A stretch of DNA of 13,503 nucleotides from Verrucomicrobiota bacterium. GTDB lineage: Bacteria; Verrucomicrobiota; Verrucomicrobiia; Chthoniobacterales; UBA6821. A program made the position numbers and the translations under genes. Each line of letters begins with the position of its first letter. Within the stretch, counting starts at the first letter, position 1. The notes beneath the pieces were generated by a model that saw only the letters and a program-made list of their open reading frames with translations, did no database searches and was not told where the DNA came from. Below, one piece after another: positions 1 to 13,503 of this stretch. The stretch covers positions 1-13,503 of the forward strand of contig WBXG01000047.1 in assembly GCA_008932965.1 (NCBI GenBank), read 5' to 3'.

Positions 1-305
1 ACCGAGAGTATCTTCTCGGTTACTTTTGGACCCGGCTCAATCGATTCTCTTTTTACCTGAACTGCAATACTCTTGCGCTTACAGCTTGATGTCATGCCCC
101 GCATTGTTCCGAATCCAACCCTGGAACTCTTACGAATGAATTCTTCAGCAACTTCCCGATCCTTAACAATTTGGATCTCATTGCCAGTCTTGTGATTGAT
201 TACCGGAATTGCTGACCATCTCTCTTCGGTCGAGCAACCTAAGCAGGTTCGATAACCTAATTCGTATCGTGCTTTGGGAATTGGATTCGTGCACTTGCAA
301 AACAT
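1..305 (-). CDS. Partial CDS (C-terminus runs off the left edge): small C4 zinc-finger protein, TraR/DksA-like
   Basis: Not in the supplied ORF track. Manual translation from ATG (303-305, minus) gives MFCKCTNPIPKARYELGYRTCLGCSTEERWSAIPVINHKTGNEIQIVKDREVAEEF..., open for 101 codons to position 3 with no stop. The CxC-x15-CxxC pattern with IPxAR between the Cys pairs resembles the TraR/DksA C4 finger common in phages. Same strand as all neighbours. Confidence 0.45.
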   Translation of the reverse strand, partial: MFCKCTNPIPKARYELGYRTCLGCSTEERWSAIPVINHKTGNEIQIVKDREVAEEFIRKSSRVGFGTMRGMTSSCKRKSIAVQVKRESIEPGPKVTEKILS

Positions 306-340
306 AACTAGTTAGAAGATAGTCGTTACTAATTTGTTAA

Positions 341-982
341 TTACGAAACTCTTTGTATGCATAAAAAATTATCGTAATTTACCGAAGGGTGCATTTTTTG
401 AGTTATTCCTAGGTACACGTACTTAATTTTAACTGAATCGAATGAAGCTGCTAATTTAGCTAATTCCTCAATATAGATCGTTCGGACGTCCTCAATTATG
501 TAAATTCCACCAGGTTTTAGATAATCTACTAAAACTTTAAACGTTAATGCCATGTGATCTAGCTCATGACTTCCATCGTCGACGATTAAGTCGAATTTAA
601 TATTTGAGTCTTTTGCCAAAATCCCAATTTGTGAAACGGCTTCAATCAATGATGACTCATCAGACTGATCTGCGTATACACACTCGATTCGATCGTCTTG
701 GAATAATATTGACTTATCTATATCAAGCCCAAAAACACTGGCATTTTGAAAAAAATCTCTCCATGCAAATAGACTTGCACCTGGCCTAAAGTTCTCGCCG
801 ACCAATGGCACCATCAAATGAGGAGCCCCTACTCCAATCTCTAATACGTTTTTGCAGGAGTCTTTAAACTCCTTTAGCATTTCGTAATATCGATAAGAAT
901 ACGGATGGCCTATTTGTGGACATTTATCGGAATAGTACTTATGGAAAAGCTGACATAACTCTGTCTCTGGGTATAGACTCAT
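341..982 (-). CDS. Class I SAM-dependent methyltransferase (substrate unknown; resembles the sugar/small-molecule O-methyltransferase-like family)
   Basis: 213 aa. Motif I is VLEIGVGAP, followed by an acidic loop FGLDID. DLIVDDGSH and LKPGGIYIIED are typical Rossmann-fold MTase post-motifs. The N-terminal YSDK..GHPYSYRYY resembles the GxDK..HxY..Y signature of this family. Confidence 0.8.
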   Translation of the reverse strand: MSLYPETELCQLFHKYYSDKCPQIGHPYSYRYYEMLKEFKDSCKNVLEIGVGAPHLMVPLVGENFRPGASLFAWRDFFQNASVFGLDIDKSILFQDDRIECVYADQSDESSLIEAVSQIGILAKDSNIKFDLIVDDGSHELDHMALTFKVLVDYLKPGGIYIIEDVRTIYIEELAKLAASFDSVKIKYVYLGITQKMHPSVNYDNFLCIQRVS

Positions 983-992
983 TTTTATTTTA

Positions 993-2342
993 TTATTTTA
1001 GATTTTTTTTCAATGTTTGAAGGTCGTCCTTATACATATCAACCGGCTCCTTACTCTTAATAGACTCGAGTTCTGCAGTCTTGGCCTCAACCTCTTTTAG
1101 TAGGTGCTCGTACTTTTCCTTAGTTAGGGAATGAATCGGCATTGTTAGTAGATAATCGTAGGACAAGTTTCTTTTGTCGAACTTAAGTTTTTCCAAGTCC
1201 GTGACAATATCCTGTTTAGGTCGATTGCTTAGCTTGAGCTTTCCATCTATAATTAACTTAATGAATTTGGCACGGTTCGATAGAAACTCCAACTCGTCCT
1301 CGTACTTACCGATAAGATATGCCTTTCGCTTGGAATAGAAGCCTGTTCTGAAATGAACGAAGTACTCGACAAGCTCAGCTGTGCTACTGAAGATTATCAG
1401 CTTTCCACGATCATCAAGGCATGTCAAGTTCTCGGTTTCAGTCTCGATCATTTTCAAGGTCTGATCGAGCTTGCCCTTTGCAACTAGGTCAGCAAGAGTA
1501 GTCCTTGCGAACTTAAGAGTGTAGTTAACTCCATTTGCTGAATTGTCCTCGTATGAGTGAATGATTCCCCTGTCTTGAAGGGAATTAAGATGGGCTTCGT
1601 ATTTTTGAAAAGTGATTGACGGCGGAAGTTCAGAAATCTCAACTGTGGTAGTGTTCGCGATTCGATAGGCTCCACGCATGACGTATTGGTTCGAACCTTC
1701 GACCTGTGAGACTTGTCCAGAGTACTCCTTCCACCAGGGCAGCAGAGGCCCGACCTTTTTACCTGACAGAACCCTAAGGCATGCGTCTACCAAGTCAACA
1801 GGATTGCGATTGAGAATGTTTGTAGCAAAACCGACTGCAATACCAGAGCTGCCATTAAGCAAAACAGTAGGAATGATTGGCAGAAAAAACTTGGGCTCAA
1901 TTTCATTGCCCTCTTCAATTTGATTTTCAAGTAGCTCAAAGTCTTTGTAAAGGAGTCTAAAGTTCTTCGTTAGTTTCGTTGAGATGTACCTCGGCGCGCC
2001 AGCCTCAGGCGATCTAAGAGAGCCGAACTGGCCAATCTCCTCAAGTAGAGGCAATGAGTTCTTAAATGATTGCGCCATTCCAATGATTGCGCCATTGAGG
2101 CTGCCGTCACCATGATGGTAATGCGCTTCAGCTGCGATACGCCCACCTAGCTGAAATATCTTTAGAGGTTTCTCAGATCCGCTTCTCCAAACCCGATCGG
2201 CAATGAAGATTATTTTACGCTGAGTTGGCTTAAATCCATCGATTGCTGAAGGAATTGCTCTATTCTCAAGCGTATACATTCCATAAAGAGCATAGTCCTG
2301 ATCTAGGTACTCAGTTATTGTCTTATTCTGAACGTTTGCCAT
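993..2342 (-). CDS. gp52: Type II DNA topoisomerase, DNA-cleavage (GyrA/ParC-like) medium subunit, T4 gp52-like
   Basis: 449 aa, close to the size of T4 gp52. The N-terminal YALYGMYTLENRAIPSAIDGFKPTQRKIIF matches the GyrA/ParC signature (RAIPxxxDGLKPxQRRIL). GAPRYISTKL aligns with AAMRYTE, placing the catalytic Tyr at residue 119 (codon 1986-1988). Confidence 0.9.
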   Translation of the reverse strand: MANVQNKTITEYLDQDYALYGMYTLENRAIPSAIDGFKPTQRKIIFIADRVWRSGSEKPLKIFQLGGRIAAEAHYHHGDGSLNGAIIGMAQSFKNSLPLLEEIGQFGSLRSPEAGAPRYISTKLTKNFRLLYKDFELLENQIEEGNEIEPKFFLPIIPTVLLNGSSGIAVGFATNILNRNPVDLVDACLRVLSGKKVGPLLPWWKEYSGQVSQVEGSNQYVMRGAYRIANTTTVEISELPPSITFQKYEAHLNSLQDRGIIHSYEDNSANGVNYTLKFARTTLADLVAKGKLDQTLKMIETETENLTCLDDRGKLIIFSSTAELVEYFVHFRTGFYSKRKAYLIGKYEDELEFLSNRAKFIKLIIDGKLKLSNRPKQDIVTDLEKLKFDKRNLSYDYLLTMPIHSLTKEKYEHLLKEVEAKTAELESIKSKEPVDMYKDDLQTLKKNLK

Positions 2343-2358
2343 GTCTTTACTATTATAC

Positions 2359-2724
2359 CTATTTGCTCTTTAAAAAGGAATATGCTGCTTGAAAGGTCAC
2401 CAGTGTAATTGAGATAGACCAGAGTAGATTTAACTGTGAACTCCAGATTCCCATAGCAAAAGAGATTATGAAACAGAGATCAAAAAAGTGCCAGGCATCA
2501 GTAACAAAAACGAGAACAGTTGAGCTTAACGGAAACCTCTCTCTTTGCGATGTGAAAGCTCCATCTGTTTGCCACTTATTTCGCCAGCTTAGCTGATTGT
2601 CCCACCACTGGCGGTTCAGACCCCAGTCCTTAAATTTTGATGTGCTCCAACCAGTCATGATCCGGTCCTTAACCGCCTTGCTGATGCCAGCTAGCATCAG
2701 CATTAGAATTGAAAATACTATCAT
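2359..2724 (-). CDS. Small polytopic membrane protein, Trp-rich loop, unknown function
   Basis: 121 aa. Hydrophobic N-terminus (MIVFSILMLMLAGI), a W-rich loop (WGLNRQWWDNQLSWRNKW), then 2-3 further hydrophobic helices. It fills the gap between the two topoisomerase genes on the same strand. Confidence 0.6.
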   Translation of the reverse strand: MIVFSILMLMLAGISKAVKDRIMTGWSTSKFKDWGLNRQWWDNQLSWRNKWQTDGAFTSQRERFPLSSTVLVFVTDAWHFFDLCFIISFAMGIWSSQLNLLWSISITLVTFQAAYSFLKSK

Positions 2725-2786
2725 TTGAATTTGATTATTTTAATAAGTTGGCAACCATTTAAAGTAGGATCGAAAAAATTGATCCA

Positions 2787-4622
2787 TTACGCTGACAACT
2801 TTAGCAGTTTTTCCTTACGCACTGAGGAGTCGGGACCAAACCAGTCTGTCAAGCTTGTCGCGTATTGCTTATCGTTCTGCATTTTAACCAGAACAGGATT
2901 ATCAATAATTTCTCGGTACTCGGAATCTTCTAGGGCTGCCAGGCCCTTTTTATATTCGACATCCCAGCCCTTTGCGCCTGTCTTTTTTTCCCAGACAATA
3001 TAATCATCTGCCGTGTAGAACGGTAATATTTCCTTGCCTTTTTTTGCAACAACCAGAGGAGTCATGACCTTAAAGACACGACCCTCATCAAAGAGCTCTG
3101 GCCAATACTTATTGAAGAAGTTCATTAACAAACCGGCTATAGAGTCTCCATCTGGGTCGGCATCAGTATAGATGTAGACCCTGCCGTATCTCAGATCGCT
3201 CGGGGTCTCTCCAAGTCGGATTCCCAATGATGCCATCAGCTGAACAGCCTCTTCATTCTGGATCACACTAGAGTTTGTCATTTCACTCACATTGACAAAC
3301 TTACCCTTTAGTGGAAAGGCTCCGAACGTCTGCGGATTTCTGAACTTACGAACAGCCGATAACGCTGACATTCCCTCAAAGATTCCCAACACGCACTTGG
3401 CTCGATCTTTGCCCTTGGCATCAATGAGCTTAAGCACCTTTTGATTTGAGAGAGACTTATTCAGCTTTCTGAGCTCAGCTCTTTCTTCAGCCTTCTTTTT
3501 CTGCTCGATCCAATCCAATAGGCTCTCAACTACCTCCGATGCAAAAACTGCTTTAATCGTCTTTTCTGAAATTGCATGCGCTGTACCAAAGTCCTTAGGC
3601 TCGGTGATGAGCTTTTCCTTGGTTTGGGAAGAGAACGCTGGATTGATGACTGTGCAGTTAATGAAGAGAAATAGATGATTCTTTATCTCGGAAGGCTTGA
3701 CCTCAACTTTATGGCGCTTTTTGATTAGGGTTCGAAGACCCTCAATAAGCTGGTTAAGCACATAGTTCTCATGAGTACCTCCGTCCTTGGTCTCAATCGA
3801 GTTAACAAAAGAGATTGACTGGAACCCGTCCTTTGATGGACCGAACGCAATTTCCCAGTGATCTGACTTCTCTGAGATTGGATTAGGCGAATAGAGTTCA
3901 ACGTATTCTTTAAAAGTTTTAAACTTGAACTTTTCGCTATTAAAAATGATCTTAAGCTCTGGATTCGCTGCAGCAATATCAATGACACGCTTACGCATCA
4001 TCTTAACATGAGATTGATCTATTTCGGCCATACCAAATCTTTCAATATCTGGAGTATAACTAATCTCAGTAAACCCGTGATTGGATTTAGTAATCTTTGG
4101 GCTAGTCCTGCTTGACATGTTATTCGTGAAGGTTTGCACGAATCGAGTGACGCCGTCAGCAGTTTCCACAGTAAACTGTTTAGAGAAAATGTTTACAAGA
4201 CTTGCGCCCACTCCATTTGTTCCAGCAACAGTTCGACCCTCATCATCATCAAAATTGGAACCGGCTCTGAGGTTTGAAAATATTAACTCTGGGATCCAAA
4301 CCTTGTGCTCCGGATGTTGAACTACTGGTATTCCGCCATTATCCCAAACCTTTATGGAGACATCATCTACCTCTACCCGAATTGTGTTAATTTTACCGGT
4401 GCGCTTGTGTTCATCAACCGAGTTTGAAATGATCTCATCAAATAGCTTAAGAAAGCCAGGGTTGTATGTGAGCTCCTCTTTTTCGTAATTCGAATCTCCA
4501 AGAATCCATTCCTTTGCTGTGTGAGGCTTAGTAGAACCGATGTACATTCCAGGCCTTTTCAAAACGTGCTCGATTTCGTCGAGCAGCTGATACTTCTTAC
4601 TTATTTCCTTTGTTTCCGCCAT
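2787..4622 (-). CDS. gp39: Type II DNA topoisomerase, ATPase + Toprim (GyrB-like) large subunit; fused T4 gp39+gp60 equivalent
   Basis: 611 aa. GHKL ATPase motifs: LKRPGMYIGS, FDEIISNSVDE (N-box), DNGGIPV, GTNGVGASLVN. The QTKEKL transducer lysine motif is present. Toprim motifs: FEGMSA...PLKGKFVNV and YTDADPDGDSIAG. Its length matches the unsplit (T2/T6-type) form rather than the T4 39/60 split. Confidence 0.92.
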   Translation of the reverse strand: MAETKEISKKYQLLDEIEHVLKRPGMYIGSTKPHTAKEWILGDSNYEKEELTYNPGFLKLFDEIISNSVDEHKRTGKINTIRVEVDDVSIKVWDNGGIPVVQHPEHKVWIPELIFSNLRAGSNFDDDEGRTVAGTNGVGASLVNIFSKQFTVETADGVTRFVQTFTNNMSSRTSPKITKSNHGFTEISYTPDIERFGMAEIDQSHVKMMRKRVIDIAAANPELKIIFNSEKFKFKTFKEYVELYSPNPISEKSDHWEIAFGPSKDGFQSISFVNSIETKDGGTHENYVLNQLIEGLRTLIKKRHKVEVKPSEIKNHLFLFINCTVINPAFSSQTKEKLITEPKDFGTAHAISEKTIKAVFASEVVESLLDWIEQKKKAEERAELRKLNKSLSNQKVLKLIDAKGKDRAKCVLGIFEGMSALSAVRKFRNPQTFGAFPLKGKFVNVSEMTNSSVIQNEEAVQLMASLGIRLGETPSDLRYGRVYIYTDADPDGDSIAGLLMNFFNKYWPELFDEGRVFKVMTPLVVAKKGKEILPFYTADDYIVWEKKTGAKGWDVEYKKGLAALEDSEYREIIDNPVLVKMQNDKQYATSLTDWFGPDSSVRKEKLLKLSA

Positions 4623-4638
4623 TAGCGACTATTCTATT

Positions 4639-4836
4639 TTATTTCAGAAAAAGGTTTTGGCCTAATTCGATACTATTTAACGAAGTACGCTTGAGTTTCT
4701 GAGAGACGCGTACGCCAATCTGACCTCTTTGATAGAAATAGTTGTTGATTTTGACTGAAACTATCCAGGTGGAAACTGCTAACATAGCTATGAGCCCAAC
4801 CTGCCAGGCCTTTCCACTGTAATCCGGTATACTCAT
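4639..4836 (-). CDS. Hypothetical small single-pass membrane protein (tentative)
   Basis: 65 aa with one clear TM segment (AWQVGLIAMLAVSTWIVSV) followed by a basic tail. It competes with the overlapping alternative frame 4673-4879. Chosen because of the membrane-protein-like sequence. Confidence 0.35.
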   Translation of the reverse strand: MSIPDYSGKAWQVGLIAMLAVSTWIVSVKINNYFYQRGQIGVRVSQKLKRTSLNSIELGQNLFLK

Positions 4837-4882
4837 ATTGAAGATTTTTAGCTAATATACCAAAACTCGATTTTGGCAATCG

Positions 4883-5563
4883 CTACTCTCCCTTATCTGA
4901 ATTTGCGTACTTGATACCCATTATGGTACCGACTATACTGAACGCGTTGGTTAAAAGAATTCCAACGATATTACTCCATGTGGATGCAATTACTTGAGTG
5001 TCCTTACCGCTATACATTGCAAGAAGGTAGACCCCTGTTGTAATGAAGCCGACTCCAATTATGACGAATAACGAAACCTTAACTATTGTGCCGATTAATT
5101 CGCTTTGCGTTCTACGCTGCAGAATGTCGAGGTCATTTTCAACCTGCTTGCGAGCATTATCCGCAATTTCCCGAGAAGCTTCGGCCTCAAGTCTGGCAGT
5201 CTCAGCGACTTCCTTAGCAGTTTCCGCCTCAATTCTAAGTTTTTCAGATTCGTTACGGGCCTCCTGCGTCTCGTTCATTGCCTCCTGCATTCTGGCCAGA
5301 GATTGTTGTAGCTCCTGCTGATATGACTCGAGAGATTCCTTTGAATTGCTCAGATCCCGATTCTGTTGCTGAATCTGCTTTGTCATGTCGAGCCTCTTCC
5401 TGCGTGTAGCCTGATCCCTTTCGGTGCAGTTAACGATGTACTCAGAAAATTCGACATCATCTTCTGCGTCTATGACCTTTAGGATATTACCTTCTAATCC
5501 AATCTTTCGATCGTTGAACAGCTCAATGAGCTGCTTTCGCAAGGAGACATCGAACTTAAGCAT
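4883..5563 (-). CDS. Tail-anchored coiled-coil membrane protein, unknown function (last gene of the two-component cassette)
   Basis: 226 aa. A long heptad-like E/A/R/Q-rich segment (QQELQQSLARMQEAMNETQEARNESEKLRIEAETAKEVAETARLEAEASREIADNARKQVE) is followed by two C-terminal hydrophobic helices (LIGTIVKVSLFVIIGVGFITTGVYLLAMY; WSNIVGILLTNAFSIVGTIMGI). The start lies 2 nt after the receiver gene stop. Confidence 0.7.
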   Translation of the reverse strand: MLKFDVSLRKQLIELFNDRKIGLEGNILKVIDAEDDVEFSEYIVNCTERDQATRRKRLDMTKQIQQQNRDLSNSKESLESYQQELQQSLARMQEAMNETQEARNESEKLRIEAETAKEVAETARLEAEASREIADNARKQVENDLDILQRRTQSELIGTIVKVSLFVIIGVGFITTGVYLLAMYSGKDTQVIASTWSNIVGILLTNAFSIVGTIMGIKYANSDKGE

Positions 5564-5565
5564 GA

Positions 5566-5997
5566 TTATCTGTAAATCTTGAAGGGTAAAGTCCGCTTGC
5601 GATACCCATCATAATCTTTTTTAAATTCTTCAAGTCGTGGTTCAATTTCGTCGGACTTAATTATCCAGAACTGTGCTCCAGCCTGTAGAGCTTTTGTCTG
5701 CTCCTCACTCTCGTTTGAGGATGAAATTATGCCAATCACGACTCCATTTCCGTAATCGTAATTGATTCGGCGGATGAGCTCAATACCGTCAACTGAGGAG
5801 CCGATTATGTTAAGATCAACGAACACGCACTCAGGCCTACCCTTTGGATCAGTCTTCCAAGCCTGAAAGAGTCTCTCGGTCTCGTCAGTTGTTTTAAGTC
5901 CACGTAGGGAAAGCGTGATGTCGAGCAGAGAACACGCATCCTCAAATACAAGATGAAAGAGGTCCTCATCGTCAACTAGCAGCATTGAATCTATCAT
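5566..5997 (-). CDS. Stand-alone response-regulator receiver (CheY-like REC) protein, no output domain
   Basis: 143 aa. The acidic pocket LLVDDED (D9/D10), putative phospho-acceptor VFVDLN (D61, codon 5815-5817), IISSS (conserved S/T position) and WIIKSD (K114) are all present in canonical order and spacing. The ATGA overlaps the upstream kinase stop (5994-5997). Confidence 0.85.
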   Translation of the reverse strand: MIDSMLLVDDEDLFHLVFEDACSLLDITLSLRGLKTTDETERLFQAWKTDPKGRPECVFVDLNIIGSSVDGIELIRRINYDYGNGVVIGIISSSNESEEQTKALQAGAQFWIIKSDEIEPRLEEFKKDYDGYRKRTLPFKIYR

Positions 5998-7217
5998 TTG
6001 GCTTGGTTTATTTTTATTTTAAGTTTCGTGCCGAACGGTTGAAGTCGCTCGGCCTTTATTGAAAACTCATGCTCTGACAAAATTGCTAAGCAGATACTAA
6101 GACCCAATCCTTCTCCAGCATCAGGTCGATCTGCCTTGTGGGCATGTGGTTTTGAAAACTGCTCGAACTCGGATTGATTCATCCCTCGACCATTATCTTC
6201 TATAACTATATATTGACCATCGGGATAAACTTTCACCTTTTTTTCGATTGAGTCATTGTATCTCAATCCGTTACGAATTAAATTATCGATAGCTGTGCAG
6301 AACAGCGTCGAATTAATTTCTGCGCTCGGTAGATTTGGACTAATCTCAACTTGACTAGAGTATGCAGTCGTTTCCAAAAAGCCGGAAAGAGTTTCGCTTA
6401 GGTTCAGTAGTTCCTTTTGAATCTGACCCTCTCGTTTCACCATGCTAGTAAAGTCATTAACTCTATTGTAAACACGTTGCGTGTGACTTAACCCGTCCTT
6501 GATCATCTTGATGGACCCGTCAATTTTTAGCTTTTTAAGGTCATCCTCTGTTACTCGCCTTTCCAGAGAACTTATACCTCTTGGAATGTACGTGTTAATT
6601 CCTGAATGAAGGTCATGTCGAATTAGCCGTGCCGCGTACTCAAGATAGGAGCCCTTAAGCTGAATGTCTTCGTACTGATCCACTATTTTTTGATTCTGAT
6701 GTAGAATCTTTGATCTTTGCTTTAAGGCAATGAAGAAGAGAGTAATGACAACGATTAGTGAGATTAGTGCAATTACTGCCCAAATCAACCACATTTCATA
6801 AGTCTCGTTTTCTTCGGTCAGCTCACCAGTTTTAATCGATAGATCGACAACCTTTTTCTCCTTTGACAACGACGTTATCGACTGCGCCTTTGCATCAATG
6901 TATTCCTGGGAAGCATTTCTCTTTATGAGCTGGTCCTTTTCCCTAATTAATTGAGCAAGTCTGCTTTCAAGGCTAATCGCAAGGTCCTTCATTTCAGTCG
7001 GCGATAGCTCATCGTAGGTTTCAGGTAGACCTTTTAGAAAATTCTTGTCTCGCTCAATGCTCTGTTGCATTTCAGCCTTAAGAGTGTCCTCCTTTGGAGT
7101 TTCAAAAAGCTGAGATGGATCGACCCATTCAGCCTTAATCTGAGATTCAGCTGAGTCTTGCGGTGCAGCATTTACTGATAGGAGTAAGGCTAGTATTAAT
7201 AATCCAAAACGCTTCAT
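5994..7217 (-). CDS. Sensor histidine kinase with an extracytoplasmic helical/coiled-coil sensor region
   Basis: 407 aa. Signal peptide or TM1 MKRFGLLILALLLSVNAAPQ, about 120 aa of helical exported region, then a TM (WLIWAVIALISLIVVITLFFIAL). H-box LIRHDLHSGINTY (His201, codon 6615-6617), N-box NLIRNGLRYND, G1 IEDNGRGM and G2 GEGLGLSI. Confidence 0.85.
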   Translation of the reverse strand: MKRFGLLILALLLSVNAAPQDSAESQIKAEWVDPSQLFETPKEDTLKAEMQQSIERDKNFLKGLPETYDELSPTEMKDLAISLESRLAQLIREKDQLIKRNASQEYIDAKAQSITSLSKEKKVVDLSIKTGELTEENETYEMWLIWAVIALISLIVVITLFFIALKQRSKILHQNQKIVDQYEDIQLKGSYLEYAARLIRHDLHSGINTYIPRGISSLERRVTEDDLKKLKIDGSIKMIKDGLSHTQRVYNRVNDFTSMVKREGQIQKELLNLSETLSGFLETTAYSSQVEISPNLPSAEINSTLFCTAIDNLIRNGLRYNDSIEKKVKVYPDGQYIVIEDNGRGMNQSEFEQFSKPHAHKADRPDAGEGLGLSICLAILSEHEFSIKAERLQPFGTKLKIKINQAK

Positions 7218-7951
7218 TCAAGATATGGATTTTTTCTAAGAGGGCTTTGATCCTCCTTTAACGGTATCTTGTGCAAATATGGATAGATTAGAGGCCTGAT
7301 TTCCGGATTTTCAGGACTTAACCACTCCCTACTTGGGCCAAGCTGAGGCTCCCAGAACTTTTTACGATGTTGTTCGTAGCTTGAATTACCGTCTCTTCGA
7401 ATTAATGAAATGGTTCCAACGTCTTGATCGAACTGGATTTCGTACATGGTTAAGTCAATCGCCTTAACCGTTGAATCCTGCCAATCGAAGTAAACGTAAG
7501 AAGAGCCAATTGCCGCTTCGAGCATCCAGTCTTCCATCAGATGAATCTTAGCAAGAGAGGAATAAACTGAAATATTTTGATAGCCGGTGTTAACGTCTTC
7601 GCGTTTCTTGCGATCAAACGATTTAATCGTTGAGTCCATCACGAATGAAAATCTTTCAGAGTCAGCACGTCTCTGATCCCTTGATTCAGAAAGCGATTTG
7701 GTTAGGCCAGCGATCGATTCCTTTAAGTCGTTCACCTGTTTGCCAGCCTTTGATGAATTTAACTTATCTGCCCGAGCTGCCCTAAGCTGTCTTTCTTGAG
7801 AGGCCAGGGTTGAATTAATTCGACTAAACTGGGCTGAACTTAGGATTACGACAGAGTCCTCCTTAAAAATCGTACGAAGCGGATATCTGGTCTGGGCTAA
7901 AGAGTTTGCCACAAAGATCAGATTCGCAATCAAGAAAATCTTAATCTTCAT
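7214..7951 (-). CDS. Exported (signal-peptide) protein of unknown function, nested between the two kinase genes
   Basis: 245 aa. Signal peptide MKIKIFLIANLIFVANSLA/Q, a charged helical stretch, then a beta-looking C-terminal half. It overlaps the upstream kinase by 11 nt and the downstream kinase by 4 nt (ATGA). Confidence 0.7.
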   Translation of the reverse strand: MKIKIFLIANLIFVANSLAQTRYPLRTIFKEDSVVILSSAQFSRINSTLASQERQLRAARADKLNSSKAGKQVNDLKESIAGLTKSLSESRDQRRADSERFSFVMDSTIKSFDRKKREDVNTGYQNISVYSSLAKIHLMEDWMLEAAIGSSYVYFDWQDSTVKAIDLTMYEIQFDQDVGTISLIRRDGNSSYEQHRKKFWEPQLGPSREWLSPENPEIRPLIYPYLHKIPLKEDQSPLRKNPYLE

Positions 7952-9581
7952 TTAATTTAATGGTTATTTTGGTGCCACATACTTCATCTTTAGAATTAAT
8001 TACATCACAGTCGATTTTAAATTTATGCTCCTCGATTATCGCAATTGAGATGTTTAGGCCAAGCCCTGTGCCGGATTCACGTTGACCCTCTTTGCGGGCA
8101 TACGGTTTAGAGAGCGCTTTAAATTCTTCACGGCCCAAGCCTCTCCCATTATCTTCGATCAGCAAAGAATTGCCTTCTCGACTAATCTTAACTATCTTTG
8201 ACGCGCTATCGTTGTACTTTAAACCATTTCGAATTAGGTTATCGATTGAAGTACAAAAAAGAGGTTCATTAACCTGAGCTCTTCCCAAATCGCCGATTTG
8301 AACTTGGTCCCTATACGCGGTCGCGCTCAAGTAGTCCATCAGAATTTCTCGTAAATCACAATCCTGCAAATTCAGTACCGCATCTTTTTTAACGAGATTA
8401 GTGAATTCGTAGACTCCCTTGTAAACCTTTTGCGTATGGCGTAGGCCCTCCTTTATCATCTTAAACGGAGCTTCAAGCTTCAGTTCAGCCAGGTCCAAAC
8501 CTTGCATTCTACGGTCAAGCGAACTAATACCTCGTGGAATGTAGGTGTTAATACCGGAGTGCATATCGTGCCTGATTATTTTGGCAGCATGCTCTAAATA
8601 CGTGTTCTTCTTTTCAATTTCTTTCTGCTGATTGAACAGGTTTGTAATATCAGTCGCAATTTTCATGATACGATAGACTTTATTGTCTATATTGAGAATT
8701 GGATTGTATGTTGCGCGTAAGTGTACTAAAGAGCCGTCTTTGCGAACTCGAATAATTTCACCGGAAAAGAATGCACCTGACCTAAGTGTTTCCCAAAAAT
8801 CAGTGTACTCAGGTGATTTACTATAGGCATCCTCAACAAAGAGTCGATGATGTTTACCGACAATTTCAGATTCAGTAGAGTAGCCAAGTGTTTCCAAAAA
8901 TAACTTATTTGCAAAAATGACATTTCCATCAAGGTCAAATTCAATTACTGCATTTGACTGGTTTATAGCAGTCATTCTATTACGAATTTCAACCTCGTTT
9001 TTTCGGTTACCTGTAATGTCTTGGCGAATAGACATAAAACCTTCAAGCTTTCCGTCATGATCAAAGCGGCCTTTAATATGAGTGTCTACGTAATAGAGGC
9101 TTCCATCTTTAGCTCGATTAATGCAGATTTTATTCCAGATTTGCCTGTCTTTGATTACTGTTTTGTACATGTCAGCCCAAAACTCTTTTGGATGAGTTCC
9201 GGAATTTACAATATTGTGATCCTTTCCTAAAACCTCAGCCAACGAGTATCCTGAAACTTGCGAGAACTTCTCATTCACATAAGTTATCTTTCCTTTCGCG
9301 TCAGCTCTTGAGACGATTGCTGCGAGATCTATAAACTTATCCATCTCATCGATTTCAGATTCTCTAGAAAGTAAGGCCTCTTTAAACAGCTTATTGTGAT
9401 TGACTATATCCATTACGATTGTGTAAAAAAACGGAAGAATAAGAGAAATACAAGCGGCTTCGGTAAAGCGAGTCTCCCTGGTGGATTGAATAACTTCAAA
9501 TAGGACCAGTAACTTTATCACAAAAAGAAATATTGTGAATATACTGGATAGCGCGATTGCAAATTTTATACGTGGTCTCAT
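7941..9581 (-). CDS. Membrane-anchored tandem PAS/PAC sensor histidine kinase
   Basis: 546 aa. There are two N-terminal TM helices. PAS1 is about aa 85-190 (ITYVNEKFSQVSGYSLAEVLGKDHNIV...AKDGSLYYVDTHI...GFMSIRQDIT). PAS2 is about aa 205-313 (VIFANKLFLETLGYSTESEIVGKHHRLF...RKDGSLVHLRATYNPI...IMKIATDIT). H-box IIRHDMHSGINTY (His338, codon 8568-8570), N-box NLIRNGLKYND, G1 IEDNGRGLG and G2 GTGLGLNISI. Confidence 0.9.
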   Translation of the reverse strand: MRPRIKFAIALSSIFTIFLFVIKLLVLFEVIQSTRETRFTEAACISLILPFFYTIVMDIVNHNKLFKEALLSRESEIDEMDKFIDLAAIVSRADAKGKITYVNEKFSQVSGYSLAEVLGKDHNIVNSGTHPKEFWADMYKTVIKDRQIWNKICINRAKDGSLYYVDTHIKGRFDHDGKLEGFMSIRQDITGNRKNEVEIRNRMTAINQSNAVIEFDLDGNVIFANKLFLETLGYSTESEIVGKHHRLFVEDAYSKSPEYTDFWETLRSGAFFSGEIIRVRKDGSLVHLRATYNPILNIDNKVYRIMKIATDITNLFNQQKEIEKKNTYLEHAAKIIRHDMHSGINTYIPRGISSLDRRMQGLDLAELKLEAPFKMIKEGLRHTQKVYKGVYEFTNLVKKDAVLNLQDCDLREILMDYLSATAYRDQVQIGDLGRAQVNEPLFCTSIDNLIRNGLKYNDSASKIVKISREGNSLLIEDNGRGLGREEFKALSKPYARKEGQRESGTGLGLNISIAIIEEHKFKIDCDVINSKDEVCGTKITIKLNED

Positions 9582-9626
9582 ATAGTGCTATTTATTTGAT
9601 ACTTATTTAGTTAAGTTAAAAAAATC
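9582..9626 (-). promoter_or_regulatory. Probable promoter-bearing leader of the kinase operon (element not resolved)
   Basis: This is the only non-coding DNA between a terminator (9627-9653) and the first cassette gene. The minus strand reads TTAACTTAACTAAATAAGTATCAAATAAATAGCACTAT-ATG, which contains AATAAATA (9589-9596). That is one mismatch from the T4-late-type TATAAATA, and TTAACT could serve as a -35-like hexamer. No SD. Confidence 0.3.
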
Positions 9627-9653
9627 ATAAAAAAGCAGCTCGTAAAGCTGCGC
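9627..9653 (-). terminator. Rho-independent terminator after the lipoprotein gene
   Basis: Minus strand, directly after the TGA stop: GCAGCT-TTACG-AGCTGC (6-bp stem, 5-nt loop), followed by TTTTTT. Confidence 0.6.
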
Positions 9654-9905
9654 TCAGCGGCCGCACACGGTCTTAATGTTGGTCGTCAGCACGACGCCGT
9701 TGACTGTATCCTTTTCAATAATTAGCAGATTATTGAAGGCCTCGGCCTCTTCTTTGGTTGCATCAAATTTCGTAACTGCGGTAACTGGATAACCTGGGAA
9801 TGGTGCATCAGCCGTTCTAGCAACCTCACGTGTGCAAGTGTAGCATTGAGTATCGCAAGAAGATACTAGAATGGGGATCAATACGATAAAGAGGAGGTCT
9901 TTCAT
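9654..9905 (-). CDS. Small Cys-rich lipoprotein (83 aa precursor), unknown function
   Basis: I used the internal Met41 of the 123-aa track ORF. MKDLLFIVLIPILVSS|C is a textbook short signal peptide plus lipobox (V-S-S-C). The mature protein starts CDTQCYTC and ends ..KTVCGR, giving 4 Cys. The longer start at 10025 would sit inside the upstream terminator hairpin. Confidence 0.6.
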   Translation of the reverse strand: MKDLLFIVLIPILVSSCDTQCYTCTREVARTADAPFPGYPVTAVTKFDATKEEAEAFNNLLIIEKDTVNGVVLTTNIKTVCGR

Positions 9906-9910
9906 GTTTT

Positions 9911-9918
9911 TATTTATA
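9911..9918 (-). promoter_or_regulatory. Candidate T4-late-type promoter element TATAAATA upstream of the lipoprotein gene
   Basis: The minus strand reads TGTATAAATAAAAAC-ATG, an exact TATAAATA 5 nt before the start codon. It is the only exact copy I found in the window, so this is speculative and would imply a near-leaderless mRNA. Confidence 0.25.
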
Positions 9919-10010
9919 CAGCGATAAATACAGGCGAACTGTACTTTCTTACCTATGAAATTTTTCTTGAGCCTTTTGGCTATGATTGCCTCTACTTCAT
10001 TTTTTAGACA

Positions 10011-10040
10011 ATAAAAAAGGCCCAAATTTTGGGCCTTTTA
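10011..10040 (-). terminator. Strong rho-independent (bidirectional-shaped) terminator after the 464-aa gene
   Basis: The minus strand reads AAAAGGCCCAAAATTTGGGCCTTTTTTAT. It has a GC-rich stem GGCCCA/TGGGCC, extendable by A-T pairs, a short loop, a T6 tract downstream and an A tract upstream. It lies 27 nt after the stop at 10067. Confidence 0.8.
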
Positions 10041-10066
10041 GTTGAAATTACAATTAGGATTTACTT

Positions 10067-11461
10067 TTACCTCTTTAGGGATTCAATCTGGTCTCTAAGT
10101 TTAGCAGCTTTTACGTAGTCCTCATCATCAATTGCTTGATCGAGCTCGGCTTGTAGCTTTTCAAGCTCGTTCTTAGGCTTCGACTCGGCTCCTGGTTTAC
10201 TAATACCCAGCTGAGCATAAAGGTCGCCTGAGTCTTCGCCTTCTTCTGATTCATCTTCCTGGCCCATCTCCCAATCCTTCATGGCCTTTTCGTACTCGTC
10301 TAGCTCTTCCTGGATCATGCGAATGATCTTTTGAACCACTGCTTTTGCTTTCGCCATAGCAGCGGTGGCTTCAGGAGTCGCAGTCTCGCCCTCACGGAAC
10401 AGAGGAGATGCATCAAAAATATTCTTCATGAGTTCAAGGAACTGTGTATCAGGTAGAACGTTTGCATCGATCATCTTACCCCAAACGTATTCTCGCCCGT
10501 TTTCCATTTGCGAAACCTCAGGGAACTGATTGAGAAAATCGCGAAGATCTGCTGCAGTTATCTTGGCTCGCTTAAGGTCCTGAGCTTCATCTTCTGCTGT
10601 GTCAGCGTTCATGAAGACGGTCTGGATCGCGGTGTCGTCAAGATGAGCAAGACCTCCCTGATTAATTAATCCGTAAATTCCCTTAACTGCTTCGTGGAAG
10701 AGCATTGCTTGATCCATACCAAGAATAATGATACGCGGGTTGGACCCTTCAATTTCCTCTTCTGAACCTTCTTCATCTTGGCCTTCCTCTTCCTGATCAG
10801 ACTCTTTTTTTGGTTTCCATTCAATTCTTGAAACCCCACTAAGCGCATCGCCCTGCTCGATCATGCGCGCTGCGACCTCCTCTGGAATTCGCCAATCCCT
10901 AGCATTACAGATCTCGGTGATCTTAACCAGGTTTTCGACCATTCGCTGAGCGCGCTCATTACCGAATAGCGCGATGAGGCCGTTCACGTTCTCCTCGCTC
11001 ATGAGCATGAGCTTTGAATTAATTGCCTCACCTTGAGCTATCATATTTAGGATCTTACGCTTGTGAACGGCGGTTTTTGTGTCCTCGTTCTCAAGCTCCT
11101 TAATCTTTGGAATTTGAAGATCGTTCTCCTGCTCATGAGCTTTCATTTGAGTCTTCATTTCACGAGGCCCATTTGGAATACGAATGTCCAATTCAACATC
11201 GCCAAGGATCGAGCCGTACTGGTTCATGATGACACTACGGGTCAGATCAACTAGCTGCTTTTCCTTGCCTCGCTGAATTGACTGAACCTCATGCACTGCG
11301 CGCATTAAGGAACCCATATCACGACCAAATCTCTGTTCAACCGCTTGCGCGTTTGCCTCAGCCCGTTTGTTAAGACTTGCAAGGTACATCGGTGAAACTG
11401 CTGGATTCTGACGTATATCAGCCTCATTTAGAGCCTGTTGAAAGGTCTTGAAATTCTTCAT
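10067..11461 (-). CDS. Highly acidic hypothetical protein with a C-terminal UVR (UvrB/UvrC-type) motif
   Basis: 464 aa. Acidic tracts include ESDQEEEGQDEEGSEEEIEGS and MGQEDESEEGEDSGD. The C-terminal LEKLQAELDQAIDDEDYVKAAKLRDQIESLKR (nt 10070-10165) matches the UVR consensus (L..M..A....FE.AA.LRD.I..L). The ATGA overlaps the upstream gene. Confidence 0.7.
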   Translation of the reverse strand: MKNFKTFQQALNEADIRQNPAVSPMYLASLNKRAEANAQAVEQRFGRDMGSLMRAVHEVQSIQRGKEKQLVDLTRSVIMNQYGSILGDVELDIRIPNGPREMKTQMKAHEQENDLQIPKIKELENEDTKTAVHKRKILNMIAQGEAINSKLMLMSEENVNGLIALFGNERAQRMVENLVKITEICNARDWRIPEEVAARMIEQGDALSGVSRIEWKPKKESDQEEEGQDEEGSEEEIEGSNPRIIILGMDQAMLFHEAVKGIYGLINQGGLAHLDDTAIQTVFMNADTAEDEAQDLKRAKITAADLRDFLNQFPEVSQMENGREYVWGKMIDANVLPDTQFLELMKNIFDASPLFREGETATPEATAAMAKAKAVVQKIIRMIQEELDEYEKAMKDWEMGQEDESEEGEDSGDLYAQLGISKPGAESKPKNELEKLQAELDQAIDDEDYVKAAKLRDQIESLKR

Positions 11462-13143
11462 TTTGTTGATTTTTCTTTTTTGATGAGTTCTTCGTAGCGG
11501 GCAATAACATCCTCCGCCTCGGCCTTAGCTGGCTCAGGAGCCTTAAACGGCTGCTTGGTTGGAACCGGGCCTGGCCTCTTTGGCATTGGTCTGGTCGGTG
11601 CAATAGTAGGTGCTGTGCGGGGTTTCACAGCAGGCTCGGCCATCAAGAATTCGTCAATCATTTCTTGATCAATATACTCCATTACCGATTCAATGTCTCC
11701 GGAACTTAGACCAAGCTCCTTAAGTACGTCCTTTTCCTGAGCAAGCACGTTCTTCACTTGAGGAAAGACTAGGCTTGGATCGTCCTTTGCAATCTGATTA
11801 ACTGTCGCGAATATCTTAAGAGTCGCATCTACTATCTTGCGCATGCTCTCTTGATCGTTCTGGTCAATGAGCATCTTCACAAGCATCGCTGAGAACTTTG
11901 AAAGAACTCCTGCCTTGGTGTAGAGATCTACAACCTCCCCCTTTGATAAGTTATCTTTAATTCTGTTCTGAACGATATCTAGAACGATTGCTAGCGATTC
12001 AGGGTTAGTTTCTGGATCAACTGCGTAGCTCTGTTTGACAATATTGAAAAGAACCTCAATTGGCTTCTTCTTGTCGAGGTTAAGCTCGTAAATGACCTTC
12101 TTAACCATCATTTCGCGAGGCAGCTCACGAATGATTGTATTTACAACATCAGCTGGGTATCCCAATTCCGATAAGTGCTTGGCTGGATCGTCAGACTTCT
12201 TAATCATTGCATCGTCGATGTCATGAGAAGTCCGGACTTTGCCCGTGTAGTACACTGTCGTACCGGTAAGAAACATCGGATCGTTCGATGGAATGCCGAA
12301 GTTAAAAATATTAATTTGAACAGCATCATTCGCATAGGTCGCAAAAGATCCACGATTAATGCACCAGTTAGCAACCGAACACAGGTCCTTTTGTGCCTGT
12401 TCAGTACGAACGCTCATTACTAAATATTGGTCATCTGAATAGATGATGCCAGCCTCCGGCTCAAGTTTCTCAATATTGTCTATCTTCTTCTGGAGGTCAA
12501 GATTTGCGAAGCCCTTTAGGTATCTGGAAATGTAGTCTCCAACCTCAGAGATCGGCGAGTTGGCAAAGGCCATAATCTTTTTAAAGAAACGCTTTGTCGC
12601 ATCTTCTCCAAGTTCCTGCATCTTAAACGCGGCTGTGATGAATGGTTGCTTTTCTTCTGGGCTAAGGGACCGATACTGATCTCTAAGCCGTTGTGGCATC
12701 GCATCGATGAACCACTTGGCCTCCCTTGCGCGCTCGATCGTACGAATCGCATCTGTGAGCTGCTCGAAACCGGCTATTCCGTCCTTGGGCTCGCGATTCG
12801 AATAATCGTCGAGAACCTCTTGTGGAGAACGACCTAGCTGAGTAAGTAGTTGCTTTTTATCCTGCATGGTTTGCAAAAGGCCTTTCAGGTCCTCCGCACT
12901 AGCTTTGTGTTCAAAACCAAACTTGAGCAGAGCTGGCAAGTAGTTTGGATAGGTTGAGCCTATTGAAACGATCTCAGCGTACTTCGGATCGGCTAATATC
13001 TTTTCTCGATCCTCTGGACTAAGATCAGCTGTGCTCTGTCCATTCTTTTTTGCGGCGAGTTGGAACATATATTCCTTGGCGGCCTTGGTGCTCTCGCTAA
13101 GGATTTCCCTGTTCCAACCGCTAAATGATTCAATTATTCTCAT
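11458..13143 (-). CDS. Hypothetical protein (561 aa) with a Pro/Ala/Lys-rich low-complexity C-terminal tail
   Basis: Long uninterrupted ORF with a protein-like composition, and I recognise no domain in it. The tail is AEPAVKPRTAPTIAPTRPMPKRPGPVPTKQPFKAPEPAKAEAE. The stop overlaps the downstream start (ATGA at 11458-11461). Confidence 0.7.
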   Translation of the reverse strand: MRIIESFSGWNREILSESTKAAKEYMFQLAAKKNGQSTADLSPEDREKILADPKYAEIVSIGSTYPNYLPALLKFGFEHKASAEDLKGLLQTMQDKKQLLTQLGRSPQEVLDDYSNREPKDGIAGFEQLTDAIRTIERAREAKWFIDAMPQRLRDQYRSLSPEEKQPFITAAFKMQELGEDATKRFFKKIMAFANSPISEVGDYISRYLKGFANLDLQKKIDNIEKLEPEAGIIYSDDQYLVMSVRTEQAQKDLCSVANWCINRGSFATYANDAVQINIFNFGIPSNDPMFLTGTTVYYTGKVRTSHDIDDAMIKKSDDPAKHLSELGYPADVVNTIIRELPREMMVKKVIYELNLDKKKPIEVLFNIVKQSYAVDPETNPESLAIVLDIVQNRIKDNLSKGEVVDLYTKAGVLSKFSAMLVKMLIDQNDQESMRKIVDATLKIFATVNQIAKDDPSLVFPQVKNVLAQEKDVLKELGLSSGDIESVMEYIDQEMIDEFLMAEPAVKPRTAPTIAPTRPMPKRPGPVPTKQPFKAPEPAKAEAEDVIARYEELIKKEKSTK

Positions 13144-13160
13144 TACTTAGTTGTTTATTT

Positions 13161-13503
13161 TTAATTTCTTGATATTCGAGCGACTTCTCGTTCAATTTTG
13201 CTATCGTGCTCTTTATTTCCGGTCGTACGCTTGGTGTAGTACTTCCAAGCCTTTGGATTAGGCTTGCTCTTAACATCTTCGAAATCGATATTGTCAGCTG
13301 CCCAGAGCATTGCCTCATTGTAGAATTCTGAAGTAGACATTGGGCTTTTCCAAGGCCACTTCTTAATTCCAACATCCATTGAGCCTGGCTGGCCCCACCT
13401 AACTCCTAAATTAATGCCTTTTGGAGTCATACGTTTAATTGATTTAGTATCCGGAAAGAATCCGATGCCCCAACCGTCCGATCTACGATAGTTCGGATCA
13501 AGG
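13161..13503 (-). CDS. Partial CDS (N-terminus beyond the right edge), hypothetical protein
   Basis: The frame of track ORF 13161-13430 stays open upstream of its Met all the way to the window end. Manual translation gives LDPNYRRSDGWGIGFFPDTKSIKR-MTPKGINLGVRWGQPG.... This is most likely the C-terminus of a larger protein. I recognise no motif. Confidence 0.5.
   Translation of the reverse strand, partial: LDPNYRRSDGWGIGFFPDTKSIKRMTPKGINLGVRWGQPGSMDVGIKKWPWKSPMSTSEFYNEAMLWAADNIDFEDVKSKPNPKAWKYYTKRTTGNKEHDSKIEREVARISRN

Follow-up and report, generated by a model that had tools for sequence, protein, structure and literature searches.

Among described signaling systems, those closest to the locus analyzed here are the classical two-component systems (CpxA with CpxP, EnvZ–OmpR), which share with it a His-to-Asp protein pair and HATPase_c domains bearing N, G1 and G2 boxes; the FAD-PAS sensors Aer, MmoS and NifL, which serve a chemoreceptor or nitrogen or methane regulation; and the stand-alone receivers of the CheY, DivK and Spo0F type, which commonly act as sinks or connectors. 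In T4 lysis inhibition, the phage reads an envelope signal and the cytoplasmic state and delays or triggers lysis via a membrane protein, with RI and RIII acting on holin T by direct protein binding. Other phages sense through one-component receptors for peptides or small molecules, such as arbitrium (AimR/AimP) and the VqmA homologue of Vibrio phage VP882, and these govern lysis–lysogeny transcription. In Firmicutes, the chromosomal two-component system LytSR (LytST) controls the cid and lrg genes, lrgAB included, acting transcriptionally via a LytTR DNA-binding regulator, and is linked to holin/antiholin-like membrane proteins and lysis. The lrgAB and cidAB genes encode these holin/antiholin-like proteins (PMC6997555).

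The window (the whole 13,503-nucleotide stretch of DNA that we analyzed) is part of the genome of an uncultured jumbo phage (roughly 250 kb), and it carries a cassette whose architecture the first-pass annotation could not match to any characterized phage system; we likewise found no published description of one in the literature. Compared with the classical systems, the cassette is viral, has a DHp too divergent for HisKA models, has a receiver without DNA-binding output, and employs two kinases for one receiver. Its paired PAS domains align with those of Aer, MmoS and NifL but are wired to a phage kinase. Whereas LytSR is chromosomal and transcriptional, the cassette is phage-encoded, is proposed to act post-translationally, and consists of proteins unrelated in sequence to those of the LytSR/cid/lrg system. 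It is like T4 lysis inhibition in concept but not in sequence or architecture; RI and RIII work by direct binding rather than phosphotransfer, and the cassette is linked to lysis by gene neighborhood only. Like arbitrium and VqmA, it is proposed to let a phage choose the course of an infection in response to a sensed signal, but as a kinase–receiver pathway that ends in a membrane output and is found in large phages that appear to be lytic.

The cassette consists of five minus-strand genes (9581..4883): HK1 (9581..7941; 546 aa), EXP (7951..7214; 245 aa; overlapping HK1 by 11 nt), HK2 (7217..5994; 407 aa; overlapping EXP by 4 nt), REC (5997..5566; 143 aa; overlapping HK2 by 4 nt) and CCTM (5563..4883; 226 aa; beginning after a 2-nt gap), an arrangement that agrees with the five coupled genes annotated previously. 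Pfam searches upheld the kinase and receiver assignments, finding HATPase_c in both kinases, two PAS domains in HK1 and Response_reg in REC. The catalytic signatures that had been called intact (the H, N and G boxes of both kinases and the pocket residues of REC) were all present and were invariant in the family, and dN/dS in unsaturated pairs of relatives was 0.05–0.15 for all five genes. This combination argues that the function of the cassette has been retained, and the substitution pattern indicates that purifying selection keeps all five genes functional. Two elements of the earlier description were not borne out. The module in its basic form has fewer than five genes: gene order in relatives revealed a common core of HK1–REC–CCTM, found in this order at essentially all loci with sufficient sequence, to which EXP and HK2 are an optional insert that is missing in most lineages. 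Nor is the cassette a phosphorelay, as an Hpt domain and a second receiver are lacking and CCTM is devoid of histidine.

HK1 comprises two TM helices (aa 5–62), an Aer/MmoS-type PAS1 (aa 88–189), PAS2 (aa 211–313), a divergent DHp and a CA domain (aa 446–544), with Pfam matches to PAS_9 (6e-24), PAS (5e-22) and HATPase_c (1.6e-11). Its motifs include RHDMHSG, an N box at 447–457, DNGRGL and GTGLGL. Pfam HisKA matched the DHp of neither kinase, and the DHp alone matched nothing among PDB kinases or by profile comparison. We therefore assigned the putative phospho-acceptor, H338 (codon 8568..8570, minus strand), from its motif shape (H-[ED]-[LM]-x-[ST]), its invariance in the HK1 family alignment and its position 110 residues before the N box, a spacing of 110–111 residues in the two kinases. 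For the CA domain, CpxA, QseC, EnvZ and HK853 were the best PDB and NCBIfam matches. The best PDB match to HK1 was the tandem PAS of MmoS (3EWK, 8e-29), with Aer (7e-18) and NifL also matched, and NCBIfam returned the NifL PAS (4e-30). A putative flavin pocket in PAS1 (9018..9218, minus strand) contains H122 (9216–9218), N155 and R186, which align to Aer H53/N85/R115 and MmoS H132/N164/R195, residues of described function (PMC9668731), and are invariant in 18 family members; where Aer has T18, the window has Ala and most relatives have Ser. Judging from these three pocket residues only, PAS1 is probably FAD-bound and would thus report the redox or respiratory state of the host.

HK2 has a signal peptide, an extracytoplasmic region of ~120 aa that evolves rapidly, and a single TM helix (aa 142–165) followed directly by DHp and CA, with neither HAMP nor PAS between them. 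It matched HATPase_c (7.6e-12) and bears RHDLHSG (with the putative acceptor H201), an N box at 311–321, DNGRGM and GEGLGL. Because the DHp helices of HK1 and HK2 are near-identical in alignment, both kinases should feed the same receiver, REC. EXP has a signal peptide ending in SLAQ, a conserved YPxxT..(K/R)xDSVVI motif, a coiled coil and a C-terminal part rich in beta structure. It had no matches in Pfam or NCBIfam, only one word-based homologue, and an AF2 model too poor for use (pLDDT 38.7). Eight relatives were aligned, and the dN/dS of EXP was 0.14. EXP occurs only where HK2 occurs, and it is likely to be the periplasmic partner of HK2, in a pairing that resembles the kinase and periplasmic modulator of the CpxA–CpxP type, although no homology of EXP to CpxP or a named family could be detected. 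The description of a phage-borne, dual-input system holds, with HK1 as a cytoplasmic PAS sensor and HK2 as an envelope sensor.

REC matched Response_reg (1e-9; 39 bits against a cut-off of 30.2), and 61 unique relatives all share its D9, D10, D61, S92 and K114; the D61 codon, specifying the phospho-acceptor, lies at 5815–5817 (minus strand). No other protein of the module is as conserved as REC (66–79% identity across all loci). Like CheY, DivK and Spo0F, REC is ~140 aa long, has a full acidic pocket with Ser/Thr and Lys, carries no output domain of any kind, DNA-binding domains included, and is presumed to act by protein–protein contact. Its similarity to those receivers is nevertheless weak (by sequence, the only PDB matches were designed proteins), the cassette provides no phosphorelay partner, and the probable target is a membrane coiled-coil protein rather than a motor switch, kinase or Hpt. 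That protein, CCTM, directly follows REC in the loci compared. It has an N-terminal input domain (aa 1–60), a long helix or coiled coil (aa 37–185) that continues into TM1 and, after a short loop, a TM2 that hardly varies (aa 194–220; 4904–4984), and was modeled by AF2 with a pLDDT of 84.5. Pfam contained no matching family, and no holin family matched in Pfam or PHROGs; BFVD lists a homologue under 'uncultured Caudovirales phage'. In some relatives PAS, PAS-PAS or GAF takes the place of the N-domain while coiled coil and hairpin stay the same (P0382, P0306, P0260), yielding one-component proteins (sensor, coiled coil and hairpin) with neither kinase nor receiver; in others the N-domain is itself attached to a HisKA–HATPase core (P0367, P0375 and, by sequence, P0379), with P0367 occupying the CCTM slot directly after REC. 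These domain swaps, together with the HK1–REC–CCTM order, suggest that CCTM is the output of the pathway.

The neighborhoods of related loci point to what that output might be. In related phages the module adjoins endolysin and holin genes, and 58 of 88 loci have an endolysin no more than a few kb away. When the loci were dereplicated, an endolysin remained no more than four genes away in 30 of 56 clusters (95% identity) and in 12 of 27 (85%), and endolysin–module arrangements vary by lineage. Only about half of the lineages keep the endolysin this near, and inherited synteny could explain part of this proximity. The one-component variants adjoin enzymes of three peptidoglycan-hydrolase families (GH19, glucosaminidase or Amidase_2), with spanin-like and small TM genes nearby. 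The available sequence of the window and of its closest relative, L001, contains no endolysin, so the link to lysis rests on the relatives. Since no holin family matches CCTM and 17 loci have a distinct Phage_holin_10 gene, the role of CCTM may be regulatory, or may have nothing to do with lysis.

We consider it moderately probable that the cassette encodes a phage-specific branched two-component pathway whose output is lysis control via the CCTM hairpin, rather than an effect on the adjacent topoisomerase genes, given that the hairpin module occurs in the lysis cassettes of related phages. In this model, HK1, held by its two TM helices, would read a cytoplasmic signal through PAS1 and PAS2, while HK2 and secreted EXP would read an envelope or periplasmic signal through the fast-evolving extracytoplasmic region. 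HK1 would autophosphorylate on H338 and HK2 on H201, and phosphate would pass to D61 of REC. As REC has no DNA-binding domain, phosphorylated REC would most likely act by binding CCTM at its small N-terminal domain, and the signal would run along the long CCTM helix to the conserved two-helix membrane hairpin, whose likely output is a holin-like or holin-regulating activity. Of the outputs proposed earlier (replication, lysis timing or host physiology), the comparative evidence favors lysis, whereas the link to replication is not conserved.

That link had been suggested by the genes downstream, which are T4-type topoisomerase II subunits as annotated: a gp39/gp60-like large subunit, TopoL (2787..4622, minus strand; phrog_543 at 1e-191, with Pfam domains), and a gp52-like medium subunit (993..2342, minus strand; phrog_551 at 5e-144, Pfam DNA_topoisoIV at 3e-87), both belonging to the phage backbone. 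As had been noted, a terminator-like hairpin with a T-run (GCAGCTTTACGAGCTGC; 9627..9651, hairpin 9651..9635, minus strand) stands immediately upstream of the cassette, and none was predicted on the minus strand between cassette and topoisomerase genes, the sole exception being a weak intragenic site at 8861..8843. Two backbone genes, p561 and p464 (the latter with a C-terminal UVR motif; 10067..13143, minus strand), directly precede TopoL in related phages. The closest TopoL relatives (82–83% identity, on 253-kb viral contigs) have the order p561–p464–TopoL with a ~100-nt spacer and no cassette at this site, which identifies the cassette, by gene-order comparison, as a lineage-specific insertion between two backbone genes.

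The first-pass annotation read the cassette as fused to this replication module, perhaps sensing conditions to tune phage DNA replication through co-transcription and coupling with the topoisomerase II genes. The cassette does lie directly upstream of TopoL on the same strand with no predicted terminator between, and L001 has the same adjacency, but we regard a functional link as very unlikely: these are the only two of 89 loci in which the cassette adjoins topoisomerase, the closest TopoL relatives do without it, REC has no DNA-binding or other output domain, and CCTM is separated from TopoL by a 260-nt spacer containing a 65-aa ORF (4639..4836, minus strand; one hydrophobic segment) that is not conserved in L001. 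Less improbable, though still unlikely, is an action on host signaling, with REC as a phosphate sink or the kinases phosphorylating host regulators, and with CCTM a mere anchor or scaffold. The strong conservation of REC would be expected for fit to a conserved partner, and sinks and connectors are common among stand-alone receivers; however, the DHp is unlike that of the cellular kinases found (no close GTDB homologue, no HisKA match), favoring a closed phage-internal pair, the one-component relatives retain the hairpin without kinase or receiver, as befits an output rather than an anchor, and the CCTM N-domain holds the slot after REC even when fused to a different output. Between these two in probability, and decidedly doubtful, is a superinfection or defense switch, in which HK2 and EXP sense envelope damage or a second infecting phage and the hairpin protein excludes that phage or aborts the infection, independently of the normal timing of lysis. 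Sensor-triggered two-TM effectors are common in abortive-infection systems, and EXP (22–28% identical between lineages) and the HK2 sensor evolve as fast as is typical of conflict interfaces. Nonetheless, PADLOC gave no meaningful match, most lineages have the core module without HK2 and EXP, selection on both genes within close pairs is purifying rather than diversifying, and the proposal overlaps with lysis inhibition, from which it is not clearly separable.

Least credible of all is that the contig is bacterial chromosome and the cassette an ordinary host two-component operon, perhaps in a prophage remnant. The contig is filed in NCBI under a Verrucomicrobia MAG (KAB2643432-37), and the 13.5-kb sequence contains no capsid, terminase or tail genes (Pfam, phage families), the genes by which viral origin was to have been confirmed; yet binning of a 13.5-kb contig is weak evidence, and the phage-borne assignment is upheld through the contigs of relatives. 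HK1 relatives (57–70% identity) occur on 204 IMG/VR contigs, the longest of 322 kb, and genes on IMG/VR contigs no longer than 253 kb share 76–83% identity with TopoL, whereas 185,579 GTDB species genomes contained no close HK1 homologue, the matches there being confined to the PAS region, not exceeding 42% identity and lacking a neighboring REC or CCTM. The split topoisomerase is itself of phage type, with its best GenBank phage matches (55–56%) in uncultured phages of 635–642 kb; GenBank phage records contain none of the 253-kb contigs. Neighbors of the cassette in relatives include genes for holin, endolysin, SmpB, an aminoacyl-tRNA synthetase and a family-B DNA polymerase. In the window and nearly all of the aligned relatives, the signal peptides of EXP and HK2 carry Gln at the predicted cleavage site or beside it, which fits the Bacteroidetes Q-rule (PMC5837995) and does not fit Verrucomicrobia. 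None of the 13 window genes has a Shine–Dalgarno sequence. The phage host is probably a Bacteroidota bacterium.

The inserted segment also includes a small lipoprotein gene (MKDLLFIVLIPILVSSC...; 9654..9905, minus strand), which lies between two terminators and is absent from L001 and L177. A TTG-extended ORF of 123 aa would overlap the upstream terminator, making the ATG at 9905 the likelier start.

Every large ORF of the window lies on the minus strand, including the five genes of the cassette. These genes encode HK1 (9581..7941), a tandem-PAS kinase that starts with two TM helices; EXP (7951..7214), a secreted protein with an N-terminal signal peptide; HK2 (7217..5994), a periplasm-facing kinase with a signal peptide, one TM helix (residues 142-165) and the kinase core directly thereafter; REC (5997..5566), a receiver assigned to Pfam Response_reg; and CCTM (5563..4883), a coiled-coil protein with a two-helix membrane hairpin that belongs to no Pfam family. 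The 546-residue form of HK1 agrees with both the NCBI record and the N termini of homologues; the JGI call starts from a GTG and has 526 residues. Computing the gene junctions from the ORF coordinates reproduced exactly those given in the first-pass annotation: an 11-nt overlap between HK1 and EXP, 4-nt overlaps between EXP and HK2 and between HK2 and REC, and a 2-nt gap before CCTM. Our terminator scan of the window likewise bore out the placement of a terminator just before the cassette and of none that is convincing before the topoisomerase genes: a minus-strand hairpin with a T-run lies upstream of the cassette (9651..9635) and a stronger minus-strand terminator upstream of the neighboring lipoprotein gene (10039..10015), and no comparable minus-strand site was found between the cassette and the topoisomerase genes. 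A sigma-70 promoter scan of the window was uninformative (33 sites versus 26 expected), and tRNA and Rfam scans returned zero matches.

Pfam searches with the five translations recovered two PAS domains in HK1, HATPase_c in both kinases (45.0 bits for HK1 and 46.1 bits for HK2; cut-off 26.4 bits), and Response_reg (PF00072) in REC (39.0 bits, E 1e-9; cut-off 30.2 bits), but left EXP and CCTM unmatched and gave no HisKA match at E<=1 in either kinase. The N, G1 and G2 boxes were found in both HK1 and HK2 and are invariant across their relatives; the REC residues that form the acidic pocket (D9 and D10), the phospho-acceptor Asp (D61), and the conserved Ser/Thr and Lys (S92 and K114) are invariant among 61 unique sequences. 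The claim that all catalytic signatures are intact therefore held for these elements, with one qualification that concerns the H box. The DHp, the domain with the phospho-acceptor His, matched zero kinases when it alone was searched against the PDB, and profile comparison (hhalign) with a HisKA-bearing relative aligned only the catalytic ATPase (CA) domain, leaving the H box unaligned. Because these models did not recognize the DHp, we assigned H338 of HK1 and H201 of HK2 as the predicted phospho-acceptor histidines of the putative kinases from the invariant motif R-H-D-M/L-H-S-G-I in both DHps, which resembles H-E-L-R-T-P-L, from the N box 110-111 residues downstream, and from the variability of an alternative nearby histidine, H331, which is Tyr in some HK2 sequences. 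A search of the PDB with the REC sequence returned designed proteins only and hence identified no natural structural relative.

The cassette had been described as a phosphorelay. A multi-step relay (His-Asp-His-Asp) calls for an Hpt or Spo0B-like phosphotransfer protein or for a second receiver. However, Pfam detected no Hpt or second Response_reg domain in any window protein, and CCTM, which has zero histidines, was ruled out as an Hpt protein. Because there is neither an Hpt protein nor a second receiver, the system is, as read from its sequences, a branched two-component pathway rather than a phosphorelay. In unsaturated pairs of relatives, dN/dS was 0.05-0.15 for all five cassette genes, indicating that each is maintained by selection, and we consider it very probable that the cassette is a functional phage-encoded two-component pathway.

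We compared the window with 88 related loci. The order HK1, REC, CCTM was universal among loci with enough sequence, with identities to the window of 71-79% for REC and 45-68% for CCTM. The rest of the gene order was less general: approximately 20 loci have an insert between HK1 and REC, which consists of EXP followed by HK2 or, in four loci, of HK2 alone, and topoisomerase II lies downstream of the module in only two loci, the window and L001, the latter with the three-gene form of the module. The identification of the downstream genes as gp39/gp52-like was well founded, in that these T4-type topoisomerase II genes matched phrog_543 (1e-191) and phrog_551 (5e-144), and their Pfam domains (DNA_gyraseB, Toprim, HATPase_c and DNA_topoisoIV) are those of split large and medium subunits of the gp39/gp60/gp52 type. 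The proposed fusion of the cassette to a T4-type replication module, on the other hand, proved to be an insertion. In the closest relatives of the topoisomerase locus (L177, L191 and L201), whose large-subunit gene, TopoL, is 82% identical to that of the window, the backbone genes p561 and the p464 homologue are followed by TopoL after a ~100-nt spacer, without a cassette. These cassette-free relatives imply that ~5.4 kb, comprising the lipoprotein gene, the five cassette genes and a 65-amino-acid ORF, were inserted between p464 and TopoL in the window's lineage. As no terminator is predicted, transcription may continue into TopoL; this cannot, however, be part of a conserved design, and regulation of the adjacent replication genes by the cassette is very unlikely.

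The window is a complete 13,503-bp contig, the proteins of which (KAB2643432-KAB2643437) are filed at NCBI under a Verrucomicrobia bacterium MAG. Whether it is viral or a host island was judged from its relatives and from searches of cellular genomes. We searched 50,697 GenBank phage records, IMG/VR, and one genome for each of 185,579 GTDB species. HK1 has >100 relatives of ~540 amino acids with 56-76% identity, and its relatives are encoded on viral contigs in IMG/VR (204 contigs, the longest of 322 kb). In the GTDB species genomes, by contrast, the scan found only PAS-region similarity (<=42%) and a few Bdellovibrio kinases at 27-29%, and no REC or CCTM homologue near any match. Genes on IMG/VR contigs as long as 253 kb share 76-83% identity with TopoL; the best matches of TopoL in the GenBank phage records, which include none of these IMG/VR contigs, were 635-642-kb uncultured phages (55-56%). 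Those phage records gave zero matches to the window by megablast and only generic CA or PAS matches to HK2 and HK1 by tblastn, and none of them carries the module. The neighborhoods of the relatives contain Phage_holin_10, endolysin, SmpB, aminoacyl-tRNA synthetase, PRPP synthetase and family-B DNA polymerase genes, together with long runs of genes without a Pfam match, and the sole confident BFVD match of the CCTM model was an uncharacterized protein of an 'uncultured Caudovirales phage'. Virion hallmark genes (capsid, terminase, portal and tail) were not found on the 13.5-kb contig, and ten large proteins from the flanks of related loci, scanned with PHROG, matched DNA-metabolism and unknown families and included zero virion genes; PADLOC found zero defense-system matches. 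The contig itself does not supply the virion genes that would mark it as viral, but there is strong evidence that the cassette is of phage origin in its close relatives, which were found solely on viral or phage-like contigs and not in the GTDB species genomes.

Two features of the sequence bear on the host. The EXP and HK2 signal peptides of the window, like those of nearly every aligned relative, carry a glutamine at the predicted cleavage site or beside it, and this Q-rule is specific to Bacteroidetes (PMC5837995). All 13 window genes lack a Shine-Dalgarno sequence and have A-rich leaders instead. The host is thus probably a member of the Bacteroidota, and gene content, relatives and Q-rule signal peptides together make it most likely that the contig is a fragment of a Bacteroidota jumbo phage that was mis-binned, with the practical consequence that the NCBI Verrucomicrobia MAG entry most likely holds a phage fragment.

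What the two kinases might sense can be partly read from their N-terminal regions. The best PDB match of the HK1 PAS1-PAS2 region was the tandem PAS of the redox sensor MmoS (3EWK, 8e-29), followed by Aer (8DIK, 7e-18) and NifL (2GJ3, 5e-11), and NCBIfam identified a NifL PAS at 4e-30. By sequence, the region belongs to the Aer/MmoS/NifL PAS group. The flavin-pocket residues H53, N85 and R115 of Aer correspond to H132, N164 and R195 of MmoS (PMC9668731). HK1 residues H122, N155 and R186 align to the three Aer residues and are invariant in the family, which makes a flavin-based redox or energy input to PAS1 likely; the position equivalent to Aer T18 is Ala or Ser in the HK1 family. In HK2 the extracytoplasmic region is variable and a cytoplasmic sensor domain is absent. 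The DHps of HK2 and HK1 are almost identical in alignment, which points to duplication of the kinase core and convergence of both putative kinases on one shared receiver. EXP was found only where HK2 was found. It has a conserved motif right behind the signal peptide, YPxxT..(K/R)xDSVVI, and is only 22-28% identical between lineages; a word-based homologue search gave one match, and the resulting AF2 model (pLDDT 38.7) was left out of the fold search. Because four loci (L019, L027, L043 and L076) have HK2 (453-463 amino acids) directly after HK1 without an EXP gene, HK2 does not strictly need EXP.

REC lacks an effector domain, and the next gene is always CCTM. The AF2 model of CCTM (pLDDT 84.5) consists of a small N-terminal helical domain, a continuous helix (37-185) extending into TM1 and, after a short loop, TM2, which is the most conserved segment of the protein (STWSNIxGILLTNAFSIVGTIMGxKYA). 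The model had no meaningful fold match in the PDB, and CCTM gave zero matches to holin families in Pfam, PHROGs and NCBIfam. An exhaustive profile search defined a compact CCTM family (191 representatives, E<=1e-10) and also found informative variants with domain swaps at either end. In some variants the coiled coil and hairpin follow a different sensor, either GAF (P0260), PAS-PAS (P0306) or a PAS domain (P0382 and P0302). In others (P0367, P0375 and P0379) the CCTM N-domain sits on a kinase core with HATPase_c; of these, P0367 and P0375 have a weak Pfam HisKA match, and the H box of P0379 matches by sequence. At L170 and L171 a protein of this N-domain-kinase type stands directly behind HK1 and REC, exactly in the position of CCTM. 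The simplest reading of these swaps is that CCTM is modular, with an N-domain that would be the receiver-responsive input, a long helix that would serve as a signaling helix, and a hairpin that would be the output, which other phages may drive directly by PAS or GAF sensors.

In 58 of 88 loci, a PG_binding_1+GH19 endolysin gene is found no more than a few kb from the module, often as its immediate neighbor (directly behind CCTM or directly ahead of HK1, on either strand), and is followed in 17 loci by Phage_holin_10, a gene separate from CCTM. After dereplication, the endolysin was at most four genes away in 30 of 56 clusters (95% HK1 identity) and 12 of 27 clusters (85%), compared with a chance expectation that we take to be a few percent for a single-copy gene in a ~250-kb genome. 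The arrangements of module and endolysin vary between lineages. The one-component variants provide independent support for the link: a GH19 endolysin lies two genes from P0306, GH19-like and glucosaminidase genes lie five genes from P0260, and an Amidase_2 enzyme lies three genes from the divergent P0382, with i-spanin-like, o-spanin-like and small TM proteins between the variants and the hydrolase genes. The hairpin module therefore travels with three unrelated peptidoglycan-hydrolase families. No endolysin was found in the available sequence of the window or L001; its position in the closest topoisomerase relatives, ~2.3 kb beyond the medium-subunit gene TopoM, would put one just past the left end of the window, which is a lead and not a finding. 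On balance, we slightly favor the CCTM hairpin, acting in lysis, as the output.

These observations can be combined, tentatively, into a virus-specific phosphotransfer pathway that times lysis, although we regard this full scheme as less likely than not. The energy state of the infected cell would be read by the flavin-PAS kinase HK1, and a signal from outside or from superinfection by the envelope-facing kinase HK2; each kinase would phosphorylate the CheY-like REC, which in its phosphorylated form would gate a holin-like or holin-controlling membrane hairpin of a new, sensor-coupled class. The one-component PAS or GAF fusions would represent the same hairpin in the lysis cassettes of other phages. 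Phage lysis timing is usually ascribed to a built-in holin clock, and only a few dedicated phage sensors are known (T4 RI, arbitrium and VqmA-Phi); phosphotransfer control of lysis would be a mechanism not described for any phage. The nearest functional analogies are the control of the holin-like lrg and cid genes by LytSR, a cellular system that acts on transcription, and T4 lysis inhibition, which operates by direct binding without phosphotransfer. Each part is of a known kind (a class-I-like kinase CA, a receiver and an Aer/MmoS-type PAS), but in the literature that we searched, including surveys of huge and jumbo phages, we found no description of a phage-encoded histidine kinase or two-component system of this assembly, in agreement with the earlier statement that no characterized phage system is known to have this architecture.

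A large and widespread environmental group of jumbo phages thus keeps its own complete kinase-receiver pathway under strong purifying selection, with no close cellular counterpart and with swappable sensor parts (PAS, GAF and envelope sensor). Should lysis control be the output, phage release would respond to host redox state and envelope cues, which would bear on burst timing, on the release of Bacteroidota carbon in lakes, and on ideas of viral decision-making. The conserved coiled coil and hairpin would then be a new small effector module, directly testable in heterologous hosts.

Several further observations concern variation among the loci. L021 and L024 are 99.3% identical in HK1 and REC and 83% in CCTM (dS 1.24), which indicates that a recombination breakpoint separates REC from CCTM and that alleles of the hairpin protein have been exchanged. 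In L170 (3088-6463) and L171 (2236-5611), HK1 (632 amino acids) and REC are followed by the soluble kinase P0367, with the CCTM N-domain as its sensor, possibly forming a kinase-receiver-kinase cascade. A conserved one-TM protein of ~185 amino acids often lies between CCTM and the endolysin (L004, 14647-15204, and 10 other loci), and the same protein occurs near the topoisomerase region of the cassette-free loci L176, L179, L180, L184 and L187.

The remaining genes of the window are small or belong to the backbone. The lipoprotein gene (minus strand, ORF 9654-10025), flanked by terminators on both sides, encodes an 83-amino-acid, Cys-containing protein (MKDLLFIVLIPILVSSC...) from an ATG at 9905, which is the likelier start because the 123-amino-acid ORF from a TTG overlaps the strong terminator. 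Its absence from L001 and L177 indicates that it arrived with or beside the inserted cassette. In L169 and L173 the lipoproteins that adjoin the hairpin protein resemble o-spanins, but no homology between these and the window lipoprotein was found. Directly after CCTM, a minus-strand ORF of 65 amino acids (4639-4836) combines a single hydrophobic segment (VGLIAMLAVSTWIVSV) with a basic tail, a shape like that of holins; it is not conserved in L001, gave zero family matches, and may be spurious or may encode a small membrane protein. Upstream, p561 and p464, an acidic protein with a UVR motif at its C terminus (Pfam UVR, 1.5e-9), occupy 10067-13143 on the minus strand; both are conserved and lie directly upstream of the topoisomerase genes in related phages. 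Between the topoisomerase subunit genes of this phage lineage lies a conserved multi-TM protein of ~121-126 amino acids without a family match (2359-2724, minus strand, in the window; 14946-15314 in L001; 11836-12216 in L177), and after TopoM, on the minus strand, lies a gene for a SAM-dependent methyltransferase-like protein (341-982; phrog_21658 at 1e-14).
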